In this document: positions 1 through 64,000 of the stretch, piece by piece
How the letters are laid out: each line of letters starts with the position of its first letter
Numbering within the stretch: the first letter of the stretch is position 1
NCBI GenBank assembly: GCA_048937405.1
Contig: JBHLNF010000001.1
Coordinates: 944,785 to 1,008,784, forward strand
From: Promethearchaeota archaeon
GTDB taxonomy: Archaea; Asgardarchaeota; Lokiarchaeia; Sigyniarchaeales; SOKP01
Length of the DNA stretch: 64,000 nucleotides
Reading direction: 5' to 3'
The notes under the pieces: model-generated
What the model was told of the DNA's origin: nothing
The model's input: the letters and a program-made list of their open reading frames with translations, nothing else
Database searches by the model: none
Made by a program: the position numbers and the translations under genes

Positions 1-1325
1 TCTATCAAAATACTTGCCATACTAAAGTTATGAGCATCAAAAAAATTATTAATTAATTCTTCTAAAGTTGAATCTAAATCTACTCTTTTCACATTATAGG
101 ATTCCCATAAATTTTCAAGCTCATCATGAATATTTTTGGCAGCATGATTTTTTTTCTCACTAACCTGTTTTTTAAAAATAGTAATTAGGACATCTGTTAA
201 TTTTTCAGTCAAATTTTTTAATTCTTCAAAAAGATCTTCTCGTTGGTATCGATTGACTGCCATATACAATTGTTCTCTTGCTAACTCAAAATTTTCAATA
301 CTTACCAAGTATTCTGCTGCAGCAACAATCTTTCCAGATATTTCCCTTAAGATCACTAACACACCCTTATGTGGTAAACTTTGAAGAATTCTAAATGCAT
401 CTTCTATTCTACAGGCAGAGATCCAAGAATTTATTGCCAACCGAAAAGCTTCATCAATAAATGCCTTATCTAATGATTCTATACTTGACCATTGAGCAGC
501 TCTTTCATAGTTTTTAGCTGCTAGTTCATATTCTTTTTTATTGAAAAATTGGTTTCCTTCTCTTATTATTGCGTCTGCATATAATTTTTTAAAATTTAAT
601 GATTTCTTTTTATCTACTCTTTCTATGATATGACTTGCTTCTAAATATAAATTGATTTTAGAATAAAGATATGCTGCTTGCTCACAGATGATATAAAATT
701 CCTCTTTATTGTAAATATCTGCAATTATGGCAGCTTTTCTAATGGCTTGTGCGGCATAAAAATAGTTTTGATTATTAAAATAGATATTTGCCATTTGAAT
801 AAATATAGGAAATCTCATCCAAGCATTTTCAATATTTAGTGGTGTGTCACCATTAATCATTGCAGAACATAATGATTGCAGCGCTTGGTGAAAATTATTT
901 GGAGAAAGATTAACAAAAGCCTCTAAATTCGGAAAATTAACCCAGATATGAGTTAATAAATCATTAACTGGAATTGGAAGAATTCCATTTTGATCATAAA
1001 ATATGATTACTGTTGGAATATCATGCTTTACCGAAAAAATATCTGGAAGTATCATTTCAAATAATTCAGATTCCTCCTGAATAGTTGGATTCAAAAAATA
1101 AATAATTCCATCAACCTTAGGAATTATATCATCTAAATCAACAGATATATTTGTAATTGCATCAATTTCTAAATCACATATATTATCTAAGACTTTTACT
1201 TCTTTATACCACTTATAATAAGTTTCTTGATCTTCACCCTCCTCATCAAACGCATTTGAAATGTAAAAATTAATTGTATCAGGATCACATCCAAGAATCA
1301 GAGATCGAAAATAGAAAGTTGACAT
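1..1325 (-). CDS. Partial ORF (3' end off window): degenerate small-GTPase-like N-terminal domain followed by TPR/SNAP-like helical repeats
   Basis: Not in ORF track. Hand translation from ATG at 1325: MSTFYFRSLILGCDPDTINFY...IPKVDGIIYFLNP...IPTVIIFYD... then helical repeats such as EGNQFFNKKEYELAAKNYERAAQW; open to the window edge. Confidence 0.7.
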   Translation of the reverse strand, partial: MSTFYFRSLILGCDPDTINFYISNAFDEEGEDQETYYKWYKEVKVLDNICDLEIDAITNISVDLDDIIPKVDGIIYFLNPTIQEESELFEMILPDIFSVKHDIPTVIIFYDQNGILPIPVNDLLTHIWVNFPNLEAFVNLSPNNFHQALQSLCSAMINGDTPLNIENAWMRFPIFIQMANIYFNNQNYFYAAQAIRKAAIIADIYNKEEFYIICEQAAYLYSKINLYLEASHIIERVDKKKSLNFKKLYADAIIREGNQFFNKKEYELAAKNYERAAQWSSIESLDKAFIDEAFRLAINSWISACRIEDAFRILQSLPHKGVLVILREISGKIVAAAEYLVSIENFELAREQLYMAVNRYQREDLFEELKNLTEKLTDVLITIFKKQVSEKKNHAAKNIHDELENLWESYNVKRVDLDSTLEELINNFFDAHNFSMASILI

Positions 1326-1520
1326 TTTTTCAATAAATCAATTATATTCTTCAATTTATATTGTTTGATTAATTCTAGCTTTGTTATAAAGATTTTTTAA
1401 CACATAAAATTAATACTATAATACTTATGAAATTATTTTAAAAGAATAGAAATCTTTTAATAATAATTAATTGAGTTCGGGAATATATATTTTTGTTTCA
1501 AACATTTCGGTGATTATACA

Positions 1521-2183
1521 TTGAATTACATAGATAGGAATTATCATCTTATAAAAGGTAGAATGATTGAACAAATGGAGAAATCTTTAGCATTAGGGAG
1601 AAAACTTATCGATTCTGAATTAGATACAGGTTTTTTTAACTTCATAATCAATCCAATTGTCAAAGGTTTTTATGATTATTGGGCAAGAAATGAAGCAAAA
1701 ACAGGAACTTTAAAGCAAATAAATATTACTTTAGAGGCTGGTAAGCAATTGATCCTTAATGGTAATACTGAACAGAGATTTAAAAAAATAGTTGAGGATT
1801 ATTTTCCTAAATATTTTAAACATGATCAAACTTCTCGTATGGGGAATAGAAACCATAAAAATTTTGAAAGGTTTAGAAAGAATGCTAGAGAAACATTTAT
1901 AAACTATTTAGAAGAATTAATAACACTTTTAGGAGTAGTAGAGAACGTAGATAATTATGGCGATTTGTGTCGAATTGCATTTAGCTCAAGAGAAGTAGCA
2001 AAAGAGAATCTTATAAGGCAATTAGATTTTACAGAAAAAGGAATTAAAATACTCGAAGAAGATCCCTCAATTCTTAAAGTCCCTATAGGAAAAAAAATAA
2101 TTATCAAAGCACTTAGAAAGGGTTTTGAATTGACCAAAAAAGACTTTATGGAAAGTCTCAACGATACTTATAACCAGAAATAA
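1521..2183 (+). CDS. Hypothetical protein, tandem paralog of 2241..2900
   Basis: 220 aa; GGTGAT SD 6 nt before TTG; shares LIDSELDTG and SILKVPxGK motifs with next ORF. Confidence 0.85.
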   Translation: MNYIDRNYHLIKGRMIEQMEKSLALGRKLIDSELDTGFFNFIINPIVKGFYDYWARNEAKTGTLKQINITLEAGKQLILNGNTEQRFKKIVEDYFPKYFKHDQTSRMGNRNHKNFERFRKNARETFINYLEELITLLGVVENVDNYGDLCRIAFSSREVAKENLIRQLDFTEKGIKILEEDPSILKVPIGKKIIIKALRKGFELTKKDFMESLNDTYNQK

Positions 2184-2240
2184 TTAAATTTATGAATAAT
2201 TCTATTAATTATACGTTGTTTTTATTTTGGAGAATTAAAC

Positions 2241-2900
2241 ATGGAAGTTATTGAGAGAAATTATAAAATACTAGAGAATAAAATGATTGAACAGATGCAT
2301 AGTTCTTTTAGTGATGGAAAATCATTAATTGATTCAGAATTAGATACAGGAGTTTTTAATGCTGTAGTGAAACCAATTGTAAAATCTTTTTATAAATATT
2401 GGACCGATAAAGATGCTCGTATAGGTATACTCGAACAAATTAAGGTAACTTTAGATTCTGCTAAAGAAATATTAACAAATGGAGATGGATCAAAAGAGCA
2501 ATTCGAAATGGTTATTAATAAGAATTTTCCAATTTATTTAAAAAATGACCAAACAGATAGGCAATGTAAAAAAAATCATAAGAATTATATAAAATTGAGA
2601 GAAATAACTAAAAATAGTTTTATAACACAGGTTAAAGAAAGTATCTTATTTTTAAAGGTTGATGATGATATTAAAGATTATGCTGAATTATCAAGAGCAA
2701 CCTTTAAAACTAAAGTAAGAGCATACGAAGCTTTAAAACGACAATTGGATTATAATGAAGAGGGAATCTCAATTGTGGAGAAAGATGATTCAATATTAAA
2801 GGTTCCAGTTGGAAAAAACATAATTCTAAAAGTTCTTAGAAAAGGATTTGAAGTAACAAAGCAAAAACTAATCAAAGAGCTTGATGAAATTTTTAATTAA
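2241..2900 (+). CDS. Hypothetical protein, tandem paralog of 1521..2183
   Basis: 219 aa, collinear similarity to the preceding ORF; GGAG SD. Confidence 0.85.
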   Translation: MEVIERNYKILENKMIEQMHSSFSDGKSLIDSELDTGVFNAVVKPIVKSFYKYWTDKDARIGILEQIKVTLDSAKEILTNGDGSKEQFEMVINKNFPIYLKNDQTDRQCKKNHKNYIKLREITKNSFITQVKESILFLKVDDDIKDYAELSRATFKTKVRAYEALKRQLDYNEEGISIVEKDDSILKVPVGKNIILKVLRKGFEVTKQKLIKELDEIFN

Positions 2901-2948
2901 AAAGAATCTATATCAAAATTTTAATCAAAAAAAGAGTTATTAATTATA

Positions 2949-4010
2949 TTGAATGAAATTCCTCAAAAGATAGAGGGAAAAAATTATTTACGTCTTATTT
3001 TTTTAAACCTATTTATTATAACTTTTATAGTAATCACCTATGTATATATCTCTGAATCTTTTGGTTCAATATCCAGTATTTTCATAAATGACCAAGAATT
3101 CTCAGTCCAATTTGGAATAACTCTTCTACTATTTACCTTCTTTTCTATATTAACTGGGCCAATACAAGGCGCAATCTCAGGATTTATTGGTGAATTACTA
3201 TTTCAACTAGCTTTTTATAACAGTTTGTATATTGAATGGTGTTTTATTGTAGCTATTCTTGGATTTTTATCTGGCATCTATAAATATCAACCTTTGAAAT
3301 ACTCTAATCCCCTAAGCGTCTACTATACTTTTATATTTTTAATCATTGTAACTTTTGTTATTTTTGGATTAATTATAGCTATTCAATTTTCCGTCTATCC
3401 CAACCAAGAAACAGCAGAAACAATATTAATAAATTACGGGTTTAAATTCTTTGTCCAATCTCTTATTTCAATTATATTTATTGTTCCTATCCTTTTATTA
3501 ATATATGATAGAATACTCTCTAAAGAAAAGAACGATCTATATTATATGATTTTAACCCACCATCCCCTCTCTGCTATTGATCATACTTTCTATCTTACAT
3601 TTGGAAGAACTAAAATATATTTTTGTTCAAGATGTTCTGGTGTAATTCTTGGAGGATTAATTGCATTATTTTCTACTTATATGATTTACAACATCTTTCA
3701 AGTTGAAGTTAGCCCAGAAATTTCTTTATTACTTTGTATCGTATTCCCAATACCAGGTTTAATTGATTGGGGAACTCAAAGACTTTTACTTAGGAAAAGT
3801 ACTACATCATCTCGATTATTTACTGGATTTATTATCGGATCCGCTTTACATTTCATGAGTTATACTTACAAATATTATTATTATACTGTACTCCTTCTGG
3901 TAATTTACTTTACAATATTTGGCGTCTTAGTATTCTTAGGACATAAGAAAGAATTAAAATTGTTAAAAGAAGAGTGGAATAATGTTTCTCCAAAAGTAGA
4001 ATTATATTAA
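2949..4010 (+). CDS. Membrane protein: ECF S-component-like N-terminal domain plus DUF2085-like C-terminal domain
   Basis: GPIQGAISGFIG helix motif; FCSRCSG and DWGTQ...RLFTG motifs; many TM segments. Confidence 0.6.
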   Translation: MNEIPQKIEGKNYLRLIFLNLFIITFIVITYVYISESFGSISSIFINDQEFSVQFGITLLLFTFFSILTGPIQGAISGFIGELLFQLAFYNSLYIEWCFIVAILGFLSGIYKYQPLKYSNPLSVYYTFIFLIIVTFVIFGLIIAIQFSVYPNQETAETILINYGFKFFVQSLISIIFIVPILLLIYDRILSKEKNDLYYMILTHHPLSAIDHTFYLTFGRTKIYFCSRCSGVILGGLIALFSTYMIYNIFQVEVSPEISLLLCIVFPIPGLIDWGTQRLLLRKSTTSSRLFTGFIIGSALHFMSYTYKYYYYTVLLLVIYFTIFGVLVFLGHKKELKLLKEEWNNVSPKVELY

Positions 4011-4024
4011 AATTTCTGAAAAAA

Positions 4025-4528
4025 ATGCAAAATAAAATTTTTATTCATGGACTTATCAGCTCAGGAGACGGTTTTAAAGGTCAGTTATTAAGAAAAATAT
4101 TGCCTGGATGCTTAACCCCAACATTTTTGCCATATAATTCAAATAAATCAATCGTATTATTATTTAAAGAACGTATGGAACAATTAATTCCAATCTTAGA
4201 TGAAAAGAATGAGTGGTTAATAATTGGTTCTAGTTTTGGAGGATTAATGGCTACAGTATACACTTTAGATAAGCCATATAAAATTTCTAAATTAATTCTA
4301 CTCGCACCTTATTTGTCAACTCCTTTATTAAATCTAAAATTATATTCACCTGTAGATGTTCCAGTTATAGTCTTCCATGGAAAATATGATAAAGAAGTTT
4401 CAGTTGATCGAGTTAAGAAAGTTGCAGTAAAATTGTTTACAAATCTAAGATATAATATAGTAAATGATGATCACACCCTCAAAAAAACAGTTAAAATGTT
4501 AAATTGGAATGACATAATTAAAAATTAA
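4025..4528 (+). CDS. Alpha/beta hydrolase (YqiA-like esterase)
   Basis: FIHG, GSSFGG nucleophile elbow, HGKYD, DDH. Confidence 0.85.
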   Translation: MQNKIFIHGLISSGDGFKGQLLRKILPGCLTPTFLPYNSNKSIVLLFKERMEQLIPILDEKNEWLIIGSSFGGLMATVYTLDKPYKISKLILLAPYLSTPLLNLKLYSPVDVPVIVFHGKYDKEVSVDRVKKVAVKLFTNLRYNIVNDDHTLKKTVKMLNWNDIIKN

Positions 4529-4644
4529 TACTTTAATCAAATATTAGCTATAAACAATTCAAAAATTGGACTCCAATTTTTTTAAAATCAATTATTAACA
4601 TCTCTTTAATAGTAAATAATCATATAAAAAATGGTGGATTAGAT

Positions 4645-5130
4645 TTGGAATGGGAGAATATTTTTGATAATATTGGCTTCTGGTATGATACATTTGTCGA
4701 ATGGTACTTAGAACAGCCAATTTATGGGCAGGTTTTAGCAATAATTGGAATAATCGCTTTAATCGCATTTACAATAACCCTTATATACTATGTAATTAAA
4801 GGGATTGCTTATTTAGTATATTACATCTTCAAAGGAATATATTTGCTTCTTAAATATATTGGTTATGGTTTTTATAAACTAACTGAAGGTTTTTATTACT
4901 TGGTCTCAGGCAAAGCAAAACCTAAGAAACAGGAAAGTCCACAAACGATAATAGAAAACAATTATAATAGTGAAAACCATTATATTTTGGAATATTGTAG
5001 TGAATGTGGGAGGAAGCTATCTAATAGAATGAAATATCACTTTGAGAAAAATGGAATGGCGTTTTGTGAGAATTGTGGGACTCGCCTTACAGTAAATCAT
5101 GCCTTTAGAACATTATCTATTTCCCATTAA
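4645..5130 (+). CDS. Membrane protein with C-terminal zinc ribbon
   Basis: Hydrophobic N-half; CSECG...CENCG. Confidence 0.75.
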   Translation: MEWENIFDNIGFWYDTFVEWYLEQPIYGQVLAIIGIIALIAFTITLIYYVIKGIAYLVYYIFKGIYLLLKYIGYGFYKLTEGFYYLVSGKAKPKKQESPQTIIENNYNSENHYILEYCSECGRKLSNRMKYHFEKNGMAFCENCGTRLTVNHAFRTLSISH

Positions 5131-5209
5131 TTAGATTAAACATCTTTTTAATAAAAAATAATTAAAGTAATAGAATAAAGATATAATTATAAAGGTGCAA
5201 TAAAACAAT

Positions 5210-6754
5210 ATGTCAAGAGTTTATGTATGTAGGGAATGTGGATACACATTTCCAGAAGAACTATCCCACTTAATAAAAACTAATATTCAAGTTTATTGTG
5301 AACGGTGTGGTTCACCTTTTATTATGGAAGGGGTTAAATTTAAACCAGCAACAACCCCATATCGAAAAATTAAAAAACCAACTTTTCAATTATCTGAAAA
5401 AAAGACTTCTAAGATAGAAAAGACTATTCGAATTTTAAATGCAATATCTTTTCTACCTTTTTTTATCTTTACCAGTATTATATTGGGATTTATACCAGTA
5501 TTCGTTATAACTGGGGATATAAGATTGCTATTTAAATTCCTTATGTTTAGTTTTTTAGGACTATGTTTCCTAATTTACGATAGAACACGTATAACTCGTA
5601 AAGTAAAGGAGAAAAAATACAATGATATTTTTTTTGATTCGTTTTGTTGGGGTATACTTGGTTGCATTCTATTCGGTCTTGGTGTGATTATCCTTATTAA
5701 AGGTATTTTTATTATAATCTATGTAATTAGTAGTCCTGAGAATGAGCATTTTAAAAAATTTGATTATGGATTACTTGCAAAAAATTCATTGAATCATTTT
5801 TCTGCTAAAGCAGGTTTGATGATTATACTTTTTGGTATGTTTGGAATATATGCCAATAGAGTTTATTTACCTGAATCGGATACTATAAATATAGATTTAC
5901 CTTTTGGTATCCAAGCACCTGTAAGAATCTTCATTCTTCTTGTTTACTTGATTATCTCATTAATAATTTTAATTATTGATATTAGTTTACAAAAGAAAAC
6001 AGATGAAAAGCAAGAATTTAAGGCTCAGGATGCAATTCTTTATTTTATTTTAGGGATTTTAGGATTAGTCTTTTGTGCTGCTAGTATCTTTATATTATTG
6101 AAAGGGATTTTAATATTCTTTTTAATTTTTGGTAAACCAACAGAAGAGATTAAAAGAATATCAACAGAAGAAAAACAAGTATATTATGCTCCAACACCTT
6201 ACAAAAAAGTAGAAGAAATACAAAAAGAGATACCAGGAGATCAAATAGTAGAAATAACGAAAATAGAAGAAAAACCAATTAGAGAACAACCTCAAAAAAT
6301 TGAAGAAATTAATGCTAAAAAGCTTGAAATAATCCCGATAACTACAGATAAAAAAGAAAAGGCAAAGAGGGAAGAGGAATTTAAATTAAAATTACATGAT
6401 TCCCTTTTACCTGTTAAAGATGAAAAAGACAAGAAATTAGTTAAAGAATATTTCTCAAAAATATTTGCCGTTTTATCAAAGGATTTAAGGAAACAAATAA
6501 TCGATTTAAAAATTTCTAAAAAAGAAAGGAAAGAAATTTTGGAAGAACTTGCTTTCTTAACAAAAGAAGAACAAGTAAAATATATCGAAGCTATAGTTAA
6601 TCTATATAAAGAAATTCCTAAAAGATTAATTGCCAGAATTCGCAAACTTCCCAATGTTCAACCAAAACATTATGATAAAATTTTGGATCAATTAAAATAT
6701 ATGGATTATGAAGAACAAATCAAATTTGTCCAATTCTTAGAGGAAAACGCCTAA
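5210..6754 (+). CDS. Zinc-ribbon multi-pass membrane protein with charged, duplicated C-terminal helical module
   Basis: CRECG...CERCG; about 8 TM segments; C-terminal repeat. Confidence 0.75.
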   Translation: MSRVYVCRECGYTFPEELSHLIKTNIQVYCERCGSPFIMEGVKFKPATTPYRKIKKPTFQLSEKKTSKIEKTIRILNAISFLPFFIFTSIILGFIPVFVITGDIRLLFKFLMFSFLGLCFLIYDRTRITRKVKEKKYNDIFFDSFCWGILGCILFGLGVIILIKGIFIIIYVISSPENEHFKKFDYGLLAKNSLNHFSAKAGLMIILFGMFGIYANRVYLPESDTINIDLPFGIQAPVRIFILLVYLIISLIILIIDISLQKKTDEKQEFKAQDAILYFILGILGLVFCAASIFILLKGILIFFLIFGKPTEEIKRISTEEKQVYYAPTPYKKVEEIQKEIPGDQIVEITKIEEKPIREQPQKIEEINAKKLEIIPITTDKKEKAKREEEFKLKLHDSLLPVKDEKDKKLVKEYFSKIFAVLSKDLRKQIIDLKISKKERKEILEELAFLTKEEQVKYIEAIVNLYKEIPKRLIARIRKLPNVQPKHYDKILDQLKYMDYEEQIKFVQFLEENA

Positions 6755-6756
6755 AA

Positions 6757-7650
6757 ATGTCGATGGAAAAAAGAAGAGAACCCAGAGAAGATAAGAAAAA
6801 AGAAACTCTCCGAGATAGCTCATTTAGGCGAACCGATTTTACACCATTGCAGCAAACTGTTGAAGTAGAAGAAAAGGTATCGAAAAAAGAAGAAATTGTT
6901 GAAGAATTAACTGAAATTGAAAAAGAAGTTTTAGATATTGCAACTGAAATTTTGAAGTTAAAAAGATATGATACTGAATTTGAAATTGAATCAGAAAGTC
7001 AAATACAAAAATATCCAATAATCGAGAAATTATATGCTAAATGTATTGCCAAACTTTCCTATAAGAAAGGATATAGTAAAGAGGAAATCTTTTTAAATAT
7101 TCGAAGTCTTGAAGAGAAAAATTGGATAGTAACAAATGAAAGACGTACTAAGCTGGAAATCCTTACTAATGAAAAACTTGTTTCTATTCTTGAGTTTATA
7201 AAAAATAATCCAGGAATTCATGCGAGAGATGAAAAAATTGAGGCAGAATTAGGGATAACTAGAACACCTTTCTTAAAACATGTAATGACCCTAGAACGCT
7301 TTGAATTGATTAGATCTAAAAAAATTGGTAAAACTCTTCATTATTTTTTAAGTGAAATATCTGAGGATTATGACAAATTTAAAGTTATTTTTCTAAATCC
7401 ATTGATTCCTAAAGTGCTGGAAGAAATTTTTAAAAATGAAGAGATCACGGTCTCAAAAATAGGAGAAAATCTTGACATTTATTCAGGGACTATTTTATAT
7501 CATATTAAAAAACTAAAGGATTTGAATCTTTTAAGAAGTACTAAAAATAATTCTGGTAAAAAAATATTTTTAATTAATATTGAACTCTTAAAGAAATATA
7601 ATGATTTTTTTGATGAGCCAGACTTTTCTCAACTTTTGAAAGGTCTTTAG
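6757..7650 (+). CDS. Tandem winged-helix DNA-binding protein
   Basis: ILEFIKNNPGIH...HVMTLERFELI and second wHTH TVSKIGENL...YHIKKL. Confidence 0.75.
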   Translation: MSMEKRREPREDKKKETLRDSSFRRTDFTPLQQTVEVEEKVSKKEEIVEELTEIEKEVLDIATEILKLKRYDTEFEIESESQIQKYPIIEKLYAKCIAKLSYKKGYSKEEIFLNIRSLEEKNWIVTNERRTKLEILTNEKLVSILEFIKNNPGIHARDEKIEAELGITRTPFLKHVMTLERFELIRSKKIGKTLHYFLSEISEDYDKFKVIFLNPLIPKVLEEIFKNEEITVSKIGENLDIYSGTILYHIKKLKDLNLLRSTKNNSGKKIFLINIELLKKYNDFFDEPDFSQLLKGL

Positions 7651-7670
7651 AATTCCAATTGTTATACTTT

Positions 7671-8552
7671 TTATATTTTAAATTTAAGCTTTATTTGAGG
7701 TAAGACTTTCATTAATAATTTTATTGCATTATCAACTCCTTGCTCCATATCATGATGAATTTCATTAGATTTTAGTAAATCATATTTAGGATGTCCTGGT
7801 ATATCTGAAATGGAGAGAACTGAAACTGTGTGTAAATTGTAGATTTTACCAAGTAAGAATAATATAGATGATTCCATATCTACAGATTGAATATTTACTG
7901 AGGACAATGCTCGTACAAAATCCAAACTTTCACAAAATAAGGCGTCAGTAGTCCATAAATCAACTTCTTTAACTTTATTAGAAAAAAGTGAAATACCCTC
8001 TTTTAAAAACAATTTTTTCAACATTTCATCAGGTTTAGATATAAAAATTGTTTGATTGCCTGTAAACATATTTTGAAACTTTCCCATTGGATTTTGTATT
8101 GATTGCAATTCATTAACTAAGGAAGGATGTTCTCTTAAATATTGAGGACTTGTTCCATCATCACAAAAAGCAAATTTGGGGATTATTATATCCCCAATAT
8201 TAATTGGATAAGTCTGATTTTCTATTCCTCCACATACATCAATTCTAATAATAATTTTCGCTTTACATCTTCTTAATGCTTCTACTGTCATTGCACAATT
8301 CGGAGCCCCAACCAAAGAACGAACTATACTAACTTTAACATTATTCAATTCCCCACTATAAATCCGTCCATAATTTCGTTTGTTCTGCAATTTTTGTATT
8401 AGTTTTTTCATTACAGGCTTTATTGCAGGTAGAATTACTATTTCGTTTACATTTGAGGAACTTGTCTCAATTATCATCCTTACAATTTTTTCATCCACAT
8501 TAATGAATTTTAATCCAACGTTCAATAATTCACTCTTTATTCTGTTTAACAT
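7671..8552 (-). CDS. Nucleoside phosphorylase (PNP/UDP family)
   Basis: VGAP, IIRIDVCGGI, DDGTS, WTTDA, VDMESS motifs. Confidence 0.85.
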   Translation of the reverse strand: MLNRIKSELLNVGLKFINVDEKIVRMIIETSSSNVNEIVILPAIKPVMKKLIQKLQNKRNYGRIYSGELNNVKVSIVRSLVGAPNCAMTVEALRRCKAKIIIRIDVCGGIENQTYPINIGDIIIPKFAFCDDGTSPQYLREHPSLVNELQSIQNPMGKFQNMFTGNQTIFISKPDEMLKKLFLKEGISLFSNKVKEVDLWTTDALFCESLDFVRALSSVNIQSVDMESSILFLLGKIYNLHTVSVLSISDIPGHPKYDLLKSNEIHHDMEQGVDNAIKLLMKVLPQIKLKFKI

Positions 8553-8729
8553 TTTGGATCATCTTATCATTTATTCTAATTAACCAAAATTATAATTTTA
8601 GTTATAATCTAAAAGTAGTTTAATAAATATTTAGGTACTTATAATTTTAAACAATATAATTTAATATCTAAATAAAATACATTTATTTATATAAATTAGT
8701 GAGAAATTTGAGTTCACAGTGGTTACTTT

Positions 8730-10022
8730 ATGAAGAATCGATTTATCTTGGATAATAAAATCACGAATGAATTTGTTGAAACTTATACAAAAACAACCTA
8801 TAGAATTGTTGGAGAACACAAACATTCATCAGTTAAACCTTGTCATTGGCTTGAACAGAGATTAATGACTGGAAGGGATAATCGAAATTGCTATAAAGGA
8901 GTTTTTGGAATAAAGAGTCATAGATGTTTACAAAATACACCTTCCTTACCCTTTTGTAACCATCAATGTGTTTTTTGTTGGAGAGATTTAGAATCTGGAT
9001 CTTTAGGAAGTGAATTTATTGGAGAACCAGATGAACCAAAATTGCTTATTGAAGAAATGCTACGACATCATAAGGACATTATTAAGAATCATTTACCTTT
9101 GAGACGCTATCTCGATAATTATGAAATAATGATCGATATTCTATATTATATACTTTTAAATAATCAAGAAGGGCATAGTATAAATTCCATCAGTAATAAT
9201 ATCCATGTTTCAAAAAATAAAATTGAAAGAGCCATCACCCTTCTTAAAAATCAGAACTATGTTAAAAGTATCGATGACTCATTAAATATGTTTAAACTAG
9301 AGGATGACATTGATTGTTGTATTAAATCTAGAGATGAACTCGAGGTATTAATTAATAGAACATTAACTACACCTGATGAGATAATGCAAGCGCATAATGA
9401 AGCAATGACGCCGAATCATGCGGCAATTTCCCTTGATGGGGAACCACTATTATACCCCAAAATCTCTGGTTTGGTAAATGAATTTAAAACCAGAGGTTTT
9501 ACCACTTTTATTGTTACAAATGGCACAATATCAGAGAAAGTTCGAAATTTAGATCCTTATCCTTCTCAACTATATATTACATTAGCAGCCCCAAATGAAG
9601 AGATTTATAAAAAGGTGTGTCGACCAATGATTAAAAACGGTTGGCAGAATATTATGGATACAATGGAATCAATCCAATCATTAAATTGCAGAAGTGTTGT
9701 ACGATTAACAGCCGTGAAGGACTTGAATATTAATGACGCAATGGTTGAAAATTATGTTAAGATCATTGAAAAGGCAAATCCTAACTTTTTTGAAATAAAA
9801 GGATTCACTTTACAAGCTAAAGCGCTATTAATTAAAGATAGGTTAAAAACTAATAAACCCGTTCAATATTATTTCCCAGAATATGATTATCTTGAAAATA
9901 TTGCTAAAAAATTTGAAGAATTGGGTAATTTTCCCCTGATTTATACGAATAAACCAAGCAGAGATTTCTTATTTGCTGTAAATTGGGATGAGAATAAAGA
10001 TCCAGTAATTAAAAATCCCTAA
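8730..10022 (+). CDS. taw1: Radical SAM 4-demethylwyosine synthase Taw1/TYW1 with an internal insertion
   Basis: HSSVKPCHW, CYK, SHRCLQ.TP, CNHQCVFCWR, AISLDGEP, TFIVTNG, P.FFEIKG. Confidence 0.92.
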   Translation: MKNRFILDNKITNEFVETYTKTTYRIVGEHKHSSVKPCHWLEQRLMTGRDNRNCYKGVFGIKSHRCLQNTPSLPFCNHQCVFCWRDLESGSLGSEFIGEPDEPKLLIEEMLRHHKDIIKNHLPLRRYLDNYEIMIDILYYILLNNQEGHSINSISNNIHVSKNKIERAITLLKNQNYVKSIDDSLNMFKLEDDIDCCIKSRDELEVLINRTLTTPDEIMQAHNEAMTPNHAAISLDGEPLLYPKISGLVNEFKTRGFTTFIVTNGTISEKVRNLDPYPSQLYITLAAPNEEIYKKVCRPMIKNGWQNIMDTMESIQSLNCRSVVRLTAVKDLNINDAMVENYVKIIEKANPNFFEIKGFTLQAKALLIKDRLKTNKPVQYYFPEYDYLENIAKKFEELGNFPLIYTNKPSRDFLFAVNWDENKDPVIKNP

Positions 10023-10065
10023 AACTAACTTATTAAAAGTTTTATGAAATATTTCTTATTCTCGA

Positions 10066-10722
10066 TTAAACTATATCATTTTTCTTTTCTTCTTGGTTTA
10101 ATTCTATAGATTTCTTTACATAATTTTGAAACAATTCTTTAAAATCTGTTATAGAGTTAACCATTTCTTTAAAAAATTCAAGCCATTTTATTTCAACTTC
10201 ACAATGAAGTCTCCAATGTTTTAACGGTAAAATATTAAATGGATTATATTTATATGAAAAATGCGAAGTCACTATATTCTCACCTTCTTCAGCGTGTTTT
10301 AACGACTCCTTAAGTATAACAATTTTTTTATCTATAGATTCAAAAAAGAATTCTCTTTCAATATTTGATCCAAAAAGGGTAATAAAAGGCATTGTCGCGT
10401 CAATATCAAAATAAAAATCTTGGATCTCTACTATAAAATGCTTCATTTGTTCAAAAAATTCCTTTCTTCCTTTGCTTGTTAATCTAAAAATCGTTTTTTC
10501 AGGACGGTTGCCTTCTTGCCAAGTACCACTTTCCCGAATGAAACCTTCCTCTTGAAGTTGTTTTAATGTATAATAAAACGATGCATTTGTTGCATTAATA
10601 TAGTGATCATAATACCATTCATTTGCTATAGAAATGAGTTCATACCCGCTCATAGGTTTGGGAATTTGATTCATAACACCTAAAATGAATGCTTTTAATG
10701 GTGTAAACCTTTTTTTTGGCAT
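10066..10722 (-). CDS. PadR-family transcriptional regulator
   Basis: PMSGYEL, FYYTLKQL..EGFI, RPEKTIFRLTSKGR. Confidence 0.9.
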   Translation of the reverse strand: MPKKRFTPLKAFILGVMNQIPKPMSGYELISIANEWYYDHYINATNASFYYTLKQLQEEGFIRESGTWQEGNRPEKTIFRLTSKGRKEFFEQMKHFIVEIQDFYFDIDATMPFITLFGSNIEREFFFESIDKKIVILKESLKHAEEGENIVTSHFSYKYNPFNILPLKHWRLHCEVEIKWLEFFKEMVNSITDFKELFQNYVKKSIELNQEEKKNDIV

Positions 10723-10770
10723 AATTTCTTTTCAATTCTTAAATTTGAATTACATTTTTCAATATTAAAA

Positions 10771-10820
10771 TTATAGTTAAGTTTAAATGATTAAGCTTAA
10801 ATATTCAAACTTAATTATAT
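10771..10820. promoter_or_regulatory. 50-bp imperfect palindrome, candidate PadR operator
   Basis: ttatagttaagtttaaat / attcaaacttaattatat arms around a perfect ttaagcttaa centre, between divergent padR and methyltransferase genes. Confidence 0.5.
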
Positions 10821-10863
10821 CTAGTAACTTCAAATATTTAAAACTTTAGGTGGTGATTGAAAA

Positions 10864-11388
10864 ATGTTAGAAAAAAAAGTAATTTTAACTAAAAATAATT
10901 ATAAATTTAGTATTGGAGATATCATTCTTACAACAATATTCTCAATTGCTTTTATAATTCAAATTATTTTGATGTTTATTATCTACAATGAGTTAGGTCT
11001 TACATACTTAGTGTATATCGGATATATAATTTGGCCATTTAGCATCTATTTTGCATTAATTCCTTTTATATCTTTCAGGAAAAGAGGTGGTGTTAAGAAG
11101 GGTAAAAGCTATGTTAATACCACGAAATTAGTAAAGGAGGGACCATATGCAATAATTCGCCATCCTCAATATTTAGGAGGAGTATTATTTTCTATTTGTA
11201 TTACTCTATGGAGTCAGGTATGGTTAAGTCTAATTCTTAGTATTATTATAATATTTTTAACCTATCAATGGACTTATTCCGAGGATAAAAAACTTATAGA
11301 AAAATTCGGTGAAGAATATAAAATTTATAGAGAAAAAGTACCTCGCCTCAATCCAATATTAGGGATAATTAAATATTTTTCTCAATAA
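10864..11388 (+). CDS. Isoprenylcysteine carboxylmethyltransferase / PEMT-family membrane methyltransferase
   Basis: LVKEGPYAIIRHPQYLG, ED..L..KFGEEY..Y...VPR. Confidence 0.9.
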   Translation: MLEKKVILTKNNYKFSIGDIILTTIFSIAFIIQIILMFIIYNELGLTYLVYIGYIIWPFSIYFALIPFISFRKRGGVKKGKSYVNTTKLVKEGPYAIIRHPQYLGGVLFSICITLWSQVWLSLILSIIIIFLTYQWTYSEDKKLIEKFGEEYKIYREKVPRLNPILGIIKYFSQ

Positions 11389-11406
11389 AAGCAGAGCTGG
11401 TGCAAT

Positions 11407-11931
11407 GTGTTTGACTTTATATTTTTAATAATTTGGATCGCCTTGATGATATATTTTATGCGTTGGCTTATTTGGGCTATTAAAGGGAAAAGTAAATATG
11501 AAGCTGCTATGTGTTTAGCAATGACACTATATTTTAATAGCATAATGTTAAATTTCTATTTTAAACAGTTTTATGATAATATATTTTTATTTATTTTCGG
11601 AATGACTCTGTGTGGCTTCGGAATATTCATTTTCATAAGTCAACTCTTAATTATGAAAAAGTTTGGTCAAAGTGAGCACTGGGAGGATACAAAAGTCCTT
11701 ATCATAAATGGATGGTTTAAATATATGCGTCATCCTATGTATTTTGGTTTAGCTATAGCAGATATTGGAATTATATTGGGAATGCCCACCCTTTTATCTG
11801 TAATTCTTGCTCCAATGTCAATATTATTTTGTTTATTAAGTTCAATTTGGGAAGATCAGATGAATTTGGAAAAATTTGGTAATGAATACGATAAATATAA
11901 GAAAAAAGTGAAATTATGGGGAATTATATAG
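11407..11931 (+). CDS. Second ICMT/PEMT-family membrane methyltransferase
   Basis: LIINGWFKYMRHPMYFG, ED...KFGNEY..YKKKV. Confidence 0.88.
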   Translation: MFDFIFLIIWIALMIYFMRWLIWAIKGKSKYEAAMCLAMTLYFNSIMLNFYFKQFYDNIFLFIFGMTLCGFGIFIFISQLLIMKKFGQSEHWEDTKVLIINGWFKYMRHPMYFGLAIADIGIILGMPTLLSVILAPMSILFCLLSSIWEDQMNLEKFGNEYDKYKKKVKLWGII

Positions 11932-12264
11932 GCAATAAAAATGAGTATATTAATCAAGAATGAGATCATTTGCTATTATTACCTTATAAAATTGATTGCT
12001 TTTGATAAGTTAGTAAATTCCCATCGATTTACCTTTTATTTCTCTTATATATTAGAAAATTCTTACTCTCTGGTATTTTAATTATTATGATATGGCCTAA
12101 TATTATATATTTACAAGCCTCAATGAAATACGAATGAAAAGGAGAGATCCCTGCCCACTTCCGCTCAATGTTATCCCTTCGGATTATCATAGTTAGGGGG
12201 GTAAATAATGATACTCGTATCGAGAGAAGCGATGGGAGTAAATAAGAAAATAAGAGAATTAAAT

Positions 12265-12325
12265 GGAAAACGTATTCCCAAAAACCAGAGGTGGATGGGA
12301 TAGAGGCTATTGGACTGTAGCCATA
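12265..12325 (+). mobile_element. Orphan remnant resembling the 3' end of a tnpB gene
   Basis: gtattcccaaaa...gatgggatagagg plus hairpin ggctat-tggact-gtagcc parallels the tnpB tail at about 31596-31648 (gcattcccaaat...gatgggatacagg plus hairpin gggttt-ggtgtt-aaaccc). Confidence 0.5.
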
Positions 12326-12405
12326 AATAACATAGATAATATTATTATTTGAAATAAAATGAGTTAAATTTTATTCATTTTAATGGTCTAACCTCTAAAT
12401 TTCCT

Positions 12406-13035
12406 TTATTTTTTTAAGTGTTCCTGTATTATCTGATTTAATTTGTCCAGATTTATTTTCTTTAAAGCAGAAAATTCTAAATATGGGCTTTTTTTTTCAT
12501 CTCCAATTCTATGATTCTTAAGAGAAACAGGGTTCAATCCAAATTCCTTGGCGGAATCAATAAATAGATTAATAATTTTATTTTTATCATAATTAGATAA
12601 TTTATCAATTTTGTTTATGATTATTAAGAGAGGAATCTGAAACTCTCTAAGAAAGCTAATTAATTCAAAGCTTAATGGAATAGTTTTTTTATTTTGAATG
12701 TAATATTTATTAATTTCATCCTCAATTCTTAGAATGTTTATAACTACTAAGCCAAAAAAATAGTCTTCATAATGCTTTTCTAAATGAACTACTATTTGTT
12801 TTTTAATATGTTCTCCTCTTCTCCGGCTTGAGTTACCAACGTACCCAAATCCTGGAAGGTCAACTATTTGATATGGTAAATTATTTTGACTTATCTGTTT
12901 TATCAATAATGTACTACCAGGGCTTTTCCCAATTTTACCTTTAAAATTTCTAGGATTTGGCATCAACAATCTAGTTATTGAGCTCTTTCCTACATTAGAA
13001 TTTCCAATAACTAAAAGTGTAGGTTTTGGGTTCAT
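12406..13035 (-). CDS. engB: EngB/YihA-family GTP-binding protein
   Basis: GNSNVGKSS, PGST, DLPGFGY, NKID, SA. Confidence 0.85.
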   Translation of the reverse strand: MNPKPTLLVIGNSNVGKSSITRLLMPNPRNFKGKIGKSPGSTLLIKQISQNNLPYQIVDLPGFGYVGNSSRRRGEHIKKQIVVHLEKHYEDYFFGLVVINILRIEDEINKYYIQNKKTIPLSFELISFLREFQIPLLIIINKIDKLSNYDKNKIINLFIDSAKEFGLNPVSLKNHRIGDEKKSPYLEFSALKKINLDKLNQIIQEHLKK

Positions 13036-13059
13036 TTTTTCAATTAATAAAATTTAAGC

Positions 13060-13950
13060 TTATATATCAAGAAAGTCCTCATCAAGAAAATCCTTGAACA
13101 TTTTTTTTTTCTCTTCTTCTTTTATTACAGGTCTAGTGCTGATAGGTTCCCCCGCTTCTTCTAAAAGGGTTTTCAAGATTTCTACATTAATACTTACTTT
13201 AAATTTTCCATCTCTCATAAATCGTACAATTTGTTTATTGTTTAAACTCAATCTTAAGATATAACCAAGACCAAAATAAAATTGATGTTCTGGGATAGGA
13301 TCTATAGCACTTTTACTTGTTATTTCTTTTAATACTTCAAATAATAACTGTTTTGAAGCAATATGATCTTCTACATTAAAAACTAAATAATATAGAGAAT
13401 GATACCAAATCTTATCACGCTTGGTTTTTATGTATTCTAAAAATTTCTCTGGCGTTATAACTTCTTTTGCTTCAACCTCCTTCCTTTTTAAGATCTCCTG
13501 TTTAATTCTTTCTTCCAGTTCTTTTGAAACACTTTGAGTTGTTTCAATTTTTCCTATTTCTCCTGATTCGAGCTCAATTTCATCATGTTTTACAGTTTCA
13601 ATAGCTTCTTGCATTTCCCTTAATTCATCAAAATCAATTTCATCCATATCGGAGAAATCTGAAATCATAGCTTCTTTAAATTCTTGCTCTTCTTTAATTT
13701 CCTCAATTATTTCTGTTTCTTCAGAGATATCTTCACTGGTTTTTTCAAATTCTGATAAGTCTTCACCTTCTTTGACTTTATCAATTGCATCTTGTATCTC
13801 TTGAAGTTCTTCCACGTCTAAATCTTCTAAATCAGAAAAATCAGTTTCAAGCACTTTTATATCTCTGAGATAGTTTTCTAAATCATCCTCTTCGCCTTCA
13901 AATTCTTCAATATCTTGCTTTTCATTTCCTTTTTCTTGGTTTTCGTTCAT
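13060..13950 (-). CDS. Hypothetical protein with very acidic N-terminus and internal repeat
   Basis: 296 aa ORF, D/E-rich N-half. Confidence 0.8.
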   Translation of the reverse strand: MNENQEKGNEKQDIEEFEGEEDDLENYLRDIKVLETDFSDLEDLDVEELQEIQDAIDKVKEGEDLSEFEKTSEDISEETEIIEEIKEEQEFKEAMISDFSDMDEIDFDELREMQEAIETVKHDEIELESGEIGKIETTQSVSKELEERIKQEILKRKEVEAKEVITPEKFLEYIKTKRDKIWYHSLYYLVFNVEDHIASKQLLFEVLKEITSKSAIDPIPEHQFYFGLGYILRLSLNNKQIVRFMRDGKFKVSINVEILKTLLEEAGEPISTRPVIKEEEKKKMFKDFLDEDFLDI

Positions 13951-14053
13951 TGTGAGTTTTAAAAAGTTAATAATTACAATTTTTGATAATAATATAATTA
14001 AAATATTAATATCCGTATAATTAAAATTGTTCTAAATATTAATAGACTTTAGT

Positions 14054-14764
14054 ATGGAAAAAATTAACTTAGATAATTATAAGGGAATTATCTTCGATAT
14101 GGATGGGGTAATTTTTAATATCTCTGATGCAATTAAGAAGGCAGTCGATGATTCAGTGAATAAATATCAAATAAGTATCAATAAGGACGAAGTAATGGAA
14201 GAGATTGCCCATCTTATTGAAGAAATACAAAACTATCCTGTACCTAAAATTGTTCTAAATTCCTATGACCTATTAAAAGTAAATTTCTTAGAAGGATTGA
14301 GCTATTTCAAGAAATTAAGAATTGCAATTTTTATGTTTAATCAATTTAATAAGTATAAAGATGCAGAATCCTCTATTTATGAAGGGATAGACACATTAAT
14401 TTCAAAATTAGCAAAAAGTAAAAAATTAGCGATATTGACAAATAACAAAAGTGAATATGCTGAAGAAATTTTAGCAAAATTTGATCTTTCGGATTTTTTC
14501 AATACAATAATAGGTTTTAATGATGTATCAGAAGTAAAACCTAGCCCTGAGGGAATTCTTAAAATTGTTAACAAATGGAAATTAAAACCTAAAGAAGTAA
14601 TATTCATTGGAGATATGACAACTGATATCGACGCGGGTAAGGCAGCAGATGTCACAATGATTTGTGTCGAAAGTGGACTTGCTCAAGAACAAACTTTAAA
14701 AGAGCATCAGCCAGATATATTAGTAAATAATACAGATCAATTAATTAAGCTCTTTCCTCTTTAA
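14054..14764 (+). CDS. HAD-superfamily phosphatase (Gph-like)
   Basis: FDMDG, LTN, KPSP, IGDMTTDIDAGKAA. Confidence 0.9.
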   Translation: MEKINLDNYKGIIFDMDGVIFNISDAIKKAVDDSVNKYQISINKDEVMEEIAHLIEEIQNYPVPKIVLNSYDLLKVNFLEGLSYFKKLRIAIFMFNQFNKYKDAESSIYEGIDTLISKLAKSKKLAILTNNKSEYAEEILAKFDLSDFFNTIIGFNDVSEVKPSPEGILKIVNKWKLKPKEVIFIGDMTTDIDAGKAADVTMICVESGLAQEQTLKEHQPDILVNNTDQLIKLFPL

Positions 14765-15019
14765 TTAAAAATGTTAATATGTATTAAAATAGAAGATATT
14801 TTAGTAAGTGTTTTGCAATTATATTCAATGAAAAATTGAGTTTATGTTTAATGTAAATCCATTAATAACATTTATTAAGAATGTTAATAGATTATATTAA
14901 ATAAAGAAAATCACAGTATACAAAGATTTTTAAAACAATTAAATAATATCATAAAAGTTACATAAATAATAATAAAAACTTTCTCGCTATATTAGTATTA
15001 AAGAATAATCGATGATTCT

Positions 15020-16258
15020 ATGTCTTCAGACATTTCTAGTTTTATAAAAGTTATTTCAAAATTTTTAAATTTAAAGTCAACAAAAATCGATAAATTACAA
15101 AAGATTGATGACGTCTTAAAATTAAATATCAGCTCCTATAAATTTATTGATAAAGAAGAGGCAACTATAATTAAACAATTGTTAGAAGTTTCTACGATTT
15201 TAGATGCTTCCAAATTAGATAAAGAAAATCCATTTGAGGTGCTAACTGAGATTGAGGAAACTGACGATTCCATCGAATTAACTACTAATTTAGAATTGAA
15301 GATCGAGGAACTTAAAGCAAAATATCCAACACTTGAGGAGAAATTAAAAAAAACAGCTACAATTAGCTCACTTATCGCAAGTGTTAAAGAAGATAAAGAA
15401 GGAATTGACATGGAAGCCCAAAAAGTACTTGTGGCAGGTCTCGATAATGCAGGTAAAACAGCTACTTTATCAAAATTTGGAGGGCGTTTAGGAATAAGTG
15501 ATATGATTGCTACTCACCCTACTAAAGGAGTAGTTCGTATGAAATTTGGTACCTCTAGCCTCTCACTCTTTATATGGGATCTTGGAGGACAACAAGAATA
15601 CAGAGAAAGGTATTTAGATAATCCAGAACAATACTTTCTACAACTTGATTTGTTAATTTATGTAATTGATGTTCAAGATCCAGAAAGATTTGAAGAGTCT
15701 CTGGAATATTTTGAAAAAATTATCGATGAAATTATTTTATTAGAGGAGAATCCATATATCATAATTTTTATTCATAAGTATGATCCTGACTTAAAAAGTG
15801 ACCCAAAAATTCTCTTAAATATTGAACTGTTAAAAGACAATCTAAATGAATTATTAAAAAGCAAAAAATATGATTTTAATGTTGAAATATATTTAACTTC
15901 AATATACTCATTAATCTCTCGAGAACCTCAATTTGCTAAGTATATAAAAAACCTTATGAGTGCTAATCATTCACTTGCAGATCCCACTGTAAGGAAAGTT
16001 GATGGTCTAGGAAAAACACTTGAAGAAACTTTAAATGCTGTCATAAGATTATCTGAAAGTATTTCATCACAACTCAATGATCTTGATAATCGCCTTAGAG
16101 CGATAGAATCGGGAGCATTTCAAGTCGCCCAAAGTGGAATTCCTATTGAGATCGCAAATCCTAACCAAATGGGTGTAAGACCCCAAGAAAATACGCGATT
16201 ACGAGTTTTAAATGAGTTGAAAGACTTATTTAGCAAAAGAAGAAGTTTAGATCTATAA
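15020..16258 (+). CDS. Arf/Rag-like small GTPase with N-terminal extension and C-terminal coiled coil
   Basis: GLDNAGKT, PT, WDLGGQ, HKYD, TSI. Confidence 0.88.
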   Translation: MSSDISSFIKVISKFLNLKSTKIDKLQKIDDVLKLNISSYKFIDKEEATIIKQLLEVSTILDASKLDKENPFEVLTEIEETDDSIELTTNLELKIEELKAKYPTLEEKLKKTATISSLIASVKEDKEGIDMEAQKVLVAGLDNAGKTATLSKFGGRLGISDMIATHPTKGVVRMKFGTSSLSLFIWDLGGQQEYRERYLDNPEQYFLQLDLLIYVIDVQDPERFEESLEYFEKIIDEIILLEENPYIIIFIHKYDPDLKSDPKILLNIELLKDNLNELLKSKKYDFNVEIYLTSIYSLISREPQFAKYIKNLMSANHSLADPTVRKVDGLGKTLEETLNAVIRLSESISSQLNDLDNRLRAIESGAFQVAQSGIPIEIANPNQMGVRPQENTRLRVLNELKDLFSKRRSLDL

Positions 16259-16262
16259 TTAA

Positions 16263-16997
16263 TTATTTCTTGTTCTTTCTAATATATGCCTCAATTGTTT
16301 TTTTAATCGCAAGTAAGAAGATAATAAAAAATACACTTATTGAAAGTAATAGATATCCTAAACTATCAATTAATAAAGGATTGATTTGCCGATAATGAAT
16401 TTCTTCAGCCGAGAATGTCTCTAGATAAGTAAATAAAAGATATACAATTGGACCCATCAAATATCCAGAAAAAAAAAAACCTATGATTCCAAATATACCT
16501 CCAAAAATAACATCCGTAGGGTAATGAACTCCAAGCTGTATTCTTGAAAATGATACTATAATAGCAAAAATTATAATGATAAGTGTTATCAATGGTGAAT
16601 TTAAAAATAATACTCCAATCAATAATCCATGAGCTACAATATTATAAGCATGCCACGATGGAAAACTCTTTGAAGTTGGCGTTCGTTCGAAAGTAATAAT
16701 TTTACCTTCTTTTAGACTCTCATATGGTCTTTTTCTTTTTACTACTTGTTTAATTACTGTTATTGATATTGAACCTGTAAGAAATGTGGCGGAGATATAA
16801 GAAAAGAGATAGGGATCATACCAAATTAATAAATAAAACGCCATTAGGCTTAACCAAATAGTTTCTCTCCCAAAAAAAGAACATAATTTTAAAATAAATA
16901 TGATGGAGTTTCCCCCTACTCCATTATATTTCAAAATAATTTTATGATCCCAATCATCAATTTTATTCAAGTATTCTGGTATTTTCATCGCAATCAA
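16263..16997 (-). CDS. PAP2-family membrane phosphatase
   Basis: KQVVKRKRP, SFPSWH, SRIQLGVHYPTDV. Confidence 0.9.
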   Translation of the reverse strand: MIAMKIPEYLNKIDDWDHKIILKYNGVGGNSIIFILKLCSFFGRETIWLSLMAFYLLIWYDPYLFSYISATFLTGSISITVIKQVVKRKRPYESLKEGKIITFERTPTSKSFPSWHAYNIVAHGLLIGVLFLNSPLITLIIIIFAIIVSFSRIQLGVHYPTDVIFGGIFGIIGFFFSGYLMGPIVYLLFTYLETFSAEEIHYRQINPLLIDSLGYLLLSISVFFIIFLLAIKKTIEAYIRKNKK

Positions 16998-17012
16998 AAA
17001 ATAACATTGATT

Positions 17013-17807
17013 TTAAATAGTAGATAAATATGAATACATCTCCAAAACTTTTGGGATCTTATCTTCAAAATATTGTAAAGAATGTGAATCTGATCCTACA
17101 AAAAAACTAGCGCCCTCATTCTTTAATCTTCTTACAACATCCAGAGAAGGAAAAGGTCTCTTTATAGGAAATTTTGATCCTGATATATTAACCTCTATTT
17201 TGATATTATTCTTTATACATAAACGCCCTAATTCTATTACACGTTCATCAGAAACATTACAATCATCTTCTGGTTTAAATTCGTTATTATTTATATATCG
17301 AAAAATTGTATCTATATGACATATGTTCTTAAAAATTTTAGAATTTATCATCTTTCTGCTAACTTCGAAATAGTCATCAATAATTTTTTTCATTGGCATT
17401 TTCTCTAGTAAGCTTGATAACCTTTCTTTACTTGTAATTGGATATCCTTTAATCCACTCATGAATAGTTCCTCCAATAAAATCCAATTCTTTTTCATAAT
17501 CATCCATAAACTCCATTAATTTAATTTCTCTGTCCTCATAATAATCTACTTCTAATCCACTTAAAATAAAATCGTATGTCTCTTTTAACTTATCAATTTC
17601 TTCAAGATAATCATCAACACTCCCTTTGCGAAATGGATTGTTTTTATCTTTTTCTATATAATAAAATTCAAAATGATTAAGAAAACAGACATTAATTTGA
17701 TGTTTTTCAGCAACTAGAATGTAATCTTCAAAAGTAGGACCATCATCGGTAACATCCTCACTCCAACCCTTCGAGTGAACATGATAATCAGTATATTTAA
17801 ACTTCAT
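17013..17807 (-). CDS. PHP-family histidinol-phosphatase-like protein (start moved to ATG 17807)
   Basis: DYHVH, GLEVD, CHID, EVN, GSDSH; the longer track start overlaps the upstream gene. Confidence 0.85.
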   Translation of the reverse strand: MKFKYTDYHVHSKGWSEDVTDDGPTFEDYILVAEKHQINVCFLNHFEFYYIEKDKNNPFRKGSVDDYLEEIDKLKETYDFILSGLEVDYYEDREIKLMEFMDDYEKELDFIGGTIHEWIKGYPITSKERLSSLLEKMPMKKIIDDYFEVSRKMINSKIFKNICHIDTIFRYINNNEFKPEDDCNVSDERVIELGRLCIKNNIKIEVNISGSKFPIKRPFPSLDVVRRLKNEGASFFVGSDSHSLQYFEDKIPKVLEMYSYLSTI

Positions 17808-17856
17808 AAATAAACAAGATGAATAATTTAGGAAAAGAAATAAAAATTTAGATATG

Positions 17857-19764
17857 CTAATTAATTGAATCTTGTTTATCAAAAAATACACGATAAAATA
17901 ACTCTCTTTCTCCCTCTTCTGGAGGAGTTATCTTGGTATATCCCCCCTTGTGAATAACACGAATTGTACCTTTGTTTTGAATATGGATATTCCCATAAAA
18001 TCCTTTAATCCCTTTTTCTTTAGCAATAATAATTAAGTGCTGGTAGAGAAAGGTTCCAATTCCTTTCTTCCTATAATCCTCCCTAACCACGAAACTATAT
18101 TCTGCCATGTTCGTTTTAGGATTTAAATAATATGTTGCACTTCCAATCATTTCCTCATTATCAATTTCCCCTATAAATGCTCCTAGTGAGAAGACATTAT
18201 CATAATCAATGTTTACTTCACTTTGAGTTTTTGAGTGAGTGAATTCTTTTCGAAGCTCAAAAAAACGTAAATATCTATCTCTTTCATTTAATGAGTAATA
18301 TAACTCTTTAAGTGCTTGTTCATCTGTTGTTTTTACAGGACGAATGTTAATTTTTTCATTATCCCTCGTTGTAAAAATAGTTTCATATTCGAAAGGATAT
18401 AAGCAAATTCGACCATCCTCATCACAAGGAAGCATTTGATCAGAGAATATGTAATTTAATTTTTTTGCCTCGTCTAATAGAGATTGTCGGAATTTTGGGT
18501 GAGCAATACAAATTAATTCAAGAACTCTTTCACGAATTGTTTTTCCATGAAGATAAGCAACACCCCACTCAGTTACAACATAATGAACATCTCCACGAGA
18601 TAATAATATTCCTGCACCTTCATCTAAATGAGGAACTATACGTGATTTTTCACCATCTCTAGATGTTGACGGTATAATAATTATAGGTTTTCCTCCTTTA
18701 GAAAATGCTGCACCTCTCATAAAATCTATGGTTTCTCCCAAACCTGAATAAAAGCTATAACCTTCAGTTGCTGCGTTTACTTGACCTGTTAAATCTATTT
18801 GCCTAGCAGAATTAATAGAGACCATCTTTTTATTCCTCCCAATTAATATTGGATTGCATACATAATCGGATGGATAAAATTCTATATAGGGATTATTGTC
18901 AACAAATTTATATAATTTGCTTGTTCCTAAAGCAAAACTTGTAACAATTTTTTCAGGATGAAAATTTTTTTTTCTACAAGTTAAAACACCATCTACAATA
19001 AGAGGTATTATATTATCTGTAATATAGTGAGAGTGCATACCCAGATCTTTTTTATCTGATAAATATTTTAGAACTGCATTTGGTAAATCCCCAAAACCAA
19101 CATGAATTGTTGATTTGTTCTCAATCAAATTCATAAGATTTCTCCCTATTCTTTCTGCAATTTCATCTGGTTCATCAAATTGAAATTCTAATATAGTAGT
19201 ATCATTATAAACAAAAAAATCAATTTCTTTCATGTGTATAAAACTATTTCCTAAAGTTCTGGGCATTTGAGGGTTAATTTCAGCAATAGTAATATAAGAT
19301 GATTGAGCAATTGGTTTTGCTATATCTATATTTATGCCTAAAGAACAGAATCCATTAGGATCAGGGGGTGTGACTTGGATTAATGCCACATCAACATGTT
19401 TTTTTCCAGTTAAAAAAAGTGACGGAATTTCACTAGTGAAGATTGGTGTATAATCCGCTTGACCTTTGTTAATTTCCTCACGAAGAGTTTTACCAATAAA
19501 CAAAGCATTGTGCCTAAAAAGATCCTCAGCTTTATCCTTAAAATATTTTTCTGGGCCTATTGTCAGAAAATGAAGAATTTCAGTATCAATTAATTTTTCA
19601 GACTGTTTAATCAATTCTGTTGTGAGTAATTGAGGCTCTGAGCAACCAGAATCAATAAATACCCTATTTCCCGGAATTATTTTCTTTATTGCTTCCTCAG
19701 CTGTTATTTCCTTATCCTTCCATTTTTCTCTCCAATCTTCTGTAATAATATCAGGATTCAACAT
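17857..19764 (-). CDS. Acetyl-CoA hydrolase / 4-hydroxybutyrate CoA-transferase fused to a C-terminal GNAT domain
   Basis: DVALIQVTPPD.GFCSLG, IDLTGQV, VVTEWG, ICIAHPKFR; GNAT RYLRFF...AEYSFVVREDYRKKGIGT. Confidence 0.88.
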   Translation of the reverse strand: MLNPDIITEDWREKWKDKEITAEEAIKKIIPGNRVFIDSGCSEPQLLTTELIKQSEKLIDTEILHFLTIGPEKYFKDKAEDLFRHNALFIGKTLREEINKGQADYTPIFTSEIPSLFLTGKKHVDVALIQVTPPDPNGFCSLGINIDIAKPIAQSSYITIAEINPQMPRTLGNSFIHMKEIDFFVYNDTTILEFQFDEPDEIAERIGRNLMNLIENKSTIHVGFGDLPNAVLKYLSDKKDLGMHSHYITDNIIPLIVDGVLTCRKKNFHPEKIVTSFALGTSKLYKFVDNNPYIEFYPSDYVCNPILIGRNKKMVSINSARQIDLTGQVNAATEGYSFYSGLGETIDFMRGAAFSKGGKPIIIIPSTSRDGEKSRIVPHLDEGAGILLSRGDVHYVVTEWGVAYLHGKTIRERVLELICIAHPKFRQSLLDEAKKLNYIFSDQMLPCDEDGRICLYPFEYETIFTTRDNEKINIRPVKTTDEQALKELYYSLNERDRYLRFFELRKEFTHSKTQSEVNIDYDNVFSLGAFIGEIDNEEMIGSATYYLNPKTNMAEYSFVVREDYRKKGIGTFLYQHLIIIAKEKGIKGFYGNIHIQNKGTIRVIHKGGYTKITPPEEGERELFYRVFFDKQDSIN

Positions 19765-20189
19765 AGTTATACATCAAAATTTAATTTTTAATTATAAGTA
19801 CAATATCTAATCTTTTTTTTCAATTATTTCTCATCAATATAATGTTTTTGTAATTATAAATATAATTTTTAGTAGATTTAATGACTTTTTTTTTAATATA
19901 ATGATCATTAAAGACCAAATAGTTCAATTTTACATATAAAAAACAAACCTTACTGTTTCTATTATCTATTAATTGAAGAAAAATTTCTATAATTATAATT
20001 AAATTATAAGTAAAATGTTTAAATGTAATTATATATATTTCCCAATTGATTAAATTCTATCCATTTATACTAGAAAAGTTTAAATGTGATACATCAAAAA
20101 AAAAAAATCTTTAAAATTTTTAAAGAATTTACTATAATTAGATATTTTAACAATTAAAATAAATATTAAATTTGTTTAAGTGAAGAAAT

Positions 20190-22172
20190 TTGTCAAATGA
20201 AGATAAGAAAATGGAAAGTATCTTAACTGAGAACAGAATTTTCGACCCTGTAAAATTAAACGAGGAATTTACGAAGACTGGAATGTCTTTTGAAGAATAT
20301 AAAAGCCTTTATACTCAATCAATTGAAGATTTAGAAGGTTTTTGGGGTGAACAAGCGAAATCTCTTGATTGGTTTACTCCATATGAAAAAGTTTGGGAAA
20401 AAACCGACTTATTTCCAGGTAAGTGGTTTGTTGGGGGCAAACTTAATGTTGCTTATAATTGTCTTGATAGGCATGTAAAAAATGGAAAAGGAGATCAAGT
20501 AGCTCTTATTTGGGAAGCTGATGAACCCGGACAAGTTAAATCTTATACTTATAATGAATTACTTGCTGAAGTAAGTAAAACTGCTAATGCAATGAAAAAA
20601 GTTGGATTAAAAAAAGGAGACAGAGTTACCATTTGGCTTCCTATGATTCCTGAATTGGCAATAATCATGTTAGCATGTGCTCGGATCGGTGTTATTCATT
20701 CAATAGTATTTGGTGGATTTTCTAAAGAAGCAGTGAAAGATAGGATTGAAGATTCAAATTCTCGATTGTTATTTACTAGCGATGAAACCGCTAGAGCTGG
20801 AAAATTTTATCCAAAAATGTCTGATGTAGTCCAGATCATCAATGATGTACCTACAATTGAACATGTTATTGTTGTAAAACGAACTGGAAGAGAAGTTCCT
20901 CATACTGATAAAGATATTTGGTATCATGATTTTATAGAAGGAATGAGTGAGGAATGCGAACCTGAAATAATGGATTCTGAAGATACCTTATTTATTCTTT
21001 ATACTAGTGGTACTACGGGAAAACCAAAGGGAGTAAATCATACAACAGCAGGATATATATTATATACATCTTTTACTCACAAAGTTGTATTCAATTATCA
21101 AGATGGAGATATTTGGTATTGTACTGCGGATATTGGATGGATTACTGGGCATTCTTATATTACATATGGTCCGTTAGCTAATGGTGCTACGACGCTTATG
21201 TTTGAGGGTGTTCCAACTTACCCTGATGTTGATCGATTCTGGGATATTGTTGAACGTCATAAAGTAACCCATTTCTATACAGCTCCTACAGCGATTCGTG
21301 CTTTAATGAGATATGGTGATGAACCTGTCAATAAACATGACCTTAATTCCTTAAAAGTTCTGGGTACTGTTGGAGAACCTATTAATCCAGAAGCATGGAC
21401 ATGGTATCATCGTATAGTAGGTAAAGAACGTTGCCCCATTGTTGATACTTACTGGCAGACGGAGACTGGAGGTTTCATCATGACTCCTATAGCAACAGCC
21501 ACACCCACTAAACCAGGATCATGCTGTCTACCATTCTTAGGTATTAAACCAATTATTTTCGATTTGGAAGGGGAAGAAGTAACAGAGCCTCATGAAGGCG
21601 GATATTTTGCAATAGGAAAACCTTGGCCTGGAATGTTAAGAGATGTTTGGGGTGATACTGAAAGATTTAAATCAACATATCTTGAACGATATCCCGGTTA
21701 TTATTACACTGGCGATGGAGCACGACGAGATGAAGATGGATACTATTGGATTTTAGGTAGGTTAGATGATGTTATTAAAGTATCAGGGCATAGAATTGGT
21801 ACAATGGAAGTAGAATCCGCTCTTGTTAGCCATCCTAGTGTTGCAGAAGCTGCTGTTGCTCCATTCCCACATAAAATCAAAGGTCAAGCAATTTATGCAT
21901 ATGTAACATTAATGCAAGGCGTTGAAAAGTCAGCAAAGTTGGCTAATGAAATCAGGATGCATGTTAGACAAGAAATTGGTCCTGTTTTTCAACCAGATGT
22001 TATACAATTTGCCGATGCTTTACCAAAGACGAGAAGTGGTAAAATTATGCGTAGAATCTTAAAAGCAATTGCGGCGGGAACAGAAATTGGTAATGTAACA
22101 ACATTAGCAGATCCTGCTGTAGTAGATGATTTAATTAATGAACGTAAGAAAATGGATGTAGAAATGGGTTAA
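20190..22172 (+). CDS. acs: AMP-forming acetyl-CoA synthetase
   Basis: YTSGTTGKPKG, TADIGWITGHSY, DTYWQTETG, LPKTRSGKIMRR. Confidence 0.96.
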   Translation: MSNEDKKMESILTENRIFDPVKLNEEFTKTGMSFEEYKSLYTQSIEDLEGFWGEQAKSLDWFTPYEKVWEKTDLFPGKWFVGGKLNVAYNCLDRHVKNGKGDQVALIWEADEPGQVKSYTYNELLAEVSKTANAMKKVGLKKGDRVTIWLPMIPELAIIMLACARIGVIHSIVFGGFSKEAVKDRIEDSNSRLLFTSDETARAGKFYPKMSDVVQIINDVPTIEHVIVVKRTGREVPHTDKDIWYHDFIEGMSEECEPEIMDSEDTLFILYTSGTTGKPKGVNHTTAGYILYTSFTHKVVFNYQDGDIWYCTADIGWITGHSYITYGPLANGATTLMFEGVPTYPDVDRFWDIVERHKVTHFYTAPTAIRALMRYGDEPVNKHDLNSLKVLGTVGEPINPEAWTWYHRIVGKERCPIVDTYWQTETGGFIMTPIATATPTKPGSCCLPFLGIKPIIFDLEGEEVTEPHEGGYFAIGKPWPGMLRDVWGDTERFKSTYLERYPGYYYTGDGARRDEDGYYWILGRLDDVIKVSGHRIGTMEVESALVSHPSVAEAAVAPFPHKIKGQAIYAYVTLMQGVEKSAKLANEIRMHVRQEIGPVFQPDVIQFADALPKTRSGKIMRRILKAIAAGTEIGNVTTLADPAVVDDLINERKKMDVEMG

Positions 22173-22614
22173 ATCTTAATTTTTTTATATTTTTTTAATT
22201 TAAGTTACTTTTTCTTAACACTCTTTAATATTTTGGAATATGGAAATACTCCCATTGAGTTATTTTTTACCTTCTTCTTTAAAGAAATTTTTTAAGAAAA
22301 TCCTATTTTAGTTAAATGGTTTAATAAGATCACAATTTACTTCCACTGCATCCACTTCCTATATATTGTATTGTTCTAATATTATTCTTATTCAATTATC
22401 TCGATTAAAGAAGTAACAGATGTTTCATTTCAAAAAGATTAGATTGTATCAGTAAAAAGTGATTTAAGAGGCTTTAATTTATGACTTTAGCATATTCTCT
22501 TTACATTTTCTTTCCTTATTCAATATATACCACTTAGAAATAAAGAAAATTAACCTTATTTCGAATTAAAACGAACATTATCTATATAAAAAACTATATA
22601 TATATCTTTTTTTA

Positions 22615-23037
22615 TTGTTTAGTGAAAAAACTGTAAAATATATTAAACTATTGGTGATTATAATAGAAATACAATTTAGTACTGAGAAAATAAATAGAGA
22701 GGTTGTCAATTTTCAATCCCTACATTTAACTCCAGAACAAAAAAATGTAATAAATTCGTTAATTCATGTTATCAGTCAAAAAATAGATATTCGGGAAATG
22801 GCATTAAAGGGATTTCTCTGCAGAGTCTTACGTGTCTTTCAAGAGAAAAGAGGCATGAAATTGGACAGATCAATGACTCTTACTCCAACAGAAAGAATAG
22901 AAGGATTGGTAGAAATATTTATGATGCTAAAAAAAGAACTTACAAAAATGCTAATTGATGAAGAAGAAGAACCAAAACTAGAAAAAGCATTAATGGAAGC
23001 TTTAGAACTATATAAAAGTCAATTTGTAAATAGATAA
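22615..23037 (+). CDS. Hypothetical protein (true start uncertain, probably downstream of 22615)
   Basis: ORF with helical C-terminal part; internal GGTGAT near 22653. Confidence 0.6.
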   Translation: MFSEKTVKYIKLLVIIIEIQFSTEKINREVVNFQSLHLTPEQKNVINSLIHVISQKIDIREMALKGFLCRVLRVFQEKRGMKLDRSMTLTPTERIEGLVEIFMMLKKELTKMLIDEEEEPKLEKALMEALELYKSQFVNR

Positions 23038-23090
23038 TCTCCCCTATAAACTACTAATAATATAATTATTTTTTTTTAAATTCTTCTTAT

Positions 23091-24104
23091 TTATATTTTT
23101 AAAATTCGTAGAGCTTCATTTATTATCCTTTTTGTATTCGGCAGAACTTGATCTTCTAATGTTCTTGAATATGGGATGGTAGTTTCAGTACAAACGCGAC
23201 CGAATTTAAAAGATAGTTCACTTTCTAAAAGCAAAGCACAAATTTCACCTGATAGTCCAAAATTTTTGTAATCCTCATCAACAATTATGAGGGCTTTAGT
23301 TTTACCTACAGAACTTTTCAAACTCTCTATATCTAAAGGATTAACACATCTTAAATCTAATACTTCAGCTGAAACACCTTTTTCTTCTAAATAATTAGCT
23401 GCTTCAATAGAACGATGAACACCAACACCAATACTAACTATTGTAATATCATTTCCTTCTTTTATTTGATTTAATTTACCTAAAGGAATAGGTTTCCATA
23501 CATCAGGTACTGTTCCCTCAAGACCTTCTTCTGGAACATTGTATGAAACTGTGGTTCTCCCACCACTCCCTAAGAAATCAAGCCAGTAATCAGCAAGTAA
23601 TTTATGTTCAAAAAAAATAACGGGATTGTTTTCATATATGGAAGAAAGCATCAATCCACCAGCATCAGCAGGATTAGATGGAACTACAATATTTAATCCT
23701 GGTATATGGGCTAACCACCCCCATAAGCTCTGTTCATGTTGTCCACCATCACCATAACCCCCACCACATGCAGTTCTTATAACGAGAGGAACATTCCATT
23801 TATTACCTGAAAAGAATGATATTTTCGCAGCATGATTTAGTATCGCATCCATAGCGACCCCAATAAAATCAACTAGCATAACTTCGACAATTGGACGTAA
23901 TCCAGCCATTGCTGCTGTAACTGCTGCCCCTACAAATGCACTCTCACTTATAGGCGTAGATATTATTCTTTCTTTTCCGAATCGAGCATATAAATTTAAT
24001 CTTAATCCATGTACATCTTCTCCCATAATAAAAACGTTTTCATCTTCTTCCATAACTTTAACAATTACATTTTCTATTGCTTCTGCGAATCCCATTTTAG
24101 TCAT
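23091..24104 (-). CDS. 2-oxoacid/acetoin dehydrogenase E1 beta subunit
   Basis: GEDV, TPISESAFVGAA..AAMAGLRP, NPVIFFEHK, EVLDLR. Confidence 0.93.
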   Translation of the reverse strand: MTKMGFAEAIENVIVKVMEEDENVFIMGEDVHGLRLNLYARFGKERIISTPISESAFVGAAVTAAMAGLRPIVEVMLVDFIGVAMDAILNHAAKISFFSGNKWNVPLVIRTACGGGYGDGGQHEQSLWGWLAHIPGLNIVVPSNPADAGGLMLSSIYENNPVIFFEHKLLADYWLDFLGSGGRTTVSYNVPEEGLEGTVPDVWKPIPLGKLNQIKEGNDITIVSIGVGVHRSIEAANYLEEKGVSAEVLDLRCVNPLDIESLKSSVGKTKALIIVDEDYKNFGLSGEICALLLESELSFKFGRVCTETTIPYSRTLEDQVLPNTKRIINEALRILKI

Positions 24105-25110
24105 TTTTCATTCCTCCTTCAGAAATCTCTAATACATTATTAATAGATTGCTCTATTTCATTAGATAATTGTTGGTCTATTTGTTTAAGACGCTCTGACT
24201 CATGTCTCAATTTCTTCTGAATAATAGCTATAGGATCAACTCTTTTCTTTGTTTGACCTCCAATCTTTCGTAAAAGTAAAAGAACCTCATCTAAATTTTT
24301 ACCTGCATATTTTTTAAGAGAATCAACAACTTCAGTTAATAAATTCGGATTTCGATTATATCTGAGTAAAAGATCTCCAAGAAAGTGTCCTTCTGTATGC
24401 ACACAATGTGCATGAATAAATTGAGGTTTGTTTGTACTACGAATTTTGGAGATCGCTTCGTTTGCCACTTTCCAAACCGCCTCTACATCCGTTCCATCAA
24501 CTTCATATCCTTCAATGCCAAAACCTTTTGCTCTTTCAATCAAATTTCCCCCTATCACATCATTCGTAATTGTAGAAATAGCCCAATTATTATCTTTACA
24601 AACAAAGAAGACAGGTAAATTTAAACTAGAAGCCAAATTCATTGATTCAAGCATCATACCTTGATTCATTGCTCCCTCTCCAAAGAATGCAACCGCAATA
24701 TTTGGCTTCTTTTTATATTTTAAAGCTAAAGCAAATCCAGTAGCTGCTGGACCTGATGCCCCTACAATGCCAGAAGAAGCAATTAAATGTTCCTTCGAAA
24801 AAAGATGCATATGACCTCCATTCCCTGCACATAAACCTTTGGAATGACCAAAAAATTCTAATAATAACAGAATTGGATCAATTCCACGCATTATAAATGG
24901 AGGAGTCCCACGATGATCAGTGGCTATAGCATCACCTTGTTCCAATTGTGAAACTATAGCCGCTATAATTGCTTCTTCTCCAGTTCCAAGATGCATTTCA
25001 CCTGAAATTTTTCCCATTATCCATAAGTCCTTTACAGCATTTTCAAAAAGGCGACTTTTCATCATCATTCGATAAAGTTGCCATATATCATATTCACCCA
25101 TAAGATTCAC
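24097..25110 (-). CDS. 2-oxoacid/acetoin dehydrogenase E1 alpha subunit
   Basis: HLGTGEEA, GGHMH, FGEGAMNQG...NN TPP motif, VDGTDV. Confidence 0.93.
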   Translation of the reverse strand: MNLMGEYDIWQLYRMMMKSRLFENAVKDLWIMGKISGEMHLGTGEEAIIAAIVSQLEQGDAIATDHRGTPPFIMRGIDPILLLLEFFGHSKGLCAGNGGHMHLFSKEHLIASSGIVGASGPAATGFALALKYKKKPNIAVAFFGEGAMNQGMMLESMNLASSLNLPVFFVCKDNNWAISTITNDVIGGNLIERAKGFGIEGYEVDGTDVEAVWKVANEAISKIRSTNKPQFIHAHCVHTEGHFLGDLLLRYNRNPNLLTEVVDSLKKYAGKNLDEVLLLLRKIGGQTKKRVDPIAIIQKKLRHESERLKQIDQQLSNEIEQSINNVLEISEGGMKND

Positions 25111-25171
25111 ATTACTTATCTTATCTTACTCTAACTTTCTTTATATTTTAATTTTTTTTTTTGAATTGAAA

Positions 25172-25318
25172 TTAGTATAATATTATGTTTCTAATTTCAA
25201 CCTGTTCTATATACTCATCTAACTTCTTTTCTAATTCAGATTCCAATAGATATGATTTGTGTCGTTTTAAAATTTCTTTAACTTTTTTTTGAGCTTTATC
25301 AATTATATCAAGGTTCAT
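25172..25318 (-). pseudogene. 48-codon fragment resembling the C-terminal helix pair of MttB-family methyltransferases
   Basis: Hand translation MNLDIIDKAQKKVKEILKRHKSYLLESELEKKLDEYIEQVEIRNIILY*; resemblance from memory only. Confidence 0.35.
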
Positions 25319-25412
25319 TTTATGAATCCTCTTTACTTTAATTTTATTTTATAATCTCTCTAATCTTTAAAGGAAAAAAATAAAAGAATACGAATAAATT
25401 GACCTTTATTTC

Positions 25413-26822
25413 TTATTTTTGACGATTAATTATTCTTTCAATAAGTAAGATTATGATTACAATAAATCCGATTGGAGGAAATATTAATAGAAATAACCTA
25501 AATACCCATAATTCTGCTATATGTTCAGCAAGTACAAACATTAATCCATCTATAAAAGTACTAATTAAGGAAAAACATGTAAATAGAAATAAAATATTGT
25601 TCATTTTATTATCACTTAATTCCTGCAATCTTTCTTTACCCCTATTATGTAAATATTCAAAGACATCTAATTTTTCCATAAAAAAAGCTTCCATTTGAGA
25701 ATTCCTCCAACTTTCAATAGACTGTTGATATATAAAATGGGCAAATGGAGCTAAATTTTGTAAATAATTGGATTTATTTAAAGAATACAATTCCATTTCC
25801 ATTCTTAATTTATTTATCCATCTAACAGCTTTCCTTACACGTCGTTTTTGTAAACCCTGATAAGACACAAGTTGATTTAAACGCCGATACAAGATTTCAT
25901 TAAATATTTGTAGAGTTCGCCATTCAATTTCTAAATATCTCAATGCTTCCTTAGCATAATTAAATTCTTTATCATTTAATCCAGCCCATAAACTATTTCC
26001 CCATCCAATATGCACAAAACCCTCTGTATCTTTGGCAAAATTGATTCGACCTTCAGGATGACTAACTTCGATAATCTTTTTCATAATTTCATCTATGGGT
26101 AATATTTCTTGTGGATTTTTTTTGTTTCTTACAAGTACAATATGCCCCCATAAAGGAGTATTAGATTGCTGGGTGCTAAACAATTCTTCATAGGTAAGTA
26201 TTGGATTTCCGATATTTAATTCTTCAAAAATCGCCTGAGATATTCTAAAAACATTATTTCCAATCGATTCACTTTCTTTTAATAGATCTGGAAATCGTAC
26301 AATTTTATCTAGTAAATCTGCCACTATTTTTTTTGGGTCTTTCTCCTTTATTTTTAAGAGTTCTTCTTTAAATTCTACTTCTAGCTTACAATAAATCATT
26401 CCAACCCCGTATTCATGAAAACTCATGGATTCAAAAATAAGTAGTGGAGGTACTTTAAATATGTTCATTCGAATTATATCCAATGATAAAGTATATTTTT
26501 TTTTAACTTGGATAGTAACAATACTTTTATCTCTTTGAGTAGCACCACTTCCTCCAGTACCTGTAAAAAGAAGCTCATCTATCTCACCATGAATCACTTT
26601 TTCATCTGTTTTTGCCCACTTTTTTATACTTTCGATTGGATTAACTTCATCTTTAAACTTTTCAATTAAAATCTGGTCAGGATAAATATTATCTAATTTT
26701 AAAAAGAGAAGTTTTCTTATTTTTTCATATTTTCCAATTAAAGTAGAATAATCAAAAACCATTCTTGAATTGAAAGGAGTAATAACATAAAAAATATCTT
26801 TTCTATCATCTGCTTTTTCCAT
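25413..26822 (-). CDS. Hypothetical protein with long helices and two C-terminal TM segments (CorA-like topology)
   Basis: 469 aa; ends NKMNNILFLFT...TM-loop-TM; no GMN motif. Confidence 0.7.
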   Translation of the reverse strand: MEKADDRKDIFYVITPFNSRMVFDYSTLIGKYEKIRKLLFLKLDNIYPDQILIEKFKDEVNPIESIKKWAKTDEKVIHGEIDELLFTGTGGSGATQRDKSIVTIQVKKKYTLSLDIIRMNIFKVPPLLIFESMSFHEYGVGMIYCKLEVEFKEELLKIKEKDPKKIVADLLDKIVRFPDLLKESESIGNNVFRISQAIFEELNIGNPILTYEELFSTQQSNTPLWGHIVLVRNKKNPQEILPIDEIMKKIIEVSHPEGRINFAKDTEGFVHIGWGNSLWAGLNDKEFNYAKEALRYLEIEWRTLQIFNEILYRRLNQLVSYQGLQKRRVRKAVRWINKLRMEMELYSLNKSNYLQNLAPFAHFIYQQSIESWRNSQMEAFFMEKLDVFEYLHNRGKERLQELSDNKMNNILFLFTCFSLISTFIDGLMFVLAEHIAELWVFRLFLLIFPPIGFIVIIILLIERIINRQK

Positions 26823-27060
26823 TCTTAATTCACAATACTGTAGTATTTCTAAAATTAATTATTAATAATTATATATCTAATTAGTAAAATAATTTTGGAA
26901 AAAGAAAAGTACAATATTATCACTACTATAAAATACCCTAACTCAAGGATTAGTGTTCCAAGCATAGGAACAAAGACAATAACGTAGAATATTTTAACTA
27001 TTAATATTATATGCTCACTAGTCTCTATAGTTCTATTTGATATAGATACATTTTTTTAAA

Positions 27061-27903
27061 TCACCCCTTTGACCAATTTCCAATAGCATATAATAGATTT
27101 AATTTTTCATGAATTTCTTTGCCACAAATCATCCTAACATTGATTTGATTTTCTAGTTTAGTTAAATTGACTGACTTAAAGAACTTTTTAGGTAAATTTT
27201 GATGTTCAGAGATAATCACATGATTGGCTCCCAAAGTTATACCCCTCTTTGTGATCTCTATAGCAGTTTCTAAATTTTTGGCAATTAGTGGTCCTAGTCT
27301 TCTATTTACCAATAAACCATACCCTTCATTTTCGATGCTAATCACTTTAGCACCTAATCTAACCTTCAAGTTCAAATATTTACTTCTATTAAAACCTACT
27401 GCTTGTTTGTCAAGACTTACTAACCATTCTGGAATAATATCTGAAATCCTTACTTCTTTGTTAATATTATCAAATTCAAAAGAATATGTTGGTAAATTAT
27501 ACATTGTTCCATAAAAACTTCTCAGAAAACCAAACTTTTTATAAATTGGCTCTCCTAAATTAGAAGCATAGAGTATTTTTGTCTCACAACCCATTTCATC
27601 TGCAATTCTCAAAAGATTCTTAAAGATCTCTGTACCTACTCCTTTTCCCCTATATTCCGGTAATACTGACATATGGCCAATGCTACTTACCTTTCCAAAG
27701 AAAAATACAGCACCGATACCAAAAATCTTTCCATTATCTTCAGAAATTAGAAATTTCCCAATTTTCCATTCTATTAGAGATTTCCATATTTTCATTTCTT
27801 CTGTAATATCATCTGGAAGGATTCTACTAAAAGCAGTATAAAAAACCTTTATACATTTTGAAATTTCCTTATCCTCTGGGACTCTAATAATATATTTACT
27901 CAT
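27061..27903 (-). CDS. GNAT acetyltransferase (YitH-like two-domain)
   Basis: VLPEYRGKGVG, GEPIYKKFGF, LGPLIA. Confidence 0.88.
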   Translation of the reverse strand: MSKYIIRVPEDKEISKCIKVFYTAFSRILPDDITEEMKIWKSLIEWKIGKFLISEDNGKIFGIGAVFFFGKVSSIGHMSVLPEYRGKGVGTEIFKNLLRIADEMGCETKILYASNLGEPIYKKFGFLRSFYGTMYNLPTYSFEFDNINKEVRISDIIPEWLVSLDKQAVGFNRSKYLNLKVRLGAKVISIENEGYGLLVNRRLGPLIAKNLETAIEITKRGITLGANHVIISEHQNLPKKFFKSVNLTKLENQINVRMICGKEIHEKLNLLYAIGNWSKG

Positions 27904-28029
27904 AAATATCTATAATAATGGTTTTTTTTAAAAGTATAAACATAAATAAATTAATTTTTTTTAAATATTTCAGAGTTTTTTTGATTTTTCTTAATTTATA
28001 TTCATTTTATTAATAAAAGGGTTTTAAAA

Positions 28030-29700
28030 TTGAATTTAAATACTGAAGAATTAGCTGAAAAGGTAAAAATAATGGAATCTAAAGAAGCTGTTGAATTTCT
28101 AATTTCAATACTTTCTACATCAAAAAATGTAGAATTGAAAATAAAGGCAGCAGATCTTTTAACTGAGTATGCAGATATTGATAAAAAAGATATTCAAGAG
28201 ATAAAAACTGTATTTGTTAAGGATCATCATCCTCGATTACGGCTTAAATTAATTGATTTAATAGCATCATATCATCAATATGAAGGAAGAGACTTTTTAA
28301 AAGAACAATATAAAAATTGTAAAGATGGAACAGTTCGAAAACTTATAATCAAAAAGGTCGGAAATGGGGCTCTAAATGATTCAATCCCATTTCTTATTGA
28401 ATCTTTAACTGATTCCGACATTGAAGCAAAAAAAGAGGCAATAATCCTCTTAGGGAAGTCTAATGCAGTTGATGCAATAAAACCATTAATTGATATGTTT
28501 CATTTTAGGAATGTCGATATTTATAATTCCCTGATTGATACTATTGTGAAAATTGGAAAAAGAGAAAACTTGCAGGTCATTAATGAGTATATAGATACAG
28601 AAGATCTCTATATTAAGCGAGAGATTCCTGTAATACTTGGAAAAATAAAACATAAGGAAAGTGAAAAAATCCTGCTTAACTTTCTAAAAGATAAAGATAC
28701 AATTATACGGAAAAATTCTTTGAAAGCTTTAGAAAAATTAATCGAATTGAAGAATATAAAGTATATTATAGAGTTATTAAAAGATGAAAATATTGAAGTT
28801 AAGAAAGAAGCCATTCGAGTATTAGGAAATGTTGGAAGTAAGAGAGCTATATCCCCTTTATTTGAAATAATTAAAGAAAATGATGCAAAAATACGAAATC
28901 TTTCCAAAAATGCTCTTTTTAAGATTTTTAAAAAAAATAAATCCTTTGAATCCATTTATGAGGTAGCGAAAGGAAGAAACACCAATGCAAGAAGAGAAGC
29001 TATAAAATTATTAGGAATGTTAAAAGATGTTAGTGCAATTGACTTTCTAATATCTATTTTTAATAGTAAAGTAGCAAGTGTAAGAGGATCTGCTTATCGA
29101 TCACTTCTAAAAATTTTAGATAATAAAATTGATAATAAAATTCTCAATGCGCTATCGGATAAATCTTCACAAATAAGAATGTTTTGTGTTAAAATTTTAG
29201 GTGAAATTAGAGATCCAAGTACCATTAATCATATTTTTAATCTAATTGAGGATAATAATGGAAGTGTTAGAAAATCAGCTATTGATGCTTTAATCAAGCT
29301 TGAACATACTAAAGTGTTAGAATTTGCAAATAATGCATTGAACAGTCCAAATTGGAAAACTCGTAGAGCTGCTGTTAAAATCCTATTAAGAACAGGAAGT
29401 AGAGATTCATTAAACTCTCTCATTACATGTCTAGATGATGATGATATATATATCAAAAGTTGGGCGGCTATGGCCTTAGGAAATCTTAAAGATATAGACA
29501 CTATTGAACCCTTTATTCAATTATTGAAAGAAGATGATGAGAAAATAAGAATTTCTGTTGCGAAAGCCTTAGGTGAGATTGCAAATAAAGATGCCATCAA
29601 ACCTCTCATACAATCATTAGGAGACGATAATTGGAATGTACGAAAAGAAATTGAGAAAGCTCTAAATCGAATTGATCCAGACTGGATGAGTTATTTATAA
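28030..29700 (+). CDS. HEAT-repeat (PBS-lyase-like) protein
   Basis: Many approx. 31-aa repeats of type L.D....VR..A...LG.I. Confidence 0.9.
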   Translation: MNLNTEELAEKVKIMESKEAVEFLISILSTSKNVELKIKAADLLTEYADIDKKDIQEIKTVFVKDHHPRLRLKLIDLIASYHQYEGRDFLKEQYKNCKDGTVRKLIIKKVGNGALNDSIPFLIESLTDSDIEAKKEAIILLGKSNAVDAIKPLIDMFHFRNVDIYNSLIDTIVKIGKRENLQVINEYIDTEDLYIKREIPVILGKIKHKESEKILLNFLKDKDTIIRKNSLKALEKLIELKNIKYIIELLKDENIEVKKEAIRVLGNVGSKRAISPLFEIIKENDAKIRNLSKNALFKIFKKNKSFESIYEVAKGRNTNARREAIKLLGMLKDVSAIDFLISIFNSKVASVRGSAYRSLLKILDNKIDNKILNALSDKSSQIRMFCVKILGEIRDPSTINHIFNLIEDNNGSVRKSAIDALIKLEHTKVLEFANNALNSPNWKTRRAAVKILLRTGSRDSLNSLITCLDDDDIYIKSWAAMALGNLKDIDTIEPFIQLLKEDDEKIRISVAKALGEIANKDAIKPLIQSLGDDNWNVRKEIEKALNRIDPDWMSYL

Positions 29701-29750
29701 AAATATATATATTATTGACTTTAAGAAGCTATTTTGATTTTTTATATTAA

Positions 29751-30137
29751 TTAATATAATTTAACTAAGTTTTGAATAACTTCTTCTAATTGATTGACTA
29801 TTAAGTTTGTATTGGACTCTTTTTTCACAATCAAAATTAAGAATGTTTTATTGTCGCATATAAAAATTAGTATTGTTTTATTTTCTAATTCAGTAATAAT
29901 CTTTGAGATTCTTATATTACCCATTGTTTCGCCAATACCTGAGGCACTCTCTAATACTGAAGCACACATAGAAGTGAAATTTTTGGTGTTAAATCCATCT
30001 TCTGTAATTTCTGTAATTATACTCCCATCTCTATAAGCAAATATTATTGATTCGAGGTTTCCTTTTTGATTGAACTCAGTAAGAAGATGTTGTGCTTTGT
30101 TTGACTTTTCTAGATTTGAATTATTCATATATTTCAT
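29751..30137 (-). CDS. Roadblock/LC7-domain protein
   Basis: YRDGSII...FTSMCASVL pattern, 128 aa. Confidence 0.8.
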   Translation of the reverse strand: MKYMNNSNLEKSNKAQHLLTEFNQKGNLESIIFAYRDGSIITEITEDGFNTKNFTSMCASVLESASGIGETMGNIRISKIITELENKTILIFICDNKTFLILIVKKESNTNLIVNQLEEVIQNLVKLY

Positions 30138-30234
30138 TAAATTATATATTTCAGGTTCAGTAAATATGATTCTATAAACTAGTAAATCTCTTAAGTATTT
30201 AGATTTAAATGTATAGCTTTTTTATAAAACTATT

Positions 30235-30479
30235 ATGAAATCGTCAGAGGCTCGTAAATTACTACAAATTACAAAGCCTACGCTATATAAATTTAAAGAA
30301 AATGGATTTATAAATATAGATCGTTTACCTAATGGATATTGGGATTTTGATGAAGAATCTGTATATTCATTTTTTAATAAAGATATTCCACGAAAGATTT
30401 ATACTTATTTACGAGTTTCTACAAATAAACAGAAGAAAAACCTATAATTCAACAATTAATATCAAAAGATGGTGTTTAA
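30235..30479 (+). pseudogene. tnpA: IS607 serine-recombinase transposase, internally deleted
   Basis: HTH (EARKLLQITKPTLYKF) and YLRVSTNKQ, stop at 30447; an out-of-frame tail IQQLISKDGV* ends at TAA 30479 abutting the tnpB ATG. Confidence 0.8.
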
Positions 30480-31670
30480 ATGAAGTTAACTGAGATCATT
30501 CAGGTAATGAAATCAAAGGAACTGTCTAAGCTGTGTCACTTGGCTAAAAATTTATACAATTTATCTAATTGGTATTATAGACAAGCCTTATTCAATTTGG
30601 GTAATTTTCTCAGTTATTACGATCTGGATTTCATGTTAAAACATCATGAATGCTATAAAACCTTGCCAGCTCAAACATCTCAACAAGTATTAAAGTTGGT
30701 CATCAAGAATTGGAAATCTTACTTTAGAGCCAAGAGAGAATGGAACATGAACAAGTTCAAGTTTAAACGTGTTCCAAAGATACCAAGATATAAGAGAAAA
30801 GATGGAGAGTCCATTGTCATTTTCACGAATCAGAATGCAAGAATAAAAGATGATGGATGCCTTCATTTTCCTAAGAAATGTGATTTAAAACCTGTTAAGA
30901 CTCGCATTACACAATTTCAACAGGTTAGAATAATACCATTTGGGGATAGATATAAAATCGAAATAATATACGAGAGAGAAGCAAAAGATTTAGGTTTGAA
31001 TAAGGATGCTGTCGTAAGCATTGATTTGGGTTTGAACAATCTCATATCTGCTGTAAATAATAAAGGTTTGAATCCTTTTATTGTTAAAGGTGGGAATGTC
31101 AAATCTGTAAATCATTACTACAATAAGCAATTAGCACGTTATAGAAGCATTGAAAGGAAGAAGGGTAATCTTATAGATACGAAAAGAATTAGGAGATTAC
31201 ATCTGAAGAGAAATAACAAAATTATCGATCACTTCCACAAAATCTCTAAGAAGGTGATTACCTATTGCAAAGAAAATGATATAGGGACGATAGTAATTGG
31301 ATATAACGAAGGATGGAAGCAGAAATGCAATATAGGGAAATTAAATAATCAAAAATTTGTTCAAATTCCTTTTACTACATTATTTCAACAGATTGCATAT
31401 AAGGGAAAGCTGATTGGTATTGATGTAGTGTTAATAGATGAAAGTTATACGAGTAAATGCTCTTTTTTAGACGGAGAAGAGATCAAGAACCATTCCACTT
31501 ATGTAGGGAAGAGAGTTAAAAGAGGATTATTCAAATCTCAGGATGGAACGATTATTAATGCCGATGTGAATGCAGGATATAACATCATGAAGAAAGCATT
31601 CCCAAATTCTATAACTGAAGATGGGATACAGGGTTTGGTGTTAAACCCACAAGTTGTCAAGATTTCTTGA
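30480..31670 (+). CDS. tnpB: TnpB RNA-guided endonuclease
   Basis: AKNLYN, LPAQTSQQ, SIDLGLNN, VIGYNEGWKQ, DESYTSKCS, INADVNAGYNI. Confidence 0.93.
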   Translation: MKLTEIIQVMKSKELSKLCHLAKNLYNLSNWYYRQALFNLGNFLSYYDLDFMLKHHECYKTLPAQTSQQVLKLVIKNWKSYFRAKREWNMNKFKFKRVPKIPRYKRKDGESIVIFTNQNARIKDDGCLHFPKKCDLKPVKTRITQFQQVRIIPFGDRYKIEIIYEREAKDLGLNKDAVVSIDLGLNNLISAVNNKGLNPFIVKGGNVKSVNHYYNKQLARYRSIERKKGNLIDTKRIRRLHLKRNNKIIDHFHKISKKVITYCKENDIGTIVIGYNEGWKQKCNIGKLNNQKFVQIPFTTLFQQIAYKGKLIGIDVVLIDESYTSKCSFLDGEEIKNHSTYVGKRVKRGLFKSQDGTIINADVNAGYNIMKKAFPNSITEDGIQGLVLNPQVVKIS

Positions 31671-31753
31671 TAATTTTAAATAAGATTAGGTATGTTCTCC
31701 TAGTTTTGATAACATGGTTAATTAAATAAAACTATTTATTTATAGTAATATAT

Positions 31754-33169
31754 ATGGAAAAAGCGAATTCTCATAAAAAAATAGTTCAATTAATAAAAAA
31801 TTCGAATGAAGAATTTATCGAAAAAGAATTGCGTCCATTTTTAAGAATTCCAAGTAATACTCTTAATCAAGAAGGTATTAAGCAAGCAGAAAATTATCTC
31901 ATCTCTTATATCTCCAAATTTTCCGAAGATATAAATGAATTTAAAGGTGAAATCAATCCCCTAATCGTTGCTAATGTTCAGGGAGTAATCAAGAATCCAT
32001 TAATAATTTACTTAATGTATGATACTCAACCTATTAGTAGAGAAAATGAATGGATTAGTAAACCTTTTAAAGCAGAAATTAAGGTCTTACCATCTCCACT
32101 AAATGAATTAGGAAATTGTATTATAGCAAGAGGTGCTTATAATTCAAAAACTCCCTTATTATGTTTTCTAAATATAATTAAAATTTTAAAAGAAAATAAG
32201 AGTCTTCCTATCTCTTTGCTATTATTATTTGATGGTGATGAGGAAATGGGTTCTCTTTCTTTATTAAAATTCCTTGAAAATGAGAATAATAAAAATGTTT
32301 TTAAAAATTGTACAGATGCATATTATCCTGCCACCAAGCAAGATCTCAGCCAGAAGTCCATAATAAAATTAGGTTATAAAGGAATTTTATCATTAACAAT
32401 AAAAATTTCCTCAGATAATAAAGAACCACATTCTTCTTTTAGTGGGATGATTCCTAATCCTGCTTTTGATTTAATTTCTCTACTTAATTCCATTTATTCT
32501 AATAGTCAATTCAATATTAACTGTTTAAGACATGCTTATATACCTACAAGCGAAGAGCAATCTTTATTGGAAGAACTTTCTAAAAAAATTAACTTTAATG
32601 AAATACAAAAAAAGGCTGGTATAATCCAAACGACTGAAAAAGATCCTAAAAAATTATTGATTAATTATCTGTTTAATCCCACCTTTAATATATCAACCTT
32701 AAAATCAGGGTATTTAGAAGAAGGAACTAAAAATTATGTACCTAATCAAGCTATATGTAATATTGATATTCGATTTGCTCATGATATATCAAATGAAATT
32801 ATTATTAAGGAAATTGAGGAAAAAATCGAGATTTTTACTAAGAGAACAAACTCTAAGATTGAAATGATTAAAAATATTGGTTATGATAGATCTCGAGTGA
32901 GGATTAATTCTCCTCTTGTTAAGAGTCTTATTAAAAGTGCGGAGACATTAGGGTTTTCAACTGAAATATGGCCTATAAGTGCTGCAGCAGCACCTTTAAG
33001 TAAAATTCAAAAGGAATTAGGCTTAGATTTTATTACAGGTGGGCTAGGAATTGGGGGGTTCGCTCATTCTACAAATGAGTTCATTCAATATGACTCAATT
33101 ATTAATACACGTATTTCATATTATCATTTCCTTAATATATATTCAAACCTTATAACACAACAATCATGA
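31754..33169 (+). CDS. M20/M25/M40 metallo-hydrolase
   Basis: YDTQP, ARGA, DGDEEMGS, G.KG, AHSTNE. Confidence 0.85.
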   Translation: MEKANSHKKIVQLIKNSNEEFIEKELRPFLRIPSNTLNQEGIKQAENYLISYISKFSEDINEFKGEINPLIVANVQGVIKNPLIIYLMYDTQPISRENEWISKPFKAEIKVLPSPLNELGNCIIARGAYNSKTPLLCFLNIIKILKENKSLPISLLLLFDGDEEMGSLSLLKFLENENNKNVFKNCTDAYYPATKQDLSQKSIIKLGYKGILSLTIKISSDNKEPHSSFSGMIPNPAFDLISLLNSIYSNSQFNINCLRHAYIPTSEEQSLLEELSKKINFNEIQKKAGIIQTTEKDPKKLLINYLFNPTFNISTLKSGYLEEGTKNYVPNQAICNIDIRFAHDISNEIIIKEIEEKIEIFTKRTNSKIEMIKNIGYDRSRVRINSPLVKSLIKSAETLGFSTEIWPISAAAAPLSKIQKELGLDFITGGLGIGGFAHSTNEFIQYDSIINTRISYYHFLNIYSNLITQQS

Positions 33170-33170
33170 T

Positions 33171-34325
33171 TTAATCAAATAATCCTGTTAATCCCCTCAT
33201 TCTTGCTTTAATTGCATTTTGTGGACATAATTCAGAACAACATAAACAAGAAATACATTTTTTTCTTAAAAACATAGGATAATTTCCATCTATAAATTTT
33301 ATTGCATTAGCTGGGCAAATATCAGCGCACTGACCGCATTTCACACATCTATTCTTTATTAAATTAGGTATTTTTTTAATTATTTTATATCCTATATGTC
33401 CCGTCATGAAACTAATAACACTTGTAAAGTTATTTCCAGGAACATTAAATTTAGGAGTTTGATTTTTTGCCTGTTCAAGAGACATTCCTAAAATTTCTAT
33501 TTCTTCTAAGTTTCCAACTCCCAATTTTCGTTCTATTGCATTTTTAACATGAGGTACGATTTTTGTTTTAACCTTACCAATTTCCAACGCTACAATATCT
33601 AAAGCTAACTCATCTGTTCCTGCAAGAAGTAAATCCCATTGTTTCATCGATCCTCCTCCTGGACCAAACCTCCCTTCCATTATGTTTTGTAAATCGTAAA
33701 TAATTAATCTATTTGGTTTGTTCTTTACAACCCATGAAAAATTATCCGCAAGAACTTCTCCAAATTGTTCAGCAGTTTTTCCTAATAAATGATATTGAGC
33801 TTTTAATCCTCCCTGTATAATTCCCCAATAATTTTTTATTGCTCCTGTCATTGTTGCCTCGATATGAGATTTTAAGCGTGGTAAGTTAATTAAAATATCA
33901 CATTCTTTAACTGCCTTTGCAACACGGATTTGTTTCAAACGTAAAGCACCCTCTATCTTTTCAATTAATGGTGTATCGCTTTCGAAATCTACAAATTTTA
34001 CGCCATACTTCTCACAAATTTCAAGTATTCCAACTTTTTCTGCTACATCAGAAGCGGACTTTCCCTGTTGTCCCGGAGAATCTCCCACAGAAACATTCTC
34101 TATAGAAACACCCTTCTCATTTAAATAAGTGATTACACCCTCTAGAAAACTTGGTTGTGTACATGCGTTTTTTTTTGCTGTAAGTAAATTTGGCTTAAGA
34201 AGTATTTTCTTTGAATTTGTAAAATCGAATAGCAAATTATCTTCTATTAATTTAATAGCTCCAATTACAGCTTCAGGAATTGACTCAAAATCTTTTACAT
34301 TTATTATACTTATTTTAGTGGACAT
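33171..34325 (-). CDS. DUF362 protein with C-terminal 2x[4Fe-4S] ferredoxin
   Basis: LLKPNLL, INLPRLKSH, TGAIKN; CVKCGQCADICP, CISCLCCSELCP. Confidence 0.9.
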   Translation of the reverse strand: MSTKISIINVKDFESIPEAVIGAIKLIEDNLLFDFTNSKKILLKPNLLTAKKNACTQPSFLEGVITYLNEKGVSIENVSVGDSPGQQGKSASDVAEKVGILEICEKYGVKFVDFESDTPLIEKIEGALRLKQIRVAKAVKECDILINLPRLKSHIEATMTGAIKNYWGIIQGGLKAQYHLLGKTAEQFGEVLADNFSWVVKNKPNRLIIYDLQNIMEGRFGPGGGSMKQWDLLLAGTDELALDIVALEIGKVKTKIVPHVKNAIERKLGVGNLEEIEILGMSLEQAKNQTPKFNVPGNNFTSVISFMTGHIGYKIIKKIPNLIKNRCVKCGQCADICPANAIKFIDGNYPMFLRKKCISCLCCSELCPQNAIKARMRGLTGLFD

Positions 34326-34660
34326 TGTTAAACTCGATAAACTTCTTTTTCATAAATATCGTAATTGACTTTATTAACCTTGTTTAAGAGTAATATCGAA
34401 TTTTATGAAAACTTAATTATTTCATAAAAATGGTATTTTATTATGTTAGATTAGTAGAGAATAGATTTCTCCTCTTGTGATTGAAACTGTTTGAGAAATT
34501 AAGTAAATCCTAAAAGATAAAAAAGATAATAGTGAGGAGACAAGAAAGTATCTTTTTCTTTACATGAAATGCCATTCAAATAAATAGTTGACAAATCACC
34601 ATAACCTTTAAATAATAAAATCTCCATAAATAGATAAAAAATAATCCATTTGATTAAAGA

Positions 34661-35005
34661 ATGTTATTTGAATTGTCTGAATTTATATTAGGTTTTTTTA
34701 TGATACTTCTATCAAATTCCATATCTATAGGTATTCAAGTTGTAATTCTTGTCTTAGGATATCTCATTCATAAAAGGAATTCATCTACCTATGGACGCTA
34801 CTTTATGGTTTCTGCAATTTGCTCGATTTTATCACTCATTCTCACGGCACTCTTTTTGAATATCTCAGACTCTATCTTTATCAGAGCTTTATTTTTATTA
34901 ATACCAACGAGCATTGGCATTGTAGGTACAGTTTTTCTAATCTTAGCAATTTATAAAGTATACGATACTCATAGAATGGATAGAATTGAACAAAAAATTG
35001 TTTAA
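34661..35005 (+). CDS. Small membrane protein
   Basis: 114 aa, 3 hydrophobic segments. Confidence 0.65.
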   Translation: MLFELSEFILGFFMILLSNSISIGIQVVILVLGYLIHKRNSSTYGRYFMVSAICSILSLILTALFLNISDSIFIRALFLLIPTSIGIVGTVFLILAIYKVYDTHRMDRIEQKIV

Positions 35006-35288
35006 TTTTTTTTTTTAATTTTCTTCACTTCATCTATAAGCATTTTTAGTTTAGTATTTTTTTATATTGATGTTGAAATGTTATTAAATAAAATCTTACT
35101 TGTTTTTATTTGTATCTAAAAACAATTATTTTTAAGAATCTAATATATTATATTTATAAAAATAGATTAATCAATATCAAAGAAAAATAAAAAAGATCAT
35201 TCTTAAATTAAAATAAAAAAAGTCTATATTCCGATACTTAAGAAAATTAAATCATTAAAAAATTACTTTGTTCTGGAGTAGCATACTA

Positions 35289-35822
35289 ATGGCAGATGCA
35301 ATGTTTAAGATTGTGTTTTTCGGGGATGGGGGTGTTGGTAAGACCACGCTAATAAACCGATATTTAACTGGAGTTTTTAAGAGCGATTCAGTAATTACGA
35401 TAGGAGTAGATTTTCACGTTAAAAAGATTGAAATTGATGGAAAACGAGTTAGTTTACAAATATGGGATTTTGCTGGTGAAGATAGATTTAGATTTCTTAT
35501 GCCTAGTTATGTTGTAGGAGCTGCCGGAGGTATCTTTATGTTTGATATAACAAGATATACTAGTCTAAAAAATTTTAACGATTGGATTGAAATCTTTAAA
35601 CAGGGATATAAAGGAGATACACACCAATTCCCTGTGCTCATGGTAGGAAGTAAATTGGATCTAGAATTTAAAAGAGCAGTATCTAGGGAAGAAGCATTTG
35701 AATTAGCTAAAAAGAATAATCTTTTTGGATATCTCGAGTGCTCTGCTAAGAATGGTGAAAATGTTAAAGACATATTTTTAGAAATTACTAGGTTAGTAAT
35801 GCTAAAAGCAGGATTATTATAA
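35289..35822 (+). CDS. Rab-like small GTPase (start probably ATG 35289)
   Basis: GDGGVGKT, TIGVDF, LQIWDFAGEDRFR, GSKLD, ECSAK; no C-terminal prenylation Cys. Confidence 0.93.
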   Translation: MADAMFKIVFFGDGGVGKTTLINRYLTGVFKSDSVITIGVDFHVKKIEIDGKRVSLQIWDFAGEDRFRFLMPSYVVGAAGGIFMFDITRYTSLKNFNDWIEIFKQGYKGDTHQFPVLMVGSKLDLEFKRAVSREEAFELAKKNNLFGYLECSAKNGENVKDIFLEITRLVMLKAGLL

Positions 35823-35844
35823 TAAAACCTATCGCAATAATAGA

Positions 35845-36708
35845 CTAGTTTTTAAAAATTTCACTCAAATCCTTAATTACTAAATCGGGAATTAAGTCTT
35901 TATCAAAATTCTCAGAATTAATTGATTTGAATTTTAAATCCTCAATCATTCCTTGGGAAGTAACTCCTGTTAATACTGCTATCGTTATAATCCCAGCCCG
36001 ATTACCTGCTAAAATATCAGTATTCAACTTATCACCAAAAATGCAAGCATTTTCAGCAGATATTTGAGTTTCATGTAATATCATTTTTATTCCATGGGGT
36101 TCTGGTTTTCCAAATACTCTTACTGGATTTGTATTTGTACATGTTATTAGAGCATTTACCATTGCACCTGATCCTGGTTTAAGTCCATGGGCAACAGGTA
36201 ATGTAGAATCAGTATTTGTAGCATAAAATTTAGCTTTGCCTTCTAAAATACATTTTTGAGCAATAGCTAATTTGTGATAGTTAAAATCTCTATCGAGTCC
36301 AACAATAACAAAATCAATTTCTTCAATGTTTAATGGTTCAGTGATGACTTTATGACCATATGATTGTAATTCTTCTCGTAATCCCCTTTCTCCAATAACA
36401 AAGATTTTCGCATTTTTTTTTAATTTTGAAATTTCAGCAGATGTAATCGAAGCACTAGTATAAAAATCGGAGGGTTTACTATTTATATTAAATTTATTCA
36501 ATCTCTCTACATAAGTTTGTCGAGTTGCCGTAGAATTGTTAGAATTATATACTACTTTAATAGAGTGTTCTTTAAGTTCATTAATTATTTTATCTGCAGG
36601 TGGAATTAACGTTTCTCCGCGATATATTACCCCATCTAAATCAAAAATTGTCAATTTTATATATTTCAATGCATCTATCAAACTACACATGGTAAAAGCT
36701 AAAACCAT
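35845..36708 (-). CDS. HAD-IIA (NagD-like) phosphatase
   Basis: FDLDGVIY, SNNS, GKP, GDKLNTDI..G. Confidence 0.92.
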   Translation of the reverse strand: MVLAFTMCSLIDALKYIKLTIFDLDGVIYRGETLIPPADKIINELKEHSIKVVYNSNNSTATRQTYVERLNKFNINSKPSDFYTSASITSAEISKLKKNAKIFVIGERGLREELQSYGHKVITEPLNIEEIDFVIVGLDRDFNYHKLAIAQKCILEGKAKFYATNTDSTLPVAHGLKPGSGAMVNALITCTNTNPVRVFGKPEPHGIKMILHETQISAENACIFGDKLNTDILAGNRAGIITIAVLTGVTSQGMIEDLKFKSINSENFDKDLIPDLVIKDLSEIFKN

Positions 36709-37847
36709 CCTACTGGTAATCCTAATAAAAATATAAAGATTTGTATACCTAAAGGAATAAAAATGGGATTTAAAATATTATCTGCTGTATAAATTGGAAA
36801 ATAATCGGTAATGAAAAATATAATCGCTCCAATTATTGCATATATAGGACCTACAAGAATTAATCCAATTACATATGCAACTATCATTCCTGCTAAAAAA
36901 CCTTCAATAGATTTAGTATCCTTACTTCTTACAGTCACTTTATGCTTTCCGTATTTCTTTCCAATCAAAGCTGCTGCGGCGTCTGAAAGACAAGCTATAA
37001 GAAGACCTGCAAAGAACACTAAGATATGTATTATACCTGCCATATAAAGCATGTAAGAAAAGATAATTCCTGTAATAATATAGATTTGTGGTCCAGTTGC
37101 ATTCATCTCTTTATTTCTTAACATAGAATGTGTTAAATAATTGAAAATTGAGTATTCTGGTCCCCATATAACTCTAATAATGTCAGATATGATTGCAAAT
37201 ATTAATGAACCAATCAATCCCATCATTGTTAGATAAATAATAGCTTGAGGGTCTCCTGAACTAAATGGATATAACGAGAGTGGACCCCATATTATTTCAT
37301 AAACAGGAGGAAATTGATTAAATACAACGAGTAAGGTATCATTAATTATACGAGCTAATGGATACAGAAGTGTAAAAAAACCGAAATAACCTAAAATAAG
37401 GATAAATCCCATCAAATGAAAGCTTTTTCTTATCATTTCTTTTTTAACGGGGAATTCTTCACGGTATGGGCTTTCATAAGATAATTTTTCAATATACCGC
37501 TGTAAAGGACGTTTTTTTCCTTCATTAATCTCTACTTTACCCCTATCAAAATCCATTTTCTTTATTGTCTTTTTAATTATCTCAATAAAGGTAAAATTTA
37601 CTATTAGATTAATCCAAATCCACCAAATCATAAACCCATTAAATGGATATGGAAAAAATCTAACAATTGAATTATAATATCCAAAAATTAAAAAACAAAC
37701 ACCACAGATTATTGTAGAAATTCCCCCATATTTATTGTTTCCTTTAATCCCTTTTCGTCCTATATGAAGCATCAGGATCATTAGAATATAGAAAGTAAGA
37801 GATAATGTTACATTATAAAGATTATCAATAACTTCCCAATAGTCCAT
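36699..37847 (-). CDS. CTP-dependent polyprenol/phytol/diacylglycerol kinase-family membrane protein
   Basis: RKSFH, SDAAAALIGKKYG, KSIEG, DN. Confidence 0.82.
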   Translation of the reverse strand: MDYWEVIDNLYNVTLSLTFYILMILMLHIGRKGIKGNNKYGGISTIICGVCFLIFGYYNSIVRFFPYPFNGFMIWWIWINLIVNFTFIEIIKKTIKKMDFDRGKVEINEGKKRPLQRYIEKLSYESPYREEFPVKKEMIRKSFHLMGFILILGYFGFFTLLYPLARIINDTLLVVFNQFPPVYEIIWGPLSLYPFSSGDPQAIIYLTMMGLIGSLIFAIISDIIRVIWGPEYSIFNYLTHSMLRNKEMNATGPQIYIITGIIFSYMLYMAGIIHILVFFAGLLIACLSDAAAALIGKKYGKHKVTVRSKDTKSIEGFLAGMIVAYVIGLILVGPIYAIIGAIIFFITDYFPIYTADNILNPIFIPLGIQIFIFLLGLPVGWF

Positions 37848-37918
37848 AATAAATCAAGCAAAGAATATTCTTAATTATTTTTATAATTAATAATCTATTA
37901 ATTACTTTAGCTTTAATA

Positions 37919-38968
37919 ATGACAACTCCAAGAAATAATTTCATCGAAGTATTAAAAAAAGAATCAAACACACCCATTCCATTGTATTGTACAGGCTACC
38001 CTGAGAAAGAATTTATTGATAAATATATCAAGAATTATAAAATAGAAACTAACAATACTGAATATGTTTTGAATTTAAAAAATTATGATATTATTAAGCA
38101 GATGGGGTTTGATGCCATTTCTCTTTGGGATTTCCGCCGGGGAGAAGGTGGTTATGCTATAGATGATCAAAGAAGAGTAGATGGATGGGGACGAATTTAC
38201 AAAAGAGATTGGTATTCCTGGGAAGGAGTGTTTAAAGACGAGAAAATTTTGGAAGAGTGGGATTTTTTAAAAATACCTTCTAAAAAAAAATTAACGAATT
38301 TAAAAGAATTTTTAACTAAGGAAAAACAAGATTTAGCATACGTCATATCCTTACCTGGTCTTTTTGAAAAAACATGGCAATCAATGGGTTTTTATTATTT
38401 CGCTAAATGCTTAAAGAAAAATATTAAATTTGTAGAAATTGTAGTTTCTTTTTTCTCGAATTATATACATAAACTACTAAAAGAGCTTCAACGTACTGGA
38501 GTTGAGAATTTTTTAATAGCAGATGATTATGGATATAAAAATAGAACATTTATTTCTAAAGAAATATGGCTCCATCTATTTTTTGAAAAATATAAAGACA
38601 TTATTAACCTCATTCAAAAAGCAAAACAGAATATTATAATACATTCTGATGGATATATTTCTGAAATGATTGATATTTTTATAGATTTAGGGTTTCATGG
38701 TGTTCAGAGTTTAGAACCCAATTCGGGAGTGGATATCCTCACTCTTTTCAAAAAATATCAAGACCAGATCTGTTTTATTGGTAATTTAGATATATCTCTT
38801 TTAACTTTTGGAACTGCAAAACAAGTGAGAAATTATATTATTAAATTAATTAAAAAATCAAAAAGATATAATTGCTTTTTAGCTGTTTCTCCAACACAAC
38901 AAATTAATCAACAGTGTATACCCAAAAATATTAATACTATGATAGAAACCACTAAAATATTTAAATAA
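37919..38968 (+). CDS. Uroporphyrinogen decarboxylase / MtaA-family protein
   Basis: DGWGR, ADDYG, HSDG, GNLD. Confidence 0.82.
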   Translation: MTTPRNNFIEVLKKESNTPIPLYCTGYPEKEFIDKYIKNYKIETNNTEYVLNLKNYDIIKQMGFDAISLWDFRRGEGGYAIDDQRRVDGWGRIYKRDWYSWEGVFKDEKILEEWDFLKIPSKKKLTNLKEFLTKEKQDLAYVISLPGLFEKTWQSMGFYYFAKCLKKNIKFVEIVVSFFSNYIHKLLKELQRTGVENFLIADDYGYKNRTFISKEIWLHLFFEKYKDIINLIQKAKQNIIIHSDGYISEMIDIFIDLGFHGVQSLEPNSGVDILTLFKKYQDQICFIGNLDISLLTFGTAKQVRNYIIKLIKKSKRYNCFLAVSPTQQINQQCIPKNINTMIETTKIFK

Positions 38969-39188
38969 TAATTTTGATCATTACTACAGGTATATACTTT
39001 TAAAAAAAATAGCAGTGCTTAAGGATCTTTTTTACAAAAATTTCAAAAGTTAATTAATAAAGAAATAATAATATAATTTATTAGAATTTACTAAATACAA
39101 AAAAATAAATAAAATTAAAATAAGTTAATTATATCTAATATTATAAGGTTATATACCATAAGTATATCCTCAAAAACACTAAAAAAAA

Positions 39189-39566
39189 ATGATGAATTTG
39201 GAACCAACTACTGAGAACTTAGATGATATTTTGAAAAAACTACTCGCAGCTATCCCTGAAGTAAAAGCTGCCGCAATTGTGTCTGCTGAAGGTTTACCTA
39301 TCGCCTCTGCATTACCTCAAGGAGTGGATGAAACGAGGATTGCTGCTATGACTGCCGCATTACTCTCCTTAGCCGAGAGGTCTGTTATCGAGATGGAGAA
39401 AGGAGAGTTCGATCAACTATATGTTAAGGGAAGTGATGGATATCTCCTAGTCCTACAAGCTGGTCCGAATGCCGTATTGACTGTTTCTACAACGAAGGAT
39501 GTACGATTAGGCTTAATATTTTTAGATTGTAAGCGAACCTGCGAAAAAATCGCAAAGTTGATCTGA
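39189..39566 (+). CDS. Roadblock/LC7 (MglB-like) protein
   Basis: AAIVSAEGLPIASAL...IAAMTAALLSL...LGLIFLD. Confidence 0.93.
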   Translation: MMNLEPTTENLDDILKKLLAAIPEVKAAAIVSAEGLPIASALPQGVDETRIAAMTAALLSLAERSVIEMEKGEFDQLYVKGSDGYLLVLQAGPNAVLTVSTTKDVRLGLIFLDCKRTCEKIAKLI

Positions 39567-39712
39567 TACAATTAAGATCTATTTTTATTTTTCGAAATTT
39601 TTTAGTTCACTTTTTTATATTTCTTCATTTCTTTTTATAAAAAAAACTTTAAATTGATTTTATTAGAATAGAATTTAAATATATACTAATATTATAATCT
39701 TTTGAGATCGAA

Positions 39713-39991
39713 ATGCCACAAAAGATATGGAAGTACCCAATAAACACCCAGGAAGTAAATTTTGCACTTGAAATGCCAGAGGGTGCCAAATTATTAACTT
39801 TTGATGTTCAGAAAGAAATTCCTACCCTATGGGCATTAGTAAATTCTAACAAAAAATATGAGAAAAGATTTTTCCGATTTGTTGGTACCGGGGATACTAT
39901 AGAAGAAGAAGTTAACTTAGACTATATAGGGACAATCCAGATGGCTGATGGTAAATTAATTTTTCATTTATTTGAGGAAATTAAATATTAG
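39713..39991 (+). CDS. Small conserved hypothetical protein
   Basis: 92 aa; IWKYP...GTG...YIGT.Q...FHLFE. Confidence 0.75.
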   Translation: MPQKIWKYPINTQEVNFALEMPEGAKLLTFDVQKEIPTLWALVNSNKKYEKRFFRFVGTGDTIEEEVNLDYIGTIQMADGKLIFHLFEEIKY

Positions 39992-39997
39992 TATATT

Positions 39998-40336
39998 ATG
40001 ACAAAAAATAATAATTATTATTATGTAATCATAAAACCGTATCGGCAAGATTTTCTTACAAATCCGAAAGAAAGTGAAAATGAAATAATGAAGGATCATT
40101 TTAATTACCTCAAAACTTTATTAAAACAAAAAAAGTTATTTTTAGCAGGCCCAACATTAATACCTGAGGATCCTTTTGGACTTATAATCTTGGAAACAAA
40201 CACAGAGAAAGAAGCAACAGAAATTTTAGAAAAAGATCCTTCAATCAAAGCAGAAATACAGATGGTTACAGATTTTAGACCTATTCGCTTATCCCTTATA
40301 AGGAAGAAGTTATCTTCAATTCAATATACAGTATAA
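39998..40336 (+). CDS. YciI-family protein
   Basis: HFNYL...LAGP...DP. Confidence 0.8.
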   Translation: MTKNNNYYYVIIKPYRQDFLTNPKESENEIMKDHFNYLKTLLKQKKLFLAGPTLIPEDPFGLIILETNTEKEATEILEKDPSIKAEIQMVTDFRPIRLSLIRKKLSSIQYTV

Positions 40337-40371
40337 CATATTGATACCATTTCTTCTAAAGATCACTAGAA

Positions 40372-41175
40372 CTATAGATTTAATTCTTTTATTACTTCAT
40401 TCACTTCGTAATTTTTATGAACAATCATATATAGAGCTTTTACAAATTTTGTAGGATCATCTGCTTGGAAAACATTTCTCCCATAAGCAACACCAGCTCC
40501 TCCCACATCTATCGATTGTTTGGTTATTTCCAAGATTCCATTAATATCTGTTTTTTCACCTCCTGCAATTATGACTGGAGCCATGCAACCATCGACAACT
40601 TCTTTAAAAGAGTCCGGATCACCAGTCCAATTTGTTTTTACTATGTCTGCTCCTAACTCCGCTGCAATCCTTGCAGCTATCTTAACCACTTCGACATCAT
40701 ACTCATTTTCTATATTTTCACCTCGTGGGTACATCATAGCAATAAGTGGCATTCCAAGATCTCTACATTCTCTTGATACACTTCCTAATATTTCGAGCAT
40801 TTCGGGATCTGACTTGGTTCCAATATTAATATGAATTGAAACGCCATCTGCCCCAAATTTGACTGCCTCGAGTACTGAATTTACCAAAACTTTATAATTT
40901 GAATCAGGACTTAATGAAGTTGAACCTGATAAATGCAGAATTAAGCCAATATCTGGACCATAACCCCTATGAGCATATAAAGGGATACCAACATGGCCTA
41001 ATACAGCATTAGCACCACCTAGAGCTACTTTATTAACTATTTCCCCTAAATCTTTTTCGATTCCCTTAATAGGTCCCACCGTTAATCCATGATCCATTGG
41101 TATTATAATAGTCCTTTTTGTCTCTCTATTAATTATTCTTTCTAACCTAATTTTTTTACCTATATATCCAGACAT
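40372..41175 (-). CDS. Class I aldolase, DhnA family (ADH synthase AroA'-like or FBP aldolase)
   Basis: PMDHG, AMMYPRG, ELGADIVKT, AGG, GRNVFQ. Confidence 0.88.
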   Translation of the reverse strand: MSGYIGKKIRLERIINRETKRTIIIPMDHGLTVGPIKGIEKDLGEIVNKVALGGANAVLGHVGIPLYAHRGYGPDIGLILHLSGSTSLSPDSNYKVLVNSVLEAVKFGADGVSIHINIGTKSDPEMLEILGSVSRECRDLGMPLIAMMYPRGENIENEYDVEVVKIAARIAAELGADIVKTNWTGDPDSFKEVVDGCMAPVIIAGGEKTDINGILEITKQSIDVGGAGVAYGRNVFQADDPTKFVKALYMIVHKNYEVNEVIKELNL

Positions 41176-41391
41176 TTTGAATTCAACTCATATTTTAATT
41201 CCATCAATAATGAATATTAAAAAAAGTATTATTATCTTTAATAACTCTCTCTTTTGAATTTTAAGTTTAATACCAGAATTAATTATTCTTCAGAGTTATA
41301 TTAAAGTAAAACCACAAACTATTAATTTTTTATTTCATTTGGACAATTACTAAACTTCATTAAATTTCACAAATTATACGGTTATATTCAT

Positions 41392-41994
41392 ATGTTTAAA
41401 CTTTACACCATCGAGGGAAAGATAGAGATCCCCCCCTTCTTATTTGACCAAGAAAAAGATGTTAGTGCAAGAATAATACTTTCAGAAGATTATGAAGGTA
41501 TAATTACTCATGATTATGGATTTATAATTGCAGTTGTAGATGTTCTTGAGGTAGGAAAGGGAATAATTATACCTGGCAATGCTAATACTTTTCATGAAGT
41601 AATCTTTACAATCCTTACATTCAAACCTACAGTTTCGGAAGTAGTAGAAGGTACTGTTGTTGAAATTGTTGATTTTGGAAGTTTCATAAGATTAGGACCA
41701 TTAGATGGATTAGTTCACGTTTCTCAAATTTGTGATGATTATATCTCTTATGAACAAGTAGGTAATCGATTTATAGGTAAAGAAACTGGAAAAATCTTAG
41801 AGGTTAATGATCAAGTTAGAGCAAAGATAATTGCTGTTTCTTTAGGTACAGGTAGAAGTGGAAAACTCGGCTTAACAATGAGACAAAAATTCTTAGGAAA
41901 AGAAGAATGGATAGAAGAAGATATTGAAGAGACTTATAATGAAGAAAAAACAGAACCAGTTGAATCAAATGAAAATAAAGATAATTCAGAATAA
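41392..41994 (+). CDS. rpoE1: RNA polymerase subunit Rpo7 (RpoE')
   Basis: EVVEGTVVEIVDFGSFIRLGPLDGLVHVSQ, GLTMRQKFLGK.EW. Confidence 0.96.
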   Translation: MFKLYTIEGKIEIPPFLFDQEKDVSARIILSEDYEGIITHDYGFIIAVVDVLEVGKGIIIPGNANTFHEVIFTILTFKPTVSEVVEGTVVEIVDFGSFIRLGPLDGLVHVSQICDDYISYEQVGNRFIGKETGKILEVNDQVRAKIIAVSLGTGRSGKLGLTMRQKFLGKEEWIEEDIEETYNEEKTEPVESNENKDNSE

Positions 41995-42020
41995 TAAATT
42001 TGGAAGTAGTGTAAATAAGT

Positions 42021-42209
42021 TTGAAAGAAAAAGCTTGTAAAAATTGTCATTTAATTACTAAAAATGAAAATATCTGCCCAAAGTGCAAAACACATACTTT
42101 AAGCGAAGATTTTACTGGTGAAGTTATTATAATTAATCCTCAAGAATCTAAATTTGCTGAGTACCTTAAAATCCACTTTCCTGGAAAATATGCTTTAAGA
42201 GTGCGTTAG
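42021..42209 (+). CDS. spt4: Transcription elongation factor Spt4 (RpoE'')
   Basis: KACKNC...CPKC, PGKYALRVR; operon position. Confidence 0.95.
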   Translation: MKEKACKNCHLITKNENICPKCKTHTLSEDFTGEVIIINPQESKFAEYLKIHFPGKYALRVR

Positions 42210-42298
42210 AAATTGATGAAAATAGTTTATTATAATTTACTTATCAAAAATTCCTAATAAACGTTATATAAAACTCTTTCTTTATATTCTTGATTTAG

Positions 42299-42886
42299 AT
42301 GGATTACAATTTACGAATTCCTTATGAAAAAAGGCATTTATTTGCTGAACCCCTCGATATTTTAATTGCTGGGTCTCGAAAAGAAACATTAGCTCAGGTA
42401 ATTAACATTTTTAAGGATTATCTAAGATCTAAAAAAGTGTTAAATTTTTATCTTGTAGGAGATATTGTTACCAATGATTTTCTATCTAATCAGTTTTTAA
42501 AGAGCTTTGTAAAACTCAGTATTATAGATGAAAAAACTAAAAGAAATCATATTAATATAGAATTTGAAAAATATTTTGAACAAACTTTAGAATTAAAAAA
42601 TCCTGAAGGAACTATTAATAAGGATTGCTGGAATCTCTTCAGAGAAGTAATCAAATCTGAGAAGAAAACGTTGATTAAGATAATTGAAGGAGAAGAAGAC
42701 TTATTACTACTTCCCCTCATACTTGAAATTCCAATAATAGAAGGAGTAAAAAATTTTGCTTTCTATGGACAACCTCCCATTACGGATTCTAATTTCGTGA
42801 TTCCTCAAGGAATTGTCATAGTTGACATTGATAAAAATATTCAAGAAAAAGTTAAAGAAATTATCTCTATTATGGAAAAATACTGA
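42299..42886 (+). CDS. DUF359 GTP-dependent dephospho-CoA kinase family
   Basis: VGDIVT, NPEGTI, EGEEDL, YGQP; conserved operon position. Confidence 0.88.
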   Translation: MDYNLRIPYEKRHLFAEPLDILIAGSRKETLAQVINIFKDYLRSKKVLNFYLVGDIVTNDFLSNQFLKSFVKLSIIDEKTKRNHINIEFEKYFEQTLELKNPEGTINKDCWNLFREVIKSEKKTLIKIIEGEEDLLLLPLILEIPIIEGVKNFAFYGQPPITDSNFVIPQGIVIVDIDKNIQEKVKEIISIMEKY

Positions 42887-43033
42887 TTTTAAAAAGATAA
42901 TTTAGAATTTATGTATATGACTTATTTACTTTAAAAACCAAAATTTTATTTTTTATCTATTCTTTTGAATGATATAATTTTGTAAAAATTATTTTTTATG
43001 ATCTAATTTGTCTTAAAAGGCAGTACGTTAAAA

Positions 43034-43387
43034 ATGACATTGAATATTGAAATAATGGAAGAAAAAAAGAACCCTTTAATTGATCGGACAGAATTAGAAA
43101 TTAGGATTGATCATTTTGGAGAGGGAACCCCAAATAGATTGGAAGTGAAGAAAAAAATAGCTGCATTACAGGGTAGCGACGAAAAACTAACAATAATAAA
43201 AAAACTCGATACTCATTTTGGCAGTTCTCATACTATTGGAAAAGTATATATTTATGAAAACTCAAAAGATCTTGTTTATTTCGAACCATTTCATATTCAA
43301 GTGCGGAATTTTGAAAAGGATAAAAGAACAGAAATTTATCAATTGAAAAGGAGACGGGAACCTTTTAAACATCTTTTTGAATATTAA
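43034..43387 (+). CDS. rps24e: 30S ribosomal protein S24e
   Basis: NPLIDRTE, TPNR. Confidence 0.93.
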   Translation: MTLNIEIMEEKKNPLIDRTELEIRIDHFGEGTPNRLEVKKKIAALQGSDEKLTIIKKLDTHFGSSHTIGKVYIYENSKDLVYFEPFHIQVRNFEKDKRTEIYQLKRRREPFKHLFEY

Positions 43388-43412
43388 TTATATAGTATTA
43401 AGTGAAAAAAAA

Positions 43413-43619
43413 ATGAATTCCTCAAATTATTATAAAATTGAAGGGGGAAAGTTAGTTAGAACTCAAAGATCATGCCCTAAATGTGGGCCAAGCTATTTCT
43501 TAGCGAATCACTATGATCGATGGAGTTGTGGAAAATGCGGATATGCGGTATTCAAGAGAAAAGGACAGCCAAAGGCTAAAACTACAAGAAGATCTCCTCG
43601 AAAACGTTCAAAAGCGTAA
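43413..43619 (+). CDS. rps27ae: 30S ribosomal protein S27ae (start moved to ATG 43413)
   Basis: YYKIEG, CPKCG..FLANH.DRWSCGKCG. Confidence 0.93.
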   Translation: MNSSNYYKIEGGKLVRTQRSCPKCGPSYFLANHYDRWSCGKCGYAVFKRKGQPKAKTTRRSPRKRSKA

Positions 43620-43724
43620 AGTAAGATTTAACTTTAAATAACTTTTAAAAATTAAACTTATTCACCTAATATTACATACTATTAATTCTATCTTCACCTT
43701 ATAGACTATTACTTTAATGAAAAT

Positions 43725-44741
43725 TTGGCGAGCTTTATGAGAAAGTTATGTCTTGGAATAGAATCTACTGCTCACACGTTCAGTGTAGGAATTTTAGATT
43801 TTGAGGGAAATGTATATAGTCTTATAAATGATGTTTATGTCCCTGAAGAAGGGGGTCTCCATCCTGGTTTAGTTAGGGAGCAACATTTAAACAATTTTAT
43901 GAACATAGTAAATAGTGCTTTAACTGAGGCTAAAATATCCATAAAAGACATTAATTTGATTGCATTTAGTCAAAGTCCTGGTTTAGGACCTGCGTTAAAA
44001 ATTGGTGCATGGGTTGCACGTATGTTAAGCCAATTAGTCAATATTGAAATAGTAGGAGTAAACCATTGTATCGCTCATATTGAAATTGGACGTTTAAAAT
44101 GTAATATTGAAGATCCACTTACTCTTTACGTGAGTGGTGGGAATACAATAGTTAGTGCCTTTGAATCTGAAAGATATCAAATTTTTGGTGAAACTCTTGA
44201 CTTAGCTATTGGCAATATGATGGATACTTTTGCTCGTGATGCGGGTTTAAGCCATCCTGGTGGCCCAAAAATTGAAAAATTAGCATTAGATTCAAATAAC
44301 TATATTGAATTACCTTATGTTGTAAAAGGTATGGATCTCTCATTTTCTGGTCTTTATACAGCAGCAAAATATCTACTCCAGTCTGAAGACTATGGTACTA
44401 AATATAATTTAAATGATGTTGCTTATTCTTTGCAAGAAACAGCTTTTGGAATGCTAACTGAGGTTACTGAAAGAGCTTTAGCCCATACAGAAAAGCAAGA
44501 AGTACTTCTTACAGGAGGGGTAGCAGCAAATAAAAGGCTACAGTCTATGATAGAATATATTAGTAAGGAACATGATGCTAGATTCGAAGTCGTTCCTCTA
44601 AAATTCGCAGGTGATAATGGAGCAATGATTGGTTGGGCAGGGATTTTAAGATATCAATTACAAGGGGGGCATAATATTTCTGATACAATTATTAAACCGA
44701 AGCAAAGAATGGATCAAATTACAGTTCCTTGGAGGCACTAA
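43725..44741 (+). CDS. kae1: t6A synthase Kae1 (KEOPS)
   Basis: LGIESTAH, VNHCIAHIE, LYVSGGNT, DNGAMI. Confidence 0.96.
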   Translation: MASFMRKLCLGIESTAHTFSVGILDFEGNVYSLINDVYVPEEGGLHPGLVREQHLNNFMNIVNSALTEAKISIKDINLIAFSQSPGLGPALKIGAWVARMLSQLVNIEIVGVNHCIAHIEIGRLKCNIEDPLTLYVSGGNTIVSAFESERYQIFGETLDLAIGNMMDTFARDAGLSHPGGPKIEKLALDSNNYIELPYVVKGMDLSFSGLYTAAKYLLQSEDYGTKYNLNDVAYSLQETAFGMLTEVTERALAHTEKQEVLLTGGVAANKRLQSMIEYISKEHDARFEVVPLKFAGDNGAMIGWAGILRYQLQGGHNISDTIIKPKQRMDQITVPWRH

Positions 44742-44747
44742 CTAACC

Positions 44748-45425
44748 TTGAGTTCTAATGTAAAGAAAGAAAAAGTCATTAAAAAAGGAGCTGAAGCAAG
44801 TCTTTATTATGGACATTGGTTTGGGAAAGAAGTAATATTTAAGTATAGAATTCCAAAAAAATATCGTATAAAAGAATTGGATAAATCAATTAGAACGCAA
44901 AGAACATTAAACGAAGCCAAAGCGTTGATAAAAGTCAAAACATATGGTATTAATGTACCTCAAGTTTTTGAGATTGATTCAGTTAATTCCACAATAGTTA
45001 TGAAATATATACAAGGTAATCGATTAAAAGATATTTTATCTGAATTAGATGATGATCTCAAGAAAAAATATTTCAATGATCTTGGCAGGATAATAGCAGT
45101 TTTGCATAGAAATGGACATATTCATGGTGATATTACTACGAGTAATATAATTATCACTCCTGAAAATCATATTTTTCTCATAGATTTTGGCTTACATGAA
45201 TATTCTAATACAATAGAAGATAAAAGCGTTGATCTACATCTCCTAAAGAGAGTTTTAATCTCCTCACATGGGTTTGAAAATTATAAATTTTGTTTTTATG
45301 CGTTTCTCGAGGGATATAGGTTAGAATATGAAAAGATGGAAGATGATGAGTGTGATAAAATTATTAAAAACATTAATTCCATTGAGTCTCGCGGGAGATA
45401 TATAGATTCCGAAGATAGATTATAA
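44748..45425 (+). CDS. bud32: KEOPS kinase Bud32
   Basis: GAEA, RTLNEA, HGDITTSN, IDFGL, EDKSVDL, RGRY. Confidence 0.95.
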   Translation: MSSNVKKEKVIKKGAEASLYYGHWFGKEVIFKYRIPKKYRIKELDKSIRTQRTLNEAKALIKVKTYGINVPQVFEIDSVNSTIVMKYIQGNRLKDILSELDDDLKKKYFNDLGRIIAVLHRNGHIHGDITTSNIIITPENHIFLIDFGLHEYSNTIEDKSVDLHLLKRVLISSHGFENYKFCFYAFLEGYRLEYEKMEDDECDKIIKNINSIESRGRYIDSEDRL

Positions 45426-45736
45426 ATTTTATCCTAACTTATTCATTTTGTCTAATAGAAGCAAAATGAAAATCTTAAAATATTTTCATCTAAACTATTA
45501 ATTCAGTTGATAAAGTGTTCATCTAATTAAATAAATTAACTAAATAGTGTATATCTGATTTAGACTACTTTAAATACTCCAAATCATACCAATTAACTTT
45601 ATATACATGTTATACTTATAATACAATATTGAAAAGAGTGAATAAATTAAGGGGCAAAGAATATATCTACATTCTAATTCACTTTTGACATAAAAAATAG
45701 GAGAATTTCAGATATAATTTCCGTGGAAATAAGTCA

Positions 45737-45946
45737 ATGTCAGAAACTGAAAATTTGAAAAAAAAAAAGAAAATGGTTAATATTACCATAAATTTACCCG
45801 AAATCTATGACAAAAATATTAAAAAATTGATTGGTATGAAGGTTTGTTCATCCCGAAGTGAAGCAATAAGAAACGCATTAAGAGATTTCCTTCATAAAGA
45901 ATATAAAAATCTTAAATTATTAGGATTTTTTGAAGAATCATCCTAA
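45737..45946 (+). CDS. Ribbon-helix-helix (CopG-like) regulator
   Basis: NITINLPE...SRSEAIRNALRDFL. Confidence 0.88.
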   Translation: MSETENLKKKKKMVNITINLPEIYDKNIKKLIGMKVCSSRSEAIRNALRDFLHKEYKNLKLLGFFEESS

Positions 45947-46040
45947 GAAGCTAATCTCTTCGGATTTACTCCTACTTAAGATTTATAACACTAGTTTACT
46001 TACTAATTTATTATCCTTATGAACTACTTAGAGAAATAAA

Positions 46041-46628
46041 ATGCAATTATATCTAATAACGGAATCTGGATCTTTAAGAAAAGTCAATAGAGTAGATTTT
46101 AATGAAAACAAAGTATTTCTAATTGATGATATTAGAACATTATATTTATGGTTTGGATTAAAAGCTTCTGAGAAAAAAAAAAAAATAAGTCTTGAAAGAA
46201 TCGATAAATTGAAAGCTCAAAGAAAAAAAACACCAGAACTTATAGTGTTAAATCAAAATAAAGAGTATGGTTCATTTTTAGCGATTATGGATGTTATAAG
46301 AAAAGGGTTGGATGTTGGTGCTGCTCTTGAAAGAAGACCTGAATTAAAAATTCAATACAATGATACTCAAGAACTTATCGAGGCGGGAATAGATCCAGAT
46401 TTTGAAGGTGAAATTACTATTGCTGCCCACAATCTTGCTCAAGAAAACCACTCTTATGAAGATTTATGCAAAAAACTAGCTGAAATACAAATGAGATTAA
46501 TAAAAGAGGATGCATCTGAAAAAGAAATTGAGAAAAAAACAGAGAAAATATATAAATCTTCATCAACATATGAAGAACTCTGCTGGTTGATTGCTGAATT
46601 AAGCAAACTTCTTGAGAGAAAACCTTAA
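46041..46628 (+). CDS. Gelsolin-domain protein with C-terminal duplicated helical domain (1DGelX-like)
   Basis: KVFLID...LYLWFG.KAS gelsolin core, QNKE; repeats SYEDLCKKLAE / TYEELCWLIAE. Confidence 0.72.
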   Translation: MQLYLITESGSLRKVNRVDFNENKVFLIDDIRTLYLWFGLKASEKKKKISLERIDKLKAQRKKTPELIVLNQNKEYGSFLAIMDVIRKGLDVGAALERRPELKIQYNDTQELIEAGIDPDFEGEITIAAHNLAQENHSYEDLCKKLAEIQMRLIKEDASEKEIEKKTEKIYKSSSTYEELCWLIAELSKLLERKP

Positions 46629-46630
46629 TT

Positions 46631-47143
46631 TTAGTCAACTGCTTTAATTTTAATTGTAATATGTATATCTTCTTTAGAAAAATTAATATGTTTATTAAAA
46701 AGTTTATTAATAGCTTTTATATAAATTCCATTTCTTCCAACTGCGATATGATATGTATTTAAATATTTCAAGAAACATATATTTATCTCATATTTTCCTT
46801 CTTTATCATTTATTTCAATTCTAACATCATGTATACACAAATCTGGAAATAGATTAAAAAGTAAATTTAATAAAATATTATCTAACCTAATTATTGAAAT
46901 TTTTTTTATAATTTTATGTCTTAAAGAGTTTAAATAAGTTTTTGCTTCAAAATATCTATCCTGTTTTATAAAAAGAAATATAAATTCATCATCTTCAACA
47001 TTTATGATGATTATATGTGAAGGGTCTATTTTTGTCTTGTCGTAGAAATATTTGTAGAGTTTAAGTTCATAATTAGAATATTTTATATTATCAATGGCTA
47101 ATACTTGATAAAGAATTAAATCATCGAGAATCGTGTAAAACAT
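46631..47143 (-). CDS. Divergent NusA-like KH-domain protein
   Basis: C-terminal IAVGRNGIYIK KH motif; first KH GxxG absent. Confidence 0.6.
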   Translation of the reverse strand: MFYTILDDLILYQVLAIDNIKYSNYELKLYKYFYDKTKIDPSHIIIINVEDDEFIFLFIKQDRYFEAKTYLNSLRHKIIKKISIIRLDNILLNLLFNLFPDLCIHDVRIEINDKEGKYEINICFLKYLNTYHIAVGRNGIYIKAINKLFNKHINFSKEDIHITIKIKAVD

Positions 47144-47195
47144 ATAATTGTTTTTTAGGATGTATTTTTAAAGTACGAGAAAAATAGTAATTATA

Positions 47196-47234
47196 ATTAC
47201 CTTAAAAAAAAGCTCTCTTTTCATTTAAGGTAAT
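47196..47234. repeat. Perfect 11-bp inverted repeat (hairpin), possible terminator or operator
   Basis: attaccttaaa (47196-47206) / tttaaggtaat (47224-47234), 17-nt spacer. Confidence 0.6.
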
Positions 47235-47245
47235 AATAAATTCAA

Positions 47246-47791
47246 TCAACCAATCAAATTATAGAACTTAGCGAGTAAAAAGGCATTCACGGTCGAACTG
47301 TGAATAATATCACCATTTCTAATTAAATTATGTATTTCTTCAATGGTGAATTCATATACTGAAATAATTTCATTTGGATCTATCGGTTCTGAATTATTTT
47401 TTTTTACTTTAGCAAAATATAGGTAATTCCAAACAGTATTAAGAAAAGATATTCTTGTTTTTCCTAAAAAAGTAATACTTTCCACCTTATAACCTGTTTC
47501 TTCTTCTGTTTCTCTTATTGCTGCTTCCTCAGGTTTCTCAGCTTTATCAATCATACCACCTACGGAAGTTTTTGTTTTTATTTGCCATGGATATGGGTAT
47601 GAGTCTACAAGAATAATTTTATTATCAACTGTCTGGCAAATAATTGTAACAAAATCTCTCCCTTCAATAACAACATATTCCGTTTGTTGACCATCTGGTT
47701 TTAATACTAAATCATTTCTCAAACCAATGAAACGATTTCGAAATATAACTCTTTCCTCTAATTGCCTCCAAATATAAAATTTTTGGTTCAT
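47246..47791 (-). CDS. NUDIX hydrolase (ADP-ribose pyrophosphatase-like)
   Basis: GGMIDKAEKPEEAAIRETEEETG Nudix box. Confidence 0.9.
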   Translation of the reverse strand: MNQKFYIWRQLEERVIFRNRFIGLRNDLVLKPDGQQTEYVVIEGRDFVTIICQTVDNKIILVDSYPYPWQIKTKTSVGGMIDKAEKPEEAAIRETEEETGYKVESITFLGKTRISFLNTVWNYLYFAKVKKNNSEPIDPNEIISVYEFTIEEIHNLIRNGDIIHSSTVNAFLLAKFYNLIG

Positions 47792-47925
47792 ATCATATTC
47801 AATGATTTATATTATTATATTTCTATTTATCAGAAAAAACCCAAATCTTTCTATTACAATGGTAATAATTTAATTCAATTTTTGAATATCTTATTTCTGC
47901 AGTACTCTATAAAACTAAATATCTA

Positions 47926-49650
47926 TTATATTGCATTGCTAACTCCAATTGCATTTGAAATAACAGCAGCAAAGAAAATTTGAACTATTGTAAATGATAT
48001 CAAAACAACAGGATAGAAAGCTTTCACGTTCTGAAATATCTTAGTATTTTGAATTATTATCAACAGAAGAACTATATACATAAATAAAACGGAGGGAAAA
48101 TAAGACAATTGATTTGTTAATGTCATCAAAGTTATCATCAGTATAATTGCAGTGATTATTAAAACCCTATTCTTAGAATTCTCCGATTTTAAGAACTTTA
48201 ACCTTGGATAAATCACTTTTCTTAGAAGTATTTCTATTGAGAGAAATACTGGAAGAGCAATGTAACTTAACATAAAATCTAAAACGAAATTTGATGGCCA
48301 AATAAAACCAAATGGATAATAAAAAGAGAACAGCATATATATAGCTATGAAATAACTTGCCGATATTAGATTAAAAATCAGGTAACTCAATTTAAATTGG
48401 TTTTTTATCATTTTTTTCAAGTTAATTAAATAACTTCTGTTTTTTAACTTTCTTAAGAGATTTATAATTCTTATTACAGTGAAAACTAGAAGCATAAGTA
48501 ATGAAGCGTATAAAATTCCCTTTAATCCATAGAGCTTTTCAAACAAAACCCAATTAAGTAAAAATGCTCCAATGTAAATAATTGTCATTAAAATTAACTT
48601 TTGCTGATTTAAATCACTTACCGTTAATTTAGGGTTTATTAAATTATAATTTTCAAACAATTTTTCCTTTCTAAAGAAAATTCGACTCGATATTGAAATT
48701 AGGGAAATAACGCTAATAAATATGATAATAATGTTTATGAAAATTAACACATAATTATAATAGAATGTAATAAATATGTGTCCATTAATATTAGGTGACC
48801 CAAAAAAATGATTTTCAAACCAGTTTATTGATTCAATAAGTACTTCATCTGAGAAAAGTTGGTGTCCCCCACCTAACAAAAAGCCCTTTATTGGAATTAC
48901 TGTACAATTTGTTAACTCTTGGGCTTTTAGAGCATTATCTGTAAAATCCAATGCTTCATCATCAACATGCATGATGATTAGTAAATTTTGAGTATTTTGT
49001 TCATTCAGTAAATTAATCGGAATGTAATTGATAAATTGGTCGTTATATACAAATCCATATCTTGGTGGTGTAAAATTTATAAGTGGAGCTAAGGCGACTA
49101 TTACTTGAAATCGTGGATCTAATGCTTGATTCATAAGTACTACCATTCCACCAAGTGAATGACCAATAAGTCCAATTTGAGATCTATCTACATCTTTATA
49201 AAAAGATAATGTTTCTAATTTATCTAATAAGTTAGAACAATCCTGAGCTAACGCAGGAATACCAGTAATGGGGTCTATATTATTTATATTCCCTCCGCTC
49301 TCACCATGTCCTTGATAATCTAGAGCCGTAACATAAAACCCTCTCTTACTAAATTCGATTGGAATCCTAAGATCGAAATCTCGTTTAGATCCTATACCAT
49401 GACAATAAATAATTAAAGGATATTTTTCCTGGAATTCCAAAGATTTTGAAGGATAATATAAATTTGCATAGAGAGTTGCCCCAGATGATTCAAATTGGAC
49501 ACGTTCATATCGATCATAACTCTGGGATTTATTTAATTGGAGTGCAGTTAATGTTATAATTAGAATAATAATAAAAACTAAAATTTTTTTAAGATGATGA
49601 TAGTCTTTATGCGTCATCTCACCAACAATAATAAACTCAGATTCTTCCAA
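47926..49650 (-). CDS. Membrane-anchored alpha/beta hydrolase with multi-TM C-terminus (possible ATT start at 49677)
   Basis: HG, DYQGHGES, GHSLGG; TM-rich C-half. Confidence 0.85.
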   Translation of the reverse strand: MEESEFIIVGEMTHKDYHHLKKILVFIIILIITLTALQLNKSQSYDRYERVQFESSGATLYANLYYPSKSLEFQEKYPLIIYCHGIGSKRDFDLRIPIEFSKRGFYVTALDYQGHGESGGNINNIDPITGIPALAQDCSNLLDKLETLSFYKDVDRSQIGLIGHSLGGMVVLMNQALDPRFQVIVALAPLINFTPPRYGFVYNDQFINYIPINLLNEQNTQNLLIIMHVDDEALDFTDNALKAQELTNCTVIPIKGFLLGGGHQLFSDEVLIESINWFENHFFGSPNINGHIFITFYYNYVLIFINIIIIFISVISLISISSRIFFRKEKLFENYNLINPKLTVSDLNQQKLILMTIIYIGAFLLNWVLFEKLYGLKGILYASLLMLLVFTVIRIINLLRKLKNRSYLINLKKMIKNQFKLSYLIFNLISASYFIAIYMLFSFYYPFGFIWPSNFVLDFMLSYIALPVFLSIEILLRKVIYPRLKFLKSENSKNRVLIITAIILMITLMTLTNQLSYFPSVLFMYIVLLLIIIQNTKIFQNVKAFYPVVLISFTIVQIFFAAVISNAIGVSNAI

Positions 49651-49952
49651 AACAGGTGTTTGTTTTTTTGAGATAATTTTTTGTCACCTTTCACAAGTTT
49701 TGAAATTTACAAACTTCCAATAAAAAGATATGAAATTGCATATTTAAATGTTTTCACAAGATTTGAAAAATAAAACAAAAATTAATAAGATGAATGTATG
49801 TTTACATAATTTTTTTCTTAAAAGTCTTCATCTATTTGCTAATGATATGCGTAAATCAATTAGTAATTAAACTCACTAAAAGTCATCTTTAATAGAATAG
49901 ATTAAAATATAACTAATGTTAGTATTTATTAATAATTTGATGTGAAATTATT

Positions 49953-51620
49953 ATGAAGTTGATTAAAGGATTTCCAGCTGAACCAGAAGGAACATATAAC
50001 TATCAATTAAATGTTATTAACTTTATAAAACATGCGATGAGAAATTATGCAAGACAAGAAATAATTAGTAGAAAACATGATGGTACTCTTTTTAGGTATA
50101 CATATAAGGAGTCATATGAAAGAATGCAAAGATTAGCAAATGCATTAGAATCGATTGGAGTAAAAGTAGCTGATCGTGTTGGTGTTTTAGCATGGAATAC
50201 TCACCAGCATTATGAGATATATTATGGATTACCTGGAATTGGCGCTGTAATGGTTACTTTAAATTTACGTCTTGCTCCCCAAGATTTAGTGTATATAGTA
50301 AATCACTCCGGAACAAGTTATCTAATTGTCGATGAGGATTTAATTCAAATAGCTGAGAGCATAGCACCTTCATGTGACAATATAAAAGGCTATATTATTA
50401 TTACTGAGAAGAATATAAACGAAGTGGAAACAAATCTAAACCCTATTTATAGTTATGAAGATATTTTAAATAAAGCATCACCAGAATATGAATGGATAAA
50501 TCTTGATGAAAATTCCGCTTATGCTGCATGTTATACTACGGGTACCACTGGTAAACCAAAAGGTGTTTATTATTCACATCGAAATTTGTACTTACAAACG
50601 ATGATGTTTGCATCTTTTTTTTCATTTACTGTAAATGATGTTGTTTTGCAGTTAGTACCAATGTTCCATGTTTTGGGGTGGTCAATGCCACACTCTGCTA
50701 CTTATGTTGGGGCTAAAATAATTTTCTCTGGAAAGTGGAATTTGAATGATGTTGAGGAACTTACAAAAATTATGGTTCAAGAAAATGTTTCTCTTACTGG
50801 GGCTGTTCCAGCAGTTTTCATGACAATGCTAGAATTTATTAAAAAAATGAAAGAAAAGCCAGATTTTACTGGAGCTCGTTTTATCTGTGGTGGTTCTGAA
50901 CCTCCAATTACTTTAATGCGTGGCTTTTGGGATGAAACTGGAGGAGAAATAATTCATTCTTACGGTTCTACGGAAGCTATGTCAAATACTACCCAAAACT
51001 CATTTAAACCATGGCTTAAAGAAGATCTTACAGAAGAAGAACTATGGGAACTAAAGAAAAAACAAGGTATAATCGTCTCTGGAATTGATGTTAAAATTGT
51101 TGATGAGAATGGTAATGAACTCCCTCATGATGGAAAAACTTCAGGAGAAGTTCTTTTCCGTGGACCTTGGATTACTAGAAGCTATTATAATGCACCACAT
51201 ACAATTAATAGTTTTACTGAAGAAGGATTTTATAGAAGTGGTGATGCTGGCTGTCTTGACTCAGAAGGATATCTTAAGATTACTGATAGAATAAAGGATG
51301 TAATTAAAAGTGGTGGAGAATGGATTAGCTCAATTGATATGGAAAACTCACTAGTATCACATCCGGGAGTATTAGAAGCAGCCGTTATAGGTATTCCTCA
51401 TCCAAAATGGGATGAAAGACCTTTAGCTTTAGTGGTTTTACGAGATGGATTTCAATCCATAAATAAAGAGGAAATTCATGGTTATCTTGCCAAAACCTTT
51501 GCTAAGTGGCAATTGCCCGAAGAAATTTTATTTGTGGAGGCAATCCCCAGAACTAGCGTAGGGAAACTTGATAAAAAACTAATGCGAATTAAATATCAAG
51601 ACTTATATACAAAAAGTTAA
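49953..51620 (+). CDS. Long/medium-chain fatty-acid-CoA ligase
   Basis: YTTGTTGKPKG, YGSTE, DRIKDVIKSGGEWISS, PRTSVGK. Confidence 0.93.
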   Translation: MKLIKGFPAEPEGTYNYQLNVINFIKHAMRNYARQEIISRKHDGTLFRYTYKESYERMQRLANALESIGVKVADRVGVLAWNTHQHYEIYYGLPGIGAVMVTLNLRLAPQDLVYIVNHSGTSYLIVDEDLIQIAESIAPSCDNIKGYIIITEKNINEVETNLNPIYSYEDILNKASPEYEWINLDENSAYAACYTTGTTGKPKGVYYSHRNLYLQTMMFASFFSFTVNDVVLQLVPMFHVLGWSMPHSATYVGAKIIFSGKWNLNDVEELTKIMVQENVSLTGAVPAVFMTMLEFIKKMKEKPDFTGARFICGGSEPPITLMRGFWDETGGEIIHSYGSTEAMSNTTQNSFKPWLKEDLTEEELWELKKKQGIIVSGIDVKIVDENGNELPHDGKTSGEVLFRGPWITRSYYNAPHTINSFTEEGFYRSGDAGCLDSEGYLKITDRIKDVIKSGGEWISSIDMENSLVSHPGVLEAAVIGIPHPKWDERPLALVVLRDGFQSINKEEIHGYLAKTFAKWQLPEEILFVEAIPRTSVGKLDKKLMRIKYQDLYTKS

Positions 51621-51681
51621 GAATATAAATTTAAACTCTATTTTGTTCAAATAAGCAATACTTTTCTATTAAATTAGAGTT

Positions 51682-51927
51682 CTATCTTCTTCCCCGAATT
51701 TTACGAGCTTCTCGTTCTACTTCGCGTAGAATTACGATGTCATCCATCCGAATTGGACCTTTCACATTACGAGTGAGAATTCGATTTTTATCTGGACCTT
51801 CAAGAATACGAACTTTAATTTGAGTAATTTCCCCCGTGAGACCAGTACGTCCAATTACTTGAATTACTTGAGCTGGAATAGATTGATCTTGAACTGTAAC
51901 ACCTTTTGATTTGTCTAATTTTACCAA
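51682..51927 (-). CDS. rps28e: 30S ribosomal protein S28e
   Basis: [26 protein letters not shown]; GGTGAT SD 5 nt before TTG. Confidence 0.96.
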
Positions 51928-51945
51928 ATATCATCACCAAAACAA

Positions 51946-52317
51946 TTATTTTTTTATCTCTTCAATTTTTTTAACAACATCATTTAATGCGTTTTCATTT
52001 CCAGAGCCGACATTTTCAATAGCAATTGCACTTGAAGATACATTGATTCTAATCACATTTCCAAGTTCTTTTTTAGTTGATAAATAACCATAGGGAATTC
52101 CTTTCTCTTCACAGAGAAGTGGAATGTGAAATAAAATTTCTGGAGGAGTTACATCTTCAGCCATAACAACCAATTTTGCTTGAACTCTTTCAATAGATTT
52201 AGTTACTTCATTCATACCTTTTCTAATTTTTGAATCTCTTGTTTCTGCTATTGTTGTTAAAGTATTCTTGAGCTGATTTTTTAACTTTTCAGGTATTTTA
52301 AATTTAACATATGAAAT
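51946..52317 (-). CDS. rpl7ae: 50S ribosomal protein L7Ae; full length needs a non-AUG (ATT) start at 52317, 123 aa
   Basis: Frame stays open upstream of the track's Met: ISYVKFKIPEKL...KIRKGMNEVTKSIER...LVVMAEDVTPPEI; bounded by TGA. Confidence 0.9.
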   Translation of the reverse strand: MSYVKFKIPEKLKNQLKNTLTTIAETRDSKIRKGMNEVTKSIERVQAKLVVMAEDVTPPEILFHIPLLCEEKGIPYGYLSTKKELGNVIRINVSSSAIAIENVGSGNENALNDVVKKIEEIKK

Positions 52318-52332
52318 CTTTATTCATCTCCT

Positions 52333-52365
52333 TCAAATATATTTAATTAAAGATATATTTTCATA
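52333..52365 (-). promoter_or_regulatory. K-turn-like element in the rpl7ae leader overlapping the SD
   Basis: mRNA UAU-GA-AAAUAUAU-(10 nt loop)-AUAUAUUU-GA-AGGAG: 8-bp stem closed by tandem G.A pairs; outer stem weak. Confidence 0.45.
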
Positions 52366-52469
52366 AATCATCGATTTATTATAATGAAACTAATTGGGGA
52401 AATTAAATAAAATTTTTCATTTAGGTAAAAAACCTAAAAATTTTTTTAAAATGAATCGTTTGATAGTTT

Positions 52470-52701
52470 ATGATTATACCTATTCGCTGTTTTTCATGTG
52501 GTAAGCTCATAGCTCATGTCTATAAACCTTACCTTGAGATGATAGAAAAAGGAGAGCCTTCTGAAAAGGCTTTTAAAGAGTTAGGAATCGAGCGATTCTG
52601 TTGTAAACGCATGATCGTAAATTAGTAAGCATTTAAGCTTTCTAAGCGTATGTCATGTGGACCTAATAGATGAACTCCTTAAATTTCCGAGATTGCAATG
52701 A
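52470..52701 (+). CDS. rpo10: RNA polymerase subunit Rpo10 (RpoN), two exons: join(52470..52620,52652..52701), 66 aa
   Basis: MIIPIRCFSCGK...LGIERFCCKRMIV | SHVDLIDELLKFPRLQ*; CxxC and CC zinc ligands intact; absent from the ORF track because it is interrupted. Confidence 0.93.
52621..52651 (+). other. Putative 31-nt bulge-helix-bulge mRNA intron in rpo10
   Basis: Exon stem cgcatga/tcatgtg (7 bp), central helix tcgt/gcgt, two 3-nt bulges, intron stem ttag-t-aagc/gctt-t-ctaa; removal restores frame and the SHV motif. Confidence 0.85.
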
Positions 52702-52724
52702 ACATACACATCTAATAACAAAAT

Positions 52725-54010
52725 TTAAGAGAAATGATCTAAATATTTTCTTTTGAATTTTATAATCTTTCTATTAAAATTTAGATCCCAAATCTTATTT
52801 TCTACTCTCTTCCAATATGAATGTGGCAGTGTTTCAACACTAAATTCATCACATAATCTCTTAAAAAGATCAAAACTAACACCAAAAAACTCGGCTAATT
52901 TAGTTCTAGGTCCAAGATTAATCAACTCATCTATGATATCTTTTTTCCCTATTTTTTCACGAAGAACTTCATAAGTATATCTCCCTCCCTTCATTGGATA
53001 AAATACTCTTTTTCTTTCCATACTGAATTCAAATGATTCCATCATAAAGTTAAATAATATTGGACCGATTCTTAAATACCAATGGTCTTTTATATCACAG
53101 TTTTTTATCCAAACTTTTTCTCTCCCTGCAATTTTCTTATTTTTAACTTCATGTCTTAAATTAAATTCTTCCTTAATTTGCTCAAGAAATTGCTTATTTG
53201 AATTATGAATTATAGGCGCTCCTTCTTCACCATCCCCATCATAAAAGCCGAGTAATACTGACAAAGCCACTTTATACATTAAATTTCTAAAAAAGCCAAC
53301 TCTTAAACATTTTCCTTCTTTAAAATCTAAAAATCCCAATTTTATTAAATCCTTAATCATTGGAATACATCCAATTCTAATTCCATATCTTTCTGGATAT
53401 TCTCCTGATTTTTTTCTTATCCTCCTATCAATTTTATGTTCAATTTTATTTATAACATGTAATTCATTACGAAATCTCTCAATAACCTTGGAATCCCTCT
53501 TTTCTAAAAAAAGGCCAATATGTCCATCCTTAGAAATAAATCCATCAGCAAGTAACAATCCAAAATAATAACCTTTGTTTGTTGTATTAAGTAATTTAAA
53601 GTAATGTTTTTTTAAATTAGGATTATGAAGATGCCATTGCTGTTGTCGATACTCAAGGAGTTGATTTTTTTCAATATAATTATAAATTAATTCTTTACAT
53701 TTTTTAATATCTTTATTGCTCAACTTTTTTGATAAAGATTTGATAAAATCTATTAATTGCTCAACTTTTTTGATAAAGATTTGATAAAATCTATTAATTG
53801 ATCTTTTGAAAATTTAAAATAGGGATTATGCTTTGGACTATTTGAATTCTTTATCCTAAACCGAGTATCTCTTATATATCTAATATGCATACCCAAATAT
53901 TCAGAAAATTTGTCATATGAAAGTATTTTTCTATGTATTTTACTAGTTGATACTAATTCTGATATTTCTTTACGTAGATCTTCTATGAAATCTAATGTAG
54001 AATATTCCAT
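52725..54010 (-). pseudogene. Free-standing double-motif LAGLIDADG homing endonuclease, frameshifted by a 41-bp tandem duplication (ORFs 53753..54010 and 52725..53723)
   Basis: Motifs YYFGLLLADG and VLLGFYDGDG; removing one repeat copy fuses ...SKKLSN-KDIKKC... into one 414-aa ORF. Confidence 0.82.
53715..53800. repeat. Exact 41-bp tandem duplication
   Basis: attgctcaacttttttgataaagatttgataaaatctatta at 53715 and 53756, followed by attg. Confidence 0.95.
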
Positions 54011-54265
54011 AATTGTCTATGAAAATTGAACTGATATAGGATTTTTAGTTAGAAAATTAGTTATTCCAATATTTATGATAAATGAGAGTGATTGATTATT
54101 AATTTCATCTCTAAAGTGAGACAAAGAATCTTAGATATAATATAGATTTAAAATAGGTTTGAAAAATTAGATAAAAATTCTATAGATTTATTCGATGAAT
54201 TACTTAAATTTCCTCGATTACAATAATATAATTATTTATAAATTAATAGAAGTAATAAGCAAGAG

Positions 54266-54448
54266 TTATTGTTTCCCGTAATGGGCAGTCCATCTCGTTT
54301 TTCTTGCTTTTTTATTATAATCTAACATTGATTTACGGCATTTGTTAGTACAAAAGTTCAAGACTGTACCATCTCTCTTTACAAACATGAGACCTCGGCC
54401 TATAGGAATATCATAACCACAAAAACTACATTTTTTTACCTTTACCAT
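54266..54448 (-). CDS. rpl24e: 50S ribosomal protein L24e
   Basis: CSFCG.DI..GRG.MFVKRDG...FCTNKC...RWT. Confidence 0.95.
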   Translation of the reverse strand: MVKVKKCSFCGYDIPIGRGLMFVKRDGTVLNFCTNKCRKSMLDYNKKARKTRWTAHYGKQ

Positions 54449-54477
54449 TAGTAACACATATAAAAATTGTTTAAACT

Positions 54478-54876
54478 CTATTCCTTCTTAAATATTTCAG
54501 CTTCTCCGTATTTTACAACTTTTAAGTTTATTAAAGTCATATCATGAGTAATTTCGTTTCCTCGAACGGTTTTTCTCCTTTTCTGTCCTTTTCTCTGAGG
54601 TTTATATCCACTACTTCTTTTTGAGACTAGTATTTTCTTTTTGACTGGTCCATGAACGCTCTTTCTCATTGGAAAACCACTAGAATCACTTCCACCCATG
54701 ATTTGAAATTCATAATTTGCGAATCCTATCAGACCTCCCTTTATAATATCTCCAATTTTCATTCCTTCAAATCGAAATTTCTTCTCATCAATCTCAATAA
54801 GTTTGGATAATCCTTTTCCAGGACCCTCTTTTCCACCACTAATATTTAGTTTGTATACTATTTTTTCTGAGGACAC
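54478..54876 (-). CDS. rps6e: 30S ribosomal protein S6e
   Basis: GGSDSSGFPM, RKGQKRRKTVRGN. Confidence 0.95.
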   Translation of the reverse strand: MSSEKIVYKLNISGGKEGPGKGLSKLIEIDEKKFRFEGMKIGDIIKGGLIGFANYEFQIMGGSDSSGFPMRKSVHGPVKKKILVSKRSSGYKPQRKGQKRRKTVRGNEITHDMTLINLKVVKYGEAEIFKKE

Positions 54877-55049
54877 GATGCATCAATATCGAACTTAAAA
54901 ACGCAAGATTAACTTCTAAAATACATATTTTCATAAAAATTTTATGAAAAAGTAATATTTTGAATTAATTCCTATAAAATAAAGATAATGAAATTTATTT
55001 TAATGAATTACCTATTGTAATTATACAAGAAATTAATAGATATTCCTAT

Positions 55050-55844
55050 ATGCAAATATTTGAAGTTGTGGAATTATCAGAATTCCCTTACATGGAAACA
55101 CGGGAAGTTAATCAAGGACAGGTAGTTAGTGATATCTTAAATGATAATAGTATTGAAAGAGTCTATATACTGGTAGATCATGATACTAAACGAATTTGGA
55201 CATTTAATGGTTCAAAAAGTTCTTTTAAAACACAAATATATGGAGGAATTTTAGCTGGTAAGCTACGGCAACAATTAAAGTTATTTTATCGAGTTTATTC
55301 ATTAAATATGTATTCAAAAGATGATCAAGAATACAAAGAAATATTGGAAAAATCAATTGGAGGAGGTAGAGCTAAAACTATTGAAAAAAAAGATTTTCCA
55401 AAACCAACTCCTGATAATTACGTTGTAAATATTTCAGTTTCAAATCCAAAAATTAATACTGCCCTAGAATACATAAATCAATTTCCACATCCAGAAGGTC
55501 TTATCCGAAGATTTATGATAATAGGTGGAATTATTTATACAGATGAAGAAATTACGGAATTTTTTGTTAAAGAAGAAAAAATTATTATTAAGCCTGCAAA
55601 ATTAGGCCGATTAAACACAGGTTTTACATTCTTTCAAGATCATAAATATTCGACTCGATTAATTATTAAAGAACGAACTATTCAAGGACTTGAATTGTTT
55701 ATTGATGAAGAAGATAAATCTCCATCTTTAAAAATAGAAATACCTCTAATACATGAGGAAAAATACAGTAATTCTGGATCTATGAAATCATTAATAGAAG
55801 CATTTCAAATCCCAGAAAAATTGGTTCAAGAAAACAAAAAATAA
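55050..55844 (+). CDS. Divergent gelsolin-like domain protein
   Basis: RVYILVDHDTKRIWTFNGSKSS pattern resembles Asgard gelsolin domains. Confidence 0.5.
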   Translation: MQIFEVVELSEFPYMETREVNQGQVVSDILNDNSIERVYILVDHDTKRIWTFNGSKSSFKTQIYGGILAGKLRQQLKLFYRVYSLNMYSKDDQEYKEILEKSIGGGRAKTIEKKDFPKPTPDNYVVNISVSNPKINTALEYINQFPHPEGLIRRFMIIGGIIYTDEEITEFFVKEEKIIIKPAKLGRLNTGFTFFQDHKYSTRLIIKERTIQGLELFIDEEDKSPSLKIEIPLIHEEKYSNSGSMKSLIEAFQIPEKLVQENKK

Positions 55845-55875
55845 ATAATGAATAAGTTCGAAATATCATTTAAAG

Positions 55876-57222
55876 ATGATTCTGCTAATTAATCCTAGAA
55901 CTTCTAAGCCTTCAGAAACGCGTTCAAGGTTTTTTAGGGAACCTAATTTAGGATTATTGTATTTAGCTTCAATTTTGGATTTAAATGATATTCCTGTTGA
56001 AATTTTAGATCTTGAACAATTTATAGATTTGAATGATCATCAATTGGAAAATGTGATTCGTAAAAAAATAATTGATTTTAAAATTTTTGGCATAACTTCT
56101 CTGACAAATACTTTCAATTTTGCTATAAAAATTGCTAGAATAATAAAAAATTATGATAGAAATAATTATGTTGTTTTAGGTGGACCTCATGTTTCATTTA
56201 CCTTTGAAGAAATCCTAAAGAATGATAAAAAAACAGAACAACTCATTGATTTTATTTGTATTGGAGAATCAGAGATTTCATTCATAAAGTTGGTTAAATA
56301 TTTATTAACTCAAATTTTAAATAAAAAAAGTATGACATATCATGAAGAACACTTAAAAAATATTAATGGAATTGCATATATTGATTCGAATGGAGAGATT
56401 TGTGTTAATAGGACTACTGATGAAATAGATTTAGAGAGCTTACCTTTACCTGCTCGTTATAAATTATCTCAAGAAAGTTATTATTATACTGTGGCAAATG
56501 TAATTGTTAATCGTGGATGTCCCAATCAATGTTCATTCTGTTCAAGACAAAATTTATTTAAAAAAACTCGAATCAGAACAATAAAATCACTCTTAGAGGA
56601 AATAAGAGATATTCAATCGTTACAGACATACTCTCATATCAATTTTTATGATAACATAAATATCAATAAAGAATTTTTTAGAAGTTTTTGCAAGATGTTT
56701 ATTGAAAATAATATTACAATTGCTTGGGGATGTGAACTACGCGTTGATACAATTGGACCTGAAGATGCCCGTTTACTTAAGGAAGCAGGTTGCCAACTAA
56801 TAGCAACTGGGATTGAATCAGCAAATGAAAGAGTCCTTAGGACTAATTTTAAATACCAAGATCCAGAAAAGGTTAAATCTGGAATTTTAAATCTGAAGAA
56901 ATATAATATAGCAGTTCAAGCTTATTTTGTATTAGGATTACCTAGTGAAACTGAACACAGTTTTTCTCAAACAATTAATTTTATAAAATCACTTCCGTTC
57001 GATAAGAACGATGATATAAATTATTTTGTAGCAACTCCTTACCCTGGGTCTCGTTTGTGGGAAGAGCAAGAACAATTTGATATAAAAATATTTGAAGATG
57101 ATTTTAATAAATATGATTGTAATCATATTATCTTTACAACTATGGAATTGGATAGAAAAAAATTAGAATATTTATATTTGAAAGCAAAAAAAATAGAAAT
57201 GCAATATCATCGTTCCAGTTAA
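55876..57222 (+). CDS. B12-binding radical SAM protein
   Basis: LGLLYLAS, GGPH, RGCPNQCSFC, GIES, TPYPGS. Confidence 0.92.
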   Translation: MILLINPRTSKPSETRSRFFREPNLGLLYLASILDLNDIPVEILDLEQFIDLNDHQLENVIRKKIIDFKIFGITSLTNTFNFAIKIARIIKNYDRNNYVVLGGPHVSFTFEEILKNDKKTEQLIDFICIGESEISFIKLVKYLLTQILNKKSMTYHEEHLKNINGIAYIDSNGEICVNRTTDEIDLESLPLPARYKLSQESYYYTVANVIVNRGCPNQCSFCSRQNLFKKTRIRTIKSLLEEIRDIQSLQTYSHINFYDNININKEFFRSFCKMFIENNITIAWGCELRVDTIGPEDARLLKEAGCQLIATGIESANERVLRTNFKYQDPEKVKSGILNLKKYNIAVQAYFVLGLPSETEHSFSQTINFIKSLPFDKNDDINYFVATPYPGSRLWEEQEQFDIKIFEDDFNKYDCNHIIFTTMELDRKKLEYLYLKAKKIEMQYHRSS

Positions 57223-57254
57223 TAAACTATATTAATACATAAAGGAATTTATCA

Positions 57255-57581
57255 ATGCCAAGTGATTTTACAGAAAGAATTATTAAAATAATTAAAAATA
57301 TACCAAAAGGAAAGATTCTTACATATGGATTTATTGCTAAAATGGCAGGAAACCCAAAAGCAGCTAGGCAAGTTTCTTGGATCTTACATTCTTCAAGTAA
57401 AAAGTATAATCTTCCATGGCATCGTGTAATTAGTTCCAAGGGAATAATATCATTGAAATCATTTGAAGATCGAACATACCAAAAAAACTTATTAGAAAAA
57501 GAAGGAATTATAGTTACAGATCAATTTCGAGTTGATCTTAAAAAATATCTCTGGAAAATTGATTCTATTAAAAAAATTTAA
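57255..57581 (+). CDS. Alkyltransferase-like (ATL/MGMT family) protein
   Basis: IPKGKILTYG, ARQV, LPWHRV (Trp in place of catalytic Cys). Confidence 0.92.
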   Translation: MPSDFTERIIKIIKNIPKGKILTYGFIAKMAGNPKAARQVSWILHSSSKKYNLPWHRVISSKGIISLKSFEDRTYQKNLLEKEGIIVTDQFRVDLKKYLWKIDSIKKI

Positions 57582-57803
57582 CTCTCATTTTTGATAAAAG
57601 TAATTCCTTAGATATTAATACTTCACATATAGTTCAAAATTCTCAATTTTGATTTTATTTTCACTCTAAAGATATGAATTTGGTTTAATATTGACTTTTT
57701 TTTATAATATTTAATTAAATTGTCAAATAATATTTAAACATCATAAAATTTGATTTTTAATTCTATGATATAATATTTTATCAAAAATAGAAATTAACGA
57801 ATT

Positions 57804-58664
57804 ATGATGTCTGAAAATAACTCTAATTCTTGGATTAAAAAATTAATTATTCTAGGTGTATTCATCTATGTTATTTTCTTAACAGCAGGATTAGATTGGG
57901 CAGCAGAACACTCGGGAGTAGGAATAACTACACGATTTTTATGGCTAATTGGTTTAATAAGCCTAGGATTAATATTACCTGTTGGATTCATGTATCTTGC
58001 TGGTGATAAGGAAATTGAAAGAGAAGAATCTGATAAGAAATGGTTCATAATAGCTATTATTTTATTCTTGGTTGGGAATGGAATTCCAATTGTTTTTTAT
58101 TTAATACTCGAAATTTCACCAGGATTTTTCTTATATGTGCAATTAATATTGTTTGGATTAGTTCCCACTTTTTTCATTCAACCAAAAAAGTCAAAATACA
58201 GAATTCTAATCCTAATCATTCTTTTTACTATGATAATAATTCCTTTAGGAATTCTTGTAAACTTCACCATTAATGATCTATGGTATGCGGGAGTAACTGA
58301 TAAAACTATGTATTATTTATCCTTCTGGGGGCTTTTAATGACATTTTTTTATCTTATTATTGCTATTGGTTGGAAATTGGGTGGTGGTTCAAAAAGACAA
58401 AGTTGGAATATCTTTGTCGCAGGAACACTTTTACAGTTCAGTACTCTTGAAGATTTTTTATACTTTTTCACAAATGGAGAACCTCTTCCAGGACCACCGA
58501 ATCATTGGTATTGGATGGAAAACTTTGTTATTAATTTAAAAGCTTTATTTGGTCATAATCCAACCAGTTTTGATCTATTGATTTTCTGTTTGATAATATC
58601 ATCAATAGCTATATTCATTCTCTTTGATGTACATGGTTATATCTGGAAAAAAATTAAATCATAA
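57804..58664 (+). CDS. Multi-pass membrane protein
   Basis: About 8 TM segments; LEDFLYF motif. Confidence 0.75.
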   Translation: MMSENNSNSWIKKLIILGVFIYVIFLTAGLDWAAEHSGVGITTRFLWLIGLISLGLILPVGFMYLAGDKEIEREESDKKWFIIAIILFLVGNGIPIVFYLILEISPGFFLYVQLILFGLVPTFFIQPKKSKYRILILIILFTMIIIPLGILVNFTINDLWYAGVTDKTMYYLSFWGLLMTFFYLIIAIGWKLGGGSKRQSWNIFVAGTLLQFSTLEDFLYFFTNGEPLPGPPNHWYWMENFVINLKALFGHNPTSFDLLIFCLIISSIAIFILFDVHGYIWKKIKS

Positions 58665-58942
58665 ATCTCAAAAAGTAACCTTTTTTTTTAATATTTTAAG
58701 GAATCAGAATTTCTTTTAAATAAAAAAAAGTTATTGAACCCAAAAAGATAATATATTACTTATATCTTTCTTATGTCATTAAGAATTATGTTTATTGATA
58801 AAGAAATTCAATTAATAAATAATTATATTAATAGAAGAATAACTCTAGATAATTGGAGATAATATTATCTCAAACATATACTATTATAAATAAAAAATAT
58901 CTACAAATTAATCAATTAATTAAGAAGTAGAAGATACAAATT

Positions 58943-60244
58943 ATGCCAAAAAGTGAGTATTATATCGGAGAAGCTTTAGTTGGAGATTCAAGTGACCCAA
59001 ATTTGGCACACATTGATTTAATAATTGGGTCTAAAGATGGACCTGTTGGGGTTTCATTTGCAAATGCACTTAGCACGCCTTCTAAGGGGCATGGTGGATT
59101 GTTAGCAGGAATTCGACCAAATCTACTTGCTAAGCCAGTATCGCTTATTGTACCTAAGGTTACACTCGCTAAAATGGAGGATGCGAGCAAAATTTTTGGT
59201 CCTGCTCAAGCAGCAGTTGCTAAAGGTATTGCGGATGCTGTGGAAGAAGGAATTATACCAATGAATAAAATAGAGGATTGGTTGATAATTGCTAGTGTGT
59301 ACATACATCCTGAAGCCAAGGATTATAGAAAAATCTATCAGTATAATTATGGTGCTACAAAATTAGCAATTCAGAGAGCTCTAAGAAAATATCCTCCTAT
59401 AGAAAAGATATTTTATGATAAAGATCGAGCAAAACATCCAGTAGCAGGGATAAGAGTACCCAGACTTTGGCGTCCACCCTATATACAAGTTGCATTAGAT
59501 CATCCCGCATTAGAAAAGCAAATAAAGGTAGTAAAGGAATTACCAAAAAGTGACCGAATTATATTAGAAGTAGGTACTCCATTTCTTAAGAAGTATGGTG
59601 TTGAATCAATCAAGCAAATTCGAGAAGTCGCAAAAGATAAATTTATCGTAGCTGATTTAAAGACCTTAGATGTTGGCAAATTGGAGGTTGATTTTGCATT
59701 TGACGCAACTGCTGATGCAGTGGTAGCAAGCGGTTTAGCTGCAACAGCATCTCTGGATAAATTTATATTAGAAGCACAGAGACTAGGGATTCATGCTTTC
59801 GTCGACACAATGGAAGTTACAAATCCTATTGAGAAATTAAGCTCTTTAAAGCAAACGCCAGATGTGGTTATAATTCATAGAGCTATTGATGTTGAACAAT
59901 CTGCAGCTGGAGGTCAATCACCTGATGCTTCTCAAAAAGCAAGGTGGGCATTAGTTCCAAAAATCAAAGAATTATATCATAGTCAAAAGAAAGCTTCAGG
60001 AAGAGATAGAGTGTTAGTTGCAGTTGCAGGAGGTATCGAACCAAGTACAGCAACATATGCTATACAGCAGGGAGCAGATATTCTGATAGTAGGTAGATTT
60101 ATAGCGAGTGCAAAAGATGTTGAATTTGCTATGAGAAGAATGCTTGGAGTTCTTCCTGGATATCAAGATATCGATCTTAAAAGAATTCACTCTGAAGATG
60201 ATGATAACTCTATTGAAAAGTCAGGAGGCCCTAAATGGGACTAA
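58943..60244 (+). CDS. fae-hps: Bifunctional formaldehyde-activating enzyme / 3-hexulose-6-phosphate synthase
   Basis: IGEALVG, AHIDLIIG, GPAQAAVAK, NYGATKLAI; QVALD, LEVGTP, ADLKTLD, HRAIDVE, VAGG. Confidence 0.93.
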   Translation: MPKSEYYIGEALVGDSSDPNLAHIDLIIGSKDGPVGVSFANALSTPSKGHGGLLAGIRPNLLAKPVSLIVPKVTLAKMEDASKIFGPAQAAVAKGIADAVEEGIIPMNKIEDWLIIASVYIHPEAKDYRKIYQYNYGATKLAIQRALRKYPPIEKIFYDKDRAKHPVAGIRVPRLWRPPYIQVALDHPALEKQIKVVKELPKSDRIILEVGTPFLKKYGVESIKQIREVAKDKFIVADLKTLDVGKLEVDFAFDATADAVVASGLAATASLDKFILEAQRLGIHAFVDTMEVTNPIEKLSSLKQTPDVVIIHRAIDVEQSAAGGQSPDASQKARWALVPKIKELYHSQKKASGRDRVLVAVAGGIEPSTATYAIQQGADILIVGRFIASAKDVEFAMRRMLGVLPGYQDIDLKRIHSEDDDNSIEKSGGPKWD

Positions 60245-60316
60245 TCTAATTTTTTTAACTCTCATTATTATCAAAATAGTTCAATTTATTCTCTTAAATC
60301 TGAAGATATCCAAATT

Positions 60317-61567
60317 TTAAATTTGTTCTAATCTGAAAATTTTATCATTCTTTTTAACAGGATTATCAACTATTATTCCAACAGCTATTCGATCTTTATT
60401 AGAAGTGACTAATGGAGTTTCGGTTAAATTTTTCTTTTGCTTAATCTGAATGGAGCTAATCTTTTGTCTTAAATATGTATCTGTATGTGTTCCAATAATG
60501 AAAATTTCATCATTTAATTTTAGTTTCCCTGATGTTAGAAGAATTTTAGCAGCATTTTTTTCTGGAAAATAATTTATAACTTTTCCAATCTCAACTTTTT
60601 TATAATTTGAGATATTTCCATCAAATTTCCTTTGTATTTCACTACCTTTTGGTAATCCGAAATAAAAACCAGTAGAAAAACCCCTATTATATACTTTATT
60701 CAAGCGTTTTAACCAATTTTTGACTTTTTCTTGTGTGAAATCATTGTCATAATATGCCTCAATAGCTTCTTTATAACATTTAGTTGTCTCTTCTATATAG
60801 ATTGGATCCCTCATTCGACCTTCGATTTTAAATGCATCTATTTTCGCATTAATTAATTTTGGGATATGTTCGATCATACAAAGATCTTTTGTGTTGATAA
60901 AGAATACTCCATCATACAGTAATTCATTATTTTGATCATCATAAACACGCCATTTTCTTCTACATGGCTGAATGCATTTCCCTCGATTTGCCGAATAATC
61001 TTGAGATTCGCAAATTTCAGCAGAAAAATAGCATCGTCCTGAGATTGAAGTACATTGAGCTCCATGGATAAAAGTTTCAATTTCAATTTTACCTACTTTT
61101 TTTTTAATTTCTTTAATTTGTTCTAATGCTAATTCTCTTGCTAGAATTAATCTCTTAGCTCCAATAGATTCATAGAATAGTGCTGTTTGAGAATTTGAAA
61201 TGTTTGCTTGAGTAGAAATATGAAAATCTAAACCTTTTTCTTTAGTAATTTGAATAGCCCCTATGTCATGAATGATTACAGCATCAATTTCTGACTCTAC
61301 GGCTTTATCTAATATTTGTTCTAAAAGAGGGACCTCATTTTCATAAATTATTATATTAGTCGTCAGATATGCGTTAATATTATGATTATGACATGTTTTG
61401 ACAATATCATTTAGATCTTCTAGTTTAAAATTATCACTAAACATTCTCATATTAAGCGATTCTATGCCAAAATACACAGCATCAGCTTTTCCTAGTACAG
61501 CATTTAAAGATTTATAGTTTTTTAATGGAGCCATTAATTCTACTTTTTTTCTGGAGGGATCTATCAT
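60317..61567 (-). CDS. U32 peptidase-family protein (RNA hydroxylation type)
   Basis: ELMAP, HISTQAN, ILAREL, HGAQCTSISGRC, NRGKCIQPCR, KIEGRMR. Confidence 0.92.
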   Translation of the reverse strand: MIDPSRKKVELMAPLKNYKSLNAVLGKADAVYFGIESLNMRMFSDNFKLEDLNDIVKTCHNHNINAYLTTNIIIYENEVPLLEQILDKAVESEIDAVIIHDIGAIQITKEKGLDFHISTQANISNSQTALFYESIGAKRLILARELALEQIKEIKKKVGKIEIETFIHGAQCTSISGRCYFSAEICESQDYSANRGKCIQPCRRKWRVYDDQNNELLYDGVFFINTKDLCMIEHIPKLINAKIDAFKIEGRMRDPIYIEETTKCYKEAIEAYYDNDFTQEKVKNWLKRLNKVYNRGFSTGFYFGLPKGSEIQRKFDGNISNYKKVEIGKVINYFPEKNAAKILLTSGKLKLNDEIFIIGTHTDTYLRQKISSIQIKQKKNLTETPLVTSNKDRIAVGIIVDNPVKKNDKIFRLEQI

Positions 61568-61852
61568 TATATTTTTCCGTTTCTAAGGATTTGATTCCAG
61601 ATTTTATTAAATTTAAATAATTTCACATTGACTAAATATCTAACCTGAAAATTAATTTAATTTTTTTTTAAGAAAATTAGATTAATATTTTGGTTGTTTT
61701 TTTGATTTTACACTTCAAATCCAGATAATTTCTTATATCAATAATTTTTTTGTGATATTCGATAAGACATTTGATTTTTTGATTCCTATATTGATTTAAT
61801 GATTGCATAATATTAAATACTAATTTGACCAAAATATACATAATCCATAAAT

Positions 61853-63751
61853 TTGTTTATTTTTAAAAAAATGGTAATATCTTTAAACTCACAAAAAAAA
61901 GGATATAAACAAATATTATCATTAATTATAAGTATTTTAATATTTCAAGCGATTTTTCCTTATATAAAGGCAGACATTCTGAGCGATGGACCTTTAGAGA
62001 TATCAACACCCCAAAATTCTTTTAACGTCTTTATAGGTAGTAGTATTACTATAACTTGGAGTTTTGAGGTTCCCTCTCATGAATATGCGGTATATTGGGA
62101 AATAATTGGAAATGGTGTCAATAAAAGTGGGTGGGGTCTAACTGCAAATTGTACAACGCCGGTTGTAACTTCTGATGGTAGTGTGTGGACTTATAATTGT
62201 AGTGGATATTATGCAAAATTTCATGTGTGGTGTACCGTATCTGTCATAGGTCAAGAAATAGTGAGTGGTAGAGAGAACGACGGAATTGATGGTATTTACT
62301 CTCAGAAAGTTAATTCTAATGGTGTAACCCGCTGGACTGCGGATGGTAAAGCCATCTGTAGGGCAAGTGGAGACCAAAAAAATCCCCAAATTGTCAGTGA
62401 TGGAGTTGGAGGAGCAATTATTACTTGGGAGGAATCTGATATTTATGCCCAAAAGATAAATTCTAATGGTGAAATCCAATGGACTAAAAATGGTGTAGAA
62501 ATTTGCACATCAAATGGTAATCAAAATTCACCCCAACTAATTAGTGATGGAGCGGGAGGAGCAATTATTACTTGGACGGATAATAGAGACGGAACTAATG
62601 ATATTTACGCTCAGATGGTTAATTCTACCGGTGATATTCAATGGACTAAAAATGGTGTAGAAATTTGCTCATCAAATGGTAATCAAAATTCACCCCAAAT
62701 TATCAGTGATGGAACAGAGGGAGCAATTATTACTTGGACGGATAATAGAGGTGGAACTAATGATATTTACGCTCAAAGAATTAACTCTACCGGTGATATC
62801 CAATGGACTCCTAACGGTATCGCAATCTGCACGGCAAATAGTAATCAAAATTCTCCTCAACTAGTTAGTGATGGAGCAGGAGGAGCAATTATAACTTGGC
62901 AAGATAAAAGAAATGGAACATATTATGATATTTACGCTCAGATGGTTAATTCTAATGGTGATATCCAATGGACTACTCCTAACGGTACCGCAATCTGTAC
63001 GGAAAAAAATAATCAAGAAAGACCTCAAATAGTAAATATTAGTGCAGGTGGTGCAATTATAACTTGGCAAGATAAAAGAAATGGAACATATTATGATATT
63101 TACGCTCAGATGGTTAATTCTAATGGTGATATCCAATGGACTCCTAACGGTACTGCTATATGCACAGCAATTAGAGACCAAATATCCCCTCAACTTGTTA
63201 GTAATGAAACAGGAGGAGTAATTATTACATGGTCTGATTATAAATCAGGTAATTGGGATATCTATGCTCAGAGAATTAACTCTAGCAGCGATATCCAATG
63301 GAGTCCCAATGGTACGGCAATCTGCACGGCAAATAGTAGTCAAATATCCCCTCAAATTGTCAGTGATGGAGCAGGAGGAGCAATGGTCATATGGGAGGAT
63401 TATAGATACAATGATTATGATATCTATATTCAAAAAATCAATCTTAACGGTGTAATTCAATGGAATACCAATGGTCTCGCAATCTGCACAGAAACTGGAG
63501 ACCAAATTTCCCCTCAACTTGTCAATGATGGATCAGGTGGTGTAATTACTACTTGGGATGATGGAAGAAGCGAAGAAGAGCCAGAACCAGAGCCAGAACC
63601 AGAGCCTGAGCCAGAACCAGAACCAGAAAAAAAACCATATTACCCGGGATTTCCTCCTTATGTTATTTTAATTGTATTTTCATTAAGTGTGGTTGTAAGT
63701 GTTATCATATTCCATAAAAAGCTTAAAAGACTAAAATCAAAAAAAAATTAA
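61853..63751 (+). CDS. Secreted, membrane-anchored surface protein with 8 repeats of about 55 aa, Pro-Glu linker and C-terminal TM anchor
   Basis: Signal-like N-terminus; repeats DIYAQ.INS.G.IQW..NG..IC.....Q..PQ..SDG.GGAIITW; (EP)n; TM plus basic tail. Start may be ATG 61871. Confidence 0.85.
   Translation: MFIFKKMVISLNSQKKGYKQILSLIISILIFQAIFPYIKADILSDGPLEISTPQNSFNVFIGSSITITWSFEVPSHEYAVYWEIIGNGVNKSGWGLTANCTTPVVTSDGSVWTYNCSGYYAKFHVWCTVSVIGQEIVSGRENDGIDGIYSQKVNSNGVTRWTADGKAICRASGDQKNPQIVSDGVGGAIITWEESDIYAQKINSNGEIQWTKNGVEICTSNGNQNSPQLISDGAGGAIITWTDNRDGTNDIYAQMVNSTGDIQWTKNGVEICSSNGNQNSPQIISDGTEGAIITWTDNRGGTNDIYAQRINSTGDIQWTPNGIAICTANSNQNSPQLVSDGAGGAIITWQDKRNGTYYDIYAQMVNSNGDIQWTTPNGTAICTEKNNQERPQIVNISAGGAIITWQDKRNGTYYDIYAQMVNSNGDIQWTPNGTAICTAIRDQISPQLVSNETGGVIITWSDYKSGNWDIYAQRINSSSDIQWSPNGTAICTANSSQISPQIVSDGAGGAMVIWEDYRYNDYDIYIQKINLNGVIQWNTNGLAICTETGDQISPQLVNDGSGGVITTWDDGRSEEEPEPEPEPEPEPEPEPEKKPYYPGFPPYVILIVFSLSVVVSVIIFHKKLKRLKSKKN
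63575..63628 (+). repeat. (Glu-Pro)n coding microsatellite
   Basis: gagccagaacca hexamer-type units. Confidence 0.85.
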
Positions 63752-63754
63752 TTC

Positions 63755-64000
63755 ATGCTGATAGAAATGGTTAATTCAGTAAATTATAAGCATAAACGAA
63801 CTAGAATAAGTCTACTTTTTATTATGGCATTATTATTTGGCCAAGTCTTTACTCCTCAAGTTAAAGCTGATGACGAAGATGGACCTCTTAAGATTAGTAA
63901 TGAAGGCTGGATTCAAATACAAGTCAATACAAGTACTACACTTTTTTGGCAGTTTCAAGTTAATACTAATGAACTTGCGATATACTGGGAAATATTAGGA
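63755..64000 (+). CDS. Partial ORF, paralog of the N-terminal domain of 61853..63751
   Basis: ...VKADDEDGPLKIS...TLFWQFQVNTNELAIYWEILG versus IKADILSDGPLEIS...TITWSFEVPSHEYAVYWEIIG; ATG at 63755 or 63767. Confidence 0.8.
   Translation, partial: MLIEMVNSVNYKHKRTRISLLFIMALLFGQVFTPQVKADDEDGPLKISNEGWIQIQVNTSTTLFWQFQVNTNELAIYWEILG

What the first reader, a model, noticed from the sequence alone, without database searches (positions are those of the whole stretch)
52470..52701. Bulge-helix-bulge mRNA intron in the RNA polymerase subunit gene rpo10 of an Asgard archaeon
Seen: rpo10 reads ...CCKRMIV then AAT TAG TAA; the conserved tail HVDLIDELL resumes 31 nt later in another frame. The junction folds as helix-bulge-helix-bulge-helix: exon stem CGCAUGA(52608-14)/UCAUGUG(52653-59); 4-nt central helix UCGU(52615-18)/GCGU(52646-49) with one U.U; 3-nt bulges AA|A (52619-21) and AU|G (52650-52); intron stem UUAG-U-AAGC/GCUU-U-CUAA with a 6-nt loop. 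Known: archaeal EndA cuts after the second nucleotide of each bulge and RtcB ligates. Those cuts remove exactly 52621-52651 and give GTA A|GT CAT = V-S-H, the family-typical (S/T)HV, and a 66-aa protein. Structure and protein conservation point independently to the same splice sites, and both exons are undecayed. The mRNA BHB intron precedent I know is crenarchaeal cbf5; I know of none in rpo10 or in Asgard mRNAs, but cannot search. Inference: RNA polymerase assembly depends on tRNA-type splicing, a possible regulatory link and relevant to intron origins near the eukaryotic ancestor.
Basis: partly seen in the sequence, partly recalled or inferred. Interest (0 to 1): 0.95.

Follow-up and report, generated by a model that had tools for sequence, protein, structure and literature searches.

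The report
tRNA-type mini-intron in Asgard rpo10
The only gene for the small RNA polymerase subunit Rpo10 in this Loki-type Asgard archaeon is split by a 31-base insert shaped like an archaeal tRNA intron; ten related species show it is conserved, almost certainly cut out of the mRNA, and has moved between species as DNA next to a homing-endonuclease gene.

Summary
The single rpo10 gene stops after 51 codons, and the conserved tail HVDLIDELLKFPRLQ resumes 31 nt later in another frame. The junction has bulge-helix-bulge (BHB) geometry.

Ten of 48 congeneric genomes with an rpo10 match carry the insert at the same site. It is 31 nt in nine and 30 nt in one. Five base pairs show compensatory changes. 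Exon codons that form the outer helix are fixed, and exon 2 has only silent changes. Canonical cuts give Ser or Gly at the junction, the residues seen in intact congeners. Independent metagenome contigs contain the insert. The genome encodes two EndA paralogs and RtcB. No RNA data exist, so splicing is inferred.

- Intron-bearing alleles are scattered on a marker tree.
- At least seven of the ten keep a displaced "orphan" copy of the native 3' end.
- A LAGLIDADG-fold endonuclease gene lies beside rpo10 in five of them; it is broken in this genome.

This points to DNA-level spread rather than a regulatory device.

Earlier notes of this scan report the same intron in congeners, other rpoN introns in other Asgard genomes, and many ~30-nt mRNA introns in this genome. 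I rechecked several of these. I found no paper describing Asgard mRNA BHB introns.

The parts
52470..52620 (+). rpo10 (rpoN) exon 1: codons 1-50 plus the first base of codon 51
   Evidence: Pfam RNA_pol_N positions 1-49 of 58, E 4e-22. It is the only copy in the genome.
52621..52651 (+). 31-nt BHB intron. Contains in-frame TAG TAA, a 9-position inner stem and a 6-nt loop.
   Evidence: Sequence. Ten orthologous copies with 5 covarying pairs. Present in independent metagenome contigs.
52652..52701 (+). rpo10 exon 2: last two bases of codon 51, codons 52-66 (HVDLIDELLKFPRLQ), stop TGA
   Evidence: Identical peptide in all 10 intron-bearing genomes. 13 of 15 codons vary synonymously and none non-synonymously.
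52608..52614 (+). 5' strand of the exon-exon (outer) helix CGCAUGA; pairs with 52653-52659
   Evidence: 7 bp, 96% of cells paired. Arg47 is CGC in 10 of 10 intron alleles against 3 of 52 intact genes.
52615..52618 (+). 5' strand of the central 4-position helix UCGU; pairs with 52646-52649 (GCGU)
   Evidence: Pair 52616-52648 is C-G x6, U-A x2, U-G x2. The U.U position becomes U-G in G055.
52619..52621 (+). 5' bulge AA|A; predicted cut after 52620
   Evidence: Geometry. AGA in G016 gives Gly, a residue also found in intact congeners.
52646..52649 (+). 3' strand of the central helix GCGU (intron side)
52650..52652 (+). 3' bulge AU|G; predicted cut after 52651
   Evidence: AAG or AGG in the nine other genomes. 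The cut restores the frame.
52653..52659 (+). 3' strand of the exon-exon helix UCAUGUG
   Evidence: Positions 52653-52658 are invariant in 10 genomes although they include synonymous sites.
52725..53723 (-). LAGLIDADG-fold homing-endonuclease domain ORF (332 aa), converging on rpo10 23 nt after its stop
   Evidence: No Pfam or PDB sequence hit. The AlphaFold model (pLDDT 72) matches only LAGLIDADG enzymes: bI3 maturase, I-SceI, PI-SceI, I-DmoI. Homologs lie next to rpo10 in G001, G008, G024, G052, G012 and L059.
53753..54010 (-). 85-aa ORF: the detached N-terminal part of the endonuclease gene
   Evidence: Fused with the nuclease domain in relatives (409-488 aa ORFs). Removing one repeat copy gives a 414-aa ORF.
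53706..53787 (.). 41-nt tandem duplication that breaks the endonuclease gene
   Evidence: the repeat finder family D1. Reading test.
54185..54226 (+). Orphan copy of the native rpo10 3' end (DLFDELLKFPRLQ*). It lies 1525 nt downstream of the live copy and about 40-45 nt from the end of rpl24e (the 45-nt figure is measured from the last sense codon), the same spacing as the live tail of intronless relatives.
   Evidence: Direct repeat D2, 81% identity. Same spacing in intronless G044. Orphan tails also occur in G008, G016, G018, G024, G047 and G052.
54266..54457 (-). rpl24e, the normal convergent neighbour of rpo10
   Evidence: tblastn maps.

Best explanation
The 31 nt at 52621-52651 are an archaeal bulge-helix-bulge intron inside the coding sequence of the only rpo10 gene.

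How it most likely works:
- In the pre-mRNA the two exon ends pair (CGCAUGA/UCAUGUG).
- A 4-position helix forms between the last exon-1 bases and the 3' end of the intron. It is flanked by two 3-nt bulges, and the rest of the intron forms a hairpin.
- The heteromeric splicing endonuclease (two EndA paralogs, one lacking the catalytic His) cuts after the second base of each bulge.
- RtcB joins the exons to GUA-AGU-CAU. Translation then yields the full 66-aa Rpo10. Unspliced mRNA gives a 51-aa product lacking the conserved C-terminal helix.

At the DNA level the intron did not arise in place in this lineage. It arrived with a replacement copy of exon 2 and a LAGLIDADG homing-endonuclease gene, displacing the native 3' end, which survives as an orphan upstream of rpl24e. 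The endonuclease gene is now broken here, so the intron is a stranded passenger that the cell must splice.

What is shown: the structure, its conservation and covariation, selection on both exons, presence of the enzyme genes, the orphan tails, the endonuclease fold, and the patchy distribution. What is inferred: cleavage and ligation in vivo, and the endonuclease's target.
For: Uniqueness
- Single rpo10 in a genome scored 100% complete.

Conservation
- 10 of 48 congeners with an rpo10 match are interrupted at the same profile position.
- The sequences align with one indel, in the loop.

Structure
- 89.5% of cells are paired.
- 5 pairs change on both sides: 52616-48, 52625-42, 52626-41, 52628-39 and 52630-37.
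- The covariation score is 0.177 against 0.116 for shuffles (0 of 500 reach it). Slid controls pair in at most 51% of cells.

Exon constraint
- Arg47 is CGC in 10/10 against 3/52 intact genes.
- Val50 is GTA in 10/10 against 5/52.
- Codon 51 is AGT or GGT in 10/10, against AGT in 6/52.
- His52 is CAT in 10/10 against 35/52.

Exon 2 is translated
- The peptide is identical in 10 species, with synonymous variation in 13 of 15 codons.

Junction
- Canonical cuts give Ser in 9 genomes and Gly in G016. Intact congeners have S or G there.
- Cutting one base earlier would give Cys in this genome, which is never seen.
- Loose ends of intronless relatives in metagenomes diverge at 52620|52621, reading ...GTAA|GCCACGTT.

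Real DNA
- Contigs from two further studies carry the insert.

Machinery
- EndA paralogs of 197 and 200 aa and an RtcB are present.
- Asgard EndA is the broad-specificity (alpha-beta)2 type (PMC5829648).

Context
- ARAGORN finds only 7 uninterrupted tRNA genes, in line with heavily BHB-interrupted Asgard tRNA genes (bioRxiv 10.64898/2026.10.13.758758).
- pfk and rnhB in this genome are also split inside conserved motifs.
- rpo10 of two other Asgard families has a different 31-nt BHB insert in Cys codon 7.

DNA mobility
- Intron alleles need 7 changes on an RtcB tree, forced by branches with SH-aLRT 95 or more.
- Orphan tails occur in 7 of 10 intron genomes plus a remnant in G001, against 1 of 52 distinct intact genes.
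- G008 and G052 share a ~105-nt patch centred on the intron at 98% identity, against 73-78% in exon 1 and 77% in RtcB.
Against: - No RNA evidence: no RNA run was listed, so neither the spliced junction nor a circular intron has been seen.
- The central helix has a U.U mismatch in 9 of 10 genomes, so the motif is not a perfect 3-4-3 BHB.
- The single-sequence minimum-energy fold of this genome prefers another centre.
- The ten sequences are related, so covariation counts are not fully independent events.
- The endonuclease link is incomplete. The gene lies next to rpo10 in only 5 of 10 intron genomes, and it also lies next to intronless rpo10 in G012 and L059.
- The marker tree rests on one gene.
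Confidence: 0.86

Rival explanations
1. Translational bypassing (ribosome hopping, as in phage T4 gene 60). The ribosome would take off at GUA (52617-19), skip 31 nt containing stops and a hairpin, and land at GUA (52648-50). No RNA splicing would be needed.
For: In this genome a matching GUA lies exactly 31 nt downstream. A stop codon and a hairpin follow the take-off site.
Against: - The landing triplet is AUA in G016 and CAG in G055, while the base change there keeps an RNA pair with exon 1.
- In this genome the hop would give Val-Cys-His, a residue never seen at position 51.
- Covariation in the inner stem and the fixed exon helix fit a BHB, not a hop.
- As far as I know, bypassing is not known in archaea.
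Confidence: 0.03
2. No rejoining at all. The cell uses a truncated 51-aa Rpo10, and the downstream tail is a relic or is made separately from the GUG at 52657.
For: Exon 1 alone carries all four zinc ligands and most of the Pfam domain.
Against: - Exon 2 keeps an identical 15-residue peptide in 10 species with abundant silent variation.
- The truly unused orphan tails show residue changes and truncation.
- Val53 is GUA, not a start codon, in 3 of 10 genomes.
- The intron hairpin and exon helix covary, which a relic would not do.
Confidence: 0.03
3. The insert is removed from RNA, but not by EndA/RtcB. Another nuclease-ligase pair would act, or the fold serves another role such as regulated cleavage.
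For: The centre has a U.U mismatch. No enzymology exists for this genus.
Against: - The bulge sizes, the 4-position spacing, the cut positions needed to restore the codon, and the intron size match the EndA rule.
- They also match other interrupted genes (a tRNA-Gly gene, pfk) in the same genome.
- EndA and RtcB genes are present.
Confidence: 0.06
4. Assembly or sequencing artefact, or a dead gene in a contaminated bin.
For: The genome is a 29-contig assembly with 5.7% estimated contamination.
Against: - The same insert occurs in 10 species-level genomes.
- It also occurs in contigs from independent studies.
- No other rpo10 is present.
- The flanking ribosomal-protein genes are syntenic with relatives.
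Confidence: 0.01

Closest known systems
BHB intron in the cbf5 (pseudouridine synthase) pre-mRNA of Crenarchaeota (Watanabe 2002; Yokobori 2009, PMC2738675)
   Same: A short BHB intron inside a protein-coding sequence. It is thought to be cut by a hetero-oligomeric EndA and religated, and it has been gained and lost among related species.
   Different: A different phylum (Asgard, Promethearchaeota) and a different gene (an RNA polymerase subunit). Here there is no RNA evidence yet. The intron is linked to a duplicated 3' exon and a neighbouring homing-endonuclease gene. It appears to be one of many such introns in the genome.
BHB intron in the 5' UTR of HVO_1309 mRNA, Haloferax volcanii (PMC7714728)
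   Same: An mRNA substrate of the splicing endonuclease outside tRNA and rRNA.
   Different: That one lies in an untranslated leader and does not interrupt a reading frame. It was verified in vivo and in vitro.
BHB introns of Asgard tRNA genes (bioRxiv 10.64898/2026.10.13.758758) and archaeal tRNA introns generally
   Same: Same motif, a similar size (a 31-nt intron in a tRNA-Gly gene of this genome) and the same presumed enzymes. Gains are repeated, with no known route of arrival.
   Different: The host is an mRNA, so the splice must be exact to the nucleotide to keep the frame. Here a DNA-level route of arrival is visible.
LAGLIDADG-encoding BHB introns of crenarchaeal rRNA genes (I-DmoI, I-PorI, I-Tsp061I)
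   Same: A BHB intron associated with a LAGLIDADG homing endonuclease. The model of the neighbouring ORF matches I-DmoI and I-Tsp061I.
   Different: There the endonuclease ORF sits inside a long intron. Here the intron is 31 nt and the endonuclease gene is free-standing, downstream and convergent.
Collaborative homing of an intron and a free-standing endonuclease in phages (F-CphI with the psbA intron, PMC6083498; mobE with I-TevIII, PMC2790892)
   Same: An ORF-less intron next to a separate endonuclease gene. The intron would interrupt the target site and protect its own allele. Distribution is patchy, with short co-conversion tracts.
   Different: Those are self-splicing group I introns in phage genomes. 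Here it is a protein-spliced BHB intron in a cellular core gene, the endonuclease's target is untested, and a duplicated exon is left behind.

Membership tests
Archaeal BHB (EndA-type) intron | Two 3-nt bulges on opposite strands separated by a 4-bp helix | tested here: met
   Bulges at 52619-21 and 52650-52. The centre is 52615-18/52646-49 with three standard pairs plus U.U, which becomes U-G in G055. Geometry is conserved in 10 genomes. The motif is relaxed rather than perfect.
Archaeal BHB (EndA-type) intron | Flanking helices on both sides (h and h') | tested here: met
   7-bp exon helix and 9-position inner stem; 96% and 90% of cells paired; 4 covarying pairs in the inner stem.
Archaeal BHB (EndA-type) intron | Cuts after the second bulge nucleotide give a functional product | tested here: met
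   The cuts restore a 66-aa Rpo10 with Ser (9 genomes) or Gly (G016) at residue 51, as in intact congeners.
Archaeal BHB (EndA-type) intron | Splicing endonuclease and RtcB ligase encoded by the organism | tested here: met
   Two PF01974 ORFs (103 and 71 bits) and one PF01139 ORF (565 bits).
Archaeal BHB (EndA-type) intron | Spliced RNA and excised (circular) intron observed; cleavage by EndA in vitro | not testable with these tools
   No RNA run is listed for this DNA.
Mobile intron with homing endonuclease (collaborative homing) | A homing-endonuclease gene physically linked to the intron | tested here: inconclusive
   A LAGLIDADG-fold ORF lies next to rpo10 in 5 of 10 intron genomes. It is broken in G000 and G001 and absent from the fetched flanks in five. 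It also lies next to intronless rpo10 in G012 and L059.
Mobile intron with homing endonuclease (collaborative homing) | Patchy distribution among close relatives and exchange of a tract centred on the insertion site | tested here: met
   7 changes on the RtcB tree. The G008/G052 patch is 98% identical against 73-78% in the flanks.
Mobile intron with homing endonuclease (collaborative homing) | The endonuclease cuts the intronless allele at or near the insertion site and not the intron-bearing allele | not testable with these tools
   Needs an in vitro cleavage assay.
RNA polymerase subunit N / Rpo10 / Rpb10 (PF01194) | Match to the family profile over its full length, including the C-terminal helix | tested here: met
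   Exon 1 covers positions 1-49. Intact congeners with the same exon 2 peptide cover 1-58.

The most novel reading that the evidence does not exclude
The rpo10 mini-intron may be half of a composite mobile element. A free-standing LAGLIDADG endonuclease would cut intronless rpo10 at the codon 50/51 site. Repair would copy in the 31-nt BHB intron together with a replacement exon 2. The intron would split the endonuclease's recognition sequence at the DNA level, while host tRNA-splicing enzymes erase it at the RNA level. This would be collaborative homing built on a protein-spliced intron, and a concrete DNA route by which BHB introns enter Asgard protein-coding genes.
Probability: 0.35. Interest if true: 0.93.

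Novelty: new variant of a known kind. Interest (0 to 1): 0.85.

Why it matters
In the papers I could search, splicing of a coding sequence by the tRNA-intron machinery is established in archaea for one gene only (cbf5, Crenarchaeota), plus one 5' UTR case in Haloferax.

Here an essential core gene of the transcription machinery depends on it. The organism belongs to the archaeal group closest to eukaryotes, and its genome seems to hold many such mini-introns. That makes interrupted protein-coding genes a normal feature of at least one Asgard lineage. It also means gene callers truncate or miss such genes: rpo10 is read as 51 aa.

The locus offers rare evidence on how such introns arrive. It shows a displaced native exon, a homing-endonuclease neighbour, and a near-identical patch shared by distant congeners. 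A recent tRNA-intron study left the route of intron arrival explicitly open.

All of this can be tested with simple RT-PCR and in vitro cleavage assays.

Tried and rejected
- RNA evidence: the look-up of sequencing runs listed no RNA holder. Only DNA contigs could be laid.
- Genome-wide census: my scan for strict BHB motifs (61,045 candidates) was filtered for ORF joining. It gave no excess over cuts shifted by 1-2 nt (about 2,200 each). The criteria are too noisy, and too strict on the outer helix: they missed the pfk and rnhB inserts. The result says nothing either way.
- Sequence paralogs of the intron in this genome: none within 6 mismatches.
- Pfam and PDB sequence searches gave nothing significant for the neighbouring ORF. 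Only the fold search identified it.
- The rpo10 CDS tree (171 columns) is too poorly resolved to place intron alleles, so I used RtcB instead. That tree used 41 rows: G016 and G059 dropped out of the tblastn filter, and G061 and G068 were not fetched.
- A G000 versus G044 sliding comparison for a left recombination boundary was only weakly suggestive.
- Programmed frameshifting is rejected. The G047 insert is 30 nt and carries in-frame TAG TAA.
- I tried to parse the BHB registers of ARAGORN-called tRNA introns but did not resolve them.

Full report
**1. What is in the sequence**

Window 52470-52625 is an ORF of 51 codons ending ...CCKRMIVN*. It matches Pfam RNA_pol_N over profile positions 1-49 of 58 (E 4e-22). 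The missing end of the domain, HVDLIDELLKFPRLQ*, is encoded from 52654 to 52701 in another frame.

Deleting 52621-52651 (31 nt) joins GTA A to GT CAT. This yields a 66-aa protein identical in length and almost in sequence to the intact Rpo10 of congeners.

- a 7-bp exon-exon helix;
- a 4-position centre with three standard pairs and one U.U;
- two 3-nt bulges;
- a 9-position inner stem with one U.U and a 6-nt loop.

The 69-nt stretch folds at -18.4 kcal/mol (z = -3.6). The single-sequence optimum pairs the centre as CGUA/UAUG, not in the BHB register.

**2. Is it real DNA, and the only copy?**

The genome (4.47 Mb, 29 contigs, scored 100% complete) has one rpo10. Contigs from an independent study cover 52521-52900 without a difference. 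A third study's contig covers 52476-52900 with scattered substitutions and no gap.

In the same runs, contigs of intronless relatives stop matching at 52615 or 52620. They continue ...GTAA|GCCACGTTGAT, that is V-S-H-V-D. This marks the insertion point independently.

Record titles of the closest loci name the group Promethearchaeota or Promethearchaeia, the Loki-type Asgard archaea.

**3. Comparative test of the structure**

Of 54 genomes of the genus, 48 have an rpo10 match. Ten of these are cut at profile position 49/50, and the other 38 are intact. None of 17 genomes from other genera of the order is interrupted. Neither are the rest of a 251-genome sample of the phylum at this site, nor the top 80 loci of a search of species representatives apart from three loci that belong to G001, G018 and G024.

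Nine inserts are 31 nt. The G047 insert is 30 nt (one loop base fewer), so exon 2 lies in the same genomic frame but behind in-frame TAG TAA. That excludes frameshifting as the general mechanism.

- 89.5% of cells are paired, against 31-51% when partners are slid.
- Five pairs change on both sides.
- The covariation score exceeds all 500 shuffles.

Key pairs:
- 52616-52648: C-G x6, U-G x2, U-A x2
- 52625-52642: G-C x7, A-U x1
- 52628-52639: A-U x8, G-C x2
- 52630-52637: C-G x7, U-G x1, U-A x2

The U.U in the centre becomes U-G in G055. The alternative centre of the minimum-energy fold is not conserved, because the 3' bulge is AAG or AGG in the other nine.

**4. Selection on the exons**

Codons that build the exon helix are frozen in the ten intron alleles:

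| Codon | Intron alleles (10) | Intact congeneric genes (52 distinct) |
|---|---|---|
| Arg47 | CGC 10/10 | CGC 3/52 (AGA 37/52) |
| Val50 | GTA 10/10 | GTA 5/52 |
| 51 | AGT or GGT 10/10 | AGT 6/52 |
| His52 | CAT 10/10 | CAT 35/52 |

Other synonymous sites in the same ten genes vary freely. Exon 2 encodes the same 15 residues in all ten, with silent variation in 13 of 15 codons and three different stop codons. It is therefore translated in that frame.

Canonical cuts give Ser in nine genomes and Gly in G016 (bulge AGA). Intact congeners have S or G at that residue. A cut one base earlier would give Cys here.

**5. Machinery and context**

The genome encodes two EndA-family proteins. One (197 aa) has the Tyr/His/Lys positions. 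The other (200 aa) has the His replaced, as judged by eye from the translations. It also encodes RtcB. A published survey assigns Asgard archaea the (alpha-beta)2 EndA with the L1 insert, which accepts relaxed motifs (PMC5829648).

ARAGORN finds only 7 uninterrupted tRNA genes. This agrees with a 2026 preprint on heavily BHB-interrupted Asgard tRNA genes (10.64898/2026.10.13.758758).

Earlier notes of this scan report many ~30-nt mRNA inserts in this genome. I rechecked two by reading the DNA:
- pfk: MTIKRVGILTGGG | 31 nt | DCPGLN
- rnhB: GIDEAGR | insert | GSVLGPMV

In two other Asgard families, rpo10 carries a different 31-nt BHB insert inside the first zinc-ligand Cys codon (G076 and G097).

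**6. How it got there**

On an RtcB tree the intron-bearing genomes are scattered. Seven changes are forced by branches with SH-aLRT of 95 or more. The nearest relatives of G000, G001, G055 and G047 are intronless.

The normal locus is rps28e-rpl7ae (minus strand), then rpo10 (plus strand), then about 45 nt to the convergent rpl24e.

In this genome the live exon 2 is followed by three things:
- a 332-aa ORF and an 85-aa ORF on the minus strand;
- then a second, slightly decayed copy of the rpo10 tail (54185-54226, DLFDELLKFPRLQ*);
- this copy lies where the native tail should be relative to rpl24e.

Orphan tails also occur in G008, G016, G018, G024, G047 and G052, with a remnant in G001. In G047 the orphan includes the last bases of an intron. 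Only 1 of 52 distinct intact genes has two tails. Intronless sister genomes have a single tail. They are therefore more simply explained as never invaded than as precise losers.

The 332-aa ORF has no sequence-level family hit. Its model (pLDDT 72) matches only LAGLIDADG enzymes, including the archaeal intron-encoded I-DmoI and I-Tsp061I. In relatives it is fused with the 85-aa part. Here a 41-nt tandem duplication splits it, and removing one copy gives a 414-aa ORF. G001 has a frameshift.

Homologs flank rpo10 in G001, G008, G024 and G052. They also flank the intronless rpo10 of G012 and L059.

G008 and G052 lie in different major clades (RtcB DNA 77% identical, exon 1 73-78%, endonuclease about 80%). 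Yet they share a ~105-nt patch at 98% identity, covering the last 27 nt of exon 1, the intron and exon 2. This looks like a recent conversion tract centred on the insertion site.

**7. Reading**

The best explanation is a BHB intron spliced by EndA and RtcB. It entered rpo10 as DNA together with a replacement exon 2, probably with help from the LAGLIDADG endonuclease, and has spread horizontally within the genus.

Whether the endonuclease targets the intronless site ("collaborative homing", known for group I introns in phages: PMC6083498, PMC2790892) is an attractive hypothesis but untested. I find no support for a regulatory role.

Rivals are weak:
- Ribosome hopping fails in G016 and G055.
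- A truncated protein contradicts the selection on exon 2.
- An artefact is excluded by ten genomes and independent contigs.

**8. Novelty**

Six full-text searches aimed at this question found no report of BHB introns in Asgard protein-coding genes. The known cases are cbf5 in Crenarchaeota (PMC2738675) and a 5' UTR in Haloferax (PMC7714728).

The kind is known. New here are the lineage, the gene, the mini size class shared with tRNA introns, and the exon-duplication and endonuclease context.

Other notes of this scan saw the same intron in congeners and other rpoN introns elsewhere. This locus is therefore one instance of a wider, apparently unpublished pattern. The missing piece is direct RNA evidence.

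Noticed in passing
window 53706-53787: A 41-nt tandem duplication splits the LAGLIDADG endonuclease gene into an 85-aa ORF and a 332-aa ORF. Deleting one copy in silico gives a continuous 414-aa ORF like those of relatives.
   Followed up: yes
own genome, contig C25 about 149000 (+) and about 104600 (+); loci L127, L128: pfk and rnhB are each interrupted inside a conserved N-terminal motif by a short insert: GGG|31 nt|DCPGLN and GIDEAGR|insert|GSVLGPMV. The Pfam matches start only at profile positions 11 and 8.
   Followed up: partly
L193 (G097:C10) and L194 (G076:C67): In two other Asgard families, rpo10 carries a different 31-nt insert inside the first Cys codon (MIIPVR-T|...|GC-FTCG). It has a 4-bp centre (UCCG/CGGG in G076), bulges AU|A and AA|G, and a perfect 9-bp hairpin.
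   Followed up: partly
whole genome (ARAGORN on /data/genome.fa): Only 7 uninterrupted tRNA genes are found, and 14-21 in total even when introns are allowed. Most tRNA genes are probably interrupted beyond what the program can model. A tRNA-Gly(GCC) gene has a 31-nt intron.
   Followed up: partly
L122 (G047), about 40 nt upstream of rpl24e: The orphan rpo10 tail of G047 begins with GCGTAAGTCATGTG, the 3' end of an intron plus the exon helix. An intron-bearing allele seems to have been overwritten by another one.
   Followed up: no
L072 (JAGXNQ010000009.1): An intronless rpo10 (AGT CAT GCA at codons 51-53) is followed about 300 nt later by a second tail copy. This may be a case of intron loss, or of cassette insertion without an intron.
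   Followed up: no
L037 1453-2046 (-) and L038 1210-1812 (+): Two EndA paralogs of 197 and 200 aa. The second has Asp where the first has the catalytic His, consistent with a catalytic plus structural heteromer.
   Followed up: partly
L186 358-3078 (-) (G012): In G012 the endonuclease homolog is the C-terminal part of a 907-aa ORF next to an intronless rpo10. There rpl24e lies upstream of rpo10, so the locus is rearranged.
   Followed up: no

Follow-up and report, generated by a model that had tools for sequence, protein, structure and literature searches.

A probable mobile cassette joining a mini-intron, a replacement rpo10 3' end and a LAGLIDADG nuclease gene in Lokiarchaeia

In the stretch of Lokiarchaeia DNA analysed here (the window, 64,000 nucleotides), sequence comparison identifies a mini-intron, the second exon of the RNA polymerase subunit gene rpo10 and a neighbouring LAGLIDADG nuclease gene as one insertion inside rpo10, bounded by the two halves of that gene. 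They are read as a single insertion because a second rpo10 tail, of host type, lies beyond the nuclease gene. It is highly likely that this insertion is a mobile cassette. The features concerned are collected in Table 1.

Table 1. Features of the rpo10 locus, in positions of the window.
Feature	Position	Strand	Remarks
rpl7ae-rps28e	51682..52329	-	host flank
rpo10 (rpoN) exon 1	52470..52620	+	mostly host-type; terminal ~25 nt common to intron-bearing alleles
BHB motif	52608..52659	+	predicted; 7-bp exon helix, 3-nt bulges, central helix of 3 pairs plus U.U, intron hairpin
GTAA, rpo10 nt 148-151	52617..52620	+	inferred 4-nt overhang of the nuclease cut
mini-intron, 31-nt BHB	52621..52651	+	identical junction in 21 loci, length 29-31 nt
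rpo10 exon 2	52652..52701	+	working but foreign 3' end; purifying selection
free-standing double-motif LAGLIDADG nuclease gene	52725..54010	-	414 aa discounting the duplication; frameshifted in the source strain
41-bp tandem duplication	53715..53796	.	breaks the nuclease frame
displaced original rpo10 3' end, codons 53-66 and stop	54182..54226	+	nhmmer E 1e-7; probable right homology arm
rps6e-rpl24e	54266..54876	-	host flank, without co-conversion

The rpo10 frame that opens at 52470 matches Pfam RNA_pol_N and terminates after MIVN. An earlier note, made from the DNA letters alone, had taken the gene to be split by an intron, and the split is confirmed: deleting 52621-52651 from the sequence yields a 66-aa Rpo10 ending in CCKRMIVSHVDL..RLQ as in intronless relatives. 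Excision likewise restores the protein, with the tail of the intronless alleles, in all 21 loci. The gene is single-copy in the source genome, which is rated 100% complete. The local gene order is rps28e-rpl7ae / rpo10 / nuclease / rpl24e-rps6e, so that the ribosomal-protein setting described in the note was accurate, as was its description of a convergent LAGLIDADG gene lying 23 bp from the rpo10 stop and about 75 bp from the intron: the last base of the rpo10 stop is 52701 and that of the nuclease gene 52725, leaving a gap of 23 bp and a distance of 74 bp between intron and nuclease. The segment 52521-53744 is found without difference on a contig of a second study. Exon 2 is under purifying selection, with pairwise codon differences of 1375 synonymous versus 58 non-synonymous.

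Judging by its predicted structure and by the protein restored on its removal, it is very probable that the insert is spliced out as a BHB intron. The motif is of the relaxed kind, with three of four central pairs formed and the remaining one being U.U in 17 of 19 sequences and U-G in the other two, and its exon helix is 92.5% paired; compensatory change from C-G to U-A occurs. Taken as a whole, the structure is 87.5% paired compared with 32-51% when it is slid along the sequence, five of its pairs show changes on both sides (covariation), and the fold has a z of -2.95. A search of Rfam gave no match. The source genome carries two EndA-domain genes and one RtcB gene as well as several predicted intron-bearing tRNAs.

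The nuclease gene is broken in the source strain, where the tandem duplication splits it into ORFs of 85 and 332 aa, and removal of one 41-bp unit gives the repaired protein of 414 aa that the earlier note had proposed. The 41 duplicated bases are skipped by a contig of a third study, which means that an unbroken nuclease allele exists. Motifs LLLADG and GFYDGDG are conserved with an acidic residue kept in both LAGLIDADG motifs, and LAGLIDADG_3 is matched weakly by 29 of 39 family members; the window's 332-aa ORF taken alone gave no match in Pfam, and searching PDB sequences with the profile of the family returned nothing relevant. In a Foldseek search with the structure model of a 78% identical homologue (pLDDT 89), the top 50 matches were all LAGLIDADG-fold proteins, with a TM by target of 0.3-0.5. 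Motifs, family matches and modelled fold together support the identification of the product of the rpo10-linked gene as a LAGLIDADG protein, for which a role as homing nuclease is probable. The gene has a dN/dS of about 0.2, and decay is seen as frameshifts in the source strain and in G033 and as deletion in four genomes.

In this arrangement the nuclease has on one side a full rpo10 whose 3' end is foreign and on the other a displaced fragment of the native 3' end. The displaced tail of the window, which is without nt 148-156 of the gene, scores above all 200 shuffles. Read data from an intronless relative join 52607 to 54194, and the rpo10 3' end of that relative therefore matches the displaced copy. 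Compared with the nearest intronless kin, the tail is 80-95% similar and exon 2 62-70% in five of seven genomes, the window's own values being 77% and 62%; as the tail is closer than exon 2 to the intronless kin, it appears to be the old end of the host gene and exon 2 the foreign one. Displaced tails were found at 12 distinct intron-bearing loci, including the nuclease-less G047, G058 and G037, and at five intronless loci, three of which have a nuclease or its remnant. In comparison, the 93 loci with neither intron nor nuclease yielded one clear and one weak displaced tail. Some intron-bearing loci (G033, G056, G065) gave no displaced tail.

The orientation of the parts varies between loci. 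At six or seven of them the nuclease lies upstream of rpo10 and co-directional with it, an arrangement which is unexplained by a simple model of insertion; three of these keep a downstream tail, and a displaced 5' piece of rpo10 was sought at upstream-nuclease loci and none was found. At L080 (G092), L097 (G094) and L317 the displaced tail is inverted and lies immediately upstream of rpo10, pointing to an inversion of gene and cassette. The nuclease is reduced to a 38-aa remnant in G092 and G120.

Homologues of the nuclease at 47% identity or more adjoin rpo10 in all of 29 loci (8 genomes, one via a 77-bp contig overlap, and 21 other contigs), although their other neighbours change, while paralogues at about 30% identity each adjoin some other gene. 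The intron is present in 10 of the 48 genomes of the genus and in 0 of 61 informative rpo10 loci from the family's other genera, a count that leaves out ten such loci. Within the genus it occurs in 6 of the 7 genomes that bear the nuclease versus 4 of the 41 others, with kin among them not being independent, and an independent-pairs sign test on the host tree gave p ~0.06. The co-occurrence check proposed in the earlier note thus finds intron and nuclease not to be independently distributed. In all 17 loci that have both, the nuclease lies outside the intron. A search for the junction pattern matched three extra genomes, none of them in rpo10. All genomes compared are MAGs with contamination of up to 9%, and one entry recorded as Thorarchaeota (L272) lies on a contig that matches G052 of the window's genus.

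The intron follows the tree of the nuclease and not that of the host. On the rpoA1 host tree 10 changes of intron state are required, no fewer than for random labels (shuffle mean 9.2), and a host clade of intron carriers is rejected (AU p 2e-7). On the nuclease tree, by contrast, a single change suffices (shuffle minimum 4), and 16 distinct enzymes linked to the intron part at one split from 10 that adjoin intronless rpo10, with the root of this tree being weakly supported (80/78). In the main intron-linked clade 0 of 16 enzymes are found with an intronless allele. As ten distinct relatives adjoin an intronless rpo10, some of them with tails, the family can live without the intron. A 29-nt variant of the intron was observed at the same junction in L196 and L316, whose host ribosomal proteins are only about 74% like those of the window, suggesting transfer beyond the genus. 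The intronless alleles L018 (G046) and L009 (G061) have junction bases resembling the spliced intron allele; in these cases the intron may have been lost precisely, or removed through recombination involving the tail.

The comparison of G066 with G052 shows that intron, exon 2 and nuclease moved horizontally as a block, as far as this can be read from the alignments. Identity between the two genomes is 79.6% for rpoA1, 74% over nt 1-126 of rpo10 and 76-79% for rpl24e. It rises to 100% over nt 127-151 of rpo10 and stands at 98% for exon 2, the intron shows one difference, and the nucleases are sisters. As each genome has this contrast on one contig, it is not accounted for by errors of binning. 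The bases common to intron carriers extend from -12 to about +41, past the BHB helices (+11 to +41), and the 5' and 3' parts of rpo10 have discordant histories. The earlier note had proposed the joint spread of intron and nuclease by co-conversion. Its core stands, in that the two move between hosts together, but they do so apparently as one insertion and not as two elements linked by long co-conversion: rpl24e and rps6e are of host type, and no co-conversion into them was seen.

The ends of the displaced tails hint at where the nuclease would cut. Nt 148 is the first base of the four best-kept tails, and the intron follows nt 151. Since LAGLIDADG enzymes leave 4-nt 3' overhangs (PMC7282813), nt 148-151 is the likely overhang. 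We therefore consider it reasonably probable that the nuclease cuts at nt 148-151, i.e. at the intron site. This leads to a proposed cycle in which the nuclease would cut an intronless rpo10 at codon 50-51 and repair would copy the donor between two homology arms, the left one being exon 1 and the right one the spare rpo10 tail of the donor. The recipient would acquire intron, exon 2 and nuclease, with its own 3' end displaced downstream. As the intron would split the target at the cut, the new allele should resist further cutting, and the mRNA, spliced by EndA and RtcB, would still encode an unchanged Rpo10. The nucleases would later decay, as in the source strain, or be deleted, with intron and tail remaining. 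That the intron acts as a shield against cutting has slightly better than even prospects, and the proposal as a whole, a homing cassette that replaces the rpo10 3' end with the intron as its resistance, is favoured by a narrow balance of probability.

Several other explanations must be considered. The same end-replacing cassette could owe its resistance to recoded exon bases, with the intron a mere passenger in the replacement end, and we regard this as unlikely but worth serious attention. The intronless nuclease branch with displaced tails (L197, G092, L317) implies a resistance there that is independent of the intron, the intron-bearing exons are recoded around the cut (differing from the common empty alleles at nt 139, 141 and 150-153), and these recoded bases could confer resistance by themselves, as in WHO elements, which become resistant through base changes alone (PMC7282813). 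However, C141 and T153, which rank among the most diagnostic exon bases, take part in the pairing of the BHB exon helix and so are explained by splicing, the intron starts exactly at the inferred cut, and the intronless alleles of G046 and G061 resemble the spliced form, yet none occurs with a nuclease of the intron-linked clade. It is improbable that the BHB intron once housed the nuclease, in the manner of archaeal rRNA introns, with the mini-intron being what remained after the nuclease moved out. An intron is expected to start at the cut of the homing enzyme it encodes, and the start at the inferred cut fits such an origin; in addition, the side of the nuclease has switched in several loci, and with the weakly supported outgroup root a single-change history would have the intron ancestral and lost once. 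Nevertheless, in all 21 intron loci the insert measures 29-31 nt, its loop is short and it retains no trace of an ORF. At no locus does the intron contain the nuclease, every sampled paralogue is free-standing, and former residence in the intron leaves the displaced tails unexplained.

More distant from the cassette model are two readings that deny splicing or homing altogether. An unspliced insert, with rpo10 either recoded, still functional as a truncated protein of 51 aa, or in decay, is very doubtful. The four zinc-binding cysteines, as identified in the sequence, all lie within exon 1, and the U.U mismatch recurs in the central helix, which would suit this reading. The insert lengths of 29, 30 and 31 nt at one junction nevertheless span all three frames, so that no single rule of frameshift or read-through can account for them; the purifying selection on exon 2 acts in the frame that is obtained only by precise excision, and the covariation, the loss of pairing on sliding and the single copy of rpo10 speak against the unspliced reading as well. 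Chance neighbourhood, or vertical inheritance with many losses and no homing, is barely credible. It is true that paralogous nucleases occupy five further loci of the genome and that inserts are also known elsewhere in the genus, rpoA1 being one example, but the scatter on the host tree, the AU rejection and the host-type displaced tails oppose this account, and the sharp identity block between distant hosts already contradicts it.

Returning to the cassette model, other loci bear on how far it may extend. The source genome has a second putative nuclease/intron pair at pfkA (outside the window), as recognised from its sequence: removal of a 31-nt insert at G000:C25:149016-149046 restores GGGDCPG, and a paralogous LAGLIDADG gene just upstream of pfkA ends about 140 bp before the insert. 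Several intron-like inserts are seen in rpoA1 of the genus (L180-L188, L190), namely 30 nt at codon ~34 (G049, G048), 30 nt at ~71 (G082, G040, G074) and larger or double inserts near 71-73 (G038, G071, G065, G084); in G049 a paralogous nuclease lies directly upstream of rpoA1, and a displaced end sought there was not found. Among the paralogous nuclease loci of the source genome, pfkA, aIF5B, aldolase and NUDIX were negative for displaced ends and only DUF1848 was positive, where a stop-containing gene piece (G000:C20:4000-4620) lies beyond the nuclease C20:2779-4179 like a displaced gene part. Other nuclease subfamilies (L118-L140) have one constant neighbour each, which from resemblance we take to be EF-1alpha, a class I aldolase-like protein, an SNF2 helicase, an alpha-mannosidase-like protein and the aIF2-gamma region.

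Lokiarchaeia may thus possess a set of locus-specific end-replacing LAGLIDADG cassettes in which a mini-intron born at the cut is the resistance allele, a general engine that makes and spreads protein-spliced mRNA introns, but this generalisation is tentative and has less than even prospects. If true, it would provide a DNA-level engine for introns in conserved genes among the archaea related to eukaryotes, and a testable route by which rare tRNA-type introns spread between archaeal genomes. Published spliced archaeal coding genes are very few, such as cbf5 (PMC2738675) and HVO_1309 (PMC10485636). Here, the gene for an essential subunit of RNA polymerase has a mini-intron linked to a probable homing nuclease, whose cut site is predicted, and the natural empty and filled alleles together with intact homologues make Asgard intron spread testable in vitro. 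There are practical consequences as well, as gene callers overlook or truncate rpo10 in about one fifth of the genus (10/48), and its 3' end misleads phylogenies.

Among known systems, archaeal BHB mRNA introns have been described in cbf5 of Sulfolobales and Desulfurococcales (PMC2738675) and in Haloferax HVO_1309 (PMC10485636). These share with rpo10, where splicing is predicted, a short intron in a coding gene and a relaxed BHB at the junctions, but the cbf5 intron is described as vertical with losses (PMC2738675), whereas that of rpo10 is scattered on the host tree and tied to a nuclease. No mobility mechanism for spliced archaeal coding genes was found in the literature, nor did any paper turn up that deals with BHB introns in Asgard mRNAs or with end-replacing nucleases in archaea, with subscription journals mostly outside the search. 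An intron-encoded archaeal homing endonuclease of the I-DmoI type was rejected, as the ORF lies outside the intron in 17/17 loci. Phage collaborative homing (F-CphI/psbA, T3/T7-like; reviewed in PMC2988022 and PMC10448857) has in common a free-standing nuclease adjoining an ORF-less intron at its inferred target, the two being acquired together. The phage systems, however, combine a self-splicing group I intron with an intergenic nuclease linked by co-conversion, in contrast to a 31-nt BHB intron in one insertion bounded by the target halves.

The closest parallels are elements that replace gene ends. WHO elements at yeast FBA1 (Coughlan et al. 2020, PMC7282813) likewise have a LAGLIDADG gene between a chimeric working gene and a displaced old 3' fragment, the 5' and 3' parts of the target differ in history, the fragments start near the cut and the nucleases decay. 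Repair at FBA1 is modelled via homology arms and cutting was demonstrated (PMC7282813), whereas the rpo10 cut is inferred. The rpo10 cassette differs in its archaeal host, its RNA polymerase target and its convergent nuclease, no tandem clusters were seen, and its replacement end starts with a BHB intron and not with base changes alone. Membership of the WHO family proper was rejected as the target is rpo10 and the family scan gave no intein domain and no consistent zinc finger; the likeness is one of arrangement. In fungal mitochondria, mobile-ORF gene hybrids are known for atp6 of Allomyces and for atp6, atp9, cox2 and nad3 of Glomus (PMC3630166). They too consist of a foreign C-terminal piece and an endonuclease ORF, with a displaced native C-terminus that matches close relatives, but they are found in an organelle, their ORF is co-transcribed or in phase with the host gene, and they have no junction intron spliced by an endonuclease. 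As far as the literature found extends, the combination at rpo10 is new, and by analogy it appears to work like WHO elements and the fungal gene hybrids.
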